Below, one piece after another: positions 1 to 64,000 of a stretch of 64,000 nucleotides of DNA. The position numbers and the translations under genes were made by a program. Source of the stretch: an uncultured Candidatus Saccharibacteria bacterium (lineage in GTDB: Bacteria > Patescibacteriota > Minisyncoccia > Phycocordibacterales > UBA5272); contig CAYWEW010000005.1 of NCBI GenBank assembly GCA_964457775.1, positions 5,398 through 69,397 on the forward strand, in the 5' to 3' direction. Each line of letters starts with the position of its first letter. Within the stretch, counting starts at the first letter, position 1. The notes beneath the pieces were generated by a model. The model searched no databases, was not told the origin of the DNA, and was given only the letters and a program-made list of their open reading frames with translations.

Positions 1-164
1 ACACTGTAAATTTTAGTAAATTGAGTTAGTGGGATATCATGTACCGCCATTCAAAATGATTAAATGATAAATAAATTTTAATACTAAATTAGTAATTAAT
101 TTAAAATTAAGACTTATTCACTTTTTTTATTTATAAAACAGTGATGATAAGGTATAATTAATTA

Positions 165-1124
165 ATGAAGAACTCCCTTCAGCAACTAAAAGGAATAACA
201 ATAGCAACCGTATTCTTCTTTGGATTGTTATATGTACAAGCATGGACCGGAGCTCCAGCAGGAACACCACCAGCTAATAACGTAGACGCACCAATAAATG
301 TTGGTGTTGTAACTCAACTTAAATCAGGAGCTCTCGGTATAGATGGATTATTTAGATCATATGGAAGTGCTATTTTTGACGGAAGTGTGAAGATTTCTAC
401 TGGTGCAGGTTCTGGTAAAGTTCTGACTTCCGATGCAGATGGGAATGCTTCATGGCAAACCACTGCACCAGTATCTTCTGGAGGGGGAGGAGGGAGTTCT
501 CCTTATTGTGCTTTTAGTGGGCAGAGTAAGAGTGTTCAGGCTGGAGATAGTCCAAACTTTCAGTTTAAAGTCGCTACCTGTGCAATGAGTGTTGATTCTT
601 CTGGATTTCAAACAATAACTGTTTCTGGAGGTAACATAGACTTTACAAAGTGTTCAGAAACGCGGAATAATCAAGACTCCTTAAGTTGCTCTTTTACATC
701 AATGTATGACACACAAGCAAGTGCAAACGTGTCTTTTGATAGAAACACTGGTGTTATGACATGTGTATACTCTGATCCGTCTGGTGGTGGTACGCATACA
801 AATAATTTTACTTTTACAAAAGATCAAAGTAAGTGTGCTGGAGCCGGTTCGGCAGCTGAGACTGATCCAACGGTACTTACAAGTGTAAAGGATGGAGTGA
901 GTTGGAGTGAGATAACTGGCACACCATCAGTTGCGGTGAAGGGTAGTGTTCTTGGTGGATGTACCGGAGGAACAGATTGTTGGGGACAAATAAACCCGCC
1001 TAATTATCCTAATAGATGTCCTGCAGGGTCGACAGCACGAACTACTGGAACTGTTGATAATGGTATGGGGGGTTCAGACCAACCTGGTGGATTTCTTACT
1101 GTTTTTCTTTGTATAAAAAATTAA
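165..1124 (+). CDS. Secreted/surface protein, paralog A of a variable family (conserved N-terminal module, Cys-rich C-terminus)
   Basis: N-terminal hydrophobic anchor then AWTGAPAGTPPANNVDAPINVGVVTQLKSGALGIDGLFRSYGSAIFDG.VKISTG..GK.LTSDA.GNASW, shared about 80-90% with the ORFs at 40714 and 41564. The C-terminal half is unrelated and has more than 15 Cys. A -10 GGTATAAT lies 6 nt before the ATG (leaderless). Confidence 0.6.
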   Translation: MKNSLQQLKGITIATVFFFGLLYVQAWTGAPAGTPPANNVDAPINVGVVTQLKSGALGIDGLFRSYGSAIFDGSVKISTGAGSGKVLTSDADGNASWQTTAPVSSGGGGGSSPYCAFSGQSKSVQAGDSPNFQFKVATCAMSVDSSGFQTITVSGGNIDFTKCSETRNNQDSLSCSFTSMYDTQASANVSFDRNTGVMTCVYSDPSGGGTHTNNFTFTKDQSKCAGAGSAAETDPTVLTSVKDGVSWSEITGTPSVAVKGSVLGGCTGGTDCWGQINPPNYPNRCPAGSTARTTGTVDNGMGGSDQPGGFLTVFLCIKN

Positions 1125-1133
1125 TATTATGAA

Positions 1134-1220
1134 ACACTTACACAAACACCTCAAAGGAATAGCAATATCAACACTGTCCTTCTTTGGATTGTTATATGTT
1201 AATATTTCAAAATAATTTTC
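1134..1220 (+). pseudogene. Orphan 5' fragment (28 codons) of a family-A-like gene start
   Basis: MKHLHKHLKGIAISTLSFFGLLYVNISK* is clearly homologous at DNA level to the start of the 165..1124 gene (ggaata.caata.caac...ttctttggattgttatatgt) and sits directly after its stop. It then terminates. Confidence 0.4.
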
Positions 1221-1272
1221 TTTGTGCATAACTTAAGACTAGATCATTAATATTAGGGTATAATTAAATCAA

Positions 1273-2790
1273 ATGAAAAAAATTTTTAAAAACAAATCAA
1301 TAAGTATTAAATGGCTACTATCTGGATTGGTCGCAACTTTTACATTAGCTACTGTTTGGGCTTATAGTGTTTCTGGTTTTTTAGGATTTAATGGATACGC
1401 TTGGAGTGATACCATTGGATGGGTTTCCATGTCTTGTAAAACTGGAGGTCCAACAGGAAATGATATATGTGCAACAAATAATTATGGTGTAACTGTTAGT
1501 ACATCCACTGGTAATTTATCTGGTTATGCTTGGAGTGATAATATTGGCTGGATATCATTTAATAGTAGCGATGTATCAGGTTGCCCAGTTTCTCCATGTT
1601 CTCCAAAACTTACATCAACAGGTTTATCTGGTTTTGCAAAAGCATTAGCTGGTGGAACTGCAGAATCTGGTGGATGGGACGGATATATTGATTTGAGTTC
1701 AGTGATTAGAACATCAGAAACAGTATTATCGGGGTATGCTTGGGGAAGTGATGTTGTGGGTTGGCTTGACATGAGCGGAAGCGCAACTGACGGAGTAACT
1801 TTGGTATATGAGCCAACAACAGCCACATTATCGGCAAATCCAACCAGGGTTTCTTATAATGGTACATCTACTCTAACTTGGAATTCAGTTAACTCAACTA
1901 GTTGTACAGCAGGTGGAAATTGGTCAAACCTCACTCCACCTGTAGGAGATGCTTTAAGAGGAAGTGGTGGAACAGGAGTGCTTACTGAGGATCAATTATA
2001 CACATTCCAATGTAACGGTGCAGGAGGAACGTCTACTTTAGCTAGTGCTACAGTCTCTGTTTGTGATTCTGGAACACCGATGTTAAATAATTCAACCTGT
2101 CACGATGTTTCAAATTCAGTAACTAACACTTTAGGAAACTGTAACTACACTGCAAGTTGTACACTTACTATCACAAGTACTGGTAATGATTCATGTGTTT
2201 TATATAAAGATGGTGTAGCTACATCAGACTCAATTTCAGCAAACGGTACAACCTTAGTTAATTTAACTCAAGAGGGTAAATATATAACAAAATGTACTAC
2301 ATTATCTGATGATGGAAAAACATTCCTATCTCAAGCTCCTGTTTCCATTAATTATTCACCATACCCACCTAAACCAATAGTATCTTTAAGAGCCTCCCCG
2401 ACAAATATATCAGTTAACTCACAAACAGTACTTAATTGGACAGTAACATATCCTAATTCAGTACAAGAACATCCAACTAGATCAGCTTGTACTCTAACTG
2501 CTAAACCAGTATGTGCATTAGGAAATTGTAACGCCAGTCAAATATTGGCTTCAACAACCATTAATAATATTATTAAAACTGAAAATACCGACTCAAACGA
2601 TCCAAATGGTAGTAGAAAAATTACATCAGATGCGGTTAATGAAGTAGTTGGTGACCCAACTGTTTGGCAAGCGCGTGGTAAGAAAACATTCATTCTCGAT
2701 AAATCTATGGACTTCATTCTTAGATGTGGAGATGGTGTGAATGAAAGTCAGGGGGTGAGAGTGTTGGTGACTAGTAGTACTGAGGGGTAG
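1273..2790 (+). CDS. Secreted repeat protein (GYAWSDNIGWISF-type repeats plus C-terminal Ig-like domains)
   Basis: Signal anchor. Three repeats: SGYAWSDTIGWVSM, SGYAWSDNIGWISF, SGYAWGSDVVGWLDM. C-terminal segments resemble bacterial Ig-like or PKD-type domains (..TLTWNSVNSTSCTA.., ..VLNWTVTYPNS..). Leaderless GGTATAAT promoter 8 nt before the ATG. Confidence 0.6.
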   Translation: MKKIFKNKSISIKWLLSGLVATFTLATVWAYSVSGFLGFNGYAWSDTIGWVSMSCKTGGPTGNDICATNNYGVTVSTSTGNLSGYAWSDNIGWISFNSSDVSGCPVSPCSPKLTSTGLSGFAKALAGGTAESGGWDGYIDLSSVIRTSETVLSGYAWGSDVVGWLDMSGSATDGVTLVYEPTTATLSANPTRVSYNGTSTLTWNSVNSTSCTAGGNWSNLTPPVGDALRGSGGTGVLTEDQLYTFQCNGAGGTSTLASATVSVCDSGTPMLNNSTCHDVSNSVTNTLGNCNYTASCTLTITSTGNDSCVLYKDGVATSDSISANGTTLVNLTQEGKYITKCTTLSDDGKTFLSQAPVSINYSPYPPKPIVSLRASPTNISVNSQTVLNWTVTYPNSVQEHPTRSACTLTAKPVCALGNCNASQILASTTINNIIKTENTDSNDPNGSRKITSDAVNEVVGDPTVWQARGKKTFILDKSMDFILRCGDGVNESQGVRVLVTSSTEG

Positions 2791-2914
2791 AGGGACAGTT
2801 ATTAGTCTTTAGCTTTCGACGAGCGAAGAGCGAGGAAGAGGTACGCAGTCAACAGACGGAGGACCAGACTAAATAATTCTTCCAAAGTTATTAGCCAAAT
2901 ACGAATTTAATACA

Positions 2915-2950
2915 AAAAGAGTGACCACAAAGTGGCCACTCTTTTTATTC
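2915..2950 (+). terminator. Intrinsic terminator hairpin plus T-tract
   Basis: agagtgaccacaaagtggccactct followed by ttttatt. Confidence 0.6.
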
Positions 2951-3172
2951 TTGAATTGTCACCACTAAATTTCCAGGTTCTATCCTTGGAGGTGTATGTG
3001 AGTCATCGCACGAGTAAGTATAAATTCTTCTACGATCAGGGTTATTACGGAGCAGGAGCCATAACAGCAGCTTGAGAGAGGTGTAGCGCCTGTGGCCAAA
3101 CACTGGTTCTGGTGGAACTAAAACATTTTTGGTTTAAGAGGATTTTGACTGAAGTTCTCTTTTTTATTTCTA

Positions 3173-4144
3173 TTAAAATAATTCACGGATACCTTTTTCT
3201 AGTGACATCTTTGGCTCCCAGTCAAGTTTACTTTTAACTTTTGAGTTATCACCAACAAACCTCTTTGGTTCCTTTCTTGGTTCTATGTGTATAATAGTCG
3301 CTTCGTCGTAATTTTTTTCTGTGGCTATATTTTTTATTAGATGTGCCAGATCTAAGATTTTACTTTCCACACCAGCACATACATTAAAAACTTTACCTCT
3401 AAGTTCATCTTTTTCAAGGTTTTCTAGAAGTTGTAGATTTAAGCTTACAACATCGTATACATGTATAAAATCCCTTGTTTGTTCACCGTCACCACAAATA
3501 GTTACGGGTTGTTTATCTTTTATTTGTTTAATGAATCTACCAATAGCTGGAGCATAACTTCCTGTATCGTGTTGATCTGGACCCCAAACATTAGAATATC
3601 TAATAGATGTTATATTCATCCCATATAACTCAACATAAAGATTACCAAGTTGTTCTTTAATATGTTTACTTAGTGCGTATGGGTTCTCTGGAGCAGGGGT
3701 ATGGGACTCATGTTTAATACCATCAGCATTTCCGTATACCGCAGCAGAACTTGTAATAATTATATTTTGACAATCATTATTTCTAGCGGCTTCAAGTACA
3801 TTAATAGTTCCTTGAATATTTGTTTCAAAAGCTTTTTTTGGTTCATTGACACTGTTTGGTGAACTTATAAAAGCCGCTAAGTGAATAACTGCTTTTGCGT
3901 TTTTAAATATTGGTAAAATATTGTAATAATCTAAAACATTTAACTTGTGTATTTTGTTTTTAATGAAATCATTACTGAAATATTTTTTTAGTATATCATT
4001 GGATACTTCTTCCCCAGTAAATTCGTCAACTAAAATATCTATAATATGTACGTCATACCCTTTATCTAAAAGCGCCTTTGATATATGTCGGCCAATAAAT
4101 CCTGCACCACCCGTAACAATAATTTTTTCTGTTTCTTTTTTCAT
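3173..4144 (-). CDS. NAD-dependent nucleotide-sugar epimerase/dehydratase (SDR family)
   Basis: N-terminal Rossmann motif IIVTGGAGFIGRHI, a YxxxK-type catalytic region, length 323 aa. Confidence 0.85.
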   Translation of the reverse strand: MKKETEKIIVTGGAGFIGRHISKALLDKGYDVHIIDILVDEFTGEEVSNDILKKYFSNDFIKNKIHKLNVLDYYNILPIFKNAKAVIHLAAFISSPNSVNEPKKAFETNIQGTINVLEAARNNDCQNIIITSSAAVYGNADGIKHESHTPAPENPYALSKHIKEQLGNLYVELYGMNITSIRYSNVWGPDQHDTGSYAPAIGRFIKQIKDKQPVTICGDGEQTRDFIHVYDVVSLNLQLLENLEKDELRGKVFNVCAGVESKILDLAHLIKNIATEKNYDEATIIHIEPRKEPKRFVGDNSKVKSKLDWEPKMSLEKGIRELF

Positions 4145-4153
4145 GTATTATTT

Positions 4154-5479
4154 TTAAACTCCACTTTTACTTAATAATACCTTAAATGTTTTTAGAATAA
4201 TAGCAAGGTCTAGCATTAAACTACTATGCTCTAGATAATACAAATCATAGGCAAGCTTGGTGGTGGTTTGTTTTACATCAACACCAAATTTCGGAGCTTC
4301 ATGTTGCTGTACTTGTGCCCATCCAGAAAGCCCTGGACGAACAACGTGTCTTATATTATAGAATGGGATATTTTTTGCATATTCTTCAACCAATGAAGGA
4401 GCTTCCGGGCGTGGACCAATAAGCGACACATCGCCACGTATAACATTTAATAACTGAGGAATTTCATCCAACCTTGTTTTTCTCAAGAAACCACCAACTT
4501 TACTGATTTTTTTGGTTTCATTCTTTTCATTTGTTGGCTTATTTTCCATTGTTCTGAACTTATAAATTGGTACCAGTTTGCCATGTTTCCCGACACGATT
4601 ATGTACAAAAAATATAGGACCTTTATCTTCTAGTTTAATTGCTAGATAAATAAAGGGATAAAATATTAACGAGAAAATATAAGCAGGAACAGAAAGTAAT
4701 AAATCCAAAAATCGTTTGAAACCATTGTATCTGTGAGTTACACTAACATATCTAAACACCCACTCTTGATTAATTAGTTCAAGAGGTACCATATCAAAAA
4801 TATCCTCGTAAACATCTACAATATCTAAGACCGCAGAACCCTCGAATACTTCAGTATAAAAATGCCCAAAGTATGGTTTAATCCGCTCATCTCGCATATC
4901 AATAATTACAGAGTTTGGTTTTGTAGATTGCAAAACGTTTAGTATTTTTGACATGTCATATGTATCTACATCAATAATTGAAATAAGAGTAATGCCAGTA
5001 TGAGGATTACGAGTTAATTCATCAACAAGTTTTTTGAATGTGTCCCCGCTACCGATAATTATACTTTTTTGTTTTTTATAACGTAAAACAATAGAAAATG
5101 CATAATGTCTCCACAAACTCATAAGAGCAGATGAAATAATTACATATAGCAAAAGTATTGTTTTTGGTGCAAACCCTGAAATAGGAAGGGTGTAAAAAAT
5201 AATAACCGCACTAAGTGCTGCCAAAACTTGGCTAGTTAGAATACGTTTACTGAGCTCTCTAATTAATCTAAGTGAAGGCTTGTCATATAGTCCATAACTA
5301 TAAAAAATAGAAATGCTAACTAGAGTTATTAAAGAAAAAGGGACTAAAAATGATAAAAATAAGGAGTTTCCAGGTATTTCTCCTGCTCTTATCATGATTG
5401 CGATATATAGTGAGCCAAATAAAATACCACAATCAGCTATTAAAAGTAATAATCTTCCAGGTGTGTGTCTAATAATCAT
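4154..5479 (-). CDS. Polyprenyl-phosphate sugar phosphotransferase (WbaP/bacterial sugar transferase family)
   Basis: N-terminal TM helices. C-terminal motifs GKHGKLVPIYKFRTM and DEIPQLLNVIRGDVSLIGPRPE are typical of the bacterial sugar transferase domain. Confidence 0.85.
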   Translation of the reverse strand: MIIRHTPGRLLLLIADCGILFGSLYIAIMIRAGEIPGNSLFLSFLVPFSLITLVSISIFYSYGLYDKPSLRLIRELSKRILTSQVLAALSAVIIFYTLPISGFAPKTILLLYVIISSALMSLWRHYAFSIVLRYKKQKSIIIGSGDTFKKLVDELTRNPHTGITLISIIDVDTYDMSKILNVLQSTKPNSVIIDMRDERIKPYFGHFYTEVFEGSAVLDIVDVYEDIFDMVPLELINQEWVFRYVSVTHRYNGFKRFLDLLLSVPAYIFSLIFYPFIYLAIKLEDKGPIFFVHNRVGKHGKLVPIYKFRTMENKPTNEKNETKKISKVGGFLRKTRLDEIPQLLNVIRGDVSLIGPRPEAPSLVEEYAKNIPFYNIRHVVRPGLSGWAQVQQHEAPKFGVDVKQTTTKLAYDLYYLEHSSLMLDLAIILKTFKVLLSKSGV

Positions 5480-5515
5480 ATCTTATAGTATAATAGTACT
5501 ATATTATAGTATATT

Positions 5516-6613
5516 ATGAAAATACTCTATCTGATCACTAAATCCAATTGGGGAGGCGCTCAGAGATATGTGTATGATTTAGCAACTACATTCCAAGTAC
5601 GAGGACATCAAGTATCTGTTGCAACTGGTGGAGAAGGTGAGCTAATAAGTAAGTTACAAGAAAAGAATATTCACGTATATACGATGTCTAATCTTATTAG
5701 AGATGTACGTATAATGGCTGAATTAAAAGCATTTAAGGAAATTTATAATTTAATCAAAAATCAGAATCCAGACATTCTACATTTGAATAGTTCAAAAGCA
5801 GCGGGTATAGGTGTAGTTTGTGGAAGAATACTTGGAATTAAAAATATAATTGTAACGCTACATGGAGCACCCTTTAGAGAGGATAGACCATTTGTAATTA
5901 GAAAGTTAATTTACTTTTTTACATGGCTTACTTGTATGTTTGCACACAAAATAATTACAGTAAGTAAACAAGATGAAATGGACATAAGTTCCATGATTTT
6001 TTTGAGAAAAAAAGTTAGCACAATTTATCTAGGTCTTGCATATAATGATTTACCAGAACGCTCCATACCAAAATCAAGAACTATACATATAGTTACTATA
6101 GCAGAGTTACATAGGAATAAAGGTTTAGTCTACGCCCTCTCTGCTGTAGATAATCTTCATAAAGAGGGTTTGGATTTTAAATATTCAATTTTTGGAGAAG
6201 GTGAAGATAGACAAAAATTAGAGGAGTTTATTAATGCAAAACAATTAGATAACATTGTTATCCTTCATGGGCACGTAACTGGTGTTGCTGACAGATTGCA
6301 TGATTTTGACTTATTCTTGCTTCCATCAATTAAGGAAGGATTACCATACGTATTATTAGAAGCTGGAAAAGCTATGTTGCCTGTAGTAACAACAACAACA
6401 GGAGGAATACCAGAAATTGTGAGACATGAAGAAACAGGGTTATTGGTTTCTCCTAAAGATGTGGAACATTTAACTAAAGAATTAAAGCGCCTTATTTTAG
6501 ACCGAAGATTTGCAAAAAAATTGGGCCAAGCATTACGAGAGCATGTAGTACAGAATTTTTCACATAGTAAAATGATTGTGGAAACATCTAAGGTTTACGG
6601 ATTGATTAAATAA
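5516..6613 (+). CDS. Glycosyltransferase family 4
   Basis: C-terminal GT-B motif EGLPYVLLEAGKAMLPVVTTTTGGIPEIV. Confidence 0.85.
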   Translation: MKILYLITKSNWGGAQRYVYDLATTFQVRGHQVSVATGGEGELISKLQEKNIHVYTMSNLIRDVRIMAELKAFKEIYNLIKNQNPDILHLNSSKAAGIGVVCGRILGIKNIIVTLHGAPFREDRPFVIRKLIYFFTWLTCMFAHKIITVSKQDEMDISSMIFLRKKVSTIYLGLAYNDLPERSIPKSRTIHIVTIAELHRNKGLVYALSAVDNLHKEGLDFKYSIFGEGEDRQKLEEFINAKQLDNIVILHGHVTGVADRLHDFDLFLLPSIKEGLPYVLLEAGKAMLPVVTTTTGGIPEIVRHEETGLLVSPKDVEHLTKELKRLILDRRFAKKLGQALREHVVQNFSHSKMIVETSKVYGLIK

Positions 6614-6699
6614 TTAATTTATACAAGTTATAATTAAGCTTTAAATCACACATAATAAGGCTTGATTAATAACCAAAAATAATGTATAATTCCACAACT

Positions 6700-7326
6700 A
6701 TGATGCAAATTACTACTTCGCCTAGAAAGGCAAAAGAAACCAAAAAAGATGGATTTATACCTGCTGTTTATTATGGAACACATGCAGCTTCTACTCCTAT
6801 TTTTGTTGATATGATTGAATTTACAAAGGTTTTATCATCAGCCGGTGAATCAAGTTCTGTAACTCTAAAAACTGAACATGGAAATGAAACAGCTATGATT
6901 CAAGATGTACAAGTTCACCCAGTTAAAGGCCAAGTTATACATGTTGATTTTTATGTTCTTGAAAAAGGTCAAAAAGTTCACGTTAAGACACCTATAGTAT
7001 TCGTTGGTGAGTCAGCTGCAGTAAAAGCAGGAGGAGTGCTTGTAAAAGTTTTACAAGAACTTTCTGTTGAAGGAGACTCAACAAAACTTCCTCATGAGTT
7101 TTCTGTTGATATTTCTGCACTCGTTGATTCAAAGAGTGTAATACATGTGAGTGATGTTAAGCTTCCAGTAGGTGTTGAACTTTATCACATTAATGAAACT
7201 GATGTGGTGGCATCAATTTCTGCTGCGCAAGAATTAACAGAAGATGTTCCTGTTGCTACAGACTTAAGTACGATTGAGGTGGAGGCTAAAGGTAAGAAAG
7301 AAACAGAAGAGGCACCTGCAGAATAA
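6700..7326 (+). CDS. rplY: Ribosomal protein L25 / general stress protein Ctc
   Basis: KDGFIPAVYYG motif and length. The track start at 6682 overlaps a TGTATAAT -10, so the start is more likely the ATG at 6700 or 6703 (leaderless). Confidence 0.8.
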   Translation: MMQITTSPRKAKETKKDGFIPAVYYGTHAASTPIFVDMIEFTKVLSSAGESSSVTLKTEHGNETAMIQDVQVHPVKGQVIHVDFYVLEKGQKVHVKTPIVFVGESAAVKAGGVLVKVLQELSVEGDSTKLPHEFSVDISALVDSKSVIHVSDVKLPVGVELYHINETDVVASISAAQELTEDVPVATDLSTIEVEAKGKKETEEAPAE

Positions 7327-7339
7327 TATTTTTAATTAA

Positions 7340-7368
7340 AAAGCGACCACAAAGTGGTCGCTTTTTTA
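7340..7368 (+). terminator. Intrinsic terminator
   Basis: aagcgaccacaaagtggtcgc plus tttttt. Confidence 0.65.
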
Positions 7369-7426
7369 TCTACATATACCCCAAATATCTAAAGGTCAAC
7401 TGCTATGTTTCTGTTATACTGTATTA

Positions 7427-8782
7427 ATGAGACACTGGTTCGCTATTTTTATTGTTGCTATATTATTTTCCTCGTCACTTATCGCAGGAGATATGAGTGT
7501 TTTTGCGCAGCAATCACGTGAACAATTAGAAGCAGACTTGGTTAACTTAGAGGCACAAATAAAAGCATTAAATAATACTATCACTCAAACAAAACAACAA
7601 GGAACGACCTTAAAGAGTGAAATAAAACGTCTTGAGGGTGAAATAGCAACAAGAAAGAATCTAATACAAACAAAAGCAAAAGTTATTTCTAAATTAAATG
7701 TAAACATTGGAGAGAAGAATAGAACCATAAGTTTACTTGATGCGAAAGTAGAAAGAGAAAAAGATTCACTTGCACAGATAATGCGCAAAACTAGATATTT
7801 AGAGCAGTACTCTATTCTTGATTTTGGTCTTCAGTCTGGAAGCTTGTCTACCTTTTTTTCTGACGCAGACTCTTTTTCAACTTTAAACAGAGCTCTCAAT
7901 AATAGTTTAGAGGAAATAAGAGGAACAAAAACAGAAGTGGAAGAAGTAAAATCTCAACTTGAGGAAGTAAAAGATACCGAGACTCAAAAAAAACTTTCCC
8001 TTGAAAACGAGAAGAAAATGGTAGAAAAAAATCAAAAAGAAAAGAGTACGCTTCTTGTGATAACTAAGAATCAAGAGACGGAATATAAAAAAGTTCTTGC
8101 TCAAAGAGAGAAAGAAGCTGCTCAAATTAGAGCTAGGCTATTCGAACTTCGTGATGCAGGTAGTATTTCATTCGGGTCAGCATATGATTTTGCGCTCACA
8201 GCATCTAAGTCTACCGGAGTTCGTCCAGCTCTTATTCTTGCTATTCTAATGCAAGAGTCGTCATTAGGTATTAATGTTGGTTCTTGTTATCTTCGTGATT
8301 ATGATACAGGTAGTGGTATTAGTATAAAAAGTGGAGACACAAAACCAAGAACAATGCACCCTACACGTGATGTTCCTGTTTTCATATCATTATTATCAAA
8401 ACTTGGTCGTGACCCGCAAAAGACACAAGTTTCATGTTGGATTGCAATGTATAGTAGAGGAGAGCCAACTGGTTGGGGAGGGGCAATGGGGCCTTCACAG
8501 TTTATTCCATCAACTTGGAAACTTTTTGAAACAAGAATAGAAAAGATAACCGGTTCTTCAGTTGCTGACCCTTGGATCCCGTATCATGCTATTACAGCTA
8601 CATCACTTTATTTAGCAGACTTAGGTGCAGTTGCAGGAAATGAAGCAAGTGAACGTAATGCGGCTTGTAAATATTATTCAGGAAGGTCTTGTTCAGCATC
8701 GGGTGCTGGTGCTGGATATGGTAATTCTGTGATGAAAAAGTTGTATAGCATGCAACAAGATATTGATAAATTACAGAAATAG
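7427..8782 (+). CDS. Coiled-coil protein with C-terminal lytic transglycosylase (SLT-like) domain
   Basis: N-terminal TM, about 230 aa coiled-coil. The C-terminal domain has ILMQESSLG (catalytic Glu context) and AMGPSQFIPSTW, an SLT-type motif. Confidence 0.6.
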   Translation: MRHWFAIFIVAILFSSSLIAGDMSVFAQQSREQLEADLVNLEAQIKALNNTITQTKQQGTTLKSEIKRLEGEIATRKNLIQTKAKVISKLNVNIGEKNRTISLLDAKVEREKDSLAQIMRKTRYLEQYSILDFGLQSGSLSTFFSDADSFSTLNRALNNSLEEIRGTKTEVEEVKSQLEEVKDTETQKKLSLENEKKMVEKNQKEKSTLLVITKNQETEYKKVLAQREKEAAQIRARLFELRDAGSISFGSAYDFALTASKSTGVRPALILAILMQESSLGINVGSCYLRDYDTGSGISIKSGDTKPRTMHPTRDVPVFISLLSKLGRDPQKTQVSCWIAMYSRGEPTGWGGAMGPSQFIPSTWKLFETRIEKITGSSVADPWIPYHAITATSLYLADLGAVAGNEASERNAACKYYSGRSCSASGAGAGYGNSVMKKLYSMQQDIDKLQK

Positions 8783-8932
8783 CAGAAACCGTTGGTAGTT
8801 ATTAGTTAGGACGTTAGGGTAAATCTAACGAAGAACGACTAAATTCATAACGACTACAAGGATATTTCTTGTTTGCAAGTAGTCTTAAAATATGGTATAA
8901 TCCTAAAACTAAATAAACGTATTAAAACTATT

Positions 8933-9145
8933 ATGAAATCAGATATTCACCCAACATATTTCGAAAATGTAACTGCAACTTGTGCTTGCGGTGCAACATT
9001 TGCTGTAGGTTCTACAGCAGAGAAAATTTCTGTTGAAATTTGTTCAAGTTGTCACCCATTTTATACTGGTGAGGAAAAGGTTCTTGATACTAAGGGTAGA
9101 GTAGATAAGTTCAAGAAGAGAATGGCCGCAGTTAAGAAGGCGTAA
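8933..9145 (+). CDS. rpmE: Ribosomal protein L31
   Basis: [23 protein letters not shown]...[10 protein letters not shown]. Extended -10 TGGTATAAT at about 8886. Confidence 0.9.
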
Positions 9146-9152
9146 CGTAGTT

Positions 9153-9190
9153 AAAAGCGCGAAAGACCATAGGTCTTTCGCGCTTTTTCT
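9153..9190 (+). terminator. Intrinsic terminator
   Basis: aaagcgcgaaagaccataggtctttcgcgcttttt. Confidence 0.7.
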
Positions 9191-9213
9191 ATGCTAAAAT
9201 TAATTCAAACAAT

Positions 9214-10182
9214 ATGAATTTAGAAGACTTCAAATCAAATCCACGTACAATGTATACCGCTCAAGAATATGAGCGAATTCTTAATGCAAAAAATGAAGCT
9301 GAAACATTATTATCCGATGATGATATGAAGGAACTTGCTCAAATAGAAGTAGAAGCTTTAACAGCGCAGTTAGAGTCTCTTTGGCTACAAATGGAAAACG
9401 ATGCTGAAGCTGCAAAAGAAGCAGAAGAAGCCCCGAAGGCAATGATACTTGAAATACAAGGTGGTGCAGGAGGGGACGAATCATCACTTTTCGCTGCAGA
9501 ACTTGCCCTTATGTATCAGAATTATGCTGAACAACGTGGTTGGGGTTGGAGTAAATTAGATGAATCACTTTCAGATGTTGGTGGCTACAAAGATGTATCT
9601 TTCGAAGTAAAAGGAAAAGGTTGTTATGAGGCTTTGAAATTTGAAACAGGAGTGCATCGTGTTCAACGAATACCAGAAACAGAGAAGAACGGTCGAGTGC
9701 ATACTTCAACTGTTACTGTGTCTGTTATGCCTATTCGTACTAAAACAAATGTTACCATTCCTATGAGTGATCTTGAATTCGAAACATCTCGTTCAGGTGG
9801 GGCAGGTGGTCAGAACGTGAACAAAGTAGAAACAGCTGTTCGAGTTATTCATAAACCAACAGGTATTGCTATTCGTTGTACCATTGAACGTAGTCAGTTA
9901 AAGAATAAAGAAAGAGCTCTTGAAATGTTACAAGCCAAATTAGACCAATTAGCTCAAGAAGAAGATGATAAGAAGCACGCTTCAGAAAAGCGCTCACAAG
10001 TAGGAACGGGGGACAGAAGTGAAAAGATTCGTACCTATAACTTTCCACAAGATAGAGTCACTGATCACAGAATTAGACAATCATGGCACGGTCTTCCAAA
10101 AATTATGATAGGGAACATGGGTCCAATTGTAGAGTCACTTCAAAACTTCACTGGAGAATTCGGCGAAGCAGAGGAGGAATAA
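9214..10182 (+). CDS. prfA: Peptide chain release factor 1
   Basis: GGQ motif (SGGAGGQNVNKVETAVR) and an RF1-type PxT tripeptide (RIPETE). Confidence 0.9.
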   Translation: MNLEDFKSNPRTMYTAQEYERILNAKNEAETLLSDDDMKELAQIEVEALTAQLESLWLQMENDAEAAKEAEEAPKAMILEIQGGAGGDESSLFAAELALMYQNYAEQRGWGWSKLDESLSDVGGYKDVSFEVKGKGCYEALKFETGVHRVQRIPETEKNGRVHTSTVTVSVMPIRTKTNVTIPMSDLEFETSRSGGAGGQNVNKVETAVRVIHKPTGIAIRCTIERSQLKNKERALEMLQAKLDQLAQEEDDKKHASEKRSQVGTGDRSEKIRTYNFPQDRVTDHRIRQSWHGLPKIMIGNMGPIVESLQNFTGEFGEAEEE

Positions 10183-10264
10183 TATGTTCGAATAAATTTT
10201 ATTTTTTGACTTCATTGTGGTAGAGTTTAGGTGGAGTATTTAAACACATATAAAGGAGGAAGTT

Positions 10265-10567
10265 ATGGAATTTTTTCTTAAAGAAAGATATGTGTTCAAG
10301 GGTGAATTTTATTCTTGGGTGGCTTTAATTGATTATTTGCTAAGTCTGCAGAGAATTACGTTGGTAGTTAAAGAAAAAGTTGAATTTTCTCGAACTCATT
10401 CTAGAATGACTTATCTTGGTACGGTAAAATATCTAGACTATTACGGGTATGAAGAAGCTCTGTATGTCGATGATATTTTGGAGAAGGAAGAGGAAACTTT
10501 ACTTGCCCAACTTCATGCTCTTGGTACCGAACTTGATGCAAAAATTTTGGAAACAGAAGATTTGTAA
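10265..10567 (+). CDS. Hypothetical protein
   Basis: Strong RBS AGGAGG 6 nt upstream. A terminator follows. Confidence 0.45.
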   Translation: MEFFLKERYVFKGEFYSWVALIDYLLSLQRITLVVKEKVEFSRTHSRMTYLGTVKYLDYYGYEEALYVDDILEKEEETLLAQLHALGTELDAKILETEDL

Positions 10568-10584
10568 AGTATCTATCTTACTCT

Positions 10585-10618
10585 GAAAAACCAGCGCCAG
10601 CGCTGGTTTTTGTTTTAT
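10585..10618 (+). terminator. Intrinsic terminator
   Basis: aaaaaccagcgccagcgctggttttt. Confidence 0.7.
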
Positions 10619-10799
10619 GGGTAAGTATTCCCAAAACGCCAATTCTGTGCTAGAATAACACCTGTTACATCCAATCATGCAAATCAGGATTTGGACACCT
10701 GAGCACACTTTTCGAGCACTATTGACGCTTACCAAACAGGTATTAAGGAGAAAAGGAGTTGTGGCATGATTACTTATTAATTAAGTAACACAAAAAAAT

Positions 10800-11477
10800 A
10801 TGTCAATCACACAAGACGCTCTTAAAAAAGCAGGACTTCAATACGGTTATTCTCGTACTCGTCGTCACCCATCAATCAAGCCGTTCGTAGAAGGAAACTT
10901 CAATGGTGTTGATTTTATTAACCTTGCCAAAACAGAAGAGCAATTAAAAAATGCAATCGATTTCTTAGTTTCAATGAACAATGCAGGAAAGGTAATTCTT
11001 TTTGTTGGTGTAAAACCAGAAATCCGCCAAATCGTAAAAGAAGTCGCGCTCTCACTTAATGCTCCTTATGTAGCAGAAAGATTTATTGGTGGAACATTAA
11101 CTAACTTCCCACAAATCAAGAAGCGTATTGAAAAGCTACATGACCTTCTTAAGAAAAAAGAAACAGGGGAACTCGCAGTATATACAAAGAAGGAACAACT
11201 TCTTATTCAGCGTGATATCGACCGTTTAGATCGTGACTTCGGTGGTATTTCATCACTTACTAATACTCCTTCTGCTATTGTTATGATTGATTCACGTCAT
11301 GAAGATATGTGTGTTAAGGAAGCAGCGCGTCTCCACATCCCTGTGGTTGCACTTTGTAATACTGACTGTACACTAGAAGGTATAGAGTATCCAATTGTTG
11401 GTAATGATGGATCTGTTTCGTCTGTACGTTTTGTACTCGAGGCAATCAAAGACGCACTTCAAGTGCAGGTTGCATAA
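10800..11477 (+). CDS. rpsB: Ribosomal protein S2
   Basis: GYSRTRRHPSIKPF...VDFINLAKT; conserved rpsB-tsf gene pair. Confidence 0.9.
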   Translation: MSITQDALKKAGLQYGYSRTRRHPSIKPFVEGNFNGVDFINLAKTEEQLKNAIDFLVSMNNAGKVILFVGVKPEIRQIVKEVALSLNAPYVAERFIGGTLTNFPQIKKRIEKLHDLLKKKETGELAVYTKKEQLLIQRDIDRLDRDFGGISSLTNTPSAIVMIDSRHEDMCVKEAARLHIPVVALCNTDCTLEGIEYPIVGNDGSVSSVRFVLEAIKDALQVQVA

Positions 11478-11526
11478 TGATTCTATTTGTTCGTTATTTA
11501 TTATTAAAATTTAATTTCTAAAATCT

Positions 11527-12003
11527 ATGTCAATGGACACAATAAAAGAACTTCGTGAAGAAACAGGATTATCATTTGCTCAAATTAAAAAAGCTCTTGA
11601 AGAGGTGGGTGGAGACAAAACAAAAGCCCTCGCTATTCTTTCAGAGTATTCAGCTGCTCAAGCAGAAAAGAAATCAGACCGTGAGCTCGCAGCCGGAGTA
11701 GTGTCTTCATATATTCACTCAACTGGAACTGTTGGGGTTTTGCTTCAACTCGGATGTGAGACAGACTTCGTTGCAAAAAATGAAGAATTCGTAGCGCTTG
11801 CACGTGATATCGCTATGCACATTTGTGCTATGTCACCAACATCAATAAATAATGAAGATGGACTAGGGGATGAAACTTCACTCATGAAGCAACCTTTTAT
11901 CAAGAATCCTGAAATGACAATTGAACAAAAAATCCAAGCCGCAGTTCAAAAGTTTGGTGAAAATACAAAAGTAATTCGTTTTTCTCGCTACAGCATTGCT
12001 TAG
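11527..12003 (+). CDS. tsf: Elongation factor Ts (short form)
   Basis: TIKELREETGLSFAQIKKALEEVGGDKTKALAIL (UBA-like N-terminus) ... GCETDFVAKNEEF. Confidence 0.85.
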   Translation: MSMDTIKELREETGLSFAQIKKALEEVGGDKTKALAILSEYSAAQAEKKSDRELAAGVVSSYIHSTGTVGVLLQLGCETDFVAKNEEFVALARDIAMHICAMSPTSINNEDGLGDETSLMKQPFIKNPEMTIEQKIQAAVQKFGENTKVIRFSRYSIA

Positions 12004-12009
12004 CTACTT

Positions 12010-12411
12010 ATGTCAACAATTCTTTTATTTATAAGTGGAGTAGTATCTTTTACAATAGGGTCTTCAATATTGGCTATTCAGAATTATAAATTATCGAAGG
12101 GTTTGATAAAAATAGAAGAGGGGTATAATGGTCCTGCACAAGTTTCAACAGTACTTCTGATTGTTATTCGCTATCTACTAAAAAGAAGCGTGTATTTCCG
12201 TAAATTTTTTATGCAGTACATGTTTCATATTCTAGTAAGAATAATGAGTTACATAGATACTGGAACAACATGGTTATATGCAAAATCAAGAAATTGGTTC
12301 GTTGAGCATTCAGTTCAAAACAGGGGCACAGTACCACACTTTTGGCATCACCTGAAAGTTTATAAAAAGGAGATGGATCAAGAAAAAGAAAATGAGGGTG
12401 GAATAAAGTAA
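12010..12411 (+). CDS. Hypothetical protein (weak)
   Basis: ORF immediately after tsf; a hairpin terminator lies at about 12427-12456. No recognisable motifs. Confidence 0.3.
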   Translation: MSTILLFISGVVSFTIGSSILAIQNYKLSKGLIKIEEGYNGPAQVSTVLLIVIRYLLKRSVYFRKFFMQYMFHILVRIMSYIDTGTTWLYAKSRNWFVEHSVQNRGTVPHFWHHLKVYKKEMDQEKENEGGIK

Positions 12412-12513
12412 ATTGTATTTTATAAAATAACGACAAACTGTCGTTATTTTATTTTTAGTATTATTGACAATTATAATAAAAATCAATTTAACAATTATGA
12501 TATACTTTTCTTC

Positions 12514-13071
12514 ATGGAAGATATTAAAATTTCAAATAATATAACTACTGATGAAGTCCCCAAAGATGTGTTTGAGAGTAATGTTACTTTGGAAGAAAAT
12601 AATACAGAATCAATCAAAGAACAAGTGGTAATCGATAAAAAAAGCGAACATGAACACAAACATGTAGATACTTCTCATATTAAAAAAGCTAAACAAAAAA
12701 GAGTTAAAAATATAGTTTTATCGCTCATAGTAATATCTTTTTTCTTTTTTATTACAACAATTTATTCTCAATATAAAGTCTATCAATTAAGTAAAATTGA
12801 GAACGCAAAAGCAGACTTGTTAAAAGGTGAAATACCAAATAACCCACAACAAATTATAGAAGCAGTGTCACGTCATATTTTATTGCCAAAATCAACACCG
12901 CAAGTTGCTGCTGTACAAGACGCCAATAAATTAGTCACCTCACAACCGTTTTTTAAAGATACACTAAATGGCGATGTTGTGCTTGTATATGAAAATACTA
13001 TTGTTATTTATCGACCTTCAAAAGATATTATAGTTGCAGTTGGTGATATTGGGTCAGGAATAGCAAAATAG
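12514..13071 (+). CDS. Hypothetical membrane protein (single central TM)
   Basis: ORF with one hydrophobic helix (LSLIVISFFFFITTIY). Confidence 0.4.
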   Translation: MEDIKISNNITTDEVPKDVFESNVTLEENNTESIKEQVVIDKKSEHEHKHVDTSHIKKAKQKRVKNIVLSLIVISFFFFITTIYSQYKVYQLSKIENAKADLLKGEIPNNPQQIIEAVSRHILLPKSTPQVAAVQDANKLVTSQPFFKDTLNGDVVLVYENTIVIYRPSKDIIVAVGDIGSGIAK

Positions 13072-13184
13072 TTAGTATTTTTTGATTGATGTATTCAGTA
13101 TTTAATAACATGACAATTAGAGTGTTTTGTGATAGAATAAATCCTATTGTTTTGGTAGTAAAAATAAATTATGCCGTGAGTAGA

Positions 13185-13247
13185 TCGAGAAGCTTGGCTT
13201 CGAAGATGTCAAAAATTAGCAATTTTTTAACCCGGTTGGTAGAATAT
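13185..13247 (+). repeat. Conserved hairpin element upstream of tRNA (copy a)
   Basis: cgagaagcttggcttcgaagatgtcaaaaattagcaattttttaacccggttgg; second copy at 51627..51680 with compensatory base changes in the stem. Confidence 0.55.
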
Positions 13248-13286
13248 TAAAACGTACATGGTCAGCAGGTAGTAGATAGTAAATAT

Positions 13287-13362
13287 GCCGCTTTAGCTCA
13301 GTTGGTAGAGCAACGGTTTTGTAAACCGTAGGTCCACAGTTCGAATCTGTGAAGCGGCTCCA
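13287..13362 (+). tRNA. tRNA-Thr (anticodon UGU)
   Basis: Acceptor GCCGCTT/AAGCGGC, D-arm GCTCAGTTGGTAGAGC, anticodon loop ttTGTaa, T-arm GGTCCACAGTTCGAATCTGTG, CCA encoded. Confidence 0.8.
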
Positions 13363-13421
13363 ATAATAAGCGGAGCTTATTATGGTGATGCTTCAGCAAG
13401 ACAACTGCTTGTCTTGCGACA

Positions 13422-13493
13422 GATTCTAATAGGGGTCGCGAGGTTTATATTTTGAGTTTACGAGGAATAGACCTTGTGACCGAATCTGACAAG
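13422..13493 (+). repeat. tRNA-trailer repeat module (GATTCNAATA-GGGGTCGCGA...GTGACC-GAATC)
   Basis: gattctaataggggtcgcga...cttgtgaccgaatctgacaag; related copies at 33894..33956 and on the minus strand at 50095..50180. Confidence 0.5.
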
Positions 13494-13514
13494 TTTTAGC
13501 CAATACTTCAATTT

Positions 13515-14207
13515 ATGATAGACACGAAAAAATATATCTTTACGTTTCTAATAACTTCTACAATTTTTATAACTGCTTTTTTTGCTTCTACTTTTTTTTC
13601 AAATAAGAGGGTTGAGAGTGTGAAGACAATTCAAGACACAATTGCAATAGACATTCTTTCATCAGAAACACAATTTGATTTATTAAAAGAAGTGCCATGT
13701 TCTAATGTAGGGGATACAATTTTGTCTGCTGAACTTTCAGCAATAGGAGATAAGCTTTCACGTACCGAATCAGATCGTGGAGAAGAAGATGATGATGTAG
13801 TATATTTGAAAAAATATTATTCATTATTACAAATAAAAGATTATTTACTTTCAAAAAAGTTAGTTGAAAAATGTGGACTTACTAAGAAACCAGTCTTTAT
13901 CGTTTATTTTTATTCTAATCAAGGAGATTGTCCTGAATGTGAAAGACAAGGATATGTGCTTACTCGTTTAAAAGAAATATATCCTGACCTACGTGTGTAT
14001 TCTTTTGACTATAATCTACAACTGTCAGCTGTTGATTCAATGAAGAAAATTTATCACATAAAATCAGAACTCCCAGCATTGGTTATAGAGGACAAAACAT
14101 CAACTGGTTTCAAAAATTTGGAAGAACTTAGTACTCTTTTACCGGATAATTTAAAAATGTCTACAAGTACAATAACAAGTGGAACAAGTACTAAAAAGAA
14201 AAAATAG
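13515..14207 (+). CDS. Membrane-anchored protein with possible thioredoxin-like CxxC (CPEC)
   Basis: N-terminal TM; GDCPECERQGYV motif. Weak assignment. Confidence 0.4.
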   Translation: MIDTKKYIFTFLITSTIFITAFFASTFFSNKRVESVKTIQDTIAIDILSSETQFDLLKEVPCSNVGDTILSAELSAIGDKLSRTESDRGEEDDDVVYLKKYYSLLQIKDYLLSKKLVEKCGLTKKPVFIVYFYSNQGDCPECERQGYVLTRLKEIYPDLRVYSFDYNLQLSAVDSMKKIYHIKSELPALVIEDKTSTGFKNLEELSTLLPDNLKMSTSTITSGTSTKKKK

Positions 14208-14221
14208 AATAAATATAAATC

Positions 14222-15484
14222 ATGATAGACCATATATTACAGGGTTTAATGTATCCATTTTTATTCCTATCAATGTTTTTTCAAGTTCTTCTTTTAGAGT
14301 CATTTTTTGAAAATCGTAAAAAAATAAAAGATGAAGAATTGTTTGATATAGAAATATATCCTAGTGTTACAATTGTTGTCCCATGTTGGAATGAGGAAAA
14401 AACATTAGGAGCTACTCTTGACTCACTGCTTTCTCTTGATTATCCAAAAGACAAGTTATCTATTTTTGTTGTTGATGATGGTAGTAAAGATAACACCCTT
14501 TCAATTGCAAAAGATTTTGAAAAGAGGTATCCGAATCAAATAAAAGCAATTACAAAAAATAATGGAGGTAAGCACACTGCTGTTAACTTAGCGCTAAACA
14601 ATTGTACTTCTGACCTATTTGGATGTCTCGATGCAGACTCATTTGTTGATGGCAAAGCTCTTAAAACAATTGTTTCTTATTTTGAAAGAAATAAAAGCGC
14701 AAAAGCTGTCACTCCATGTATTCATATTCGAAATCCAAAAACTATTATACAGCGTATGCAAGCCATCGAATATTTGATGGGGGTATTTTTACGAAAATCT
14801 TTTGGACAATTAGATGCAATACAAGTTACCCCTGGACCATTTTCTATTTTTAAAAGAGAGGTATTTTCTGTTATTGGTGAATATAGAAAAGCACACAATA
14901 CTGAAGACTATGAAATAACCCTTCGCATGCATAAAGCACATTTCAAAATTATGAATTCTCATAAAGCTCTTGTTTATACTGTTGGACCAGCAACTGCAAG
15001 AGGATTCTTTTTTCAGCGTCTTCGTTGGGCTAGAGGGTTTCTTGAAAATTCACTTGATTATAGAGAACTTTTTTTCAAAAAAGAATATGGTAATTTTGGG
15101 ATGTTTACATTACCAGTAGCCTTCTTGTTTGTTTTTTATGGACTCTATGCAGCTTTTTATATGGCATACTTGTTCGTTTCTCATTGGATAGATGTAGTAC
15201 AAAGGTGGCTTACTGTCGGGTTCCATTTTCGTATGCCAATTTTTGATTTATTCTATTTCAACACTGCTGTAATTACTTTCGTTAGTATGGTAATGCTTAC
15301 TATGTTTTTATTAACATTATATATCTCAAGCGTATTATCAGATGATAAGCAAGAATTTTATCGTAATTTTCCAATATTTTTTGTGCTTTACCCACTATTT
15401 GTGCCTTTGTTTCTCGCTAGGGCAGTTTTCGACACTTTTACAAATCGAAAGAACGAATGGGTATTGCAGGACAATAAGAAATAG
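14222..15484 (+). CDS. Membrane glycosyltransferase family 2 (processive, cellulose/chitin-synthase-like)
   Basis: VVPCWNEE, DDGSKDNT, DAD and the QRLRWARG (QxxRW) motif, plus C-terminal TM helices. Confidence 0.85.
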   Translation: MIDHILQGLMYPFLFLSMFFQVLLLESFFENRKKIKDEELFDIEIYPSVTIVVPCWNEEKTLGATLDSLLSLDYPKDKLSIFVVDDGSKDNTLSIAKDFEKRYPNQIKAITKNNGGKHTAVNLALNNCTSDLFGCLDADSFVDGKALKTIVSYFERNKSAKAVTPCIHIRNPKTIIQRMQAIEYLMGVFLRKSFGQLDAIQVTPGPFSIFKREVFSVIGEYRKAHNTEDYEITLRMHKAHFKIMNSHKALVYTVGPATARGFFFQRLRWARGFLENSLDYRELFFKKEYGNFGMFTLPVAFLFVFYGLYAAFYMAYLFVSHWIDVVQRWLTVGFHFRMPIFDLFYFNTAVITFVSMVMLTMFLLTLYISSVLSDDKQEFYRNFPIFFVLYPLFVPLFLARAVFDTFTNRKNEWVLQDNKK

Positions 15485-15533
15485 TTGTTTTATTCTATTT
15501 TAACCAGCACTATTATGTGCTAAAATCATTTAT

Positions 15534-15932
15534 ATGAATATGGAAAAATCAAATAGCTTGGTAAATCAGGAAATCGGTATAGATAAGAAACTTTGGGATG
15601 CAATGATAGAAATAATGACTGGATTTGAAGTGGAAAGTGGTTTTGATTTTTTGGAGCAATCAAAAATTCTTGATCGAATATATAGTGAGGTTATAGATGT
15701 GTGTCCAACTTTTACAGGTGAAGAGAAGAAAAAATACAGTTATTTAATTGATTCAATTAAAGATATTATGAATGAAATTATTTTTTCTAATAAAAGTATT
15801 GAAGAAAAGAAAGGTTTATGTGTTCAAAAGGCAGAATATATTGGAAAGCTCCCTTCTGCTTATGAAATACGACATAATGTTATCAGAATTACCACTATAC
15901 CAGAACTAGAAAATACAGAACTTCTTGGTTAA
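15534..15932 (+). CDS. Hypothetical protein
   Basis: ORF only; overlaps pheS start by 8 nt (operon). Confidence 0.4.
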   Translation: MNMEKSNSLVNQEIGIDKKLWDAMIEIMTGFEVESGFDFLEQSKILDRIYSEVIDVCPTFTGEEKKKYSYLIDSIKDIMNEIIFSNKSIEEKKGLCVQKAEYIGKLPSAYEIRHNVIRITTIPELENTELLG

Positions 15933-16701
15933 TAAATTCATGCAAGGACACATACATCCAATTACATTAGCTATAACGAAAATTTCAGACATCTTTTCTA
16001 AGATGGGGTTTGATACTGTTGATGGTCCAGAACTTGAAGATGAGTGGCATAACTTCGATGCACTAAATGTTGCGAAGAATCACTCATCGCGAGATATGCA
16101 GGACACTTTTTGGATTAAGAATAGAAAAGGTTTAGACAAGTATGGGGAGGAAACTGGTTATGTTCTTCGAACTCATACTAGTAATATGCAAATTAATACT
16201 ATGGAAAAGCATGTAAGAGAAGGGAAGGAATTTCCAATTGCCATTGGTTGTCCGGGTAAAGTGTTTCGTAATGAAGCAACGGATGCAACACATGAGGCAC
16301 AATTTCATCAAATTGAAGGATTTTATGTTGGGAAGGACGCTTCACTTTCTATGATGCTTGGTGTAATGCAAAAGTTGTTCTCAGAATTTTTTGAAACAGA
16401 AACCGTGATTAGATTGCGCTCGTCATATTTCCCATTTGTTGAACCAGGAAATGAATTCGATATGCAATGTTTCAAATGTAAAGGAAATGGATGTAATATT
16501 TGTAAAAGTACCGGCTGGATAGAAATTGGTGGAGCTGGGATGGTACACCCACATGTATTAGAATCAGGAGGAATTAACCCAAATGAGTATAGAGGTTTTG
16601 CTTTTGGTTGTGGAATAGATAGAATGTTAATGCTTAAATACGGTATTGATGATGTGCGTCTTCTTTATAATGGTGACCTTCGTTTGGTTAATCAATTTTA
16701 A
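15925..16701 (+). CDS. pheS: Phenylalanine--tRNA ligase alpha subunit (N-terminally short form)
   Basis: Class II core motifs FRNEATDATHEAQFHQIEG and GFAFGCGIDRMLMLKYGIDDVR. Confidence 0.9.
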   Translation: MVNKFMQGHIHPITLAITKISDIFSKMGFDTVDGPELEDEWHNFDALNVAKNHSSRDMQDTFWIKNRKGLDKYGEETGYVLRTHTSNMQINTMEKHVREGKEFPIAIGCPGKVFRNEATDATHEAQFHQIEGFYVGKDASLSMMLGVMQKLFSEFFETETVIRLRSSYFPFVEPGNEFDMQCFKCKGNGCNICKSTGWIEIGGAGMVHPHVLESGGINPNEYRGFAFGCGIDRMLMLKYGIDDVRLLYNGDLRLVNQF

Positions 16702-16707
16702 TACATC

Positions 16708-17139
16708 ATGAACCCTTCTTTTTTAAAAACACAATATTGGGAAGTTTTCTTTAATGAAGACCAGATGTATTTGGGTAGAATTGTGATAAAAACTATTACA
16801 CCCCACGAGTCTCTCCCTGATTTAATTGAAGAAGAACAAAAAGATTTTTTTTCACTTATAAAAAAATTGGAGAGTTTCTATAAAGAGACATTAGGAGCAA
16901 CTATGTTTAATTATTCATGTCTAATGAATAATGCTTACAGAGATAATGAATCTCCTCACGTGCATTTTCATTTTAGACCAAGATACAAAAACCCAGTAAC
17001 TATTTTAGGGCAAACATTTACAGATCCAAATTTTGGAGAGCATTATATAAGTCCAACTTTAACAAAAAGTGAACCAGTTAAAATATCAAATGAAGTTAGA
17101 GATTTTATTATTAATAAAATGGTGGAATATTTTAAATAA
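16708..17139 (+). CDS. HIT-family (histidine triad) protein
   Basis: HVHFHFRPR histidine-triad motif near the C-terminus, inserted between pheS and pheT. Confidence 0.5.
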   Translation: MNPSFLKTQYWEVFFNEDQMYLGRIVIKTITPHESLPDLIEEEQKDFFSLIKKLESFYKETLGATMFNYSCLMNNAYRDNESPHVHFHFRPRYKNPVTILGQTFTDPNFGEHYISPTLTKSEPVKISNEVRDFIINKMVEYFK

Positions 17140-17144
17140 CGAAT

Positions 17145-19496
17145 ATGAAATTCTCTAAATCATGGCTACAGGATTATATTGTTGAAAAACTTCCAGAAGA
17201 TGGAGTTATTGCTGATACTTTAAATAAAAAAGCATTTGAGGTTGAAGAGGTTATTACACTTTCCAATGATACAGTTTTTGATATTAAAGTTCTTCCAAAT
17301 CGTGCGCATGATGCACTTGGTCACCATGGTATGGCTTATGAACTTTGCTCTTGTTTTGGTTTTACATTTAAAAAAGACCCTCGAAATAAAGTTTTAGAAT
17401 TTACTGACAAACATATCGCATCACCAGCCGTTGTAATTGATGATGAAAAGTCATGTACTCGTTTCTTAAGCATGAGAATTGATAATGTGACAGTGGGTGA
17501 TAGCCCAGAGTGGTTGAAGAATAGATTAGAAGCAATCGGACAACGCAGTATTAATAATATTGTTGACGCAACCAATTATGTACAATTCGCACTCAATAAA
17601 CCAATGCACGCATATGATGTAAGAAGTGTTAAAGGATCACTTCGTGCGCGCTTTGCTAAAACTGGAGAAGCACTCACAACTCTTGATGGTAAAGAATTAA
17701 CTTTGAACGAGAAGACTCTTGTAATTTCTGATGATGAAAAGGTGCTTGGTCTAGCAGGAATAAAAGGGGGTAAATTTAGTGGAATACAACCCGACACTAA
17801 AAGTATTCTTCTTGAAAGTGCTAATTTTGAACCTACACTTATTCGCAAGACATCACAAAGTTATAATATTCACACTGATGCATCAAAGCGTTTTGAAAAC
17901 GGTATAGCAAACTCACTTTCAATTGAAGGGTTGTATATGACCGCTAATTTGATAAAGGAAATTTGTAGTGATGCTAAAGCGAGTGAACCAACAGATATTT
18001 ATCCTGAAAAGGATACAGCTTACTATGTCGGTGTTTCTCTTCTTGAGATAAATGAAATTCTTGGTACTTCTTACTCGGACGACGAGATTAAAAATACTCT
18101 CAATGGCATGTCACTTCCTTTTGAAATAGTTGTTCCAGAAACATATATAGAAGAAACATACAAAACATTAGTAGGGTCAGTATACAAAAACCCTTCAAGT
18201 ATGAGACGTGATGCACCACAAGCCTTTAGTTGTTCTTCACTCATTAGTTATCTATATAAAGGTGTATGGATGCCGAGTCTTTCCGTTGATAAATATGTTT
18301 TTTCAAAAAAGATAACAAAAGATGATTTAAAATTCGGTGACCTTATTTTTACTAATAGTGGGGAAGGAAATATTAGATATGAATCAGTAGAATTTTTGCG
18401 AGGCACAAAAGTACCTGCTGGGGTAGACCATGTTGCTATGTATTGTGGCGATGGAAAAGTTATTCATGCAACGAAAGTTCACGGTGTTGTAGTTATTGAA
18501 ACTCTCGAGGACTTCTCAATTCGTCGTACTATAGTTGGGTATGGAAGAGTAGCTGACAATTTGGATGAGGAAAGATACGTAGTGCGTGTTCCGTCTGTGC
18601 GTTTAGATTTAAGAATCAAGGAAGATTTGGCGGAAGAAATTGGACGTATTATTGGATATGAGAAACTTGTACCAACTTTGCCAAAACTTAATCGTGTCGG
18701 TATTCCACATAAACGTATGTATTATGAAAATAAAATTCGAGAGATTTTAATTTCAAAAGGATTTTCGGAAGTAATAACATACACTTTTGGAAATGAGGGG
18801 GAGGTAGAGATTGTAAAAGGTTTAGCTTATGATAAAGAAAAGTTGCGCAATAATTTGGGTAAGGGTTTGCTACAATCACTTTCCCTTAATATTTACAACG
18901 GACCAGTGCTTGGTCAAAAAATTATTAAGATTTTTGAAATTGGAAACGTGTTCGGAAAAGATTTGGAGGTTAGACACTTATCGCTTGCAATCGATGATGG
19001 CGCCAAGAAGAGTAGTTTTACGGAAGAAATAGATATGATTCTTGCAGAAATAAAAAGAACATTAAATATTAAAGAAATAGAATATCAAACAGTATCTACA
19101 AAACCTTATGTGATTGAAATTGATTTTGATACACTTATTTCAAATCTACCAGAATCATCAATATATGAAGCGCCTACGTTCACGTCTCTCCCTTTGGTTA
19201 ATTACAAACCAGTCTCTGCTTATCCGTTTATTACCCGTGATATTGCTATGTGGGTACCTGATACTGTCACATGGGAAGATATCAATTCTGTTTGTGCTGA
19301 AGTATCTAATCCTCTTGTTACTCGTATTGATATTTTTGATACGTTTTCAAAAGAAATAGAAGGTGTAAAAAAGACATCATACGCCTTTCGTTTAGTATTT
19401 CAAAGTTATGAAAAAACATTAACTGATGATGAAGTGAATATAATGATGGGGGATTATTATCAGGTTTTGAAAGATAGAGGGTACGAAATTAGATAA
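17145..19496 (+). CDS. pheT: Phenylalanine--tRNA ligase beta subunit with an inserted NlpC/P60-like module in the B5 domain
   Basis: B1 and B3/4 (VLPNRAHDALGHHGMAYEL), B5 (LLEINEILGTSYSDDEIKNTLNGMSLPFE ... RYVVRVPSVRLDLRIKEDLAEEIGRIIGYE), core and C-terminal FDX-like domain. A roughly 150-aa insertion at about nt 18147-18600 carries C-S-S-L and DHVAMYCGDGKVIHA motifs. Confidence 0.9.
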   Translation: MKFSKSWLQDYIVEKLPEDGVIADTLNKKAFEVEEVITLSNDTVFDIKVLPNRAHDALGHHGMAYELCSCFGFTFKKDPRNKVLEFTDKHIASPAVVIDDEKSCTRFLSMRIDNVTVGDSPEWLKNRLEAIGQRSINNIVDATNYVQFALNKPMHAYDVRSVKGSLRARFAKTGEALTTLDGKELTLNEKTLVISDDEKVLGLAGIKGGKFSGIQPDTKSILLESANFEPTLIRKTSQSYNIHTDASKRFENGIANSLSIEGLYMTANLIKEICSDAKASEPTDIYPEKDTAYYVGVSLLEINEILGTSYSDDEIKNTLNGMSLPFEIVVPETYIEETYKTLVGSVYKNPSSMRRDAPQAFSCSSLISYLYKGVWMPSLSVDKYVFSKKITKDDLKFGDLIFTNSGEGNIRYESVEFLRGTKVPAGVDHVAMYCGDGKVIHATKVHGVVVIETLEDFSIRRTIVGYGRVADNLDEERYVVRVPSVRLDLRIKEDLAEEIGRIIGYEKLVPTLPKLNRVGIPHKRMYYENKIREILISKGFSEVITYTFGNEGEVEIVKGLAYDKEKLRNNLGKGLLQSLSLNIYNGPVLGQKIIKIFEIGNVFGKDLEVRHLSLAIDDGAKKSSFTEEIDMILAEIKRTLNIKEIEYQTVSTKPYVIEIDFDTLISNLPESSIYEAPTFTSLPLVNYKPVSAYPFITRDIAMWVPDTVTWEDINSVCAEVSNPLVTRIDIFDTFSKEIEGVKKTSYAFRLVFQSYEKTLTDDEVNIMMGDYYQVLKDRGYEIR

Positions 19497-19497
19497 T

Positions 19498-20016
19498 ATG
19501 AAATTAGAAGTCCCTTATTACTCACAATTTATTGATATACAAGATTCTTTTTGGATGATAAGAGCATGTGGGGGTTTGTGTTTGAAGATGGTTGCAGAAT
19601 ACCACTTGCCCGTCGGTACCCCGAATAGGGAGGGTGTAATAGTTCCAGATATTTTGTCATTATGCAATGAAGCAAAAGATCGAGGTGGTTACGATATTCA
19701 AAATGGCTGGGTGCATGATTATATAGTAAGCAAAGCACAAGAGTTTGGACTAAAAGCACATAGAAAAGAAGGACTAAAAGACATAAATGAGATAACTACA
19801 TTTCTTGATGCTGGAAGCCCAGTGATAGTTTCGGTAGAAAAAAGAGTTCTTGAACAGACTCGTTTTCATATGATTGTGGTTGTTGGGTATGATAATGAAA
19901 ATATTATTTATCATGAAAGTGAATCAACAGATAAAGAAAAGGGTCAATATAGAAAATGTAGTAAAGAAATATTCATGAATTATTGGCGAGGTAAGGCAAT
20001 TTTTATTTCAAAATAA
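19498..20016 (+). CDS. Papain-fold cysteine peptidase-like protein (C39-like/BtrH-like)
   Basis: VPYYSQ ... RACGGLCLKM ... HMIVVVGYD (Gln/Cys/His order as in C39-like domains). Start overlaps the pheT stop. Confidence 0.45.
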   Translation: MKLEVPYYSQFIDIQDSFWMIRACGGLCLKMVAEYHLPVGTPNREGVIVPDILSLCNEAKDRGGYDIQNGWVHDYIVSKAQEFGLKAHRKEGLKDINEITTFLDAGSPVIVSVEKRVLEQTRFHMIVVVGYDNENIIYHESESTDKEKGQYRKCSKEIFMNYWRGKAIFISK

Positions 20017-20018
20017 TT

Positions 20019-20993
20019 ATGAAAAAAATAGTCACAATTGGGGGCGGAACAGGAAGTTATACATTACTAAGAGGTCTTAAACATTTTGATGATATAGAAA
20101 TATCTGCAATTGTTTCTATGGCTGATGATGGAGGGTCAACTGGAATGCTTCGTGACGAGCTCGGAGTTCTTCCACCAGGTGATGTTAGACAATGTTTAGT
20201 GGCGCTATCTCTTCATGATGAAGTAGTTCGTAAGCTGATGAAGTATCGTTTTGAGGAAGGGTCACTCAAAGGGCACAACTTCGGTAATATTTTGCTTGCA
20301 GGACTTGAGAAAACGGCTGGTTCTTTTGTGAAAGGCGTAGAAATTGCATCTGATATTTTAAAAATAAGAGGTAAAGTAATTCCCGTAACAGAAGATGTAG
20401 CGAATCTTCTTGTTGTTTTGAAAGATGGAACTGAATTACTTGGTCAAAATAATATTAATCATTCAGATATTCAATCTGTAGGGGTGAAGGAAGTTCTGTT
20501 TCAAGGGGCAGTAGAAATAAATGAATTAGCTAAAAAGGCGATTATAGAAGCAGATCTTATAGTTCTTGGCCCTGGTAATTTTTATTGTTCACTAATGCCT
20601 AATTTTATAGTTGATGGTTTTAAGGAGGCAATTAATGAATCAAAAGCAAAAATCGTGTTGCCTGTTAATCTTACAAATAAAAAGGGACACACATTATTTT
20701 TTAATGTCAGCGACTATGTTAGAGAAATCGAAAGCATGTTAGATAAGAAGATTGATTATATTATTTGTAATAATGAAACACCATCAGATGAACAAATTGA
20801 AATGTATAAAGTAGAAGAAGGGGATGGTGTAATGGTGTTAAATGATATGAAGGAAGACAAGAGAATTATTTCTACACCCGTATTGTCGCATGAAATTATA
20901 GTAAAATCAGAGCATGATAATGTAGCAAGTACCCGTAGTTTTATCCGTCATGATAGTAAGAAAATAGCCGAAGCAGTACATAATTTGTTATGA
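20019..20993 (+). CDS. YvcK/CofD-like gluconeogenesis-factor family protein (UPF0052)
   Basis: IVTIGGGTGSYTLLRGL...SMADDGGSTGMLRDELGVLPPGDVRQCLVAL. Confidence 0.85.
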   Translation: MKKIVTIGGGTGSYTLLRGLKHFDDIEISAIVSMADDGGSTGMLRDELGVLPPGDVRQCLVALSLHDEVVRKLMKYRFEEGSLKGHNFGNILLAGLEKTAGSFVKGVEIASDILKIRGKVIPVTEDVANLLVVLKDGTELLGQNNINHSDIQSVGVKEVLFQGAVEINELAKKAIIEADLIVLGPGNFYCSLMPNFIVDGFKEAINESKAKIVLPVNLTNKKGHTLFFNVSDYVREIESMLDKKIDYIICNNETPSDEQIEMYKVEEGDGVMVLNDMKEDKRIISTPVLSHEIIVKSEHDNVASTRSFIRHDSKKIAEAVHNLL

Positions 20994-21574
20994 AAATAAT
21001 TTTTGATTTTGATGATGTAATTTTTGATTCAAATGCATTTAAGCAAAGAATATTTTCCGGCCTCGTTTCATCCGGCATTCCAAGCGATGTGATTAAAGAT
21101 TTATATATTGGCCATAGAACAAATTTTAGTCCTATTATTTTATATAAAGACGCAGTAGAAAAAACCGAACTAAAAATATCAGAAAAATCAATCAAGAAAT
21201 CTGTTGAGGATTTAGTACAAAATGTTGACTCATATATTGATCAAAGAATAATTTCTTTAATACAGTCCCTAGGTAAAGAGAATTGTTTTATTGTTACTGC
21301 TGGAGATAAGGATTTTCAAAAATTAAAAGTAAAGGCATCTTTAGGTAATAATATTATTGAAGAACATTGTTTTTTTGTTGAGAAAAAGAAAAGTGAAGCC
21401 CTTAAAAGTATCTGTGAAATGTATCCAACTGAGTCGATTATCTTTGTTGATGATAAAGACAGATATATAGAGGAAGCTAAATCCTTAAATACCAAAAATT
21501 TATTCCCAATTCTTTACCGTCACGATGGATTTGATGTATTGTCTTCAAAAATAAAAGAATTATCTCATTTGTGA
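20990..21574 (+). CDS. HAD-superfamily hydrolase-like protein
   Basis: N-terminal DxD motif (IIFDFDDVIFDS) and C-terminal FVDDK. ATGA overlap with the upstream gene. Confidence 0.45.
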   Translation: MKIIFDFDDVIFDSNAFKQRIFSGLVSSGIPSDVIKDLYIGHRTNFSPIILYKDAVEKTELKISEKSIKKSVEDLVQNVDSYIDQRIISLIQSLGKENCFIVTAGDKDFQKLKVKASLGNNIIEEHCFFVEKKKSEALKSICEMYPTESIIFVDDKDRYIEEAKSLNTKNLFPILYRHDGFDVLSSKIKELSHL

Positions 21575-21705
21575 TATCATAAGACTTATATACTTGGATG
21601 AGATTCGAGGAAAGATAAGGATTTTTAAGGAAATGTACAATTAGTACATTGACGATAAAATCATTTTCTTGACGAAGAAGGTCTCCAAGTTTTAAGTCTT
21701 ATAAT

Positions 21706-22968
21706 ATGAAATTAAAGGATTATAAAAATGTGCACTGCATAGGCATCGGAGGAATTGGACTTTCTGCTCTCGCAAGATATTGTCATGTTAATGGTGCAAA
21801 AGTTACTGGTTCAGATGGAGGAACATCTAGAATTACAGAGGATTTGAAAAAAGAGGGTATGACTGTGTATTTCGGACACAATAGCGCTCATGTTTCAAAA
21901 GATACAGATTTGGTTGTTTATACAATAGCAGTGAACGACAACAATCCTGAGCTTAAAGTTGCACGTGAGCGAGGTGTCACATGTATGACCTATCCAGAAG
22001 CTCTTGGATTACTTACAAAAGAGTATGTGACAATTGCCGTATGTGGAACTCATGGCAAAACTACAACAACTGGAATGGTAACTTCAATGCTTAAAGGTTG
22101 TGGTGTTAACCCAACAGTTATAGTTGGAAGTTTATTATCGGAAGGTGGAACTAACTTTATACAAGGTGACAGTGAATATTTAGTTGTTGAAGCATGTGAG
22201 TATAAGCGCTCATTTCTTAATCTTAACCCAAAACATATTCTGGTAACGAATATTGATGAGGACCACCTCGACTACTACAAAGACTTAGCCGATATTCAAA
22301 CTGCTTTCCAATCATTTGCAGACAAACTTAATAGTAATGGCAATCTTATAACACATAATAATGTATCACTTAATACATCTGCTACAAAAATTGATGCAGA
22401 TATTATTAATGAACAAGAAATAGAATTAAATGTTTTAGGTGAACATAATAAAAAGAATGCACAATTAGTTATCGCACTTGCACAGTCACTTAAATTAAAT
22501 GATGAACAAGCAAGAGCTGGTTTAAAAACTTTCACCGGTACATGGCGAAGACTAGAATATAAAGGAACACAAAAGGGGGCAATTATGTATGATGATTATG
22601 GGCATCATCCAAAAGAAATAATGGCGACATTGGAAGCTATTCGTGAAAAATACAAATCTGGAAAGTTTAAATTAGTTGTCGTATTTCAACCGCATCTTTA
22701 TTCTAGAACAAAATTATTACTGGATGATTTCTCACAAGCATTCAACTTAGCTGATAAAATTTGCATACTCCCAATTTATGCATCCAGAGAAAAAGATGAT
22801 GGAAGTATTTCATCTGAGGATTTGGTAGAAAAGACAAATAATTCAATCTATATGGAAAGCTTTGAAGAAGTGAAAAAATATATTGATAAAAATTGTCATA
22901 GTGGAAGTGTAGTATTAACAATCGGCGCAGGGGATGTATATCGTATTCATGAACTTTTTGAAGTGTAA
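21706..22968 (+). CDS. murC: UDP-N-acetylmuramate--L-alanine ligase
   Basis: VHCIGIGGIGLSALA; Mur ligase P-loop VCGTHGKTTTT. Confidence 0.85.
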   Translation: MKLKDYKNVHCIGIGGIGLSALARYCHVNGAKVTGSDGGTSRITEDLKKEGMTVYFGHNSAHVSKDTDLVVYTIAVNDNNPELKVARERGVTCMTYPEALGLLTKEYVTIAVCGTHGKTTTTGMVTSMLKGCGVNPTVIVGSLLSEGGTNFIQGDSEYLVVEACEYKRSFLNLNPKHILVTNIDEDHLDYYKDLADIQTAFQSFADKLNSNGNLITHNNVSLNTSATKIDADIINEQEIELNVLGEHNKKNAQLVIALAQSLKLNDEQARAGLKTFTGTWRRLEYKGTQKGAIMYDDYGHHPKEIMATLEAIREKYKSGKFKLVVVFQPHLYSRTKLLLDDFSQAFNLADKICILPIYASREKDDGSISSEDLVEKTNNSIYMESFEEVKKYIDKNCHSGSVVLTIGAGDVYRIHELFEV

Positions 22969-23001
22969 AAGTTTTAATTATTACAATGTTATACTAAATA
23001 T

Positions 23002-23499
23002 ATGCAAAATTTCAGAGAAAAATATGCTTATAAGATAAGTCTTAATTTAATTATATTTCCAGGCATAGTCTTAATTGTTGCTTGGGGTTTGTTTTTTTTA
23101 AAATCAATAGAAATATTTAAAAACATTCCTTTTGTTGATTTTTATTTTGATATTATTTTTTTTATAAGTCTTTTTTTATGTGTATTATCACTCTTCTCTT
23201 CTTTAATACTAAGATTTTTATCTCAAGATGTTCAAAAACATTGGTGGGATATAATCTCTCTATTATTAGGCTACTCACTTATTATTATAGTAAAAATAAC
23301 AGGATTGTTTTGTGTCGATAAATTTCAAGGAGATATGGGGGTTCGCGTTTGTCCAGGTGCAATAGAAACTATTCATAGATTTTATTATTCTGTTAGTGTA
23401 TTAAATAATGTACTAAAAATATTACCAGTATTTGGTTTTATTGTGTGTATTGCTTTAGCAGTAAAGTATTTAACTGAATTTAAAAGAAGAAATATTTAG
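23002..23499 (+). CDS. Hypothetical multi-pass membrane protein
   Basis: Four predicted hydrophobic helices. Confidence 0.4.
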   Translation: MQNFREKYAYKISLNLIIFPGIVLIVAWGLFFLKSIEIFKNIPFVDFYFDIIFFISLFLCVLSLFSSLILRFLSQDVQKHWWDIISLLLGYSLIIIVKITGLFCVDKFQGDMGVRVCPGAIETIHRFYYSVSVLNNVLKILPVFGFIVCIALAVKYLTEFKRRNI

Positions 23500-23510
23500 T
23501 TGTCGACTTT

Positions 23511-24851
23511 ATGATAAAAGAACTCTATTCACCATATTTCGAGAATAAAAAAGTAACTGTGCTTGGACTTGGTTTGCTTGGTCGTGGGTTAGGTGATACT
23601 GAATTTTTACTCAATAACTGTGGAGAAGTTATCTGTACGGATACACGCTCTGTAGAAAAATTGAAGGGCTCTATATCTTTTATAACAAAACAAGAACATA
23701 ATAATTTAAAATTAATAATAGGTGAAAATCGTTTTGAAGATTTTGAAAATAGAGATTTTATTTTAACTTGTACAGGTTTACCAATCGATTATGTATATTT
23801 AATGCACGCTAAGGAAAATAGTATCCCTGTATATATGTCAGCTTCACTTGTATGTGACATTATCATGAAAGAATTACCAGACGTAGTGATTATTGGTGTT
23901 ACAGGTACACGTGGTAAAAGTACAACGACAGAACTAATTGCTCATGTACTACGTGAGAATGGCTCGAAAGTGCATCTTGGTGGAAATGTTCGAGGTCTTG
24001 CCAATCTTCCACTGTTAGATGAAATTGAAGATGGGGATTTCTTAGTGCTTGAACTAGACAGTTGGCAACTTCAAGGATTTGGAGATATGAGAATCAGTCC
24101 ACATATTGCAGTTTTTACATCATTTATGGATGATCATATGAATTATTATAAAAATGATAAAGAATTTTATTTTAATGACAAAGCAAATATATATCGTAAC
24201 CAACATGCAGGAGATGTGTTAGTTGCGAGTGCGCAAGCAAGTAGTGAGATAATTATGCGAGGGGAGAGGGTTGCAATTCTTGTGCCTGAGCAACAACATT
24301 TTGATATGAAATTAATTGGTGAGCACAATCAAGTCGCAGGTGGTCTTGCTTATGAAGTTGCGTCACAGTGTGGATTAGACGATGAAAGTATACGAAAATC
24401 AATCGCGACATTTTCTGCAGTAGATGGACGACTTCAAGATATGGGGTTGTTTAAAAATGATGTTCGTGTATTCAATGATAATAATGGTACAACAGAGGAC
24501 GCAACTATTGCTTCAATTAATGCAATCAATGAAACATATAATAAGAAACCAATAGTAATTGTTGGTGGATCTGATAAAGGTCTTCCCGTTAATGAATTAG
24601 AAAAATCTCTCCAAGAAAAAACAAAATCAGTTGTATATCTTTCAGGAACAGGAACTGAGAGATTGAATCTTAACAAAGAACATGAATTCGAAAAATTATC
24701 GGATTGTATTACGAAAGCATTTGAACTGGGAGATGAAGGGGATATTATTCTTTTCTCTCCAGCCTTTGCATCATTTTCAAAGTATTTTAACAACGAATAC
24801 GAACGTAACGATGAATTTGTGAAAGAGGTGGGGAAATATAGTCAAAAATAG
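23511..24851 (+). CDS. murD: UDP-N-acetylmuramoylalanine--D-glutamate ligase
   Basis: KKVTVLGLGLLG; P-loop GVTGTRGKSTTT. Confidence 0.8.
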   Translation: MIKELYSPYFENKKVTVLGLGLLGRGLGDTEFLLNNCGEVICTDTRSVEKLKGSISFITKQEHNNLKLIIGENRFEDFENRDFILTCTGLPIDYVYLMHAKENSIPVYMSASLVCDIIMKELPDVVIIGVTGTRGKSTTTELIAHVLRENGSKVHLGGNVRGLANLPLLDEIEDGDFLVLELDSWQLQGFGDMRISPHIAVFTSFMDDHMNYYKNDKEFYFNDKANIYRNQHAGDVLVASAQASSEIIMRGERVAILVPEQQHFDMKLIGEHNQVAGGLAYEVASQCGLDDESIRKSIATFSAVDGRLQDMGLFKNDVRVFNDNNGTTEDATIASINAINETYNKKPIVIVGGSDKGLPVNELEKSLQEKTKSVVYLSGTGTERLNLNKEHEFEKLSDCITKAFELGDEGDIILFSPAFASFSKYFNNEYERNDEFVKEVGKYSQK

Positions 24852-24933
24852 CCCAAAATAAGGCCTAAAACAGACCCTTTTCCACTTTCTTTTTTACTCA
24901 AAAAATGCTATAATTAAAGGATTAATTCCTTAG

Positions 24934-27030
<2,097 letters not shown>

Positions 27031-27190
27031 AGTCAAAAATTTTCTTCATTTACTTTGTCGCTACGATATTTTTTTCTGTCGCCGTAGGTCTACTACGTCT
27101 TCTTTAAAAAATATCTAAGCTTCTCGTAACTGAAGTAATTTTTGACTTTAGTCCTTCGTTCGAGTTTAGTGATAAATTTTTTTACTATTT
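27031..27190 (+). repeat. Intergenic repeat (family C, copy 1)
   Basis: Shares ctttgtcg / gtcgccgta / tacgtcttct / aatttttgacttt blocks with 45113..45250. Confidence 0.45.
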
Positions 27191-27218
27191 ATAACAATAA
27201 GTATGCTATATTTATTAT

Positions 27219-27458
27219 ATGAGACACCTAAAAAGAACTTTTTATATCATCATTGCTATTTTTCTTGTCCTTTTAGGAATTACTGGAATAATACTCCCTT
27301 TTTTGCACGGCACGATGTTTCTTATGATTGGGCTTATTTTACTATCCTTCGAAATTCCATACATTGAGTATCATTTGGAGAGGTTAGTTCAAAAAAATAA
27401 TCGTATTAATATTCTTCACAAAAAATTACATAAGTGGACGAGAGAAATATTTAAATAG
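27219..27458 (+). CDS. Small membrane protein, DUF454/YbaN-like
   Basis: LLGITGIILPFLHGTMFLMIGLILLS resembles the PGPGW/YbaN motif. Confidence 0.45.
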   Translation: MRHLKRTFYIIIAIFLVLLGITGIILPFLHGTMFLMIGLILLSFEIPYIEYHLERLVQKNNRINILHKKLHKWTREIFK

Positions 27459-27521
27459 TTAATATTATAAACTTACTGTCCACTAGTAACTAATAACTAG
27501 TAACTATATACTGTATTTATA

Positions 27522-28259
27522 ATGAAAAAGGATATATTCACACAAGGGCTTCTTATTGCAATTCTTATTATATTTTCCTATTTTTATTTTAAGATGCCAC
27601 AAGTGCTTCCTGAAATAGACAGGCTTTATATTACTATCACAACATTTTTCTTTTCTATATTTACTGGTTTTTTTGTTTCTCAACAAATGACAAGATATGC
27701 GAAATTACGTGAGGCTATAAGTGAATTTGATGGAAGAATGTCTAGTATATATAGGTCGTCAGAAAATTACAGTAAAGAAATTCAAGGGCACGTTGGAAAG
27801 ATTATCCTTGATCATTATAAGAAAATGATTCAATCAAATGAATGGGACTATCATTTGAAAAACAAGTCAAAAACATTATCTAATCTCCATGCACTACTTG
27901 AAGAAAAAGTGGGGGATACAAGTGTTGAAACATTACGTGGTCATGCTATTGGGGTTATTGTTGAGAATTTATCAAAATGTGAAGTATATAGAAAGAAAAA
28001 GATTATGCTTTGTCAGGAACGTATCCCAGCTTTCCAGTGGTTTATCATTTCTTTCTTTATTTCTATTCTTATACTAGCTGTAAGTGCTATTCCATCAGAA
28101 GGACTTATTCTTCAGAGTGTGCTAAAGGCAGCTTTTGGGGTGTCTATTTTATCTATTGCGAGTATTTTGCATCATTTAGATAACCTACATCTTTTTGAGC
28201 ACTTCATTGGTGAACATTCTGCGCAAGATGTAGTTGATTTGATTAAAGGGAAGAAGTAA
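27522..28259 (+). CDS. Hypothetical membrane protein
   Basis: N- and C-terminal hydrophobic helices. Confidence 0.45.
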   Translation: MKKDIFTQGLLIAILIIFSYFYFKMPQVLPEIDRLYITITTFFFSIFTGFFVSQQMTRYAKLREAISEFDGRMSSIYRSSENYSKEIQGHVGKIILDHYKKMIQSNEWDYHLKNKSKTLSNLHALLEEKVGDTSVETLRGHAIGVIVENLSKCEVYRKKKIMLCQERIPAFQWFIISFFISILILAVSAIPSEGLILQSVLKAAFGVSILSIASILHHLDNLHLFEHFIGEHSAQDVVDLIKGKK

Positions 28260-28310
28260 GGGTAGCTTTTAGTTAAATATAAATACACGTGTTAGTATTG
28301 AATTTATTAT

Positions 28311-28823
28311 ATGAAATGGGTAATTTTTACAGGGACATGGCGCCTTACGAATAAAGAAGTGGAGGAAGATGTGCGAAGTGCTGTTCGTGATTGTGTTTCA
28401 AATGGTTATGGAATAGTGACAGGAGGGGCGACAGGAGTTGATTATTTTTGTATGGATGAATGTGTGAAAAATAATTATACACACAAATTACGAGTATTTA
28501 TTCCATCTGATATTGATCATTACATAAATGATTATCATAAAAATTGGTGTCAGGAGCCAATTACAGAAAAAGATATTTCTGACGTTGAAAATATTTTACG
28601 AAAAATACAACGAATAAACCCTGTTTCTTTATTGGAAATTAAACATGGGGGAGGTGATATTACACAAGATCATTACAACGAAAGACATAATCAAGAAATT
28701 ATTTTTTCAGCTGATGAAGTACACGCTTTTCAAGTAAACAATAGTACTGGTACACAAGACACTATTGATAAAGCAAAAGCCTCAGGTCTTAATATTACTT
28801 TACATAAAAAATATACAATTTAA
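28311..28823 (+). CDS. Rossmann-fold protein, DprA/LOG/SLOG-superfamily-like
   Basis: GIVTGGATGVDYFCMDE resembles the DprA/SLOG SGGARGID motif. Weak. Confidence 0.35.
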   Translation: MKWVIFTGTWRLTNKEVEEDVRSAVRDCVSNGYGIVTGGATGVDYFCMDECVKNNYTHKLRVFIPSDIDHYINDYHKNWCQEPITEKDISDVENILRKIQRINPVSLLEIKHGGGDITQDHYNERHNQEIIFSADEVHAFQVNNSTGTQDTIDKAKASGLNITLHKKYTI

Positions 28824-28895
28824 TATACAGAATGTTGTTTTTTAACACCATATTTGTTAGTGTATTATAATTGTTGTACTTTTTAGGGGAAGAAA

Positions 28896-29321
28896 ATGAA
28901 TTCTAATGTAACCAAGTATGAAGTGATGATTTCCGACGCTACAAGATCTCAAATCGATGTTGAAAGAAAAGAAAAAGCATTGGAAAAATCAAAAGCTCTT
29001 TTGGACAAAAGATCTGTTGTGTTATTACAAGATTGCAAAAAATGTTTTGATGAGGCTGTTACAAAATATAACGCAACAGAAAATCCATATAAAATATTTG
29101 ATGCAAAAATTGGGATTAATTTGGGAGAACACGTAGTGTTCGCTGGAGTTAGACTTGATTGTTCTGGTAGTAACTGTGAACCAGATGAATTTTTTGACGC
29201 CGATGACCACGAAAAAATATTGTCAGTTTTGAAGCCATTAGTTGACGAAGAGCTAAAAAAACAAGGGATACCATTCACTTTTGATTCCTTTCATGTTCCG
29301 AATTGTTACAATCCAAAATGA
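28896..29321 (+). CDS. Hypothetical protein
   Basis: RBS AGGGGAAG upstream; bidirectional terminator follows. Confidence 0.4.
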   Translation: MNSNVTKYEVMISDATRSQIDVERKEKALEKSKALLDKRSVVLLQDCKKCFDEAVTKYNATENPYKIFDAKIGINLGEHVVFAGVRLDCSGSNCEPDEFFDADDHEKILSVLKPLVDEELKKQGIPFTFDSFHVPNCYNPK

Positions 29322-29330
29322 ATCAAAAAT

Positions 29331-29359
29331 AAAAGCGCGACCACGGTCGCGCTTTTTTC
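29331..29359. terminator. Bidirectional intrinsic terminator
   Basis: aaaagcgcgaccacggtcgcgctttttt between convergent genes. Confidence 0.7.
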
Positions 29360-29374
29360 TGTATTTTCTATGCT

Positions 29375-31129
29375 CTATATTCTATTTTTTATCTCTGTAC
29401 TCAACTTCTCCACCAATTCACTTATTTTCATCTCGCCAATTTTACCTAGTGTACGATGTTCAAGTGTTACTGTCCCGTTTGCAACTTCAGCATCTCCGAT
29501 AACTGCCCAGTAGGGGGTTTTCATTTCACGAGTATTACGAATCTTCTTACCAAGTCCTTCTCGACTGTTGTCTAACTTAATACGAATATTTGCTTCCTCT
29601 AATAATGAATGAATAGTTTTTGCGTATTCATTATGAGCATCTGAAATAGGAAGTATGGTGATTTGATTTGGAGATAACCAAAGAGGGAAGTTGCCTGCGA
29701 AGTGTTCTATCATTACACCCATAAATCTTTCAAGTGAACCACTTATTGCGCGATGTATAACCACAGGACGCTCTTTCTTTCCTTCCGTATTAATAAAATT
29801 CAAATCAAATCTTTCTGGTAAATTAAAGTCACATTGTATTGTGGCGAGTTGCCATTCACGACCAATTGCGTCCTTGAACATGAAGTCTAATTTTGGTCCG
29901 TAGAATGCCGCTTCGCCTTCGACTCTTTTATAATTAAGTCCATTCGCTTTTGCTGCTTTTTCAAGAGAACTTTCTGCTAAGTCCCATACTTCATCTGTTC
30001 CTAAATATTTACTCTTATCATCTCCACGAACTGACCATGACACCCAGTATCCTTCCATCATCCCCATTGTTGTATAAAATTCTTTTATTATTCCCACAAT
30101 AGTAGAAACTTCTTCTTCTATTTGTTCTACACGACAAAAGAGGTGACCATCATCTTGAGTGATAGCACGCACGCGCAAGAGTCCACCTAATTGTCCTGAT
30201 TTTTCATCTCTGTATACAGTCGCTGGTTCAAAGTATCTAACCGGCATATCACGATATGAGAATTGATTGTCGGCGAAAATCTGCATATGGTGAGGACAGT
30301 TCATTGGCTTCATAATAAACTTGTCTTCTTTTCCTTGTACACGGAAAAGTTCATCACCAAACTTTGCAGCGTGACCCGATGTTTCATAAAGTGCTTCCTT
30401 TGCAATATGTGGGGTCCATACACGTGAGTATCCTTTCTTACTATGAAGTGTCCATAGATAGTCCTCAATTTCTTTTCTAATTATCATGCCGTTAGGTTGC
30501 ATAAGTGGAAGACCAGCACCAATAAGAGGGGAAACAGTAAAAAGTTTTAGTTGTGCACCGATAATTCTATGGTCACGTTTCTTAGCTTCTTCTTGTTGGA
30601 ATATATATGCATCTAATTCTTCTTTTGTTTCAAATGCTAGACCATATATACGGGTGAGCATTGGTTTGGTCTCGTCTCCGCGCCAGTAAGCTCCAGCTAA
30701 GTGTGATAGTTTAAAAGAATCATGGGAAATTTCTTTAGTGTTATCAACATGTGGACCTTCACATAAATCAAAAAATTCTCCACCGGTATAATACAGTGTT
30801 ACATCTTGTCCTTTTGTTTTTATCCCATCAATTAATTCTATTTTAAATGGATTAACTTTGAACAATCCTTCAGCGATACCTGGAGTAACTGTCTCAACTT
30901 TAAAATCTAAGTTGCGCTTAAGAATTTCACGCATTGTCTTTTCTAATTTTGGCAAGTCTTCATTAGTTGGTTTTACTCCATCAACAAAGTCGATATCATA
31001 ATAGAAGCCAGTATCAGTTACAGGTCCAATAGTAGGTAAAGCGTGAGGAAAATGGTGTTTTATGGCCATTAAAAGCACATGGGCAAGGGAATGGCGTTTT
31101 TTGAATAGGGGGGATTTTTCTTCGTTCAT
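29375..31129 (-). CDS. thrS: Threonine--tRNA ligase (lacking long N-terminal domains)
   Basis: SLAHVLLMAIKHHFPHALPTIGPVTDTGFYYD plus class II core and C-terminal anticodon-binding domain. Confidence 0.9.
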   Translation of the reverse strand: MNEEKSPLFKKRHSLAHVLLMAIKHHFPHALPTIGPVTDTGFYYDIDFVDGVKPTNEDLPKLEKTMREILKRNLDFKVETVTPGIAEGLFKVNPFKIELIDGIKTKGQDVTLYYTGGEFFDLCEGPHVDNTKEISHDSFKLSHLAGAYWRGDETKPMLTRIYGLAFETKEELDAYIFQQEEAKKRDHRIIGAQLKLFTVSPLIGAGLPLMQPNGMIIRKEIEDYLWTLHSKKGYSRVWTPHIAKEALYETSGHAAKFGDELFRVQGKEDKFIMKPMNCPHHMQIFADNQFSYRDMPVRYFEPATVYRDEKSGQLGGLLRVRAITQDDGHLFCRVEQIEEEVSTIVGIIKEFYTTMGMMEGYWVSWSVRGDDKSKYLGTDEVWDLAESSLEKAAKANGLNYKRVEGEAAFYGPKLDFMFKDAIGREWQLATIQCDFNLPERFDLNFINTEGKKERPVVIHRAISGSLERFMGVMIEHFAGNFPLWLSPNQITILPISDAHNEYAKTIHSLLEEANIRIKLDNSREGLGKKIRNTREMKTPYWAVIGDAEVANGTVTLEHRTLGKIGEMKISELVEKLSTEIKNRI

Positions 31130-31287
31130 AATCTTCTTATAATATCAGAAAAATCAAGAAATGTGGAGTGTTTGTGGGTATATACTTCCTTGACTTAGTC
31201 TGCAGGTTTTGTACTATTAAATAACTGGCCAGAATTCCCGCACAACACACTGAAATAATATTCTGGCAAGTAACCTAATTTAACTTT

Positions 31288-31848
31288 ATGTCACCACTTT
31301 ATATTTTTATTGGAATTGCAGTTGTTCTAGTTTTTGTTGTTATTGGAATGTATAACGGACTGGTTCGAGCACGTCTTCATGTTAAGGAAGCTTGGGCAGA
31401 TATTGATGTACAACTTAAACGTCGCTTTGATCTTATTCCTAATCTTGTGAACACAATCAAAGGTTCAACAAATTTTGAAAGTTCTACACTTGAAAAAGTT
31501 GTTGAAGCTCGTGCAAAAGCAATGCAGGCAGGTACACCAAAGGAACACGGAGAAGCAGAGAATCAATTAACTGGTGCACTAAAGAGCATCTTTGCACTTT
31601 CTGAAAGTTATCCTGATTTGAAATCAAATCAGAACTTCCTGTCTCTTCAAAGTGAGCTTGCAGATACTGAGAATAAAATTCAGGCAGCTCGTCGATTCTA
31701 TAATAGCAATGTTATGGAATACAATACAAAGATACAAACAGTACCAACAAATATTTTTGCGAAAATTTTTTCATTTGTTGAGTCTGAATTCTTTGAACTT
31801 GGTGAAGGGGAGCAAGCAGCAAAACAACCAGTTGAAGTAAAATTCTAG
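31288..31848 (+). CDS. lemA: LemA family protein
   Basis: N-terminal TM, and LemA motifs RFDLIPNLVNTIKG, SESYPDLKSNQNFLSLQSEL, RRFYNSNVMEYNTKIQTVPTNIFAKIF. Confidence 0.9.
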   Translation: MSPLYIFIGIAVVLVFVVIGMYNGLVRARLHVKEAWADIDVQLKRRFDLIPNLVNTIKGSTNFESSTLEKVVEARAKAMQAGTPKEHGEAENQLTGALKSIFALSESYPDLKSNQNFLSLQSELADTENKIQAARRFYNSNVMEYNTKIQTVPTNIFAKIFSFVESEFFELGEGEQAAKQPVEVKF

Positions 31849-31921
31849 GACGAAGTACTTGGTTTGTGGTCAGGAGATTTTGTATTTCTACCCACTGATC
31901 ATCTAAAACTATCATCTACAT

Positions 31922-32836
31922 ATGACATTATATAAACAACAATCATCAAACGTAAAAAAGACTTGGTTCCTTATGACAGGGTTTTTACTTTTAGTTATTG
32001 CTATTGGTTTTGCACTGTCTTATTGGTATGGAAACTCAATGTTCTTATATATTGCTATCGCTTTTAGTTTTTTAACAAATATCGGAGCATATTGGTTTTC
32101 AGATAAACTAGTTCTTTCGATGGCAAATGCAAAAAGAATAGAATCAAAAGATGATTATCCTGAACTTTGGAATACAATGGAAAACCTTTGCATTACAGCA
32201 GGTCTTCCTATGCCAAAACTCTATATCATTGATGATCCTGCACCAAATGCTTTTGCTACTGGACGTGACAAAAAACATTCTGTGGTTGCTGTTACAACAG
32301 GATTATTGCCACTTCTCACCAAGTCAGAATTAGAGGGTGTACTTGCTCATGAGCTTGCCCACATAGGGAATAAGGACATGCTAATACAAACAGTAGTTGT
32401 TGTGTTTGCAGGTATGATTTCATTAATAGGAAATCTAGCATTCCACCTTTCTTCATTTGGAGGGCGTGATGATGAAAAGAAAAATCCTTTGTTAATGATT
32501 GTTGGAGTCTTGGCAATAATACTTGCTCCGATTGCTGCGACGATTATCAAGTTAGCTATTTCTCGCGAACGTGAATTTTTGGCAGATGCAACAGGGGCGC
32601 TTATTACAAGATATCCAGACGGACTTGCTTCAGCACTTCAAAAGATTAGTAATTTTCATCAGCCAATGCGAGTGCAGAACAGCACTATCGCCCATTTATT
32701 TATTTCTGATCCATCAGGAATAAATGATGAATCTGAGGCACGTGAAAATGAAAAAGTTTCTTTTGTTCAGAAGTTGTTCATGACACATCCACCAGTACAA
32801 GAGAGAGTTGATGCTCTTTTGGGTAAGAAGAAATAA
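31922..32836 (+). CDS. htpX: Zinc metalloprotease HtpX (M48)
   Basis: HELAHIGNKDM (HExxH), four TM segments. Conserved lemA-htpX adjacency. Confidence 0.9.
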   Translation: MTLYKQQSSNVKKTWFLMTGFLLLVIAIGFALSYWYGNSMFLYIAIAFSFLTNIGAYWFSDKLVLSMANAKRIESKDDYPELWNTMENLCITAGLPMPKLYIIDDPAPNAFATGRDKKHSVVAVTTGLLPLLTKSELEGVLAHELAHIGNKDMLIQTVVVVFAGMISLIGNLAFHLSSFGGRDDEKKNPLLMIVGVLAIILAPIAATIIKLAISREREFLADATGALITRYPDGLASALQKISNFHQPMRVQNSTIAHLFISDPSGINDESEARENEKVSFVQKLFMTHPPVQERVDALLGKKK

Positions 32837-32847
32837 AAATCCTTTCG

Positions 32848-32900
32848 TTATTAGTTAGGAAGTTATTCGTTCTTCGTTGTAATTTCCTAACGACCAACTA
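32848..32900 (+). repeat. Post-stop hairpin element with GTTATTAGTTAGGA motif
   Basis: gttattagttaggaagttattcgttcttcgttgtaatttcctaacgacc; related copies at 8803..8850, about 2802 and about 63250 (reverse complement). Confidence 0.45.
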
Positions 32901-32981
32901 CTAACGTTTATTTTGTTGTATACATACCAAATAATATCTCTATGGTACACTTAGATTAATAAATATTTTAATTTACTTATT

Positions 32982-33386
32982 ATGATGTTATTTGGAATGA
33001 TTTTCGGTGCTTTGGTAACTCTTGTGGTTGTTTTTTGTTATATCATAACAATATCTTTTACTGTTTGGATGATTGTTGATGCTGGCAAGCAAGATAGATT
33101 TTGGTGGCTTACATTTATTATAGGTGTTCCAATTATCGGTCCAGCGGTTTATTATTTCACTGAAAAGAAGCATGAATATATAAAGGCGCCAGTACATCAT
33201 TTACATGAAAGTGAAACAGAAGAACAACACGAGAGAGCTCCACGTAAGAAAATTTCTCGTAAAGCTAAAGCACAAACAGAAGATAAAAAAGAAGTGAGTG
33301 ATTTGAAAGAAGAAACATCTCAAAAATTAGAAGAGGGGCAAGTTACACAAGAAATTATAAATGAAGTAGAAACCAAGCAAGGATAG
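32982..33386 (+). CDS. Small membrane protein with PLD-nuclease N-terminal-like (PLDc_N) domain
   Basis: VWMIVDAGKQDRFWWLTFIIGVPIIGPAVYYF followed by a charged tail. Confidence 0.5.
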   Translation: MMLFGMIFGALVTLVVVFCYIITISFTVWMIVDAGKQDRFWWLTFIIGVPIIGPAVYYFTEKKHEYIKAPVHHLHESETEEQHERAPRKKISRKAKAQTEDKKEVSDLKEETSQKLEEGQVTQEIINEVETKQG

Positions 33387-33421
33387 TAATTTATTAAAAA
33401 TTCCACTAATAAGTGGGATTT

Positions 33422-33646
33422 TTAATGATAAATAATATCACCCACTTCCTTCAGTGCTTTATTTTCATCTTTTTCAAAATCATCGATAAACTCTGGGTGG
33501 TCATTTATTATATTTCTAAAATCAGATGAGTGTTTTTCAATAAAAGAATCAATAGATTCTCCATGTAATTGTGCAAGTTTTATTTGCATCATATTTGCAA
33601 TAAGCACTGATTTGTTTTGAGTTGGTTGCATTTCAAAATTTTCCAT
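33422..33646 (-). CDS. Hypothetical small protein
   Basis: ORF only. Confidence 0.3.
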   Translation of the reverse strand: MENFEMQPTQNKSVLIANMMQIKLAQLHGESIDSFIEKHSSDFRNIINDHPEFIDDFEKDENKALKEVGDIIYH

Positions 33647-33727
33647 ACATTAAGTATCTCATAAATTAATGCGAATAATCAAAGTAAATCTATTGTGATA
33701 TAATTGCAAGGTGTTTATTAAATAAAT

Positions 33728-33815
33728 GGAGAGGTGGCAGAGCGGTTTAACGCACTACCTTGGAAAGGTAGCAACTGGGTAACCGGTTCGGGGGTTCGAA
33801 TCCCCCCCTCTCCGC
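33728..33815 (+). tRNA. tRNA-Ser (anticodon GGA), no encoded CCA
   Basis: Acceptor GGAGAGG/CCTCTCC, anticodon loop ttGGAaa, long variable arm, T-arm GGGGGTTCGAATCCCCC. Confidence 0.85.
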
Positions 33816-33857
33816 AAAATAAAAAAACTAAAGCTTTTGCCTTAGTTTTTTATTTTA

Positions 33858-34150
33858 CGGAGAGGGAGAAAGTGACCTGCGTCACTTTCATGGGGATTCG
33901 AATAGGGGTCGCGAATCTACTTCGAGCAAAGCGAGGCAGATTTGTGACCGAATCCCTCACCCCTCCGCTTTGAAAATAAATTAACTCACTTTTTAAGTGA
34001 GTTAATTTATTTTGCGGTGAGGGAGAAAACCAACCGCTTGGTTTTCGTGGGGATTCGAATAGGCGAATCAGCAGATTCGGTTATTGGAACTAGCGAAACC
34101 CATTCTGACGAGCTTGCGAGGAGGGGTTTTGTGACCGAATCCCCATACTC
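33858..34150 (+). repeat. Two tandem degenerate tRNA-Ser-like units separated by a perfect palindrome
   Basis: Unit A 33858-33968 and unit B 34015-34150 each start cgg(a/t)gagggagaaa plus a hairpin, contain ggggattcgaatagg ... ttttgtgaccgaatccc and end with ..cccctccg or ..ccccatactc. The palindrome is 33972-34014. Confidence 0.5.
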
Positions 34151-34502
34151 AAACCACACTTCAAGGTATACTAAACAAATGAAATCAATTGTAAAAAATC
34201 CTTACCTGGATGCATTGCTTAAGCTAATGCTCCTGTCCGCCATTATTCATATGTTTGTGTTGGTTATTTATTCTGTGTTGAATGGCAATATTTTCTATTT
34301 AAATTTCTTTAAAATTATAAACATCGATTTGTTTTTTCCTCAAATAGTTAATTTGGATTGTTACGGACTTTATTCATTTGTTATTACTATTTGGTTGTAT
34401 ATATTAATTTATTACATTTCAAATATTAAAAATAAAAAATAAGTTATTTAATATAATATTAGCTATACAACCTCCACAATTTAGTGTATTTTGTATATAG
34501 CT

Positions 34503-35234
34503 ATGAAAGATGCTGTAAGAATAGAAAATTTAAAGAAGGTGTATCGTGGAAAGAAAGATAAAGAAGTTTTGCACGGTGTTAACTTAACTATCCCGAAAGG
34601 GCAGTTTTTTGGATTGCTTGGTCCAAATGGTGCTGGTAAAACAACAATGATTAGTTGTATAACTGGTGTATCTAATCCAACAGAGGGGAGTATTTTTGTT
34701 TTTGTAAAAGATGTTGTAAAAGAATACCGTGAAGCACGTGCTCATGTTGGTGTTTCTCCTCAAGAATTTAACATAGACACATTTCAAACAGTTGATGAGA
34801 TTTTGGATTATCAGGCAGGATTTTTTGGAATAGTTGGTTCTAATATGAAAATTCGCCGTGAAGAAATGCTTACTCAGTTTGATTTAATTTCTCATCGAGA
34901 TAAAAAGTTTCAATTTCTCTCTGGAGGTCTTAAGAGAAGGGTGACACTTGCAAAGGCTATGATGCATAATCCAGATTTATTAATATTAGATGAACCAACA
35001 GCAGGTGTCGATGTAGAAACCCGTCGTTCACTTTGGAAATTTTTGAAAGAGTTACATAAAAATGGAAAGACAATTATTCTCACTTCTCATTATTTGGAGG
35101 AGATTGAAGAATTGTGTGAACGTGTGGCTATTATAAAAGATGGTCAAATCATAATTGACGACAGTGTTAATAATCTTACTAAGGAACATAAACTTGAAAA
35201 GGTATATTTAGAGGCGGTGGGGCATATAGATTAA
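34503..35234 (+). CDS. ABC transporter ATP-binding protein
   Basis: Walker A GPNGAGKTT, signature LSGGLKRRV, Walker B LLILDEPTAGVD. The track TTG start at 34491 overlaps a -10-like TGTATATA, so ATG 34503 is preferred. Confidence 0.9.
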   Translation: MKDAVRIENLKKVYRGKKDKEVLHGVNLTIPKGQFFGLLGPNGAGKTTMISCITGVSNPTEGSIFVFVKDVVKEYREARAHVGVSPQEFNIDTFQTVDEILDYQAGFFGIVGSNMKIRREEMLTQFDLISHRDKKFQFLSGGLKRRVTLAKAMMHNPDLLILDEPTAGVDVETRRSLWKFLKELHKNGKTIILTSHYLEEIEELCERVAIIKDGQIIIDDSVNNLTKEHKLEKVYLEAVGHID

Positions 35235-35238
35235 AAAT

Positions 35239-36009
35239 ATGATAACAAATTGGATTGGATTTTATACATTAATAAGAAGGGAAGTAGGAAGAACAAAAAG
35301 AGTTATTGGACAAGCTCTTGTTGCGCCACTTGTTACTGCATCACTTTATATTTTTGTTTTTGGATATGTTATTGGAAGTAAAATAGAATTGATTGAAGGA
35401 ATAAAATACATTAATTTTGTTTTTCCTGGAGTGTTTGCGATGAATCTTATTTTGGCAGTATTTAGTGCAACGTCTTTTTCAACATTTTTTATGAAATTTC
35501 AAAAGACAATAGAAGATTTACTTACCCTTCCACTGTCGTATGCTGAGTTGGTTATTTCTCTTATAGTAAGTGGTATTGTGAGGGCTTTTGTTATTTCTGT
35601 CGCCTTGTCATTTGTTGCAATATTTTTTGGAGTAGCAACATTAGCTCACCCTCTTGTACTTATTCTTTATGTACTTTTAACAGGTATTTTTTTTGGATTA
35701 TTGGGAGTAGTTATTGGTGTTTGGGCAGATAGTAGTTTCGAAAAGATTGGTATAGCAACTAATTTTATTTTGACCCCGCTTACATTTTTGGGTGGAGCAT
35801 TTTATTCTATACACATGCTTCCACCTAATCTTCAGTTTTTGGTTTCTTTCAATCCAATTTTTTATGTAGTAGACGGTATAAGATATTCTCTCACTGGTTA
35901 TCACGAAAGTTCTTTATTACTAGGTGTGGGAGTTCTTACTTCCATGTCTGTTGTTGTTCTTACTATTTGTATTTATATATTTAAGACAGGTTGGAAATTA
36001 CGTGCATAA
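35239..36009 (+). CDS. ABC-2 type transporter permease
   Basis: Six hydrophobic segments, immediately after the ATPase. Confidence 0.8.
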   Translation: MITNWIGFYTLIRREVGRTKRVIGQALVAPLVTASLYIFVFGYVIGSKIELIEGIKYINFVFPGVFAMNLILAVFSATSFSTFFMKFQKTIEDLLTLPLSYAELVISLIVSGIVRAFVISVALSFVAIFFGVATLAHPLVLILYVLLTGIFFGLLGVVIGVWADSSFEKIGIATNFILTPLTFLGGAFYSIHMLPPNLQFLVSFNPIFYVVDGIRYSLTGYHESSLLLGVGVLTSMSVVVLTICIYIFKTGWKLRA

Positions 36010-36016
36010 TAATTTT

Positions 36017-36487
36017 ATGAAAGTTGTGGTACTTGATAATTTGCGTTCAGTTTATAATGTTGGTTCTATTTTTCGTACTGCTAATGCTGTTGGAATAGAT
36101 AAGATTTATTTATGTGGAACAACGCCAACACCACTAGACAAGAAAGGATTACGAAGAAAAGATTTTGCAAAAGTCGCGCTTGGCGCAGAAGATATTGTTG
36201 CTTGGGAATACGTAGAAAATGCAATTGATTGTGTTAATAAATTAAAAAATGAAAGTTATTACGTAATTTCTCTTGAACAAGATAATAATTCTGTGGATTA
36301 TAAAGAAGCGAGTATAAAAGATAAAGAAAATGTTGCTTTTGTAATCGGAAGTGAAGTAGATGGAATTAATCATGAAATAATTAAGGTGTCAGATGTTGTA
36401 GCAGAAATACCAATGCTCGGGACAAAGGAGTCGCTCAATGTAACTATCGCTTTTGGTATAGCTGTATATCGTATTTTGGGTGTATAG
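36017..36487 (+). CDS. SpoU/TrmH-family RNA 2'-O-methyltransferase
   Basis: MKVVVLDNLRSVYNVGSIFRTANAVGID...IGSE.DGI...ESLNVTIAFGIAVY. The track start at 35924 overlaps the permease, so ATG 36017 right after its stop is preferred. Confidence 0.75.
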   Translation: MKVVVLDNLRSVYNVGSIFRTANAVGIDKIYLCGTTPTPLDKKGLRRKDFAKVALGAEDIVAWEYVENAIDCVNKLKNESYYVISLEQDNNSVDYKEASIKDKENVAFVIGSEVDGINHEIIKVSDVVAEIPMLGTKESLNVTIAFGIAVYRILGV

Positions 36488-36558
36488 GAAAGTATCGGAT
36501 AATTATTACAAAATAAAAAGTGACCACCTTGATATTGGTGGCCACGATTGTGTGAGTG

Positions 36559-36900
36559 TTACATCGAGTCGATAACCAACTGGCAACATCCGCAATTTTT
36601 TATCAGTTTTTTTTCACAGCAAAACGGAGTCGTTGGTTTCCACTTTTGGTCTATTTTCCCACTACCACAGAATTGGCACCTACCATTTATTATTCCGATC
36701 GGTTCGTTATTTGGGTTGTTCTCTTCCCTCATTTTCTCAAACCTTTTGAACATTTCTTCCGGGAAAGGTTTTCCACCATGGAAACTGTTCTCATATTTTG
36801 GTTTATTCTGTCGGTTTGGTGTAAGAATGATTATAATGAACATTATAATCAGACCAAAAAGTAGCGCAACCCAAAAAGGAATTCCAGCTTCAGGGTACAT
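36559..36900 (-). CDS. Small membrane-anchored Cys-rich protein
   Basis: N-terminal TM (IPFWVALLFGLIIMFIIIILT) and C-terminal CQFCGSG...CCEKKLIKNCGCCQ. A hairpin (36517-36547) plus T-tract is correctly oriented for the minus strand just downstream. The overlapping plus-strand ORFs are rejected. Confidence 0.45.
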   Translation of the reverse strand: MYPEAGIPFWVALLFGLIIMFIIIILTPNRQNKPKYENSFHGGKPFPEEMFKRFEKMREENNPNNEPIGIINGRCQFCGSGKIDQKWKPTTPFCCEKKLIKNCGCCQLVIDSM

Positions 36901-37016
36901 TTTGTTCTCCTAGTTTAGTTCTACAGATGTACTTCTTCTATATATAACTCTACATCATTTGTAAAATTTGTCAATTTCACAAAGATACATTGTTATTTTT
37001 TGATATAATTATTTAC

Positions 37017-37784
37017 GTGATAAACATAAAAAAAGAACTTAGGAAATATGCAACCAAAGAAAGAGCAAAAGTAAATGCTTGGTTTTTTAAAACAGGAAAA
37101 GGGCAGTATGGTGAAGGAGATATATTTCTTGGTATTACGGTTCCGAATGTACGAAAGGTTGTGAAACTGTTTTTTCAGCCAGAGGCTGATCAGCCCCTGG
37201 CTGAAAATATTATTGATGTTGCAGTAGAATTATTGCAATCAAAATATCATGAAGTGCGATTAGCAGGCTGTATTCTTATGGTTGAAATGTTCAAACTGGC
37301 AATGAATAATAAGAATGAAAAAGAGTTAAAGAAAATTTATAAAACATATTTAAAGAATACAAACAGAATAAATAACTGGGATTTGGTTGATGTGTCGTGT
37401 CCTTCTATTGTTGGTATATATTTGTACAAGGTCCTTCCTTGTACTGAATACAAGGAAGGACCTTGTACAAAAATTTTATATAAGTTGGCAAATTCAAAAA
37501 GTCTTTGGGAGAGACGAATTGCTATTGTGTCGACATTTGCTTTCATTAAGCAAGGTAATTATAAAGTTACATTTGATTTGTGTGAAATATTGATGAATGA
37601 TAAAGAAGATTTAATACACAAAGCTTGTGGTTGGATGCTTCGTGAAGTTGGGAAGAATTGTGGTATAGAAACTTTAAATATTTTCTTAGAAAAACACGCA
37701 AATCATATGCCTCGCACAATGCTTAGATATGCAATTGAGAAACATCATCCAATAGAGCGAGCAAAATTTTTGGCAAAAAAATAG
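37017..37784 (+). CDS. DNA alkylation repair protein (AlkD/AlkC-like HEAT-repeat glycosylase family)
   Basis: RAKVNAWFFKTGKGQYGEGDIFLGITVPNVRKVVK plus HEAT-like repeats. The track TTG start at 36990 overlaps TGATATAAT, so GTG 37017 is the likely leaderless start. Confidence 0.6.
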   Translation: MINIKKELRKYATKERAKVNAWFFKTGKGQYGEGDIFLGITVPNVRKVVKLFFQPEADQPLAENIIDVAVELLQSKYHEVRLAGCILMVEMFKLAMNNKNEKELKKIYKTYLKNTNRINNWDLVDVSCPSIVGIYLYKVLPCTEYKEGPCTKILYKLANSKSLWERRIAIVSTFAFIKQGNYKVTFDLCEILMNDKEDLIHKACGWMLREVGKNCGIETLNIFLEKHANHMPRTMLRYAIEKHHPIERAKFLAKK

Positions 37785-37818
37785 AATGGTAACTTTTTTT
37801 ATGTTAGAATAAAACACT

Positions 37819-39843
37819 ATGAAAACTACCACATTACCACTTACACAAAAGGATTTCGATTGGGTGAAAATGACTCCGTCACTGATGAAAAAAACTGCTG
37901 ATGCATATTTAGAACACAAGAAAAAAACTTATAAAGAAATAAAAAATATTCTTCCAGAAAAAAGAACATTTCTAAATACTCTTTACGCACTAGAAAGATG
38001 TGATGATAAGTTCGAATCATTTTTCAGTAAAATGGGACTTCTTTCAGAAGTGTCACCAAAAAAAGAAATACGTGACAAAGCACATGAGATAGCAACAGAA
38101 GTATCTCAGAAATTGGTTGATATTGAATATGACAGGGATTTGTTCATTTCACTTTGTGAATATTATGAAGGGAATTTTCCTGATGAAAAAAAGAATCTGC
38201 GAAAAGAAGACATTAAGTTACTAGAAGAAACTCTTCGTGAATATCGCCGTATGGGTTTTGATTTACCAACTAAAACTCAAAAGAAATTAAAAGATCTGAT
38301 GAAGAAGGTGTCAAAGCTATCAATTGCATTTCGTCAGAATATAAATGATTATCAGGATTATATACTTTGCACACAAGAAGAATTATCTGGTCTTTCAGAG
38401 AGATTTATTTCGACACTCCCAAAACACACTGACGGAAGATATATCGTTTCATTGCAACATCCACACATTGGTCCATTTATGGGGGAGGCGGACAACAGAG
38501 AAAAGAGAAAAGAATTGGCAGAGAAGAATTTGAAGAAAGGAGGAATTAAGAATATAAAAATAATAGAAGAAATTGTGAAGTTGCGACAAGAGATTGCAAA
38601 AATTTTGGGATACAAGCATCATGCTGATTTTAGAACTGAGAATCGTATGGCAAAGAGTGGTAAGAATGCAGAAGATTTTCAAAATTCACTTCTTAAAACT
38701 TTAGCACCACTTGCAAAGAAAGACACAGAAACATTAAGAGTTCATGCGAAAAGTTTAGGAATTAAAAAACTTGAACATTATGATGTTGGTTATGTTGCTA
38801 CACATCTCAAAAAGAAAATGTATGACCTTGATCCAGAAACTGTTAGAGCTTTTTTCCCTCTAGAGCATGTACAAAAGGAATTATTTAAGTTATGTGAGAA
38901 TTTATTTGCAATTTCAATAAAAGAAATTCCATCCAAATTATGGCATAAGGATGTAAAGATGTATCAAGTAAATGATAAGGGTGATAACAAGGGTGCTCTT
39001 ATTGGATATTTTGTGCTAGATCTTTTCCCTCGTGAAGGAAAGTTTGGTCATGCTTGTATGGTGGATGTTGTAGTACCACATGAACAAGGGTATAAAACAG
39101 AAGAGTATGTTGCCCCACTTTCAACGATGATTTGTAATTTTCCAACACCAAATAAACAAAAAGGGAAATTGTTACCTTCACTTTTATCTATCAGTGAAGT
39201 AGAAACGTTGTTCCATGAGTTTGGTCATCTTCTTCATATGACATTATCTCGTGCACGTTTGGAATCACAAGCAGGTGCAAGTGTTGCGTGGGACTTTGTA
39301 GAAACACCATCACAAATCATGGAGAATTGGGTTTGGAATGAAGAAGTTATGAGTAAATTATCTAAGCATTATCAAACTGGTAAAAGAATGCCAAATGCAA
39401 TGATAGAAAGAATTATAAAAGGAAAGACATTTCAAAATGCATACTTCTATACAAGACAATTAGTACAAGGAAAATTAGATTTAGATTTACATACCGGCAA
39501 AGTTAAAGATGCTCGATTGGCATATCGTAAGATGAATAAATTATATTTCAACATTGAACTTCCAGAAAAGGAAACATTATTCCCAGCAGGATTCGGTCAT
39601 CTTGTTGGATATGATGCAGGATATTATTCTTATCTTTGGGCATTAGTATATGCATGTGACGCATTTGAAAGTTTTAAAACAAAAGGGAATAAAAATGTAA
39701 TGACAAATAAAGAAGTTGGAATGAGGTGGAGAAAAGAAGTACTTGAAAAGGGAAGTAGTGAAGACGAAATGAAACTTATTAAAAATTTCTTAGGACGGGC
39801 ACCGAGTCAGAAGGCGTTTTTGAAGGAGGTGATAGGGAAATAG
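37819..39843 (+). CDS. M3-family oligopeptidase (thimet/oligopeptidase A-like)
   Basis: Zinc site FHEFGHLLHM (HExxH) in a roughly 670-aa M3 fold. Confidence 0.85.
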   Translation: MKTTTLPLTQKDFDWVKMTPSLMKKTADAYLEHKKKTYKEIKNILPEKRTFLNTLYALERCDDKFESFFSKMGLLSEVSPKKEIRDKAHEIATEVSQKLVDIEYDRDLFISLCEYYEGNFPDEKKNLRKEDIKLLEETLREYRRMGFDLPTKTQKKLKDLMKKVSKLSIAFRQNINDYQDYILCTQEELSGLSERFISTLPKHTDGRYIVSLQHPHIGPFMGEADNREKRKELAEKNLKKGGIKNIKIIEEIVKLRQEIAKILGYKHHADFRTENRMAKSGKNAEDFQNSLLKTLAPLAKKDTETLRVHAKSLGIKKLEHYDVGYVATHLKKKMYDLDPETVRAFFPLEHVQKELFKLCENLFAISIKEIPSKLWHKDVKMYQVNDKGDNKGALIGYFVLDLFPREGKFGHACMVDVVVPHEQGYKTEEYVAPLSTMICNFPTPNKQKGKLLPSLLSISEVETLFHEFGHLLHMTLSRARLESQAGASVAWDFVETPSQIMENWVWNEEVMSKLSKHYQTGKRMPNAMIERIIKGKTFQNAYFYTRQLVQGKLDLDLHTGKVKDARLAYRKMNKLYFNIELPEKETLFPAGFGHLVGYDAGYYSYLWALVYACDAFESFKTKGNKNVMTNKEVGMRWRKEVLEKGSSEDEMKLIKNFLGRAPSQKAFLKEVIGK

Positions 39844-39887
39844 AAATCACATGTACTAGACATGTGATCTTGAGAAGTATCTGTTTG

Positions 39888-40100
39888 TTATTGTTTTTTT
39901 GGGAACAAGTGGGGGAATTTTCGTAAGGCTTGCATTACTTTGTGAACAGTTGGTGTATCGTACACGCTCACTTCATTTGAATGTTGTGCAATATGACGAA
40001 GTTCTTTAGTACTCGGTTTTCTTACAGAAAGATCATAGATGCTAGTCATGGCAATTCTCCTTAGTTTGTCTATATAGAGAATATATAAAAGTTGAGCCAA
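39888..40100 (-). CDS. Hypothetical small protein
   Basis: ORF only. Confidence 0.3.
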   Translation of the reverse strand: MAQLLYILYIDKLRRIAMTSIYDLSVRKPSTKELRHIAQHSNEVSVYDTPTVHKVMQALRKFPHLFPKKQ

Positions 40101-40168
40101 AGTAAAGTTTTGTAATTTAATTTGATAGTGGTAGGATACCCTTACTGAACGTTCTTTGGTATATTATT

Positions 40169-40339
40169 ATGAATGATGATTTTCTATATATGATTATCGT
40201 TGCAAATTTCTTTTCCTTTGTTCTAGTTTTAATTACTTCAGGTAGCATAAGGAAGTTCTTTGCAAAAGTCTTTGGCTTCATTTTTCTTGTTTTCATTGTA
40301 ACTATTTTAATTGCAGTAAGTAGTGGTCAACTGAAATAA
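40169..40339 (+). CDS. Small (56 aa) membrane protein, not in ORF track
   Basis: MNDDFLYMIIVANFFSFVLVLITSGSIRKFFAKVFGFIFLVFIVTILIAVSSGQLK; -10-like TGGTATATT immediately upstream. Confidence 0.35.
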   Translation: MNDDFLYMIIVANFFSFVLVLITSGSIRKFFAKVFGFIFLVFIVTILIAVSSGQLK

Positions 40340-40369
40340 ACCAAAATTTTATTAAAAAGGAGACTGAAA

Positions 40370-40573
40370 GTGCCAAAAAAAGAATTTGATGGTGTGAGAA
40401 AATCTAGAGAAGAGATGGCAAGATTAAATCAAGATAATTCTGCGAAAAGAGTTACTGAACTTAGAAATCAAATAGCAGAGTTACGGAAAAGTTCAATGAT
40501 TGATAGGTACACTGCACTTCAGAATATTTTGAAGTCAAAGATTGCTGAATTCGAAAGAATTACAGGACAATAA
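40370..40573 (+). CDS. Small coiled-coil protein (GTG start)
   Basis: RBS AAAGGAG 7 nt before GTG. Charged, helical 67-aa product. Confidence 0.4.
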   Translation: MPKKEFDGVRKSREEMARLNQDNSAKRVTELRNQIAELRKSSMIDRYTALQNILKSKIAEFERITGQ

Positions 40574-41043
40574 GTCCCACTTCAATAATGTCTTATCCCT
40601 AAAACGCATATTAATACTTATGTTTGAACATAGGTCACAATGTGCGTTTTTTGTTTTATAAATATTTTTGTGTACAATCAACTGTCCAAAGTTCTACAAA
40701 AAGGTATACTTAATTGCATATGAATACAAAGAAAGATTCTTTTAATAAAGCTTCAGTACTAGTTGCTTTAACATTTGTATTAGGAACAATAACATATGCG
40801 TGGACTGGGGCTCCAGAAGGAACACCACCAGCAAATAACGTAGATGCACCAGTGAACGTAGGTGTTGTAACTCAACTTAAATCAGGGGCTCTTGGTATTG
40901 ATGGATTATTTAGGTCATATGGCAGTGCTATTTTTGATGGAGGTGTTAAGATTTCTACTGATTCAGGTCTAGGTAAAATTCTAACAAGCGATGCAGCAGG
41001 TAATGCTTCTTGGACATCAACTTCTTCTTTGGGGATTAGTGGA
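40565..41043 (+). repeat. Tandem duplication unit 1 (promoter plus 5' coding cassette)
   Basis: About 99% identical to 41415..41893 (period 850 bp). Identity decays over about 30 nt, then the 3' parts are unrelated. Confidence 0.85.
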
Positions 41044-41376
41044 GGAAACGGTGGAGTTTCATCATTTGTAGAAGATTCTTACTCTGATCAAACAACAACA
41101 CGTTTGATTGGTTCCACATACACAAACACATTATTAACACCAAGATTTGTTATAGTCACCGCAAATACAATTCCAGGATCTGTTGTTCGAGCAGCTATAT
41201 TTGTTTATGTGAACAATGTTCGAATACAAGTAACACAAGTTACAGATGCGAATTACAACCAAGGGTGGTTACCATCTACGAATTCTGCTTCATTTATAGT
41301 TCCTCCAGGTGCAACGTATCGAGTCGACAGGTCTGTTAGCAATGTGCGTATAGTTTCATGGTATGAATTAAATTAA
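40714..41376 (+). CDS. Secreted/surface protein, paralog B of the variable family
   Basis: Signal anchor plus the conserved module (AWTGAPEGTPPANNVDAPVNVG...GNASW), then a unique C-terminus. Confidence 0.6.
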   Translation: MHMNTKKDSFNKASVLVALTFVLGTITYAWTGAPEGTPPANNVDAPVNVGVVTQLKSGALGIDGLFRSYGSAIFDGGVKISTDSGLGKILTSDAAGNASWTSTSSLGISGGNGGVSSFVEDSYSDQTTTRLIGSTYTNTLLTPRFVIVTANTIPGSVVRAAIFVYVNNVRIQVTQVTDANYNQGWLPSTNSASFIVPPGATYRVDRSVSNVRIVSWYELN

Positions 41377-41414
41377 TATTTAAAACATTAGTAATTTTTC
41401 CTAATCAAGTTGTA

Positions 41415-41893
41415 GGACAATAATCCCCACTTCAATAATGTCTTATCCCTAAAACGCATATTAATACTTATGTTTGAACATAGGTCACAATGTGCGTTTT
41501 TTGTTTTATAAATATTTTTGTGTACAATCAACTGTCCAAAGTTCTACAAAAAGGTATACTTAATTGCATATGAATACAAAGAAAGATTCTTTTAATAAAG
41601 CTTCAGTACTAGTTGCTTTAACATTTGTATTAGGAACAATAACATATGCGTGGACTGGGGCTCCAGAAGGAACACCACCAGCAAATAACGTAGATGCACC
41701 AGTGAACGTAGGTGTTGTAACTCAACTTAAATCAGGGGCTCTTGGTATTGATGGATTATTTAGGTCATATGGCAGTGCTATTTTTGATGGAGGTGTTAAG
41801 ATTTCTACTGGTTCAGGTCTAGGTAAAATTCTAACAAGCGATGCAGCAGGTAATGCTTCTTGGACGTCCACTTCTTCACTGGGTATTAGTGGA
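41415..41893 (+). repeat. Tandem duplication unit 2
   Basis: See unit 1. Confidence 0.85.
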
Positions 41894-42343
41894 GTTGGTG
41901 ACGTCACATCAATTACGGGTGGCGCCTGTGCGGTTGGGCAAGTAGTTCAGTCAATTAGTGCAACAGGGACTGTAACTTGTGGTGTTGATGCTGGAGGGGG
42001 TACAGGGTTTTCTGGAATACTGAGACCGCTTGAGGGAAAGGAGATAACTTGTAACATAACGCAGGGTGGCGCTGTAGCTGGAAGGGGATATGGGAAAGTT
42101 GAGGGAGGTGTATTTAAAGCGAGAGTTGTATGGGCTAGTATTGCGTATAGACCATATGATTCTGGATGGAAATCTGGTAATTCTATGGGTGTACAAGCAA
42201 ATTTAGTTAGCGCAACATACGGACATGTAAATGTTGGATTAAGTGGAGCAACTTGTACAGGATACACATCTAGTGGCGGGGGTGACAATGCTTCACTTGA
42301 TCAAATCCCAGAGTCAACATCTGTTCCTTGGCCAAATTTTTAA
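41564..42343 (+). CDS. Secreted/surface protein, paralog C of the variable family
   Basis: First about 110 aa essentially identical to paralog B. The C-terminus is Gly/Cys-containing and unique. Confidence 0.6.
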   Translation: MHMNTKKDSFNKASVLVALTFVLGTITYAWTGAPEGTPPANNVDAPVNVGVVTQLKSGALGIDGLFRSYGSAIFDGGVKISTGSGLGKILTSDAAGNASWTSTSSLGISGVGDVTSITGGACAVGQVVQSISATGTVTCGVDAGGGTGFSGILRPLEGKEITCNITQGGAVAGRGYGKVEGGVFKARVVWASIAYRPYDSGWKSGNSMGVQANLVSATYGHVNVGLSGATCTGYTSSGGGDNASLDQIPESTSVPWPNF

Positions 42344-42655
42344 TTATAACTATTTATTTCTAAATTTGATTATCTTTATTAATCCGTAGTTCAACAATAA
42401 AGTAAAGCTATAAAAATTAACGTAGTTGACTCATTGGCATTTTTTGTGCTGTTGTGATATACTTTATTAACTTTAGACATGCGTCTGGTCCCCTTATTTT
42501 TAGGGAAAAACGGCGCTCGTTTTATTAACGACGTAGAGTGAGAGAAGTGGAAAAGTAATCTTTTACATTTCCGAGCCGAGGAGTTGAAAAGGATCAAATG
42601 CCTCAAAGGTTATAATTGGGATCCTTTATTTTTATAGATTTATTATATACATATT

Positions 42656-44443
42656 ATGCAACAGGAAATTCGTAACATCGCCATTATCGCTCACGTAGAC
42701 CATGGTAAGACAACCCTCACAGACGCACTCATGCAACAGTGTGGTGTTGGTGTTGAAGGTCAAACAATGGACTCAAATCCAATGGAAAAAGAGCGTGGAA
42801 TTACAATTACAGCGAAGAATACTTCCGTTCCATATAAAGGTGTAAAAATAAATATTCTAGATACTCCAGGTCACGCTGACTTCGGTTCTGAAGTAGAACG
42901 CGTTTTGCGTGCTATTGATTGTGTGTTACTTGTTGTTGATGCACAAGAAGGTCCAATGCCTCAAACACGTTTCGTACTTAAGAAATCCCTTGAACTTGGC
43001 ATTAAGCCAATCGTCGTTATTAACAAAATTGATAAGCCAGCAGCAGATCCAAAGAAGGTTCACGATGAAGTGTTCGAATTATTCATGGAACTTGGTGCGA
43101 ATGATGAACAACTCGACTTCACTACAGTTTATGCTATTGGACGACAGGGTGTTGCGATGAAAAACTTGGAAGACGAGAAAAAAGATTTAACTCCACTTCT
43201 TGAAGTTATTTTGGAAAAGGTACCAAAGGCAACAGGGGATATAAATAACCCATTTAAGGCGCAAGTATTCAATCTCGCATATGATAATTTCCTTGGACGT
43301 ATGGCTGTTGCTCGTGTATATGACGGAGTCGCAAAAGTTGGTGAAGAAATAATTGTGAAGAAGGCAACTGGTGAAACAAGAAAGGGGAGAATCACTAAGA
43401 TGTTCACATTTAACGGCATCGCAAGAAATGATGCTCAAACTGCCGAAGCGGGAGATATCGTTATGATTGCAGGATTCTCAGATATTTTCATTGGTGAAAC
43501 ATTTATGAAAAATGAAAGTCAAGAACCATTGCCTGCTATTCATATCGATGAACCAACAATCGCTCTTAATTTCCTTGTTAACGATTCACCATTTGCTGGT
43601 AAAGAAGGAAAGTTCGTAACTGGTCGTCAGATTCGTGATCGTCTAGAAAAGGAACTTGAAATAAATGTAGGTCTACGTGTTGATTTTGATACAGAAAAAT
43701 ATTTAGTATATGGTCGTGGAGAATTACACATCGGCGTACTTCTAGAAACAATGCGTCGCGAAGGGTATGAACTTCAGGTGTCACAACCACAAGTTATTTT
43801 CCATGAAAAAGATGGAGTGAAAGAAGAACCATACGAAGAACTTGTTATTGATGTTCCAGTAGAATCTTCCGGTGTAGTGATGGAAAAGCTTGGACGTCGT
43901 AAAGCGATGATTACCGATATGAGTGAGAAGCATGGAGTGAATCGTATTAAGGCAGAGATTCCTACTCGTGGTCTTCTTGGATATCGTGGAGAATTCGTGA
44001 TTGATACTAAAGGTCTTGGTATTTTATCTGCTCGTTATCTTAAGTTCGGTCCATACGCTGGTGAAATTACTCGTCGTTTAGTTGGCTCTATGACTTCAAT
44101 GGCAACAGGAAAGTCTCTTGCATTCTCACTTTGGAATCTTCAAGATAGAGGTGTTATTTATATTCTTCCTACAACAGAAGTTTATGAAGGTATGGTTATT
44201 GGTAATACATCAAAAGGTGAAGAAATGATGGTTAACCCAACTAAAGGAAAGCAACTTTCTAACATGCGTTCATCCGGTGCGGATGAAGCAATCGTACTTG
44301 TTCCTGCATGGGAAATTAGTATTGAACGCGGACTTGAAATCATGAATGCGGATGAGTATCTAGAGGTTACACCTAAGTCAGTGCGTCTACGAAAGCAGTT
44401 GTTAACTGAGAGTGAGAGAGCGAGGTCAGGTAGAAAGTCATAA
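42656..44443 (+). CDS. typA: Translational GTPase TypA/BipA
   Basis: IRNIAIIAHVDHGKTTL, DTPGHADF, NKIDK; EF-G-like domains; length 595 aa. Confidence 0.9.
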   Translation: MQQEIRNIAIIAHVDHGKTTLTDALMQQCGVGVEGQTMDSNPMEKERGITITAKNTSVPYKGVKINILDTPGHADFGSEVERVLRAIDCVLLVVDAQEGPMPQTRFVLKKSLELGIKPIVVINKIDKPAADPKKVHDEVFELFMELGANDEQLDFTTVYAIGRQGVAMKNLEDEKKDLTPLLEVILEKVPKATGDINNPFKAQVFNLAYDNFLGRMAVARVYDGVAKVGEEIIVKKATGETRKGRITKMFTFNGIARNDAQTAEAGDIVMIAGFSDIFIGETFMKNESQEPLPAIHIDEPTIALNFLVNDSPFAGKEGKFVTGRQIRDRLEKELEINVGLRVDFDTEKYLVYGRGELHIGVLLETMRREGYELQVSQPQVIFHEKDGVKEEPYEELVIDVPVESSGVVMEKLGRRKAMITDMSEKHGVNRIKAEIPTRGLLGYRGEFVIDTKGLGILSARYLKFGPYAGEITRRLVGSMTSMATGKSLAFSLWNLQDRGVIYILPTTEVYEGMVIGNTSKGEEMMVNPTKGKQLSNMRSSGADEAIVLVPAWEISIERGLEIMNADEYLEVTPKSVRLRKQLLTESERARSGRKS

Positions 44444-44581
44444 ATTATCCATTTACGTTGTTCGAGCAGTTTGACTGCGAAGATGTCCGAAACTACCAAG
44501 TGTAGGACATGAATCGATTAACTGGAGCAATTTCTGACTTTCGGGCTCATACATACAGTTACATACGAATACAATTCGATT

Positions 44582-45112
44582 ATGAAAAAAAATAAATACA
44601 ATCAAAAACTGAAAGCAAAAGTTCTTGAAGCAAAAAATAATAAATTTTTTTCTGCAATAATTATTATACTGTTTTTCTTTGTTGGTATGTATGGTTACCG
44701 TTGTCTTTCTGAAAAGGTTTGTGAGATAGATGTTTTAGAAAGATTTGTTCGACATGATATAACTATTACTACTCCAAATGGAGCAATGACAGTGGAGGTT
44801 GCTGACACAAAAAGCTCTAGAGAGCTTGGTCTTTCTGGTCGCACTAAAATGAACGATAATGATGGTTTGCTTTTTATTTTTGATCATCCTGGACGGTATG
44901 GATTTTGGATGAAAGATATGTTATTCGCACTTGATATTATTTGGATAAATCAAAATGGCGTTATTGTTGAAATAGAAAGAAATGCAAAACCAGAAGACTA
45001 TCCAAAAACATATATTAATAAATCTGAAGCAAGTTATGTGCTTGAATTGAATGCTGGTATTGCAGAAAAGCAGGGACTTTTTATCGGCTCAAAAGTAAAG
45101 ATTATAGAATAA
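44582..45112 (+). CDS. DUF192-family protein (COG1430)
   Basis: GLSGRTKMNDNDGLLFIFDHPGRYGFWMKDMLFALDIIWIN. Confidence 0.7.
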   Translation: MKKNKYNQKLKAKVLEAKNNKFFSAIIIILFFFVGMYGYRCLSEKVCEIDVLERFVRHDITITTPNGAMTVEVADTKSSRELGLSGRTKMNDNDGLLFIFDHPGRYGFWMKDMLFALDIIWINQNGVIVEIERNAKPEDYPKTYINKSEASYVLELNAGIAEKQGLFIGSKVKIIE

Positions 45113-45250
45113 AAGTCATAAATTGCGAAGCTACTTTGTCGAAAGGCATATTTTTACAGTCGCCGTACTTACACGTACGTCTTCTGTAAAAATATGCCTT
45201 TCTTCGCGTATCTTCATCAATTTCTGACTTTTCTTACCATATCAAAGTCT
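45113..45250 (+). repeat. Intergenic repeat (family C, copy 2)
   Basis: See 27031..27190; also shares caatttctgacttt with 44521-44540. Confidence 0.45.
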
Positions 45251-45384
45251 GGTGATAATAAAGCAATAGATTCCTTTTGGTGCTGTTCACATCTTTATTT
45301 TTTTATACAAAAATTATATTAGTTCATAAAACCTTTTATTATCAATAGTTTTTATCTTAGTTCAATAAAGACTCTCAAAAAAGC

Positions 45385-45412
45385 TTGACAAAAAATATCT
45401 ACATGCTATACT
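45385..45412 (+). promoter_or_regulatory. Near-consensus sigma-70 promoter
   Basis: TTGACA (45385-45390), 16-nt spacer, TATACT (45407-45412). Confidence 0.6.
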
Positions 45413-45418
45413 ATAAGA

Positions 45419-45580
45419 GTTGAGACGAAGTGTTTACTTGAGGTGTCGGTCCGTGGGCCAAACCAAATGGTTTTCATGTAGTAATGAACTCAACCGCATC
45501 GGAATACCAGATGCGAACAGCGCTATGACCCAGATGTCTCCACGGAGGCAAAAGGCGAGCGCTTTTTATTTTGTATATTT
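45419..45580 (+). ncRNA. Candidate small RNA (about 155 nt, identity unassigned)
   Basis: Bounded by the promoter above and the hairpin aaaaggcgagcgcttttt plus T-tract. No ORF. Several internal helices (gttgag/ctcaac, gcatc/gatgc). Confidence 0.4.
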
Positions 45581-45624
45581 GAATTAAAAGAGCGACACCT
45601 TTCGGTGTCGCTCTTTTATCTTTT

Positions 45625-45960
45625 GTTCTATCTATAAGCCGAATTCTGTCCATGTGGTTACCCACATTGTGTAATCATGTATCTGGGCGATATTTTACAA
45701 TACCGCTCTAGCGACACTCTCATATTGCTATGAGCACGGTCTTGCACACACGTAAGGATTTAGCCGTTTCAATTTTATCTTTCGATAAACATATTCCCGA
45801 AGGAACCCTAGTCTTTCGACATTGGCGTCACTGCTCGCACCTCTATGATTGCTCACGACGGGTGTTACCCGCTACGATCACTAATTTAAAAGTAATGTGT
45901 TCGGACTTTCCTCTCTCGGTGGTAGTATTTCAACCACAAAGAGCGATTACCCAGTAGAAC
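45625..45960 (-). ncRNA. rnpB: RNase P RNA (bacterial type A-like, reduced)
   Basis: Minus strand reads GAGGAAAGTCCGAACAC (P4), GGGTAACACCCG, GGTGCGAGCAGTGACGCC and 3' ACAGAATTCGGCTTATAG (E. coli-like ACAGAACCCGGCTTATCG). P1 is GTTCTAC/ATAGAAC. A terminator hairpin 45587-45620 lies downstream. Confidence 0.75.
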
Positions 45961-46053
45961 AAAAAAATAATACAACATATTTTACAAAAAAGCAAGTATA
46001 GATACAATTCCACGTGCTTTTATCTGCATTTTTTGTTAGTATGGAGGGATATT

Positions 46054-47328
46054 ATGATTATTAAGAATTCTTTGCTTTTGGCTATTTTCAGTATTCTTTC
46101 AGTACTTTTGGGTATTGTTCGAGATAGATTACTTGCAACTAATGTTGGAGTTGGTCCGGTGCTAGATATTTATAACGCCGCATTTCGTCTACCTGATTTT
46201 CTATATGCGATGTCACTTGCCTTTGTTACGGCAGGGACAGTCGTACCATTTTTAACAGTAGAAAATAAAAATGGTGTAATAATTGATTCTCGTCACAAGC
46301 TGTCATCCATCTCACTTTTCTTCGCAGGTATGTCTTCACTCGCAGGACTTTTAATTGTAATAACAATACCAATGTATGCGCATATGATAGTGCCAGGATT
46401 TAATGAAGAGCAGTTAGCTATTTTTATTAGTGTTACAAGAATACTTATGATTCAGCCGATACTTATAGGTATAACATCATTAATATCCTGCTTCGCTCAA
46501 TTAAAAAATCATTTTGTTTTATATGGTATTGCACCACTTGGTTATTCTCTTGGTATTATTTTTGGAATACTGGCACTATTTCCTGTATATGGTGTACATG
46601 GATTAATTTACGGTGTGATTATAGGGGCGATTTTATCTCTAGGTATTCAGTCTTATTCATTAAGAGGGGCAAAAATGTTAGAAGTGCTCCCATATTTTTC
46701 TTTCAAACATATTAGAGAAATTTTCAAATTATCCTTTCCACGCACGGGAGTGAATATTCTTACCCAATCTCGAAATATATTTTTTACCGCATTCGCGACC
46801 ACACTCGGCCCAGGTGCGCTATCTAGTTTTTTGTTTGCACAAAGAATTACTGATGCCGTCCAACAAATTATTCAACAAAGTGTAACAACAGCTTCTCTAC
46901 CAGTTCTTTCAAAAGAATTTGTTGAGAATAGATTCAAGGAGTATAAAAAAGTAGTGAAGCGATATGTTCTTATTCTTGGAGCAATTGGATTTTTTGTCTC
47001 AGCGACAATTTATTTTTTGAAAGATATTATCATTAATCTTTTGTATGGAAACACTGACGCTCACTCACTTATCTCTTTCTTTTTAACTGGATTCTTAATT
47101 TCTCTTCCACTTCAAATGATGATAGGATATTTTACAATTAGTCTTTATTCAGCAAAAGACACAAAGAGTGTTTTTTATTCTAATTTTATTTCAACGTTAT
47201 TTGCAGTAGGGACATGTTATTCAACTTCGTATTTAGGTTATATAAGTCTTGTATACGGTGTTGTTGCAATGGCAATTGTTAATTTCTTTTTTATTTTTAT
47301 TTTTTATAGTAAGAAAAAATTAATGTAA
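46054..47328 (+). CDS. murJ: Lipid II flippase MurJ (MviN) family, short form
   Basis: LLGIVRDRLLATNVGVGPVLDIYNAAFRLPDFLY matches the MurJ N-terminal signature; 12 or more TM segments. The track TTG start at 46033 is replaced by ATG 46054, which has a GGAGGG RBS. Confidence 0.7.
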   Translation: MIIKNSLLLAIFSILSVLLGIVRDRLLATNVGVGPVLDIYNAAFRLPDFLYAMSLAFVTAGTVVPFLTVENKNGVIIDSRHKLSSISLFFAGMSSLAGLLIVITIPMYAHMIVPGFNEEQLAIFISVTRILMIQPILIGITSLISCFAQLKNHFVLYGIAPLGYSLGIIFGILALFPVYGVHGLIYGVIIGAILSLGIQSYSLRGAKMLEVLPYFSFKHIREIFKLSFPRTGVNILTQSRNIFFTAFATTLGPGALSSFLFAQRITDAVQQIIQQSVTTASLPVLSKEFVENRFKEYKKVVKRYVLILGAIGFFVSATIYFLKDIIINLLYGNTDAHSLISFFLTGFLISLPLQMMIGYFTISLYSAKDTKSVFYSNFISTLFAVGTCYSTSYLGYISLVYGVVAMAIVNFFFIFIFYSKKKLM

Positions 47329-47332
47329 TTAT

Positions 47333-49135
47333 ATGGAAATTCGTAACTTTTCAATTATCGCGCATATCGACCACGGAAAATCTACTCTTGCAGATAGATT
47401 ACTTGAAGTTACATCAACTGTAGATAAGCGACACATGAAAGAACAAGTGCTCGATAGTATGGAGCTAGAACGTGAACGTGGTATTACAATCAAAATGACT
47501 CCTGTTCGAATGGACTGGAAGGAAAAAGATGGTAAGGAATATATTCTTAACCTTATAGATACACCAGGACACATAGATTTTTCATATGAAGTATCACGCG
47601 CCCTTCAAGCAGTTGAGGGGACACTCCTTCTTGTTGATTCTACACAAGGTGTACAAGCTCAGACACTTACAACACTTGAGATGGCAAAGAACTCTCACTT
47701 AACTATTATTCCTGTTATTACAAAGATAGATAGCCCACTAGCAAGAGCTGATGATGTGAGGGAAGAAATTATGGAGTTACTTAATTGTGAACTTGAAGAT
47801 ATTCTCGCGGTGTCAGGCAAGACTGGTGAAGGGGTAAAAGAATTGATTAGTGAAATTATCAAAAAAGTCCCAGCTCCAAAAAGTGAGTTCGGAGATGCGA
47901 CATTTAATCAGTCACGCGCTCTTATTTTTGATTTTGAATATAGTAATCACATGGGAGTTATTCTTTATGTTCGTGTTCTTGATGGAAATGTAAAAGCTGG
48001 AGACACATTACTATTCACTCAATCGAATCATAAATTTATTATTCGTGAAGTTGGAACATTTTCTCCAGCAAAAAAAGAAGGCAAAGTTATTGGCGCAGGT
48101 GAGATTGGATATATCGTAACTGGCATCAAAGAGCCAGGTATTGCGCGCGTTGGAGATACAGTAACAACAGCGTCACGTCCACTTACTGCTTTCCCTGGAT
48201 ATGCAGAACCTGTGCCGATTGTATTCGCCTCTGTTTATCCTGAGAGTCAGGACGAATTCGATGACTTAAGAAGTTCACTTTTCAAACTTAAACTTTCAGA
48301 CTCATCACTTACTTTTGAAGAAGAATCATCCGGCGCGTTAGGTCGAGGATTCCGTTGTGGTTTCCTTGGTATGCTTCACATGGAAATTATCACAGAAAGA
48401 TTGCGTCGTGAGTTTGATCAAGAGTTGGTAGTAACAACACCATCTATTACTTATGAAGTGACACTCAAGAACGGTGATGTAGAAATGGTTTATACACCGA
48501 TACATTTTCCTGATCATGGACAATATACCTCTGTCCGTGAACCGTGGATTTTATTGACCATTATCACCCCTCATGATTATGTAAGCCCACTTATGCAACT
48601 TTTCCCTCCACATGAGGCTACAGTGTCAGATTTGGCCGATTGGGGGCATGATAGAGTTCGAATTAAGTTACAAATGCCACTTCGTGAGCTCATGCGTAAC
48701 TTTTTCAATGAAGTAAAATCTGCCTCAAGTGGATATGCTTCCATTGTTTATGAACCATTAGAAATGCGACCAGCGGATGTAACGCGTCTTGATGTATATG
48801 TTGCTGAGGAGCGTGTTACTGCTTTTTCTCGTGTGATACCAGAATATCGTGACCGTGAAGAATCTGAAGAGGTTGTTGAGAAGCTGGAAAAAATTCTCCC
48901 GACAGAAATGTTCCGTGTGAAGATACAAGCATATGTAAGAGGACGAATTATCGCATCTCGTTCTATTGCTCCAATGAAAAAGGATGTAACAGGTTATATG
49001 TATGGAGGGGATATTACACGAAAGATGAAGCTGAGAGAGAAGCAAAAGAGAGGAAAAGATAGAATGGAAAGAGAAGGGAAGGTGCATATATCACATGATA
49101 CGTTCCTCCAAATGATGAAACCAGGGGAGAAGTAG
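47333..49135 (+). CDS. lepA: Elongation factor 4 (LepA)
   Basis: IRNFSIIAHIDHGKSTLADRLL, DTPGH, LepA-specific C-terminal domain. Confidence 0.9.
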   Translation: MEIRNFSIIAHIDHGKSTLADRLLEVTSTVDKRHMKEQVLDSMELERERGITIKMTPVRMDWKEKDGKEYILNLIDTPGHIDFSYEVSRALQAVEGTLLLVDSTQGVQAQTLTTLEMAKNSHLTIIPVITKIDSPLARADDVREEIMELLNCELEDILAVSGKTGEGVKELISEIIKKVPAPKSEFGDATFNQSRALIFDFEYSNHMGVILYVRVLDGNVKAGDTLLFTQSNHKFIIREVGTFSPAKKEGKVIGAGEIGYIVTGIKEPGIARVGDTVTTASRPLTAFPGYAEPVPIVFASVYPESQDEFDDLRSSLFKLKLSDSSLTFEEESSGALGRGFRCGFLGMLHMEIITERLRREFDQELVVTTPSITYEVTLKNGDVEMVYTPIHFPDHGQYTSVREPWILLTIITPHDYVSPLMQLFPPHEATVSDLADWGHDRVRIKLQMPLRELMRNFFNEVKSASSGYASIVYEPLEMRPADVTRLDVYVAEERVTAFSRVIPEYRDREESEEVVEKLEKILPTEMFRVKIQAYVRGRIIASRSIAPMKKDVTGYMYGGDITRKMKLREKQKRGKDRMEREGKVHISHDTFLQMMKPGEK

Positions 49136-49143
49136 AAATACAA

Positions 49144-49172
49144 AAGAGCGACCATGGGCCGCTCTTTTTTAT
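49144..49172. terminator. Bidirectional intrinsic terminator
   Basis: agagcgaccatgggccgctctttttt. Confidence 0.65.
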
Positions 49173-49186
49173 TTACCAATAATAAT

Positions 49187-49296
49187 TACTGAATCAGCGC
49201 AACAAGAGAGAATCCAACCATACCAACGATGGCAACGATAGAAACAATTGCCCAAATTTTGTTTATTAACTTTCTGTTTTTTGAAGTGAATATCAT
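49187..49296 (-). CDS. Small (36 aa) hydrophobic peptide, not in ORF track
   Basis: MIFTSKNRKLINKIWAIVSIVAIVGMVGFSLVALIQ; TATAAT-like element upstream on the minus strand; shares the terminator. Confidence 0.3.
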
Positions 49297-49358
49297 ATAT
49301 GTTTTACCTTAATACTCCTAAGTGAGTGTGGTATTATAGACGTAATAATAGCAATTTT

Positions 49359-49748
49359 ATGAAAGAATATCAACATAAGCACATGGTCAGAACTCTTATA
49401 TATTCAAGGGTTACAATTGTAATTTTGTTTTTGTTGATTATATTATTGCTTCGCTCAATTATGGAACTGAATGACAAACGTATAGAAGTTGCAAAGTTAC
49501 GTAATGATTCTTTAGCTGAAAGAAAGATATTAACTGACAAAGTTGCAAAGGCTCAAAAACAGAGTGATGAGATAGCAACACCTAGAGGATTCGAGTCATA
49601 TGTTCGAACAACTTATCCAGTGGTGAAAGAGGGTGAGGGGGTTATTGTAGTTTATGACGGTGATAAAAGTCCAGTGAGTCAAGTTAGACAAGACATGAAT
49701 GTGTGGGAGAGACTTTTGGTTTTATGGCATACCGTGGTTAAAAAATAA
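49359..49748 (+). CDS. Septum-formation initiator family (FtsB/DivIC-like)
   Basis: TM plus coiled-coil plus C-terminal ESYVRTTYPVVKEGEGVIVV (FtsB-like E.iAR..lg.v.pgE). The track GTG start at 49326 overlaps the -10 TGGTATTAT, so ATG 49359 is preferred. Confidence 0.5.
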   Translation: MKEYQHKHMVRTLIYSRVTIVILFLLIILLLRSIMELNDKRIEVAKLRNDSLAERKILTDKVAKAQKQSDEIATPRGFESYVRTTYPVVKEGEGVIVVYDGDKSPVSQVRQDMNVWERLLVLWHTVVKK

Positions 49749-49791
49749 TACAAGTTTGTCTCCTGTTTTTATTCTGTTATACTAATCAAAT

Positions 49792-50037
49792 ATGGAAACA
49801 AAAAAAGTAGAAATTTATAGTACTGTAACCTGTCACTTTTGTCATTTAGCAAAGGATTGGCTCACAGAAAAGGGTGTGCCTTATGTAGATTATAATGTTG
49901 GAGAAAATGTTGAGAAGAGAAAAGAAATGATGGAGATGACAGGGCAACTAGGGGTTCCTGTTATAAAAGTTGGAAATGAAGTTATGATTGGATTCAATCA
50001 GGAACAACTCGCGAAGATATTGGAGATAGCGGATTAA
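49792..50037 (+). CDS. Glutaredoxin-like protein (CHFC active site)
   Basis: VEIYSTVTCHFCHLAKDWL ... GVPVIKVGNEVMIGF. Confidence 0.85.
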   Translation: METKKVEIYSTVTCHFCHLAKDWLTEKGVPYVDYNVGENVEKRKEMMEMTGQLGVPVIKVGNEVMIGFNQEQLAKILEIAD

Positions 50038-50094
50038 ATCATAAAAATATTCTGAAAAACATACAGAAAGCTGTATGTTTTTTTGTTTTGCATT

Positions 50095-50180
50095 GTCGGT
50101 AAGAATTGGCCACGAAACTACTACACTTCGTTCGAAGTAGTTTCGCGACCCCGTTATTCGATTCCCACATAGAAGCCAAG
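50095..50180 (-). repeat. Palindromic repeat module (GGGAATCGAATAAC-GGGGTCGCGAAACTACTTCGAACGAAG...)
   Basis: Reverse complement matches the tRNA-trailer module (ggggattcgaataggggtcgcgaatctacttcgagcaaag). Contains a roughly 36-nt imperfect palindrome. Confidence 0.5.
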
Positions 50181-50333
50181 CAGTTGGCTTTTTCTTGGGT
50201 ATAACAAAAAAAGCTTTGCATATTTTTGTTGTGCACCCTCATGGTCTCGGAATTTTAGTAATTAGGCTCTGTAATGGTTTTTTGAAAGAAATTGGATAGT
50301 TAGATCTAACCCTCTCGGTCGGCTCATTAATTA

Positions 50334-51002
50334 TTATTTAATAAACTTAAAACTAGAAATTACTCTATTCAGAGTAGGGTCATTCGTTACACTAGTATCT
50401 TTGGGAGGAACTAATGATATTAGATACTCAACATTATTTTTTATTGTGCAATATTCCGTAAAACGAATACTAGAATTTGGTAAATCTTGAATTACATCTT
50501 GTTCTGTAAAATTAATACCATTAATAGATGTTTTGGTAAAAGATTTTCCACCCGCCTTAACACGAGAACAGTCCAGATTTTCGCCAGACATTATATTTAT
50601 CACAAATGAACCCTGAGAGTTTTCCTTTGAGTTAATGGGTTGAAATCTTATCGCATTATCATTTGGTCCGTACATATGTTCAGGTAATTTTGTTCCATCA
50701 ACATAATCTATCTGAAATCCATATTGAGGACTTGCATATGTTTTCCATTTTACATCTTGTGATTCAGTACTCTCAGTTATCACTGAATTTATTTGGCTAT
50801 TTTTTGAAGTGGTCAGTGTTGCTTGAGAATTTTGTACTAACGAAACATTATTAGTAACAGCTTGCTGAGTTACGATGGGTGATGTTTTTTTAAACCAGTG
50901 CCATGTTAATGGATTCCACCACGAAGCAAAAACTTGAGTTGTTAATCCAGTGGTAAGAATAAAAACAAAAGAGATTATTTTAATTTTTTTCATATACTCC
51001 AA
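50334..51002 (-). CDS. Secreted hypothetical protein
   Basis: Signal peptide MKKIKIISFVFILTTGLTTQVFA. Confidence 0.5.
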   Translation of the reverse strand: MEYMKKIKIISFVFILTTGLTTQVFASWWNPLTWHWFKKTSPIVTQQAVTNNVSLVQNSQATLTTSKNSQINSVITESTESQDVKWKTYASPQYGFQIDYVDGTKLPEHMYGPNDNAIRFQPINSKENSQGSFVINIMSGENLDCSRVKAGGKSFTKTSINGINFTEQDVIQDLPNSSIRFTEYCTIKNNVEYLISLVPPKDTSVTNDPTLNRVISSFKFIK

Positions 51003-51074
51003 TGATACCTTACTAACTGGTATTAAGAAAGTGATTTATGAGATTTAGGCCTCACGGTCTGTCTCACATGGTTG

Positions 51075-51146
51075 TGCCCTCGGCGGGAATCGAACCTACA
51101 ATAACTCCTTAGGACGGAGCAGTTATATCCATTTAACTACGAGGGC
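51075..51146 (-). tRNA. tRNA-Arg (anticodon CCU)
   Basis: Minus strand GCCCTCG ... anticodon loop gtCCTaa ... AGGTTCGATTCC ... CGAGGGCA. One A-C mismatch in the T-stem. Confidence 0.75.
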
Positions 51147-51217
51147 GTGTACGCACTTAAACGATTCTACCATATTTGTACTTTTGATGACATTAGAAAA
51201 TAGGATATACTTCAAAT

Positions 51218-51541
51218 ATGTTAGACAAACACATGAACAATGAGGAAAAACTGGAAGCAATTTATCAAATGACTTTGGAGAATAATGAGGTGTTGCGTAG
51301 TGTTCGTAGACAGCAATACATGTCGTCATTTTTTAGTGTTATTTATTGGCTTGTAATACTTGGTTCAATCGGAAGTGCGTATTATTTTATAAAACCATTT
51401 ATTCCAGTTATCTCATCTAATGTTGGTAAATTTGAAGAGACGATTGGTCAATTTAATCAAATAAGAAACCAAATGACAGACCCAGGATTACTTCAAGGTA
51501 TGATGAAAAATGTGGGTACTGGCACACAGTCAACGGAGTAG
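51218..51541 (+). CDS. Hypothetical membrane protein
   Basis: One hydrophobic helix (FFSVIYWLVILGSIGSAYYFI). Confidence 0.4.
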   Translation: MLDKHMNNEEKLEAIYQMTLENNEVLRSVRRQQYMSSFFSVIYWLVILGSIGSAYYFIKPFIPVISSNVGKFEETIGQFNQIRNQMTDPGLLQGMMKNVGTGTQSTE

Positions 51542-51612
51542 TTGTTGCATCTTTCGAAGTATTTGTTTTTATGATAGAATCTTAAGGACAGCTATTAGTT
51601 TACAGTTGTTAA

Positions 51613-51632
51613 CATGCTTGGTTAGCTCGAGA
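51613..51632 (+). repeat. Duplicated 5' fragment of tRNA-Phe (acceptor plus D-arm)
   Basis: atgcttggttagctcgag vs the tRNA-Phe 5' end atgcttggatagctcag. Confidence 0.55.
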
Positions 51633-51680
51633 AGCTTGGCTTCGAGGATGTCAAAAGTTAGTAAACTTTTGACCCGGTTG
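51627..51680 (+). repeat. Conserved hairpin element upstream of tRNA (copy b)
   Basis: cgagaagcttggcttcgaggatgtcaaaagttagtaaacttttgacccggttg. Confidence 0.55.
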
Positions 51681-51760
51681 TGAATCAGCAGATTCATGGC
51701 TTGGCCAAAAATAGATTGTTAAAACGTGAATATATAATGTCGGTGGTATAATTAAAATAT

Positions 51761-51833
51761 GCTTGGATAGCTCAGTTGGTAGAGCGCTTCCCTGAAGAGG
51801 AATAGGTCCCCAGTTCGAGCCTGGGTCCAAGCA
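51761..51833 (+). tRNA. tRNA-Phe (anticodon GAA), no encoded CCA
   Basis: GCTTGGATAGCTCAGTTGGTAGAGC ... loop ctGAAga ... CCCAGTTCGAGCCTGGG TCCAAGC A. Extended -10 TGGTATAAT ends 9 nt upstream. Confidence 0.85.
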
Positions 51834-51837
51834 CAAA

Positions 51838-51885
51838 ATACAAAAAGCGATGTCACATGATATCGCTTTTTGTATTTTGTGCTTG
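51838..51885. terminator. Perfect palindrome after tRNA-Phe
   Basis: caaaatacaaaaagcgatgtcacatgatatcgctttttgtattttg. Confidence 0.55.
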
Positions 51886-52061
51886 GACAGCAAGACAGAT
51901 TACTGTCTTGCGGCCGGCTCGAACGAAAAACCGGTCCACGAATTTATTTCAAAAAATAGGGTTCAGTATTTTTTGAAATAAATTTGTCGGTTTTTCTCGG
52001 GGTCGAGGATAGGAGATTTTGTTTGAGTCGTTAGACGAAAAAGAAAATCCCTAGCGGTGAC

Positions 52062-52085
52062 CGAGCCTGGGTCCAAGCATTTTAA
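52062..52085 (+). repeat. Duplicated 3' fragment of tRNA-Phe (T-loop 3' half plus acceptor)
   Basis: ccgagcctgggtccaagca vs the tRNA 3' end ttcgagcctgggtccaagca. Confidence 0.6.
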
Positions 52086-52132
52086 AAAACTCTAAACTGT
52101 GACCAATACTGGCCAAGATAAAATAAAACACC

Positions 52133-52567
52133 CTACATCTGTAGGGTGTCTGAAGATTGTTCAATTCCTGGCTCAACAGGAAGGTCATCTTTGCCAAATA
52201 AATGCATTCTTAGATATCCTGGTCCAGAAGGTGTGCATTTAATGTTTAAAGTAACAGGAATAAAATTGGACTCAAATAATTCATCAAGAGCAGAGTTGAA
52301 TTTCTTAGCTAAGTATTCATCACTTAGCACAAGTGGCACTGGTTTTTTGAAATAAATTTGTATATCGGTTGGTTCACTCAATGAGACAGCTTCAAGTAAA
52401 AATTTTCTCAAGTCTTCTGATGTTATTTCGTAAGCTGGCCTCACGAAAGTAATTTTCAGTGTGACCCCCATAAAAGTATGACCATGACGGAATTTCCATG
52501 AGTCCTGTGGGGTTAATTTACCATCACGTAATTTACGGAACTTTTCTCCAAATGTTTCATCCTTCAT
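52133..52567 (-). CDS. Hypothetical protein
   Basis: ORF only. Confidence 0.4.
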   Translation of the reverse strand: MKDETFGEKFRKLRDGKLTPQDSWKFRHGHTFMGVTLKITFVRPAYEITSEDLRKFLLEAVSLSEPTDIQIYFKKPVPLVLSDEYLAKKFNSALDELFESNFIPVTLNIKCTPSGPGYLRMHLFGKDDLPVEPGIEQSSDTLQM

Positions 52568-52699
52568 TTTGCTTTCCTTTCGTATTTTTGTGCAACTAAT
52601 CGTTATACTACTATATATTATGAAAATAACAACACTTGCATTTTTGATTTAATAAAGTAGTATAAAATTATAAGTAGTTCCTTCATTTTGGAGAAAAAC

Positions 52700-53521
52700 A
52701 TGACATCTAAAAATGCTAATAGAAATAAAGGTCAACCTTATGTTGGGGTCACTGATTTTACAAGTCGTGACCAAGTAATTGAAGCAAAGAAGTTTCTTGC
52801 ACCTCGCTCAATTCACAGATTACATGTTGGTGCCATGACCAGTTACAAGGTTCAAAATGGTATAAAAACATTTACTGGATGGGAAAATATTTGGCTCAAC
52901 GAAGAAGGTTTAAAAAAACTTTTTTCAGACGATGACGATGTTTTTAATGTCATTCATTATGCTGATTATGATAATCCTCCTTTAACTACTTCATTAGATT
53001 TACATGAAGCAATAAGGCGGTCTGGTCCTTACTTGCATGGATTGCAACTGGATATGGTTTGGCCAGAAGTAAAAATAGTTAAAGAAATAAAATCTCAACA
53101 TCCTTCAATTGAAATTATTTTGCAAATTGGGAAAGACGCAGTAAAAGAATTAGATAATTCACTAGAAAAAGTGTTAGAAAAAGCTTTGAATTATCTAGAC
53201 TGTGTCGATTATTTTCTTATAGATTTTTCTATGGGTAAAGGGGAGCCGCTTAATCCCGAGGTTACCTTGGAATATCTTAGGATGTTTACAAAAGTTATAC
53301 CCATTGAAAAAATTGCAATTGGAGGTGGGCTAGGACCAGAAACAACTCATTTGTTAAAACCAATTGTTGAAGTTTTTCCAAGAATTAGTTGGGATGCTCA
53401 AGGTCAAATGAGAAAACCAAAAAGCCAAACAACACCAATTGAAATGCCTCGCGTGATTAGTTATGTATATGAATCATCAATGCTTGCGTACGAAAGTTTA
53501 CAAGCAAAAAACCAGCAGTAA
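52700..53521 (+). CDS. TIM-barrel protein with weak TrpF (phosphoribosylanthranilate isomerase)-like motifs
   Basis: YLHGLQLD (cf. QLHG), FLIDFSMGKGEPL (cf. LD.G.GGSG), IAIGGGLGPETT (cf. LAGGL..N). ATG 52700 has a GGAG RBS; the track TTG 52688 is rejected. Weak assignment. Confidence 0.35.
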   Translation: MTSKNANRNKGQPYVGVTDFTSRDQVIEAKKFLAPRSIHRLHVGAMTSYKVQNGIKTFTGWENIWLNEEGLKKLFSDDDDVFNVIHYADYDNPPLTTSLDLHEAIRRSGPYLHGLQLDMVWPEVKIVKEIKSQHPSIEIILQIGKDAVKELDNSLEKVLEKALNYLDCVDYFLIDFSMGKGEPLNPEVTLEYLRMFTKVIPIEKIAIGGGLGPETTHLLKPIVEVFPRISWDAQGQMRKPKSQTTPIEMPRVISYVYESSMLAYESLQAKNQQ

Positions 53522-53616
53522 TGCTGGTTTTTACTTTCTAGATTTTTGTCACCTTGCATTTTTTGATAACTAAATGTAGTATCTTATTTATCGCTCATTA
53601 TTTGTGGAGATACATC

Positions 53617-53838
53617 ATGTCTGAGGTTCAAAGTTCAATGCAAAGATTTGTTCCAAATCAAATGCTAGCCCTTTTTCAAGAAGGTGAGCACGTTGATGAT
53701 TTGGAAGTAGTTTCTTTTTCAGAAAACAAAGATTTGCACAGCTCAGATACACTAAAAGTCAGAAGTCTAAAACTATACCCAGGAGAGGAAGTAGAATTTG
53801 TATTTTCTGGGCATGAATTTTCAAAAGGTGATGCATAG
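53617..53838 (+). CDS. Hypothetical small protein
   Basis: ATG with a GGAGA RBS; terminator at about 53911-53943. Confidence 0.3.
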   Translation: MSEVQSSMQRFVPNQMLALFQEGEHVDDLEVVSFSENKDLHSSDTLKVRSLKLYPGEEVEFVFSGHEFSKGDA

Positions 53839-53942
53839 CGCTCACTTTTTGAAAACCCAATGTATCAAGGTCAATGTATAAGCAGGCAAAGATATTCTTT
53901 TCTAGAAATCAAAAAACCGCAGTAATGCGGTTTTTGTTTTTG

Positions 53943-54515
53943 TTATATCGACTTCACCTTCAACTTCGTCTGTCTAGCCTTATCCACCTTCGGTAATCTG
54001 ATGATAAGTAGTCCGTGCTTCTCAACTGCTTCTGCTTCTTCAATTTCTACCTCATGTGGAAGTAGTATTGTTCTTGTAAAAGTTCCCCAATATAATTCCT
54101 TGTAGAAATAATCATCATGAGTAACTTGAGTATTACCATCACGACGTCCTTTGATAGTAACCATATCACGAGTGATAGATAGGTGAAGGTCCTCTGGTTT
54201 TACACCAGCAACCATGGCTTCAATAATAATTTCATTTGCTGTTTGATAAACATCAACAGAAAGTTCTCCTTCTTCCATGTCTGGATCAACTTCTTCCATA
54301 TCTTCATCAAGTGTTAAATGGCGTGACTTTGCACGTGTAGGAGTAACAGATACAGAAGTAGACTCTTGTCTCCTTGAAGCTGTATGTTTTATTGGAACTT
54401 CTTCGACTTCTTCTTCCAGTTCTTGTTCTGGTTGGAAGTCTACCTGTTCTTCTTCGTCGTCCACGCTTATAGAGCCAGCAAGACGTTCAAAAAATGATTT
54501 TTTTTCTTTAAGCAT
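53943..54515 (-). CDS. Hsp20/alpha-crystallin small heat-shock protein with acidic N-terminal extension
   Basis: Alpha-crystallin domain (LSVDVYQTANEIIIEAMVAGVKPEDLHLSITRDMVTIKGRR ... HGLLIIRLPK). Confidence 0.8.
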   Translation of the reverse strand: MLKEKKSFFERLAGSISVDDEEEQVDFQPEQELEEEVEEVPIKHTASRRQESTSVSVTPTRAKSRHLTLDEDMEEVDPDMEEGELSVDVYQTANEIIIEAMVAGVKPEDLHLSITRDMVTIKGRRDGNTQVTHDDYFYKELYWGTFTRTILLPHEVEIEEAEAVEKHGLLIIRLPKVDKARQTKLKVKSI

Positions 54516-54741
54516 AATAATAGACAGTTATTTGTGTATGTGTCTAGTATACAGCTTGTATTGTTTTAATTGTTAAAAGTTATACACACCCAAGGTAGTC
54601 GAAAGTTGAAAGTCTATAAAGTTGAAAGTAAATATAAAACACAAGTGGATAACAACAAAGTTGTTATCCACTTAGTATCACTTTAAAGACTTCGATTTAG
54701 CAAAATCGTGTCTTTGACATAAACACTTTATGGACTTTAGA

Positions 54742-56886
54742 CTAATTCCATTTGGTAACAATTAATAAATCATCTCCATCTCTTTTTATATATTTCCAAA
54801 TTTCTTCAGTAATAAATGGCATAAATGGATGAATGGTAATTATTTGTTCACGAAGAAGTTTAAGTAATAATGTTTGAGCACTTACTTTGTCTTTATTTTC
54901 AAGAATTCTTGTCTTACGAGTTTCAATTATTTCATCACAAAATACTTTCCAGAAATAATCATAAACTTTTTCTGAGGCTAGATGTAGGCGATAGTTTTCT
55001 AAATCACTCGTTATATCTTTATGCTTTTCTATCCATGCATCATACGTTGCTTGATCTTCATCGTTTAAAGCAACTTCTTTTTCAAAGTCCTCAGTTTTTT
55101 CAAGAACGAATCGTGTTGCATTCCATATCTTATTCGCAAATAATTTGTAGGCCTTAACTTTATCTTCCCCAAGCTTCAAATCATTTCCAGGGCCATTGGC
55201 AACAAGGAGAGACATACGAAGAGCATCGGTCCCATACTTCGTGGATAAGTCACGAGGGTCAAGAGCGTTATTCAATGACTTACTCATTTTGCGACCTTGA
55301 ACATCACGAACCATGCCGTGAAGATAAACGTGTTTAAAAGGGGCTTCGTTAAATACATACATGGAAGCTAGAATCATGCGAGCCACCCAAAAGAAAAGTA
55401 TGTCATGTCCAGTCTCAAGAAGTGTGGTTGGATGAAATGTTTTCATGTCATCAGTATTCTCTGGCCAACCAAGTGTCGAGAATGTCCAAAGGCCTGATGA
55501 GAACCATGTGTCTAATGTATCTTCATCTTGTACCCAACCATCTCCAGTTGGTGGATTAATATCACAATGTATTTCGTCTCCTTTATAATAAACAGGGATA
55601 CGATGGCCATACCAAATTTGACGACTAATACACCAGTCATGCAAGTTTTCAATCCAATGGAAATATATCTTTTCGAAATGTTCAGGAATAATTGTAGTAT
55701 CTTTATTCTCGACAGCTTTTCTCATCAAATTTTTGAGAGTCGTTTCTACTCCAAAATGTTTAAAAGGTTTGTTCACTGCAATCCACCATTGTAACTTTGG
55801 TAATGGTTCAATTACACCGCCAGTACGTTCAGCTGTTGGAATATTTTGAGTTACATCTTCTTCACTAATAATTAAATTATTTTCTTTTAACCAGTTCACA
55901 ATATATTCACGTGCATCCGCTACTTTTTTGCCGTTCAACTCTTCATTTGCTAGTCCATACATCTTAGCGTATTCGTTAATCACTTGTTTCACAGGCAAGT
56001 TGTGGCGTTCTTTGATTTCCCAGTCTATTTGACTATGTGCCGGCGTTACACCGAGCGCTCCTGTTCCAAAATCTTTTTCTACTGCACTATCAGCAATAAC
56101 TTTTATTGTAATAGGACATCCTGCGAACACGACATTGTATTCTTTGCCAACATATTCTTTATATCTATCATCATCTGGGTGCACAGCAACTGCCACATCA
56201 CCAACTTTTGTTTCTGGTCGAGTAGATGAAATAGCAATAGGGAAGTCAGTGCTATATTTGAATGTATACATTTTTCCTTTTCTTTCTTCAGATACTGTTT
56301 CATCATCACTGATGGTGGTTTGACCTTTCGGGTCCCAGTTCACAATTCTTTGTCCACGATAAATTAATCCATCGTCATACATTTTCTTAAACATGGTCCT
56401 AACTGCGAGATTTCTTTTATCATCGAGTGTGAATGCGAGTCTTGACCAATCTAAAGACGCTCCCATTATTTTAGATTGTGAGATTATTGTCTTTTGGCTT
56501 TCAAGGGCGAATTCATTAATACGTTTTAGCATTTCTTCACGTCCGATGTCGTGGCGAGATTTTCCTTCATCTTTATATATTTTCTTTTCTACAACAGATT
56601 GAGTGGCAATAGCAGCATGGTCTGTTCCAGGAAGCCATAATGTCTTATATCCTGCCATGCGTTTATATCTAATGAGTGTGTCTTGTATAGCAAGCATAAT
56701 AGCGTGGCCAGTATGCAGTGTCCCAGTTACATTCGGTGGGGGAAGAACAATAGAGTATGATTCTTTTCTTTCACCAGGTAAATTGTTCGGATTGAAATAA
56801 CCACTCTTTTCCCACATATCATAGAGAGATGATTCAACTGTTTCTGCATTGAAAGGTTTATTTAGTTGTTCTGGGACTTGTTTCAT
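54742..56886 (-). CDS. valS: Valine--tRNA ligase (lacking C-terminal coiled-coil)
   Basis: PPPNVTGTLHTGHA (HIGH) and GRKMSKSLNN (KMSKS). Class I editing-type synthetase core. Confidence 0.85.
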   Translation of the reverse strand: MKQVPEQLNKPFNAETVESSLYDMWEKSGYFNPNNLPGERKESYSIVLPPPNVTGTLHTGHAIMLAIQDTLIRYKRMAGYKTLWLPGTDHAAIATQSVVEKKIYKDEGKSRHDIGREEMLKRINEFALESQKTIISQSKIMGASLDWSRLAFTLDDKRNLAVRTMFKKMYDDGLIYRGQRIVNWDPKGQTTISDDETVSEERKGKMYTFKYSTDFPIAISSTRPETKVGDVAVAVHPDDDRYKEYVGKEYNVVFAGCPITIKVIADSAVEKDFGTGALGVTPAHSQIDWEIKERHNLPVKQVINEYAKMYGLANEELNGKKVADAREYIVNWLKENNLIISEEDVTQNIPTAERTGGVIEPLPKLQWWIAVNKPFKHFGVETTLKNLMRKAVENKDTTIIPEHFEKIYFHWIENLHDWCISRQIWYGHRIPVYYKGDEIHCDINPPTGDGWVQDEDTLDTWFSSGLWTFSTLGWPENTDDMKTFHPTTLLETGHDILFFWVARMILASMYVFNEAPFKHVYLHGMVRDVQGRKMSKSLNNALDPRDLSTKYGTDALRMSLLVANGPGNDLKLGEDKVKAYKLFANKIWNATRFVLEKTEDFEKEVALNDEDQATYDAWIEKHKDITSDLENYRLHLASEKVYDYFWKVFCDEIIETRKTRILENKDKVSAQTLLLKLLREQIITIHPFMPFITEEIWKYIKRDGDDLLIVTKWN

Positions 56887-56944
56887 GATGTGTATGTGAT
56901 ATTATAATTGCTATTCTTATATTACTAATAATACTATCATATCT

Positions 56945-57481
56945 ATGCTTACAAAACAGTCAAAGATTTTAAAATCAGGTTCGAAGAAAAATATCGAAAT
57001 TATTACCAAAAAAATTACGAAGAAAAACGTAAAAATGGAAACGCATGCAAAACCATTACCAGACCATCATTTTAAAGTGGTGAAAGTAAAGCGCGGTGTT
57101 GCTGGACTCGGTCTTTTCGCAGGAGAGAATATCAAGAAAGGGGAATTGATTATAGAATATATTGGGAATATTTTAAATAAAGAAGAAGCAGACAAAAAAA
57201 CAACCAGCCAATATCTTTTCGAAGTGACTCGTAATAAAACAATTGACGGAACACCTAGATGGAATGTTGCACGTTATTGTAATCATGCTTGTGAGGAAGC
57301 GGCAAATTCCGAAAGTGAGATTAAGAAAGGGCGTGTGTTCATTAAAGCTATTAAGAATATAAAAGAAGGGGAAGAAATTTGTTATGACTACGGAGAAGAA
57401 TTCGTGAAGGAGCATATTGGTCATCATGGATGCAGATGTGCCGCAAAAAATCATAGTTACGGAGCATTATCTAGTAAGTAG
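56945..57481 (+). CDS. SET-domain protein (lysine methyltransferase-like)
   Basis: GxG region VKRGVAGLGLFAGENIKKGELIIEYIG, conserved Tyr (QYLFEV), NH.C motif (RYCNHACEEAAN), EL..DY motif (EEICYDYG), and a post-SET Cys cluster (HHGCRCA). Confidence 0.8.
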   Translation: MLTKQSKILKSGSKKNIEIITKKITKKNVKMETHAKPLPDHHFKVVKVKRGVAGLGLFAGENIKKGELIIEYIGNILNKEEADKKTTSQYLFEVTRNKTIDGTPRWNVARYCNHACEEAANSESEIKKGRVFIKAIKNIKEGEEICYDYGEEFVKEHIGHHGCRCAAKNHSYGALSSK

Positions 57482-57749
57482 TTAATAAAGATAAATTATA
57501 AATAAATATGATATAAAAAATAGCCATGAAGTGGCTATTTTTTGTTCTTCACTGAAGTCTAAATTTAAAAAAGTATTAATTTATATAGTATAACCAGAAG
57601 CAATAAATTTTACTTAATTTTATGCATTAATGCAAACTCTTCGCATTTGCATTTTACATGAAAAATTAAATTTTTAAATAAAAAAAGTTATCCACATAAT
57701 TAACATTGAAATCTATTGTATGTAGGTGTAGAGATGTAATACTTAATAT

Positions 57750-57800
57750 ATCGAGAGTAATGATTACGGTCGTGATCATAATAATTACTAATACTCTCTG
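57750..57800 (+). promoter_or_regulatory. Imperfect 45-nt palindrome upstream of the KAKK micro-gene promoter
   Basis: cgagagtaatgattacggtcgtgatcataataattactaatactctctg; extended -10 TTGTATAAT at 57803-57811. Confidence 0.4.
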
Positions 57801-57823
57801 ATTTGTATAATAAAAATATTTTT

Positions 57824-57931
57824 ATGGCAGCAAAAAAGAAAGCAGTAAAGAAAGTAGCAAAGAAGGCAACAAAGAAAGTTGCAAAGAAGGCTGCAAAGAA
57901 GACTGCAAAGAAGTCAGCAAAGCGCGCATAG
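57824..57931 (+). CDS. 35-aa Lys/Ala-repeat histone H1-like basic peptide
   Basis: MAAKKKAVKKVAKKATKKVAKKAAKKTAKKSAKRA. Own extended -10 about 13 nt upstream (near-leaderless) and own terminator hairpin (57955-57985) plus T-tract. Not in the ORF track (under 60 aa). Confidence 0.55.
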   Translation: MAAKKKAVKKVAKKATKKVAKKAAKKTAKKSAKRA

Positions 57932-57984
57932 TCGCATTTGTTTCTTCGGAAAAACGTCTCACTCCCATGAGGCGTTTTTCTTTT

Positions 57985-58135
57985 TCTGACCAGAAACTAC
58001 TTCATCTACTTCGTTAGAGAATATTTTTTCTCCATGCGACGTCGAATTAGCAGATTCGGGTCTTGGACCAAAATAGATCTCTTAGTCGAAAAAATATTCT
58101 CTACCTCGTATCTAAAGCAGTTTCTGGCCAGTAAA
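57985..58135. repeat. Nested inverted-repeat element
   Basis: Outer IR ctgaccagaaactacttc / aagcagtttctggccag, inner IR agagaatattttttc / gaaaaaatattctct. Core gaattagcagattcgggtc is related to gaatcagcagattc(g/a) at 34066 and 51682. gaaactacttcatctacttcgtt is related to the 50095-50180 module. Confidence 0.5.
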
Positions 58136-58206
58136 TCATATAGAGTATTTTATGATTACAAAAAACAAAAGAGAGTTACCTAAGGCAACTCTCTTTTCAG
58201 ATGAAT

Positions 58207-58539
58207 TTAAGCCGCAAAAAATTTTGGATGTTCTGCGATTAGTCGAATGATTTGTTTTCGAAGTTTTAAATCGAAAGGAAATGGAAGTCGATAAACTTCA
58301 ACACTAGGATAGAGATCACCGGTGTCTTCGCCGTCTCCTTGTATTTCAACTGTTTCAACTTCAATGTATGCAACGAGCTCCCACTCTTTTGCTTCATTTT
58401 GTTCTGCTGCTACATAGAGTCGTTTTATAACAAAATCATTTTCATCTCCGTGTGATGTATCACCACTTGATTCTTCATAACTTCTGTATTCTGAAAGAAC
58501 AAGGCCGTCAATATAGCGGGTCCCTATATAATTATTCAT
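58207..58539 (-). CDS. Hypothetical acidic protein
   Basis: ORF only. Confidence 0.4.
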   Translation of the reverse strand: MNNYIGTRYIDGLVLSEYRSYEESSGDTSHGDENDFVIKRLYVAAEQNEAKEWELVAYIEVETVEIQGDGEDTGDLYPSVEVYRLPFPFDLKLRKQIIRLIAEHPKFFAA

Positions 58540-58671
58540 AACACCAATCTCCTTAAAAGTAGTCTATTTTTGATACTACAGTAATTTTATTTTTTTAGCA
58601 AAAAACCCGTGTTTATGGTAGAATTTGTATTCACAACTAGTAACTATTAACCAGTAACTAACAACTATCCC

Positions 58672-61227
58672 ATGTCATTAATTTCTAAAGGAATAAGCAT
58701 GATTTTCCCGGATGAGTCGATAAAGACCATCAAGAAGCTAGAACCTCTTGTAGAGGGCGTTTTTTCGCACGAGGAGGCCTTAAAAACCCTTTCTGACCAC
58801 GAATTGAAGTATAAAAGTCTAATTCTTAAGGAAAAGGTAATGAAGGAAATTGAGGGGTTAAAAGGTGATGAACTAAAAGCTAAAGAAAAAGAAGTTTTGG
58901 AAAATGTTCTACCTGAGGCCTTTGCGTTTGTTCGTGAAGCATCTCGTCGCACACTTAAGATAATGCATTATCGTGTACAGGTTATCGGAGGAATACTTCT
59001 TCATCGTGGTCATATAGCAGAAATGCGTACTGGAGAAGGAAAGACTCTTGTGGCAACACTTCCAGCATACCTAAATGCACTCACTGGACGCGGTGTACAT
59101 ATTGTAACAGTGAACGATTATCTTTCTCGTCGTGACGCTGTTTGGATGGGGCAAGTGTATGACGCACTCGGTCTTACTATTTCAGTCATAAACAATCAGT
59201 CGTCTTTTATGTACGATAGTACACATCTTAGTGAAGAAGAAGAAAAGAAAGATGATACGGAGGCAGCCGAAGTTGGTTCATATAAAGTCGTATATGATTT
59301 TCTTAATCCATGTGGACGTCAAGAAGCTTATAAAGCAGATATAACTTATGGAACGAATAATGAATTCGGTTTTGATTATTTGAGAGATAACATTGGTTAC
59401 AGTAAAGAAACAATTACGCAACATACACATCATTATGCGATTGTGGATGAAATAGACTCAATCTTAATCGATGAAGCACGTACTCCGCTTATTATTTCTG
59501 CACCGGCACAAGAATCAAGTGATATGTATATGAAGTTCGCTCATATTGCAGACTCATTGGTTGAAGGTGATGATTATAATGTAGATGAGAAACAACGCGC
59601 GATAGCACTCACAGAAGTTGGTATTACAAAAGCTGAAACTAGTCTCGGTATTTCTAATATCTATTCTGTTGAAGGAATGAAATACGTGCACCATCTTGAG
59701 ACTGCTGTAAAAGCAAAGGCATTGTTCTTGCGTGAACGTGAATATGTCGTGAAGGATAATCAAGTTATTATTGTGGATGAATTCACTGGACGTATGCAAC
59801 CTGGGCGTCGTTGGTCAGATGGTATACATCAAGCAGTGGAGGCAAAAGAAAACGTAAAGATAGAACAAGAGTCACGTACACTCGCATCTATAACTTTCCA
59901 GAATTACTTCCGTTTTTATGAAAAGTTGGCCGGTATGACAGGAACCGCAGAAACATCGAAAGAAGAATTTTATAAAGTATATGGTCTTGTTGTTACACCA
60001 ATTCCAACTCATAACCCAATTCACAGAACCGACCACGCTGATTTTATTTTTCAGTCAGAAAAAGGCAAGTGGCAGGCACTTTCTAAGAAGATAAAAGAAC
60101 TACATGAGAAAGGACAACCAGTACTTATTGGTACTATTTCTATTGAGAAGAATGAAGAAGTTTCAGAATATCTAAGACGTGCTGGTGTGCCACATACAAT
60201 TCTTAACGCGAAGAATCACGAAAAAGAAGGAGAGATTATTGCTGCTGCTGGAAAGAAAGGAGCCGTAACTATCGCGACTAACATGGCAGGACGTGGAGTG
60301 GATATTAAACTAGGAGGGCCACAAGCAACTGAAAGTGAACGCGAGGACGTGCTTTCACTTGGGGGATTATTTGTGATTGGAACCGAGCGTCATGAGGCCC
60401 GTCGTATCGACAATCAGTTAAGAGGTCGTTCAGGACGACAGGGAGATGTTGGAGAAACGCAATTCTTCGTATCACTTGAAGATGATCTCATGCGAGTATT
60501 CGGTTCAAGTAATATCAAGAATATGATGGGGCGTTTCGGCATTCCAGAAGATGAACCAGTATCAAGTAAAATGGTATCTCGTGCTCTTGAAGGTGCGCAA
60601 GAAAAAATTGAAGGTTTCCATTTTGATACTCGTAAACATACACTTCAATACGATGATGTTCTTAATCATCAGCGTACAAGTATTTATACCAAGCGTCGAA
60701 AGATATTATTTAACGATGAAGAATTTGTAGATGAGGTGATTGCAGAACTTGTTGTAGAAAAACCAGAACTTGAAGAAGTTATAAAGCAAAAAGAAAAACA
60801 ATATACCAAAGAGGCCGTCAGACATATTTTCCGTGTTATGATGTTGCAAATTATCGATACATTATGGATGGAACATTTGGATGCAATGGAACATTTACGT
60901 TCTAGTGTGAATTTGCGTGCATACGGTCAACGTGATCCACTCGTAGAATATAAGAAGGAAGGACTAAGAATGTTTAGAGGTCTCGAGGGCTCATTACGTT
61001 CTGAACTTATTTTGTTTATTGAAAATATGGATGGATTTTTTGCACAACAACAAGCACAACAGATAGAGCAGAATAATTTTGTGCAAGTAATACCAAACGA
61101 AGGAGGTAGTAATCAATTAACAGGTGTTGAAAAGGTGAAAGCTGGTAGAAATGACCCATGTCCATGTGGTAGTGGTAAGAAGGTTAAGAAGTGTGACTGT
61201 GCAGAATATCTTTATTTAAGGCATTAG
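58672..61227 (+). CDS. secA: Preprotein translocase ATPase SecA
   Basis: DEAD-like motor (MRTGEGKTLVATLPAYLNAL), and C-terminal zinc finger CPCGSGKKVKKC. Confidence 0.9.
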   Translation: MSLISKGISMIFPDESIKTIKKLEPLVEGVFSHEEALKTLSDHELKYKSLILKEKVMKEIEGLKGDELKAKEKEVLENVLPEAFAFVREASRRTLKIMHYRVQVIGGILLHRGHIAEMRTGEGKTLVATLPAYLNALTGRGVHIVTVNDYLSRRDAVWMGQVYDALGLTISVINNQSSFMYDSTHLSEEEEKKDDTEAAEVGSYKVVYDFLNPCGRQEAYKADITYGTNNEFGFDYLRDNIGYSKETITQHTHHYAIVDEIDSILIDEARTPLIISAPAQESSDMYMKFAHIADSLVEGDDYNVDEKQRAIALTEVGITKAETSLGISNIYSVEGMKYVHHLETAVKAKALFLREREYVVKDNQVIIVDEFTGRMQPGRRWSDGIHQAVEAKENVKIEQESRTLASITFQNYFRFYEKLAGMTGTAETSKEEFYKVYGLVVTPIPTHNPIHRTDHADFIFQSEKGKWQALSKKIKELHEKGQPVLIGTISIEKNEEVSEYLRRAGVPHTILNAKNHEKEGEIIAAAGKKGAVTIATNMAGRGVDIKLGGPQATESEREDVLSLGGLFVIGTERHEARRIDNQLRGRSGRQGDVGETQFFVSLEDDLMRVFGSSNIKNMMGRFGIPEDEPVSSKMVSRALEGAQEKIEGFHFDTRKHTLQYDDVLNHQRTSIYTKRRKILFNDEEFVDEVIAELVVEKPELEEVIKQKEKQYTKEAVRHIFRVMMLQIIDTLWMEHLDAMEHLRSSVNLRAYGQRDPLVEYKKEGLRMFRGLEGSLRSELILFIENMDGFFAQQQAQQIEQNNFVQVIPNEGGSNQLTGVEKVKAGRNDPCPCGSGKKVKKCDCAEYLYLRH

Positions 61228-61330
61228 ACATATAAATTTAACAGGGTTGATAATACACATAAGAGCGACACCGAAGGTGTCGCTCTTATGTTAAACTATT
61301 AACTATCAAACTTAATCAGAAATTACCAAT

Positions 61331-62614
61331 ATGAAAGATCTCATTAAACCAATAATCATAAGAATCCTAACTTGGGAAGCAAAACTCGTCCTTAAGAAGC
61401 ATAAACCATTTATTATTGGGGTGACGGGGAATCTCGGTAAGACTAGTACTAAGGACGCAATTTATGCAGTGATGAAACAACACTTTTATACTCGCCGTAG
61501 TGAGAAGAGTATGAATAGTGAATTCGGAGTGCCTTTAACTATTCTTGGTGAAAAATCTGGCTGGAGTAATCCATTTAAGTGGATGGTTATTATGGTGCGT
61601 GGTATTTTTGTTATTTGGCAAAAAAGTTATCCTACTCACCTTGTTCTTGAAATAGGAGCTGATAGACCAGGGGACATAAGAGATATTGCTAGTTGGGTAA
61701 ATCCTAACATTACTGTTGTAACACAGTTCGGCCAGGTGCCTGTGCATATAGAATTCTTTCCTGATCGCGACGCAGTTATAACCGAAAAGGGGTATCTAGT
61801 GAAAGCACTTAAGGACACAGGTTTATTTATTTACAACGCAGATGATAATGATGCAAAGAAATTATTAGAAACAACAAATGCTCGTAAAGTAAGTATCGGT
61901 ATTCACGAGAATGCAGACATTAAGGCAGATCACGTTAAGATGTACGGTAATCCATTAGATGGTACTGAAGCAGATGTTGTAATGGGTAATGAAAAATGTC
62001 ACGTAGTCTTACCTGAAGTAGTTGGTAAGTCGCCAGTATATTGTGCGCTACCCGCACTTGCTATTGCTCGCGAGCTAAATATTTCCCTTGAAGTTGCGTG
62101 TGCGTCGCTTCGTGATGCCGATAAACCAAAAGGAAGAATGAGATTATTGAGAGGTATGAATGGTTCTACAATTATTGATGATACTTATAACGCATCGCCG
62201 AAAGCTACAGAACACGGACTAAAAACTTTAAGTGAAATGAGTGTGAAAGGGCGTAAGATTGCAGTGCTTGGAGATATGCTTGAACTCGGGCAACACACCC
62301 ACGATGAGCATTATAAGATAGGAATGGAAGCATCGAAGTCATGTCATAAATTATACACAGTTGGTATTCGTGCGCGCATAATGGCTGAGGGGGCACTTGA
62401 TGGAAAAATGTTAGATGACAATATTATGCAATGTGATACAGCAATTGACGCAGGGAAAGAATTGGTTCAAGTACTTGGTCCGAATGACGTTGTCTATGTG
62501 AAAGGTTCACAAGGAACAAGAATGGAAAGAGCTGTGAAGATGATATTGGCAAGTACTCATGACCCGAAAAAGGTACTCGTTCGCCAAGAATCCGAATGGC
62601 TTAAAAAGTCATAA
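61331..62614 (+). CDS. murF: Mur ligase, most consistent with UDP-MurNAc-pentapeptide synthetase MurF
   Basis: P-loop GVTGNLGKTSTK; IIDDTYNASPKATEHGLKTL (MurF-like DDSYNANP). Confidence 0.65.
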   Translation: MKDLIKPIIIRILTWEAKLVLKKHKPFIIGVTGNLGKTSTKDAIYAVMKQHFYTRRSEKSMNSEFGVPLTILGEKSGWSNPFKWMVIMVRGIFVIWQKSYPTHLVLEIGADRPGDIRDIASWVNPNITVVTQFGQVPVHIEFFPDRDAVITEKGYLVKALKDTGLFIYNADDNDAKKLLETTNARKVSIGIHENADIKADHVKMYGNPLDGTEADVVMGNEKCHVVLPEVVGKSPVYCALPALAIARELNISLEVACASLRDADKPKGRMRLLRGMNGSTIIDDTYNASPKATEHGLKTLSEMSVKGRKIAVLGDMLELGQHTHDEHYKIGMEASKSCHKLYTVGIRARIMAEGALDGKMLDDNIMQCDTAIDAGKELVQVLGPNDVVYVKGSQGTRMERAVKMILASTHDPKKVLVRQESEWLKKS

Positions 62615-62635
62615 ATTTTTTACAATAATATATAT

Positions 62636-63208
62636 ATGGAACCAATATTCACTTTACCTTTTTCAGAATATGAAGCAATAAATGAATTAAAAGGTAAATT
62701 AAAGAGTGGGTGTTCCTTTTATGTTCCAACAAGTCGACAACAGAAAGGAATTGATTTTCTTATTCATAACGATAAGAAAAATAATTTTTTAAGAATTCAA
62801 GTAAAAAGTTCACGTTCATATATTAGTGATTCACGCGAAAGGAAGGACAAGAGAAAAATATATAAATACCATTTCTGGTTTAATAATTTTATTGATAAAT
62901 ATAAACCTGGAAATGCTGATTATTATTTTTTGTTTGGTTTATATCCTGAGTATGAAACTAAAGATAATATTAAATCCAGACGAGAATTTTGGAAAACAAT
63001 GATTATTTGTTTTTCTGAAAAAGAAATGTTTTCTTTACTCAAAAAAATAAGAATGACAAAGAATAATAAGATTGACCGTTTTTTCGATATAAGTTTTGAT
63101 GTTCCAGGTCAAATTTATGGCTCAAGAGGTTTTGATAAAAATATTGACCTGTCAAAATTTTTATTAGATAACAAATTAACCGAACTAAAAAAGAAATTAA
63201 ATGTGTAA
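62636..63208 (+). CDS. Hypothetical protein, possible PD-(D/E)xK nuclease fold
   Basis: GIDFLIHNDKKNNFLRIQVKSS (D ... QVK pattern). Weak. Confidence 0.3.
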   Translation: MEPIFTLPFSEYEAINELKGKLKSGCSFYVPTSRQQKGIDFLIHNDKKNNFLRIQVKSSRSYISDSRERKDKRKIYKYHFWFNNFIDKYKPGNADYYFLFGLYPEYETKDNIKSRREFWKTMIICFSEKEMFSLLKKIRMTKNNKIDRFFDISFDVPGQIYGSRGFDKNIDLSKFLLDNKLTELKKKLNV

Positions 63209-63489
63209 GAGTATTAATATACTCTTTATCTCTGTTTGTGCTGTATCTTCCTAATAACTAACGTCTCTTTTTACTCGTTGTTGCTTTCCTACACTTACTA
63301 CTACAGAACTTAACACTTTCCCAATCCTCACGCTCCCTGAAACTTTTCATAGTGTTCAAGTCTATTTTACAAACGACACATTTTTTATTTGCTTTATCTG
63401 GATTCATAAGTAAGTAAGATTATGTGATTATGATACCACAGTAATTTGTTTTTTATTTTCCTAACGAGTAATGTTCTAACAAATAACTA

Positions 63490-64000
63490 TTATTTTGTAA
63501 TAGGAACAACTTGTTCTAGGTTGCCAAACACTGACTCAATAAACCTTAACACTTTTGTCCATGTTGTTTTTTTCTGTGTAGTTGCTGATGTTGTTGCTAT
63601 GTTAGTTTCCACTTTAGGGAGTATTTCTATAATTTTTTTCTTGTATGTTTTTACAGGTGAATATACATTATTATATGTTGATGTAGAAACTTCTAGAGTA
63701 GGGATTGTTCCTGTTGCTAATTGTAGACTATTTAAGAGTTCACGGGTACGAGGCCCAACAGTTCCAGGGTATGGTGCAAGATTATTTGCACGTTGGAATG
63801 AGATAACCGCATCACGTGTAACTGGTCCAAAGTATCCTGTGATAGTTGGGAATGTAAAGTAACCATAGTATTTTAGAATTTGTTGTAATGCAATTACATC
63901 ATTTCCAGTTGAACCAATAGTTAATGTACGAGTGAATGTGTATTTATCAGGTGATGTAGTTGTAGGTGTTGCGCTTGAAATTGGTATTGAGGTAGAAACT
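63490..64000 (-). CDS. Peptidoglycan-binding (PG_binding_1) domain protein, 5' end outside window
   Basis: Minus-strand frame open to the window edge. C-terminal region has LTIGSTGNDVIALQQILKYYGYFTFPTITGYFGPVTRDAVISFQRANNL (PG_binding_1 signature), stop at 63490-63492. Confidence 0.55.
   Translation of the reverse strand, partial: VSTSIPISSATPTTTSPDKYTFTRTLTIGSTGNDVIALQQILKYYGYFTFPTITGYFGPVTRDAVISFQRANNLAPYPGTVGPRTRELLNSLQLATGTIPTLEVSTSTYNNVYSPVKTYKKKIIEILPKVETNIATTSATTQKKTTWTKVLRFIESVFGNLEQVVPITK

Follow-up and report, generated by a model that had tools for sequence, protein, structure and literature searches.

An intact tRNA-Phe gene of an uncultured Candidatus Saccharibacteria bacterium is surrounded by fragments resembling its own two ends, and the question is whether these fragments belong to a mobile element, to the remains of one or to an unusual leader and trailer of the tRNA itself. 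To answer it, the window, i.e. the whole 64,000-nt stretch of DNA that we analysed, was compared with related loci of other CPR (Patescibacteria) genomes, which are designated below by L numbers.

Two modules flanking the tRNA-Phe gene

ARAGORN and Rfam located the gene on the forward strand at 51761-51833/4, with a GAA anticodon in its cloverleaf (RF00005; 65.6 bits, with a gathering threshold of 29) and, as annotated at 51761-51833, with no encoded CCA. The duplicated pieces reported around it in a preliminary description proved to be real when the repeats were aligned, but their extents had to be corrected. Upstream, AACATGCTTGGTTAGCTC (51611-51628) matches AATATGCTTGGATAGCTC (51756-51773) at 16 of 18 positions; a copy of acceptor and D-arm sequence is present there as described, although the 16-mer originally put forward matches at only 14 of 16. 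Downstream, CGAGCCTGGGTCCAAGCA (51816-51833) recurs without a mismatch at 52062-52079; the repeat is exact, as claimed, but over 18 nt and not 19, the base before it being t in one copy and c in the other. An 18-mer would be expected to recur by chance about 1e-5 times in a stretch of 900 nt. The repeat pattern flanking the tRNA is far beyond chance, and a corresponding layout is seen at the window's other tRNAs. Two further strings that contain GCTTGG, GAAGCTTGGCTTC (51631-51643) and GGCTTGGCC (51698-51706), are not copies of tRNA-Phe, because both recur in the upstream elements (UEs) of other tRNAs, of which they are constant parts: GAAGCTTGGCTTC upstream of tRNA-Thr, tRNA-Leu, tRNA-Ile and others, and GGCTTGGCC in the tRNA-Cys UE of L059. 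A third occurrence of TGCTTGGAC, at 51880-51888, was ruled out as a copy of the tRNA-Phe 5' end, being the inverted complement of its 3' end.

The UE of tRNA-Phe (51611-51760) begins with the copy of the leader and tRNA nt 1-13 (51611-51628), which forms its left direct repeat, and continues with a k-turn-like hairpin, a second hairpin and a promoter of its own; it carries no antisense arm. The same start, the leader and about nt 1-13 followed by CGAG..., holds in 18 UEs, belonging to tRNA-Thr, Leu, Cys, Lys, Ser, Ile and Phe. Hairpin 1 (51628-51649) reads CGA-[GAAGC TTG GCTTC]-GAG-GA-T. Its 5-bp stem covaries between UEs (GAAGC/GCTTC, GCAGC/GCTGC, GAGAC/GTCTC, GTAAC/GTTAC, GGAGC/GCTCC, GTAGC/GCTAC, GCAGT/ACTGC), four of the five pairs varying on both strands, and its flanks are nearly invariant: CGA-[5 bp]-GAA/GAG-GA was found in 17 of 18 UEs, the exception being CAA in L060. 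A standard k-turn consists of a Watson-Crick C stem and a 3-nt bulge followed by tandem G.A and A.G pairs (PMC5061560), and in sequence hairpin 1 falls within this definition. Hairpin 2 (51650-51673; GTCAAAAGTT AGTA AACTTTTGAC) varies on both strands at eight of its ten pairs across the 18 UEs. The tail (51674-51760) comprises CCGGTTG, hairpin 3 (TGAATC AGC AGATTCA), GGCTTGGCCAAAAATA and the promoter-like TGGTATAAT (51744-51752), which stops 8 nt short of tRNA-Phe, and is common to UE-a of L060 and to the Cys UE of L059. A distal extended -10 promoter-like box, TGATAGAAT, lies on the same strand at 51572-51580. The same box precedes the UEs in L060 and L143, and the homologous TATGATAGTAT is found 14 nt upstream of tRNA-Phe in L020, where the site is empty. 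On these comparisons the distal box appears to be the ancestral tRNA-Phe promoter, which would now read into the UE. The UE itself, with its predicted k-turn and own promoter, may, at least in part, act as a transcribed mobile promoter or leader.

On the other side of the gene, a terminator-like perfect palindrome (X, 51834-51879) leads into the downstream element (DE, 51880-52079), in which a covarying hairpin interrupts the antisense copy of the tRNA 3' end, and a core and then the sense copy follow; all these parts are annotated on the forward strand. The arms of X (51825-51855 and 51858-51888, 31 nt each and matching at 97%, the whole spanning 51825-51888) extend into the tRNA 3' acceptor strand and into the antisense arm of the DE, and X is orthologous to that of L060. 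The antisense arm starts with TGCTTGGAC, complementary to tRNA nt 65-73. It resumes after hairpin P2 (GCAAGACAG ATTA CTGTCTTGC, 51890-51911) with CCGGCTCGAAC (antiT, 51914-51924), which is the antisense of nt 54-64 (the T-loop and the 3' strand of the T-stem) with one base missing and which pairs with 52062-52070 in the predicted fold. P2 stems covary in sets of both 49 and 89 DEs, and that of the Phe DE is identical in sequence to that of the tRNA-Thr DE (13398-13419). In all five informative G.U cases the 5' arm of the DE complements the 3' strand of the tRNA and is not a copy of its 5' strand. Next comes an optional insert, a long AT-rich hairpin module (51925-51998) with 21-nt palindromic arms at 51938-51987, the type of which (CGAAAAAGCGGTCTACGAAAT...) was also found in a DE of another genome (L026, 6092-6208). 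The core (51999-52061) is a divergent copy, consisting of GGGGTCGAGGA, hairpin P4 and GCGGTGAC, of the otherwise near-invariant TCGAATAGGGGTCGCGA…TTGTGACCGAAT (family consensus TCGAATAGGGGTCGCGA-P4-TTGTGACCGARY). The right direct repeat, a sense copy of tRNA nt 56-73 (52062-52079, 18/18), closes the element. No credible ORF was found in the 228-nt insert of the Phe DE. Neither the antisense arm nor the conserved core had figured in the preliminary description.

A second, decayed 3' copy, GTGACCAATACTGGCCAAGA at 52099-52118, consists of a core end and a 3' arm and is a relic of an older DE end; comparable extra decayed copies occur in L060, e.g., GAGCTTGGGCCCAAGCA. Further out, a hairpin at 52126-52151 has homologues directly 3' of tRNA-Phe in L020 and beyond the DE in L060, and as an ancestral terminator shared with these relatives it marks the outer limit of the inserted block. 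The locus supports a small tRNA-associated insertion-type element, as had been proposed, over a normal leader and trailer.

A family of elements at tRNA ends

A search with the core pattern returned 55 loci in CPR MAGs and four chance matches. Sixty-eight of the 103 tRNAs at the 55 loci have a DE on the same strand, starting -4 to 177 nt downstream; they cover at least 15 tRNA species, and about one third of the tRNAs have none. The 89 DEs in these 398 kb are short, non-coding, multi-copy and hairpin-forming. Complete DEs measure about 120 nt (inserts of 120-230 nt) and retain the same architecture and core at all of these tRNA species. Nearly all DE and UE sites are tRNA gene ends, and without exception the modules share the strand of the tRNA, within or adjoining the transcription unit. 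A terminator-like hairpin usually stands between tRNA and DE. The Cys-type DEs have no such terminator and are therefore probably transcribed.

The arms of the DEs track the neighbouring tRNA. Of 59 DEs, 25 have an exact copy of nucleotides 60-73, and the match averages 11.3 of 14 positions to the cognate tRNA versus 7.4 to non-cognate controls; the 5' acceptor-side arm is exact in 11 of 59. The junction is modular, a constant ...GACCGARY passing into the tRNA sequence from nt 59 onward, and the position of P2 is fixed between nt 65 and 66. The unpaired core nucleotides are near-invariant, including the GAATAGG bulge, and the G.T/C-G/G.T pairs are conserved. P4 occurs in at least six sequence types, with identical sequences in different species, and the types of P2 and P4 are common to several genomes and several tRNAs, being only weakly associated with either. 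Both concerted evolution within genomes and strict co-inheritance with one tRNA were set aside, the two signals being weak.

Beyond these loci, a metagenome scan with a degenerate UE pattern gave seven true UEs among 120 matches, most of the others being chance matches in high-GC ORFs, and a scan of viral contigs gave only two chance matches in high-GC DNA, on which a phage origin was rejected. Rfam 15 scans at gathering and E-value thresholds placed only the tRNA above threshold, the rest being sub-threshold noise of the miRNA-hairpin type, and our full-text literature searches found no description of either element. DEs and UEs constitute a large and apparently undescribed family of small non-coding hairpin elements at tRNA ends.

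The window as a whole contains five DEs and three UEs, so that the layout seen at tRNA-Phe was found at other tRNAs as well. On the forward strand, tRNA-Thr is preceded by a UE (13171-13262) and followed by a DE (13382-13504, 93 bits), and tRNA-Ser is followed by two tandem DEs between 33854 and 34159 (33854-33972, 109.8 bits; 34011-34159, 50.4 bits). A displaced DE on the reverse strand (50085-50245, 66.9 bits) has arms that match the T-loop and T-stem of tRNA-Arg(CCT). It is preceded by a decayed 3' fragment of tRNA-Arg and an X hairpin, and a 222-aa ORF separates it from the tRNA-Arg gene (51074-51146); in L020 and L060 the DE lies directly 3' of tRNA-Arg(CCT). An orphan UE-like element is located between typA and a DUF192 gene (44448-44513, forward strand).

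Comparison with related genomes revealed how the modules come and go. The sequence of tRNA-Phe is identical in L020, L060, L143 and the window, and yet the gene has no module in L020, a UE only in L143, a UE and a DE in the window, and two UEs and a DE in L060. Because one and the same tRNA occurs in these four states, the UE and the DE have been gained, lost, stacked and reshuffled independently. For the same reason we rejected a single UE-tRNA-DE cassette, and with it the earlier suggestion of one element that carries the tRNA: the two modules occur separately. X and the arms are orthologous in the window and L060, although the two loci have a different P2 and a different core. Orthologous tRNAs differ in their module occupancy, tandem DEs are common, and their outer copies are more decayed. 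Two of the hypothetical genes downstream (52133-53838), suspected of being remnants of an islet, gave no support to this idea: the 144-aa ORF (52133-52567), the first of them, is a conserved neighbour with 44% identity in L060, and no island marker was found in the 277-aa ORF.

Genuine islands, each accompanied by a decayed copy of the tRNA 3' end, do separate tRNAs from DEs, for example at L022, L057 and L052 and, in the window, in the form of the 222-aa ORF. Their cargo includes a Phage_CRI/G2P gene in L022, a large serine recombinase in L057 and GNAT/ASCH genes elsewhere. The Phage_CRI gene suggested that the DE might be the right end of an inovirus-like ssDNA prophage, which was rejected because the other cargos are unrelated and because, as set out below, the DE was there before the cargo. 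These islands, together with a direct repeat that runs from the T-loop to the discriminator in classic att geometry, would fit a history in which islands or prophages entered the tRNA 3' end by means of an integrase and were later deleted, leaving attR-proximal DNA and a displaced fragment. However, scars of this kind would be ragged and unrelated, whereas the DEs are uniform units of about 120 nt at a wide range of tRNA species, and both the antisense arm and the UEs at tRNA 5' ends would be left unexplained. Moreover, the cargo lies upstream of the decayed tRNA copy and X, and the DE therefore predates it; since the islands are upstream of an X and a DE that were already present, the DE is a separate entity. 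We consider an origin as integrase scars improbable. Of the integrase-type relic envisaged in the preliminary description, the att-like direct repeat and the intact gene stand, but the unit is conserved across dozens of CPR genomes at 15 or more tRNA species, and no integrase was found inside it or among the 49 window ORFs scanned.

Pairing, folding and candidate mechanisms

At the variable helix positions (three conserved wobble columns excluded) we counted 1122 Watson-Crick pairs, about 17 G.U and 16 A.C, and the G.U pairs of the tRNAs are not reproduced in the DE arms. Pairing in the variable helices is DNA-like rather than RNA-like. At the conserved G.U pairs (GCG/UGU) the only common alternative is A-U. 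The DE folds into a rod with both DNA (z = -11.3) and RNA parameters (z = -9.4), and mini-hairpins of the GCGAAGC type recur in DEs. In the fold of the Phe DE, a T-like stem carries an acceptor-like stem stacked upon it, and the helix so formed terminates at the discriminator. In the minimum-energy fold of a tRNA and DE co-transcript (-161.9 kcal/mol, z = -14.7), the DE unzips the tRNA. X hairpins from 44 loci are 97% perfect, with 24 mismatches in 830 pairs, and 12 of the hairpins reach 9-12 nt into the tRNA, taking in the discriminator and the next bases.

Several specific identities of the DE were considered and discarded. A k-turn in the core (GCGA/UGUGA) is off register by one nucleotide, and the columns concerned pair as G.U/C-G/G.U. 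A group I or BHB intron and a split or permuted tRNA disagree with a complete tRNA, a DE without an anticodon arm and a 5' arm that is antisense. A self-cleaving ribozyme with a three-way junction of the hammerhead type would need longer linkers than GA/GU, and none of the Rfam ribozymes scored.

The reading that we tentatively favour, at somewhat below an even chance, is that the DE is a DNA-level insertion element which is mobilised in trans and regenerates the tRNA end. Each module is framed by a direct repeat of whichever tRNA end it adjoins (the leader and nt 1-13 for the UE, nt 56/59-73 for the DE), so that the gene stays intact. Because the DE carries an exact antisense 3' copy as well, a single-stranded DE could fold into a rod that re-forms the duplex of the tRNA gene 3' end, broken by the constant bulge, the conserved G.T pairs and the two variable hairpins. 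Entry would then proceed by recombination between the tRNA 3' end and this folded sense/antisense hairpin; the newest DE would adjoin the tRNA, and older units would be pushed outward and decay. Of all this, the anatomy, the family and its specificity for tRNA ends, the variation in presence and absence, the stacking and outward decay of units, the shuffling of modules and the DNA-like pairing statistics are observed; the single-strand recombination, which formally resembles that at the folded sites discussed below, and the mobilisation in trans are inferred. The existence of a family specific to tRNA ends, the tracking of the neighbouring tRNA by the arms, the turnover, tandem decay and shuffling of P2 and P4 across genomes all agree with such an element. 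So do the DNA-like pairing, the perfection of X, the mini-hairpins, a fold that is as good with DNA parameters, the terminator-like hairpin before the DE, the disruption of the tRNA in the co-transcript and the lack of an Rfam family. However, a Pfam scan of 49 window ORFs (48 of the 60 with at least 110 aa) detected no recombinase, transposase or HUH enzyme, and no such enzyme could be linked to the modules; no copy was seen in the viral contigs scanned, and no excised or circular form was observed. How one core family acquired arms for so many tRNAs is left unexplained. The identical P4 sequences across species and the near-invariant core fit purifying selection as well, the conserved GCG/UGU G.U pairs look RNA-like, the k-turn signature of the UE is an RNA motif, and the Cys DEs lack a terminator.

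These last features would be accommodated if the modules were functional cis-acting RNAs, which is possible although we think it unlikely. The UE would then be a 5' leader with a k-turn bound by an L7Ae-type protein and the DE a 3' trailer mimicking the acceptor/T-arm helix, both serving pre-tRNA processing or quality control; the DE could be a minihelix that is recognised by RNase P or RNase Z and defines the trailer, or an antisense switch that inactivates read-through transcripts. The constant location of the modules on the tRNA strand in or near the transcription unit, the promoters upstream of the UE, the covariation of P2, P4 and the UE hairpins and the near invariance of the unpaired core and of two G.U pairs all point in this direction, as do the UE k-turn signature, the stacked fold of the Phe DE, the conservation of core and P4 types in many species and the Cys DEs. 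On the other hand, neither module is obligatory: roughly one tRNA in three has no DE, orthologues differ, and the identical tRNA-Phe works without either module. In addition, some copies are in tandem or decaying, most DEs no longer show the acceptor-like pairing (the 5' arm being exact in so few DEs), tRNA G.U pairs are not reproduced, and in the variable stems G.U is no commoner than A.C. A T-loop is lacking, most DEs are preceded by a terminator-like hairpin, and co-transcription would misfold the tRNA.

The perfect palindromes that run from the terminator into the tRNA, discriminator and next bases included, raise a further explanation that involves no dedicated enzyme, namely replication template switching at terminator hairpins combined with ectopic gene conversion that spreads the modules. 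Palindrome extension and quasi-palindrome correction would, on this explanation, take place beside highly transcribed tRNA genes. It would also account for exactly Watson-Crick arms, for G.U and A.C being equally frequent and for the shuffling of modules between loci. Left unaccounted for would be the non-palindromic core with its near invariance, the constant placing of P2, the GACCGARY junction, the UE, which has no antisense arm, and identical modules in different species, and we regard template switching as improbable, too.

Relation to known systems and implications

Integrases that target tRNA genes, such as those of genomic islands, prophages and tycheposon-type arrays, leave attL/attR duplications. 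Like these, the DE insert lies within direct repeats that reproduce the 3' segment of the tRNA from T-loop to discriminator, the gene is left whole, successive events build up stacks and outer copies decay. Unlike them, the insert is a conserved non-coding piece of 120-230 nt that is the same at at least 15 tRNA species and not element-specific; it has an antisense tRNA copy and no integrase, and at the tRNA 5' end the UE plays the corresponding part. Recombination sites formed by a folded single strand are known from integrons (attC) and from CTXphi (attP(+)). In the DE, too, two target-like copies in inverted orientation form an imperfect hairpin, in which certain unpaired or mismatched bases are conserved while the terminal hairpin varies, structure being conserved over sequence. 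The predicted layout of target, insert, inverted copy, core and target copy matches that of the DE, and arrays grow at the target-proximal side. The arms of the DE, however, are a tRNA gene end and not R/L boxes or dif, and no cassette ORF is present; inspection of the arms by eye revealed neither the integron R-box (GTTRRRY) nor a dif-like consensus. This likeness is a formal one, of sequences and predicted folds, and a part played by IntI or Xer and a single-stranded intermediate would be putative.

REP/BIME and MITE-type repeats are known palindromic repeats, and DEs and UEs resemble them in being short, non-coding, multi-copy, hairpin-forming and intergenic, with subtypes shared in a lineage. 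Such repeats would have terminal inverted repeats, a short target duplication of fixed length and insertion sites of many kinds. DEs and UEs differ from them in their almost exclusive location at tRNA ends in a single orientation, in that the ends of the DE unit (X... and ...GTGACCGAAT) are not inverted repeats and in that the flanking repeat consists of 13-18 nt of the tRNA. Among RNAs, tRNA-like domains, with a 7-bp acceptor-like stem, are known from tmRNA, mascRNA, viral tRNA-like structures and the bacterial Y RNA YrlA (cf. PMC4201824). The Phe DE resembles these in its predicted stack of acceptor-like and T-like stems, which reaches to the discriminator, with the tRNA body replaced by a simple hairpin, but across the family the 5' acceptor-side arm is exact in only the 11 of 59 DEs noted above. 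The DE differs from such domains in having no T-loop (UUCRANY closed by a 5-bp stem), because T-loop positions 54-60 pair with the antisense arm, the loop being replaced by the core; furthermore, the acceptor pairing is mostly decayed, the tRNA G.U is lost, and each copy mimics its own neighbour. In the UE, the likeness is to RNA of another kind. Kt-7, the U4 5' stem-loop and box C/D RNAs contain k-turns, which are bound by proteins of the L7Ae/YbxF type. Like the standard k-turn (PMC5061560), UE hairpin 1 has a Watson-Crick stem, a 3-nt bulge (GAA/GAG) and G-A opposite G-A; unlike it, the UE version belongs to a leader whose first part copies tRNA nt 1-13, and its 3b.3n pair would be U.C. The likeness is one of primary sequence, and the kink and the binding of an L7Ae-family protein are putative.

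To our knowledge, the mechanism implied by either the mobile-DNA or the RNA reading has been described for no mobile element or tRNA-processing pathway. It is conceivable, though we would not expect it, that DEs and UEs represent either a new class of tRNA-end-specific elements with a folded replica of the target as attachment site or an RNA-level system of antisense/decoy and k-turn RNP that controls tRNA maturation in CPR. An element carrying a folded replica of its own target could, as we propose, enter and leave tRNA genes without breaking them.

If the modules are mobile, they would be a gene-less element that uses essential tRNA genes as safe landing sites, carries both strands of its target and rebuilds the gene at every insertion, and they would link tRNA-targeting islands, folded sites of the integron/CTX type and MITEs with one another. 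Should they be functional RNAs instead, the majority of tRNA genes in a major, poorly understood bacterial radiation would bear lineage-specific leader and trailer domains, one of them with a k-turn, which would hint at unrecognised steps or factors of tRNA biogenesis in organisms with very reduced RNase sets. Either way, the elements account for tRNA-fragment 'pseudogenes' and for assembly and annotation oddities near CPR tRNAs, and they mark hot spots of island integration and segment inversion. The core TCGAATAGGGGTCGCGA…TTGTGACCGA provides a compact sequence marker for the CPR lineages that bear DEs.

tRNA-Phe and neighbouring loci of the window

The intact tRNA-Phe(GAA) gene was located at 51761-51833 by both ARAGORN and Rfam, and its CCA is not encoded. 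The preliminary description had placed this gene between duplicated pieces of itself, and the upstream piece was confirmed: AACATGCTTGGTTAGCTC at 51611-51628, about 145 nt upstream, repeats in 16 of 18 positions the tRNA leader plus the first 13 nt of the gene (AATATGCTTGGATAGCTC). The downstream copy also exists and is exact, but the match of tRNA nt 56-73 (CGAGCCTGGGTCCAAGCA) at 52062-52079 extends over 18 of 18 nucleotides and not 19 of 19 as described. A third TGCTTGGAC at 51880 represents the right arm of a palindrome with 31-nt arms (97% complementary), the left arm of which is the tRNA 3' end. The hairpins reported around the gene were recovered in the window sequence as well, and there are two extended -10-like boxes, at 51572-51580 (TGATAGAAT) and 51744-51752 (TGGTATAAT). 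When this locus was compared with Rfam 15, the tRNA was the sole match.

The fragment-element-tRNA-fragment layout, which we sought at other tRNAs, is repeated within the window at tRNA-Thr, tRNA-Ser and, in displaced form, tRNA-Arg. The two non-coding, hairpin-rich modules are hereafter called the upstream element (UE) and the downstream element (DE). A copy of the tRNA-Thr 5' end precedes an upstream body like that at tRNA-Phe (the 18-mer CGAGAAGCTTGGCTTCGA is identical), and the core of its downstream unit is that of the Phe DE. tRNA-Ser is followed by two tandem downstream units. On the minus strand, the arms of a DE at 50085-50206 correspond to the T-loop/T-stem of tRNA-Arg(CCT), from which this DE is now separated by a 222-aa ORF (50334-51002, minus strand) that looks secreted and has a weak PsbP_2 match. 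Within 50207-50245, the terminator-like hairpin X of this DE is immediately preceded by a tRNA-Arg 3' end copy that has decayed (GAGGGTGCA). In addition, an orphan element resembling a UE, with a k-turn-like hairpin and hairpin 2, was found at 44448-44513 (plus strand); typA/bipA and a DUF192 gene flank it, and there is no tRNA in the vicinity.

Several other genes of the window deserve mention. The class A RNase P RNA (45619-45962, minus strand) scored 107 bits, barely above the Rfam threshold of 100, which indicates a divergent RNase P RNA. The PheRS beta chain (17145-19496, plus strand) carries an NlpC/P60 peptidase-like domain (residues 358-457) between B3_4 and B5, an unusual fusion. A 178-aa SET-domain protein (56945-57481, plus strand) adjoins a class I aminoacyl-tRNA synthetase gene (54742-56886) with tRNA-synt_1 and partial LeuRS editing-domain matches.

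Structure of the downstream and upstream elements

From 5' to 3', the DE consists of X, antisense segment 1 complementing tRNA nt 66-74, hairpin P2 (9 bp, CYGC loop) between GA and GU, antisense segment 2 complementing nt 54-65, the near-invariant TCGAAT-AGGGGTCGCGA, hairpin P4 with at least six sequence types, TTGTGACCGARY, and a sense copy of tRNA nt 59-73. X is a nearly perfect palindrome (24 mismatches in 830 pairs across 44 loci), and in 12 of these loci its arms run 9-12 nt into the tRNA. Covariation was strong in P2 and the outer part of P4, and one continuous helix is formed by GGUC/GACC, the conserved G.U/C-G/G.U triplet and P4, with GAAUAGG bulged. The Phe DE is predicted to fold into a rod in which an acceptor-like stem is followed by P2, a T-like stem, an additional AT-rich hairpin and finally the hairpin of the core, equally strongly with RNA (z = -9.4) and DNA (z = -11.3) parameters; the AT-rich hairpin is a recurrent optional module, present also at comparison locus L026.

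The arms of the DE follow the neighbouring tRNA. Among 59 tRNA-DE pairs, the 3' arm was an exact copy of tRNA nt 60-73 in 25, with a mean match of 11.3/14 versus 7.4 for non-cognate tRNAs. For the antisense T segment the mean was 9.4/12 versus 7.4 in the control, and the antisense acceptor segment was exact in only 11 pairs. At acceptor G.U positions of the tRNA, the DE arm was in 5 of 5 cases the Watson-Crick complement of the 3' strand and not a copy of the 5' strand. This implies that the DE is composed of inverted and direct copies of the tRNA 3' end and is not a duplicated tRNA. In tRNAs that lack a purine-pyrimidine at T-loop positions 59-60, the 3' arm consists of a constant CGARY joined to the tRNA sequence from nt 59 onward, which makes the junction modular. 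At L011 (520-790), the real tRNA-Gln is immediately preceded by an incomplete copy of itself, extending from the 5' part as far as the anticodon arm, which is fused with a DE-type core and a T-stem 3' fragment; here a DE-like module occupies the upstream side.

The UE opens with the leader and tRNA nt 1 to approximately 13, continues with CGA, a 5-bp stem with a UUG loop, GAA/GAG, GA and U, then hairpin 2 (10 bp) and a tail that varies, and ends with an extended -10-like box near the real tRNA. In 18 UEs, 12 of 15 hairpin pairs change on both sides, and the covariation score was 0.475 compared to 0.194 in shuffled alignments (0 of 500 shuffles as high). At L060, (GGGACTA)n is repeated in tandem between the promoter and UE-a (2040-2085), and (GAAGAGC)n stands in place of the UE-b k-turn hairpin (2275-2300).

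Distribution and turnover of the elements

Scanning one genome per species with the DE-core pattern AGGGGTCGCGA-N20-50-TGTGACCGAR yielded 59 loci, 55 from CPR MAGs labelled Nomurabacteria, Paceibacterota, Parcubacteria, 'Saccharibacteria' or Gracilibacteria and 4 chance matches in high-GC genomes; viral contigs gave chance matches only. A covariance model built from 49 units detected four DEs in the window, plus the 5' half of the divergent Phe DE with filters off, and 89 DEs in 398 kb of CPR loci, where a second tandem DE is frequent. Of the 103 tRNAs in these loci, 68 had a same-strand DE whose start lay -4 to 177 nt downstream, a fraction inflated by the selection of loci for DE presence. 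The DE-bearing tRNAs include Lys, Leu, Arg, Trp, Pro, Cys, Ser, Gln, Val, Met, Thr, Glu, Gly and Phe isoacceptors, and UEs, some in tandem, precede Thr, Phe, Leu, Cys, Lys, Ser and Ile tRNAs.

An identical 73-nt tRNA-Phe occurs on four contigs, which allowed presence and absence to be compared among relatives, and an empty site was found. At L020 the promoter is followed by 14 nt and the tRNA without a UE, and downstream by CCA and the terminator without a DE; L143 has one UE and no DE, the window one UE, one DE and a relic, and L060, which is the closest relative and shares 83% identity in a neighbouring protein, two UEs in tandem, one DE and further decayed 3' copies. The modules are confined between common landmarks, the promoter after a 107-aa gene and the terminator before a convergent 144-aa gene. 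X and the arms of the window have orthologous counterparts in L060, but P2 and the core are entirely different there, indicating that modules have been exchanged. P2 and P4 types are shared by different genomes and tRNAs, being only weakly associated with either. Enzyme-free palindrome growth with gene conversion, another way to account for the elements, we regard as very improbable.

The tRNA-Arg(CCT)+DE segment lies on the plus strand in L060 (tRNA at 1255-1327) and on the minus strand in the window (tRNA at 51074-51146) and L020; sense and antisense tRNA-end copies may serve as inversion substrates. The 222-aa ORF is present in the window only, and its absence from L020 and L060 makes it look like a single-gene insertion at the tRNA-Arg 3' end. 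Islands between a tRNA and its DE also occur at other loci, each having left a decayed tRNA 3' copy before X: one with a Phage_CRI gene (L022), one with a large serine recombinase (L057), and a 3.2-kb cargo flanked by duplicated tRNA-3'-X-DE segments (L052). In the last case, about 190 nt (tRNA-Leu end, X, DE and 25 nt beyond) are duplicated almost perfectly around the cargo (100-420 and 3465-3757), which is consistent with Campbell-type integration via the DE region. That the elements themselves are ordinary integrase scars is improbable in our estimation. The Phage_CRI (G2P rolling-circle initiator) gene of L022 (751-1790, minus strand), apparently frameshifted, belongs to a 3-kb island that separates tRNA-Leu(CAA) from its DE and suggests that an inovirus-like or ssDNA replicon has left a remnant in this CPR genome.

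Possible insertion modules or RNA leaders and trailers

The reading we tentatively prefer, without granting it even chances, is that UE and DE are independent, non-autonomous, tRNA-end-specific insertion modules whose bounding direct repeat keeps the gene intact. Variable DE helix positions (two conserved G.U columns and one U.G column excluded) comprised 1122 Watson-Crick, about 17 G.U and 16 A.C pairs; thus the G.U excess expected of a selected RNA was not seen, which argues for action at the DNA level. The same is suggested by palindromes that are essentially perfect even at non-functional positions, by the conversion of tRNA G.U pairs to Watson-Crick pairs in the DE, by recurrent GCGAAGC-type mini-hairpins, which are unusually stable DNA hairpins, and by the terminator-like hairpin usually preceding the DE. 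Moreover, the element is dispensable, stacked and decaying, and the predicted minimum-energy structure of a co-transcribed tRNA and DE is a strand swap (z = -14.7), in which the tRNA 3' half is taken up by the DE 5' arm while the tRNA 5' strand pairs with the 3' arm of the DE.

It is rather doubtful, on the other hand, that the elements are functional RNA leader and trailer modules. Such a role would fit their strict orientation relative to the tRNA, the near-invariant unpaired core, the conserved G.U pairs with A-U as the sole common alternative, identical sequence types in different species, the lack of a terminator between tRNA-Cys and its DEs, and the putative k-turn signature in the UE sequence. 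Furthermore, DNA insertion leaves unexplained how a single core family acquires arms for many tRNAs.

For insertion modules, we infer a mechanism and an enzyme by which the paired sense/antisense replica of the tRNA 3' end would constitute the folded attachment site of the DE, formally alike to integron attC and CTXphi attP(+). If a single strand integrated at the tRNA 3' end, new units would come to lie proximally and old ones would be displaced, and the order expected from this, tRNA[A]-X-A'-core-[A], is exactly the one observed. A Pfam scan of 49 window ORFs, 48 of them from among the 60 that measure 110 aa or more, revealed no recombinase. No description of UE or DE was found in Rfam or in the full-text literature searched, the coverage of which is incomplete. 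We consider it unlikely that they are an element, or a system of tRNA control, of a genuinely new kind, and rate them as close to known kinds, namely att-type tRNA-end duplications and hairpin repeat elements.

Follow-up and report, generated by a model that had tools for sequence, protein, structure and literature searches.

The locus described here lies in a 64-kb stretch of DNA, hereafter the window, and contains two neighboring genes on the forward strand. The first (56945–57481) encodes a SET-domain protein-lysine methyltransferase of 178 residues, recognized by its Pfam SET domain, by profile matches, and by homologues. The second (57824–57931) is a micro-gene of 35 codons plus stop, an in-frame ORF in 157 loci, which encodes the Lys/Ala-repeat polycation MAAKKKAVKKVAKKATKKVAKKAAKKTAKKSAKRA. 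With the flanking genes, they form the syntenic block valS–SET–peptide–secA. Patescibacteria (CPR bacteria) represent a large share of bacterial diversity, and almost nothing is known about their DNA packaging and gene regulation. A literature search gave no paper joining SET domains with Patescibacteria and nothing on CPR lysine-rich micro-proteins.

The SET gene and its product

The original prediction assigned a SET domain to the first gene, with four signatures in the right order, and both assignments are confirmed. The ORF matches Pfam SET (PF00856) with an E value of 2e-24 and 86.5 bits (cut-off 22.4), over profile positions 1 to 105 of 105, and the signatures are G54-L-G56, Y90, N113-H-A-C116, and E144-I-C-Y147-D-Y149. 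In the alignment of 114 homologues, these motifs, the third extended to R110-Y-C-N113-H114-A-C116, are invariant or at least 90% conserved. The protein is laid out as a basic N-terminal tail (residues 1–37), the SET core, and a post-SET-like element formed by C116 and C163-x-C165-x4-H170. The tail is K-rich, with peptide-like ITKKVAKK stretches and a histone-H3-like xKQSxxLKKGGK segment. The nearest solved relatives are the SET domains of KMT2C, KMT2D, SET1, and MLL1 (profile matches in the PDB, E 1e-20 to 1e-17), and the KMT2-type alignment extends through the CxC, pairing C163-R-C165 with the post-SET Cys pair of KMT2C. Moreover, C163-R-C165-x4-H170 is invariant or nearly so among the 114 homologues, the last ligand being His and not Cys as in the post-SET CxCxxxxC. 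The AlphaFold2 model obtained with these homologues, an alignment of low diversity, has a mean pLDDT of 67, with residues 86–110 and the N-terminal tail poorly modeled, and is too weak for the geometry of a Zn site. The gene product would be a cytoplasmic protein-lysine methyltransferase whose core is KMT2/SET1-like and whose post-SET-like Zn site has His as its last ligand instead of Cys.

Homologues with 58 to 95% identity occur in Paceibacterota/Parcubacteria MAGs. When the same loci are compared, the identity is 58 to 81% for SET, 50 to 90% for ValRS, and 74 to 86% for SecA, and this comparison indicates strong purifying selection on the putative enzyme. The family is confined to one Paceibacteria (CPR) clade, where its rate of evolution is about as low as that of SecA. 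Small single-domain SET proteins are found in other prokaryotes, such as Go1-SET from Methanosarcina, cpnSET/NUE from Chlamydia, and RomA/LegAS4 from Legionella; Go1-SET methylates the endogenous MC1-alpha, and NUE methylates itself at a KK pair that lies outside its SET domain (PMC3980110, PMC2904774). In contrast to these proteins, the family of the window is closest in sequence to the SET plus post-SET of KMT2/SET1. Its basic N-terminal tail is conserved, its gene keeps a fixed chromosomal place between valS and the micro-gene within a single CPR clade, and no secretion signal is evident. It would be an unusually conserved, eukaryote-like (KMT2/SET1-type), free-standing bacterial methyltransferase.

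Among the characterized bacterial SET proteins, most are effectors directed at the host (PMC3980110, PMC2904774), and a secreted enzyme acting on eukaryotic host histones, as NUE, RomA, and LegAS4 do, and unrelated to the peptide, would agree with the eukaryotic H3K4 methyltransferases being its nearest solved relatives, with a weak NCBIfam similarity to LegAS4, and with the attachment of CPR bacteria to other cells. However, no signal peptide or hydrophobic N-terminus is present in the SET sequence, the LegAS4 score is 38 bits, far under the 550-bit cut-off, and SET is as conserved as SecA where ValRS falls to 50% identity, unlike fast-evolving effectors. Also, the known hosts of Patescibacteria are mostly prokaryotes. 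We consider an effector role improbable.

Downstream of the SET stop, a perfect 12-bp hairpin, AAAAAATAGCCA/TGGCTATTTTTT (57515–57543, + strand, an inverted repeat with 100% complementarity), is followed by T-rich sequence. This is the probable terminator of the SET gene, although it falls short of the G+C requirement in the consensus scan. Both SET and valS lack a Shine-Dalgarno sequence.

The Lys/Ala-repeat micro-gene

The predicted Lys/Ala micro-ORF about 340 bp past the SET gene is present. It begins with the ATG at 57824, 342 nt after the SET stop, ends with the TAG at 57929–57931, and is built of seven in-register copies of a 12-nt unit; within the 64-kb window, it is the only K/A-rich ORF. 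The ORF is also conserved in relatives, as had been anticipated, since 157 related loci carry a peptide of 13 to 63 residues, always in frame, together with the flanking signals. This recurrence is, from the comparison of sequences, more than chance. Beyond MAAKKKA, the peptides have no fixed sequence positions.

The pattern of substitution is that of a coding sequence. The frame is open in 134 of 134 unique sequences despite many indels, compared with 45 and 32 for the other two forward frames, and the differences are distributed over the codon positions as 50:66:235. Codon changes are synonymous in 197 cases and nonsynonymous in 92 (68% synonymous). Moreover, Lys is encoded by AAG in 66% of cases (36% in long ORFs) and Ala by GCA in 70% (34% in long ORFs). 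The start context ATGGCAGCA is invariant, and the ORF has no Shine-Dalgarno sequence. One antisense frame is also stop-free in 131 of the 134 sequences; its wobble positions are common with those of the sense frame, it has no start giving at least 25 residues in the window, and the box, the promoter, the ATG context, and the terminator are all sense-oriented. This frame was set aside as a by-product of composition with no start codon in the window, and the antisense ORF at 57822–57968 was rejected because its frame is open in only 26 of 134 sequences.

On the other hand, the compact unit of about 235 nt with its conserved 5' structure, the lack of a Shine-Dalgarno sequence, and the fact that no gene caller has ever called the ORF would fit an untranslated small RNA composed of a 5' hairpin, an A/G-rich repeat body, and a terminator. 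The intact frame, the synonymous changes, the codon bias, and the invariant start context argue against it, and the unit has no match in Rfam. Also, the neighbors valS and SET do without a Shine-Dalgarno sequence as well, and many Parcubacteria have no anti-Shine-Dalgarno (PMC9297842). An untranslated RNA is thereby extremely improbable, and both the coding character and the conservation of the micro-gene are evident in the alignments.

The original prediction held that the gene would be missed by annotation, and this is the case: no gene is called at the micro-ORF on the source contig, and the exact look-up of 10 peptide variants found 10 of 10 absent from a collection of 15 billion proteins. 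A homology search with a 40-residue variant gave 2019 word candidates, none at E ≤ 0.001, and neither Pfam nor NCBIfam has a match for the peptide. For example, Pfam HC2 (PF07382) does not match the 35-residue peptide, and variants of 50 to 100 residues reach 7 to 11 bits against a 40-bit cut-off (E 0.55–6.5). Likewise, no winged-helix globular domain of linker histone H1/H5 is found with Pfam and NCBIfam, the whole product being the 35-residue repeat. The predicted "H1-like" character then refers to composition, because no family is recovered for the peptide with HMMER. Although at least 157 loci have kept the micro-gene, it is absent from protein databases; its control region has a distinctive layout, in which DnaA box, promoter, and GGUCG hairpin precede the ORF and the terminator follows it. 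Its product would be a candidate abundant nucleic-acid-coating protein, systematically missed by genome annotation.

Transcription signals and the 5'UTR hairpin

A sigma-70-type promoter, P1 (57716–57743, + strand), is proposed from cross-locus conservation. It consists of a −35 element TTGTAT (57716–57721), a TG (57735–57736), and a −10 element AATACT (57738–57743) with a 16-nt spacer, and the pattern TTG...TGnnATAnT with a spacer of 16 to 17 nt is kept across loci with and without SET. The transcription start would be near 57750. The assignment relies on conservation between species, as a simple consensus scan flagged neither of the two candidate promoters and the −35 element of P1 matches only 3 of 6 positions. 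The second candidate is the extended −10 element of the original prediction, TGTATAAT (57804–57811, + strand), located 12 nt before the ATG. The element is present as described; however, it is kept only in the main SET-bearing clade, being replaced by a small hairpin in loci L047–L053 and absent from the loci without SET, and the better-conserved P1 lies about 70 nt further upstream. It could serve as a second promoter, from which a near-leaderless mRNA would arise, or belong to an A/U-rich start region without Shine-Dalgarno sequence.

Upstream of P1, AGTTATCCACA (57686–57696, + strand) includes a perfect match to the canonical DnaA box TTATCCACA at 57688–57696, the only perfect one in the 64-kb window. 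The box is invariant in 47 of 47 genome loci and present in 65 of 99 metagenome loci ascertained by the peptide, and the gap between its end and the TTG of the −35 element is 18 to 19 nt in 97 of 102 loci. An origin of replication was considered and rejected: the perfect box is single, one-mismatch boxes are at chance level (27 found, 23.5 expected), and there is no GC-skew switch near 57.7 kb. The skew is positive over nearly the whole window, apart from four 2-kb bins that are slightly negative, one of them at 54–56 kb over valS. DnaA would bind at the predicted box and possibly regulate the micro-gene, although a single box could be bound by another factor. CPR bacteria would here offer a concrete case in which DnaA possibly serves as a transcription factor. 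Also, a palindrome specific to the SET-bearing clade, AATGCAAAC..TTC..TTTGCATT (57629–57653, without assigned strand), is located 35, 45, or 56 nt upstream of the box. It can form a hairpin that is found in 44 of 62 loci with SET and in 1 of 48 without it, and its arms co-vary in three loci (L010, L032, and L037).

Between P1 and the ATG lies the 46-nt palindrome GAGAG...CTCTC (57753–57798, + strand), which was predicted as an operator-like site. The palindrome itself is there; nonetheless, it is better read as an RNA hairpin of the plus strand than as an operator, since the better-conserved P1 sits upstream and places it inside the 5'UTR, and its arms show covariation. The stem-loop has an outer stem GAGAG/CUCUC, an inner stem of 7 to 8 bp, and a GGUC loop, with a minimum free energy of −18.5 kcal/mol (z −3.05). 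Across loci, 91.5% of the pair cells are paired, compared with 26 to 55% when the partners are slid, and 16 cells, at 4 pairs, are changed on both sides (4.0 ± 1.7 in shuffles, 0 of 500 reaching this number). The six tabulated pairs include 38 G·U cells and 2 A·C cells, which points to an RNA of the plus strand. Moreover, GGTC[GC] is found in the 5'UTR of 126 of 151 loci and in 2.6% of shuffles. These data give moderate support for a cis-regulatory RNA element in the 5'UTR, since they come from one clade and the outer stem is invariant.

The hairpin is single copy in the 64-kb window. A class-A covariance model recovers the window copy and its close relatives and gives only marginal matches in the loci without SET, so homology of the fold across clades is only a possibility. 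A generic test for flanking stems (6.4–6.7 bp, 5.2–5.5 bp in shuffles) is uninformative in such AT-rich sequence. A search of Rfam 15 with the 5'UTR and the whole unit gave nothing at the gathering threshold, with chance-level matches only at E up to 10. Among these, RsmY (E 6.6) was discarded as chance, the repeat having no GGA motifs. Also discarded was a reading of TGATCA...TGATCA as GATC/Dam sites, because across loci the pairing is kept and GATC is not (GACC/GGTC, GATG/CATC, and TGATT in the window). The element would be a new 5'UTR RNA motif.

Downstream of the ORF, a hairpin at 57948–57981 with a 14-bp stem that includes 5 G–C pairs is followed by the T-run TTTTTC (57948–57986, + strand, consensus scan match), in agreement with the prediction that the micro-gene has its own terminator. 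A hairpin of −7 kcal/mol or lower with a T-run within 100 nt of the stop is present in 143 of 148 loci (median −16 kcal/mol), compared with 11% of random windows from the same loci. From promoter to terminator the unit measures about 235 nt, and by its predicted signals the micro-gene is a self-contained, autonomous transcription unit.

Gene order and possible roles of the peptide

All 47 genome loci that carry this SET family and extend far enough downstream have the peptide gene after SET on the same strand, with 0.9 to 3.8 kb inserted between both genes in 9 of them; the linkage of valS to SET is equally tight. However, when the loci are found through the peptide and have at least 1.6 kb of upstream DNA, SET is present in 11 of 56 and missing in 45 of 56, and hmmsearch finds no distant SET in these loci lacking an adjacent one. 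The synteny of SET and the peptide in relatives is then observed from the side of SET and in the minority of cases from the side of the peptide. SecA identity to that of the window is about 66 to 86% in SET-bearing loci and about 43 to 66% in SET-less loci, which fits a single clade, hence one event in evolution, and the adjacency looks inherited from one ancestral gene order. Since a genome scan for the SET family of the window found it nowhere besides these loci, most of the peptide-bearing lineages appear to manage without it. The peptide is widespread in the ultra-small CPR bacteria, usually upstream of secA, and SET occurs in one subclade.

In the loci found through the peptide, secA is just downstream in 43 of 66, with a median of 154 nt from the peptide stop to its start. 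This proximity, the terminator between both genes in nearly all loci, and the dominance of one amino acid in the ORF recall SecM-type or attenuator leaders, where a short ORF directly upstream of secA is followed by a hairpin, and the micro-ORF could be a cis-acting leader peptide in which stalling or Lys-tRNA sensing controls terminator read-through. Nonetheless, the product is a pure K/A repeat of highly variable length, with no signal sequence, hydrophobic segment, or arrest motif, and the preference for AAG over AAA avoids slippery A-runs. Moreover, the unit has its own promoter and strong terminators with no competing anti-terminator found, proteins of 85 to 100 residues occupy the same place in some loci, about one-third of the loci have no downstream secA, and in the window the micro-gene and secA have an opposite-strand gene and a second terminator between them. 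A leader function seems very improbable.

Our preferred explanation, which we hold to be probable as a whole, is that SET and the micro-gene are two separate neighboring genes and not an operon, and that the micro-gene encodes an independent, possibly DnaA-regulated, nucleic-acid-binding polycation. The product, of about 3.6 kDa and probably disordered, would coat and neutralize a polyanion nonspecifically, like the histone H1 C-terminal tail, chlamydial Hc2, and the KPAA/PAKKA tails. DnaA bound about 55 to 62 nt upstream of the start site would tune transcription, and the 5' hairpin would tune mRNA stability or translation. Binding to nucleic acids is suggested by the composition, by a length continuum reaching the 85- to 100-residue K/A/P proteins that occupy the micro-gene position in L089, L104, L148, and L159, and by the fusion of a K/A tail to a SWIB domain in L058. 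Chromosomal DNA is favored as the target because of the DnaA box, rRNA or mRNA being also possible.

The C-terminal domain of linker histone H1 is of low complexity with AKKA/KKAAK-type sequence, disordered, and charge-neutralizing, as the peptide would be. However, the peptide has neither the winged-helix domain nor a Pfam linker-histone match, so the likeness is compositional and homology is not claimed. Among bacterial proteins, Hc1 and Hc2 (hctB) are also Lys/Ala-rich polycations with short repeats whose number varies between strains (PMC2848022), and they are thought to compact DNA (PMC2904774). In contrast, Hc2 has 165 to 237 residues, the peptide 13 to 63, with no match to Pfam HC2 and a CPR lineage. 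Lys/Ala(/Pro) repeats that bind polyanions are present too in the KPAA/PAKKA regions of AlgP, PhaF, mycobacterial Ku, and actinobacterial TopA, which bind polyphosphate and DNA (PMC9239181), mRNA with activation of translation (PMC12818456), and DNA (PMC3553676, PMC5714199). K/A-repeat regions binding DNA, RNA, or polyphosphate are known from Hc2 (PMC2848022), AlgP (PMC9239181), PhaF (PMC12818456), and Ku (PMC3553676). Nonetheless, the KPAA/PAKKA regions are appendages of folded proteins, whereas in the micro-gene the repeat is the whole protein. As for its regulation, we know of no counterpart in Hc1/Hc2 systems for the DnaA-box promoter or the GGUCG 5'UTR element.

The target could instead be the ribosome, since uS19 bears an Ala/Lys-rich tail of about 25 residues specifically in Parcubacteria, of which many lack the anti-Shine-Dalgarno (PMC9297842). 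The peptide would then be an RNA- or ribosome-associated polycation (a tiny ribosomal protein, an rRNA-neutralizing tail acting in trans, or a modulator of translation) and not a nucleoid protein; the disordered KPAA region of PhaF offers a precedent by binding mRNA and activating translation (PMC12818456). The codon bias suggests high expression, and genes of autoregulated ribosomal proteins typically have a conserved, structured 5'UTR. Ribosomal proteins that are basic and very small, such as bS22 and bL37, are known from cryo-electron microscopy. On the other hand, a length of 13 to 63 and up to 100 residues without fixed positions past MAAKKKA is unlike proteins that fill a defined rRNA pocket, a DnaA box is no known feature of ribosomal-protein promoters, and the micro-gene lies outside any ribosomal-protein cluster. 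This makes a ribosomal role rather unlikely, and a nucleic-acid-coating polycation is preferred.

The original prediction took the adjacency of both genes as suggesting an enzyme–substrate pair. This does not follow, because valS is equally linked, the adjacency belongs to one clade, and SET is missing from 45 of 56 peptide loci; the order of the genes is no proof of an enzyme–substrate relationship, and conserved adjacency inside a single clade is here no evidence of one. SET could nonetheless methylate the lysines of the peptide and tune its charge and binding, as a minimal chromatin-like writer/substrate pair. In line with this, the link between SET and the downstream same-strand peptide gene holds in all 47 SET loci and persists where secA has moved away (L031, L036, L041, L045, and L047–L053), and the K-rich SET tail with its ITKKVAKK stretches would put the enzyme on the same polyanion. 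Also, methylation of endogenous chromatin proteins is reported for prokaryotic SET proteins, namely of MC1-alpha by Go1-SET and of Hc1 by cpnSET (PMC3980110). However, the SET loci form one clade and the adjacency counts as a single event; valS is linked to SET just as tightly, promoters and terminators are separate, the inserts in 9 of 47 loci part the genes, most peptide loci have no SET within reach, and the family appears nowhere else in the genome scan. Moreover, the statement of the prediction that a chlamydial SET protein methylates Hc1/Hc2 is contested: cpnSET is reported to methylate Hc1 (PMC3980110), whereas the NUE of C. trachomatis, a secreted effector, did not methylate full-length Hc1 (PMC2904774).

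Methylation of the peptide by SET is plausible but unlikely, and the adjacency of 100% inside the SET clade leaves room for a functional link of low probability. A broader proposal, quite unlikely and offered as speculation, is a Paceibacteria chromatin-like module, in which a DnaA-controlled, H1-tail-like micro-protein of 20 to 60 residues would coat the nucleoid group-wide and one clade would have recruited a KMT2/SET1-like SET, tethered by its K-rich tail and methylating the micro-protein and/or itself. If true, bacteria would have a writer/substrate pair in which a histone-tail-like protein is methylated on lysine. Identifying the SET substrate, be it the peptide, the enzyme itself, or a translation factor, would help with the old question of the role of SET in prokaryotes. 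Finally, and as a lead only, removal of Met would leave a peptide starting with AAKKKAVKK, with lysines 4 and 9 placed as in histone H3.

Coding character and product of the micro-gene

The SET-domain protein-lysine methyltransferase gene (SET) and the Lys/Ala-repeat micro-gene are both real, and the latter is the more notable of the two, being unannotated, widespread in Paceibacteria and equipped with a conserved DnaA-box promoter, a new 5'UTR motif and its own terminator. As had been claimed, the 35-codon micro-ORF (57824-57931, + strand; ATG at 57824, stop at 57929-57931) is found 342 nt 3' of SET. It is made up of seven in-register 12-nt units encoding MAAKKKAVKKVAKKATKKVAKKAAKKTAKKSAKRA, is the sole K/A-rich ORF within the 64-kb window and is not preceded by a Shine-Dalgarno sequence. 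The expectation that annotation would miss it was also borne out: contigs of a large environmental assembly carry an identical SET protein, and no gene is called there at the micro-ORF.

In sequence comparisons, the micro-gene behaves as a coding sequence. The frame starting from the conserved ATGGCAGCA is open in 134/134 unique sequences despite many length changes, and the remaining two + strand frames are open in just 45 and 32 of the 134. For 45 closely related equal-length pairs, the differences at codon positions 1:2:3 are 50:66:235, with 197 synonymous versus 92 non-synonymous codon changes. Moreover, AAG accounts for 66% of the Lys codons and GCA for 70% of the Ala codons in the peptide genes, versus 36% and 34%, respectively, in the long ORFs of the same loci, a bias consistent with selection on translation, including selection against slippery A-runs. 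A single antisense frame is open too (131/134), its wobble positions being common with the sense frame. An antisense gene is rejected, since this openness is a by-product of composition, no start codon in that frame yields at least 25 aa within the window and all the regulatory signals face the other way.

Membership of the Hc2 or H1 families is likewise rejected because the peptide matches no family, with Pfam HC2 reaching only 7-11 bits on the longest variants; the Lys/Ala composition is common to them, but the peptide stands outside both families and the likeness is compositional only. It is a minimal stand-alone bacterial H1-like polycation, new as such. The peptide is between 13 and 63 aa long, and K/A/P versions of 85-100 aa occupy the same place in some loci (L089, L104, L148 and L159, K/A/P/V-rich from the same MAAKKKA start); secA is directly next in L089, L104 and L159, and L148 ends too soon to tell. 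At an unrelated locus that also has the MAAKKKA start (L058; match at 7076-7105, - strand), a 139-aa K/A tail is fused to a SWIB/MDM2 domain (Pfam E 1.5e-31). The variable length, the longer versions and the tail on the SWIB domain argue that the peptide is a non-specific polycation, and not one fitted to a defined pocket or an arrest peptide.

Lys/Ala repeats bind DNA in Hc2 (PMC2848022), Ku (PMC3553676) and TopA (PMC5714199), polyphosphate and the nucleoid in AlgP (PMC9239181) and mRNA in PhaF (PMC12818456). Because a DnaA box lies upstream of the micro-gene, the interpretation tilts toward a DNA or replication-linked role. On the other hand, a ribosomal or RNA role stays a candidate in view of the Ala/Lys-rich tail of uS19 in Parcubacteria (PMC9297842).

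Gene order around SET and the peptide gene

Two peptide patterns specific to the SET family of the window, run against species-representative genomes, gave 51 loci, 6 of which were left out because the sequence ends <340 nt past SET; the remaining 45, the window and one identical copy make up the 47 loci counted. In agreement with the synteny expected among relatives, all 47 have an in-frame M(A/V/P)(A/V)KK...K/A ORF of 20-50 aa downstream of SET on the same strand. The block valS(-)/SET(+)/peptide(+)/secA(+) is conserved as a whole in these SET-family loci, and valS neighbours SET as faithfully as the peptide gene does. Also, SET and the peptide gene carry separate signals, and the gap between them is 0.9-3.8 kb in 9/47 loci.

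Reverse ascertainment, scanning metagenome contigs for the peptide start TATGGCAGCAAARAARAARGCNGYNAARAA, gave 119 loci, with a micro-peptide of 13-63 aa in 110. SET lies upstream in only 11 of the 56 with at least 1.6 kb of upstream DNA, and secA downstream in 43 of the 66 with at least 1.2 kb of downstream DNA, at a median of 154 nt past the peptide stop. A profile search detects no distant SET in the SET-less peptide loci, whose upstream neighbours differ (MurB-like, Ddl-like and others, by N-terminal sequence resemblance alone). The identity of SecA to that of the window is ~66-86% in SET-bearing loci versus ~43-66% in SET-less ones, so that SET would mark one clade and its adjacency to the peptide gene would be a single historical event. 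Of the two, the peptide gene is the more ancient and the more widely distributed, and it is usually partnered by secA.

The original prediction had taken the adjacency of SET and peptide to suggest an enzyme-substrate pair, a step that is not supported given the equal linkage of valS and the scarcity of SET among peptide loci. Since the adjacency mirrors the gene order inherited by one clade, such a pair is a minority hypothesis and rather unlikely. Published precedents for a SET enzyme acting on an H1-like protein point both ways: Hc1 was methylated by cpnSET and MC1-alpha by Go1-SET (PMC3980110), but full-length Hc1 was not methylated by NUE (PMC2904774).

Signals flanking the micro-gene

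The only perfect DnaA box in the 64 kb, AGTTATCCACA (57686-57696, + strand), is invariant in the 47 genome loci, and a perfect TTATCCACA occurs within 180 nt upstream of the peptide in 65/99 peptide-ascertained metagenome loci. The box is followed after 18-19 nt by a -35 TTG in 97/102 loci, with a -10 of type TGnnATAnT another 16-17 nt on. Transcription probably starts near 57750, so that the box would span about -62 to -54, a location at which activation would be possible. An origin of replication is rejected because GC skew does not switch around 57.7 kb and imperfect boxes are as frequent as chance predicts; the site is a promoter element. The extended -10 predicted earlier, TGTATAAT (57804-57811, + strand), is present 12 nt 5' of the ATG, but its conservation does not extend beyond the main SET clade, and it may thus be a second promoter or a mere part of an A/U-rich start region.

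The palindrome predicted as an operator is also present (57753-57798, 46 nt), although its features point elsewhere. On the inferred + strand transcript, GAGAG (57753-57757) pairs with CUCUC (57794-57798) and an inner stem of 7-8 bp closes a GGUC loop (-18.5 kcal/mol, z -3.05). Among 46 sequences, standard pairs fill 91.5% of the pair cells versus 26-55% with slid partners, and changes on both sides affect four pairs in 16 cells (shuffles 4.0 +/- 1.7; 0/500 reach 16). Since the six tabulated pairs hold 38 G.U cells versus only 2 A.C cells, a + strand RNA hairpin would be more likely than a symmetric DNA operator. GATC itself is not conserved in this hairpin (GACC/GGTC, GATG/CATC, TGATT in the window), and SET-less clades keep the GGUCG core in wholly different stems. 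GGTC[GC] appears in 126/151 5'UTRs versus 2.6% of shuffles, and the 3' strand of a stem usually follows it directly. Rfam has no family for the motif, of which the window holds one copy. A fold common to all clades is putative, since the model from the clade of the window fails to recover the 5'UTRs of the others; plausible putative roles are stabilising the 5' end or binding a protein, possibly for autoregulation.

A further hairpin, AATGCAAAC-TC-TTC-G-CA-TTTGCATT (57629-57653), is situated between the probable terminator of SET and the DnaA box in 44/62 SET-bearing loci versus only 1/48 SET-less ones, 35, 45 or 56 nt upstream of the box (a phasing of ~10 nt). Its arms co-vary (L010, L032, L037) with G.T wobbles on the + strand, and the hairpin lacks a T-run on its 3' side. 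A transcription-factor operator is one possible reading, and a hairpin in the 3'UTR of SET is another.

Downstream, the terminator claimed for the micro-gene is a 14-bp hairpin followed by a T-run (57948-57986, + strand). Within 100 nt of the stop, 143/148 loci have both a T-run and a hairpin at least as stable as -7 kcal/mol (median -16 kcal/mol), versus 11% of random windows, and the micro-gene is a self-contained unit even with secA next downstream. In the window, a 110-aa acidic ORF on the - strand (58207-58539) with its own terminator (58167-58197) separates the two; it has no Pfam or NCBIfam match, is missing from all relatives and appears to be a recent insertion. Directly 3' of the micro-gene terminator is an imperfect inverted repeat of 154 nt (57982-58135; as RNA, -47 kcal/mol, z -6.35). 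It is unique in the window and otherwise restricted to identical contigs, save for arms ~76% similar at L012:5001-5127, likewise directly downstream of a peptide gene. A small RNA, a MITE-like insertion and a transcription barrier are all candidate readings of this repeat.

The SET protein and its possible substrates

The assignment of the 178-aa ORF (56945-57481, + strand) as a SET enzyme was confirmed by its match to Pfam SET across the full model (E 2e-24, 86.5 bits, cut-off 22.4). A profile from 28 homologues matches the solved KMT2C/MLL3 SET domain at E 1.3e-20, and also KMT2D, yeast SET1 and MLL1, the alignment to solved domains covering the C-terminal CxC. Across 114 homologues there is little or no variation at the GxG, Tyr, NHxC and YDY positions, or at C116, C163, C165 and H170, a post-SET-like CxCxxxxH. 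Homologues 58-95% identical belong to Paceibacterota, Parcubacteria and Nomurabacteria MAGs, all CPR, and the protein is a newly found member among prokaryotic SET enzymes.

SET keeps 58-81% identity among loci where ValRS drops to 50%, which indicates strong purifying selection. Together with the lack of a secretion signal in the protein and a conserved basic N-terminal tail holding xKQSxILKKGxK and peptide-like ITKKVAKK stretches, this favours a conserved substrate of the cell itself, located on a polyanion, over an effector role directed at a host. Candidate substrates are the K/A peptide, the N-terminal tail itself or, given the linkage of valS to SET, a translation component; in eukaryotes, ribosomal proteins and eEF1A are substrates of SET enzymes.

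The N-terminus (residues 1-37; 56945-57055) reads MLTKQSKILKSGSKK, with the family consensus xKQSKILKKGGK and K4/Q5/S6/L9/K10/G12 at least 90% conserved. This tail presumably resembles that of histone H3 (ARTKQTARKSTGGK), which we take as a lead only; the closest solved SET domains are those of H3K4 methyltransferases, and the distance of the H3-like segment from the N-terminus varies among homologues. Residues 1-37 may serve as a pseudo-substrate or as a site of automethylation; in NUE, a KK pair lying outside the SET domain is automethylated (PMC2904774).

The divergent valS and SET are separated by a 58-nt spacer (56887-56944) with a TATAAT-like element near each start. A Shine-Dalgarno sequence is absent before both genes, and this arrangement fits leaderless or SD-independent initiation in this lineage; the anti-SD is missing in many Parcubacteria (PMC9297842). 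Other RNA genes in the window are a class A bacterial RNase P RNA (45619-45962, - strand; 107 bits versus a gathering score of 100) and four tRNA genes (13287-13359, 33728-33814, 51075-51146 on the - strand, and 51761-51833).
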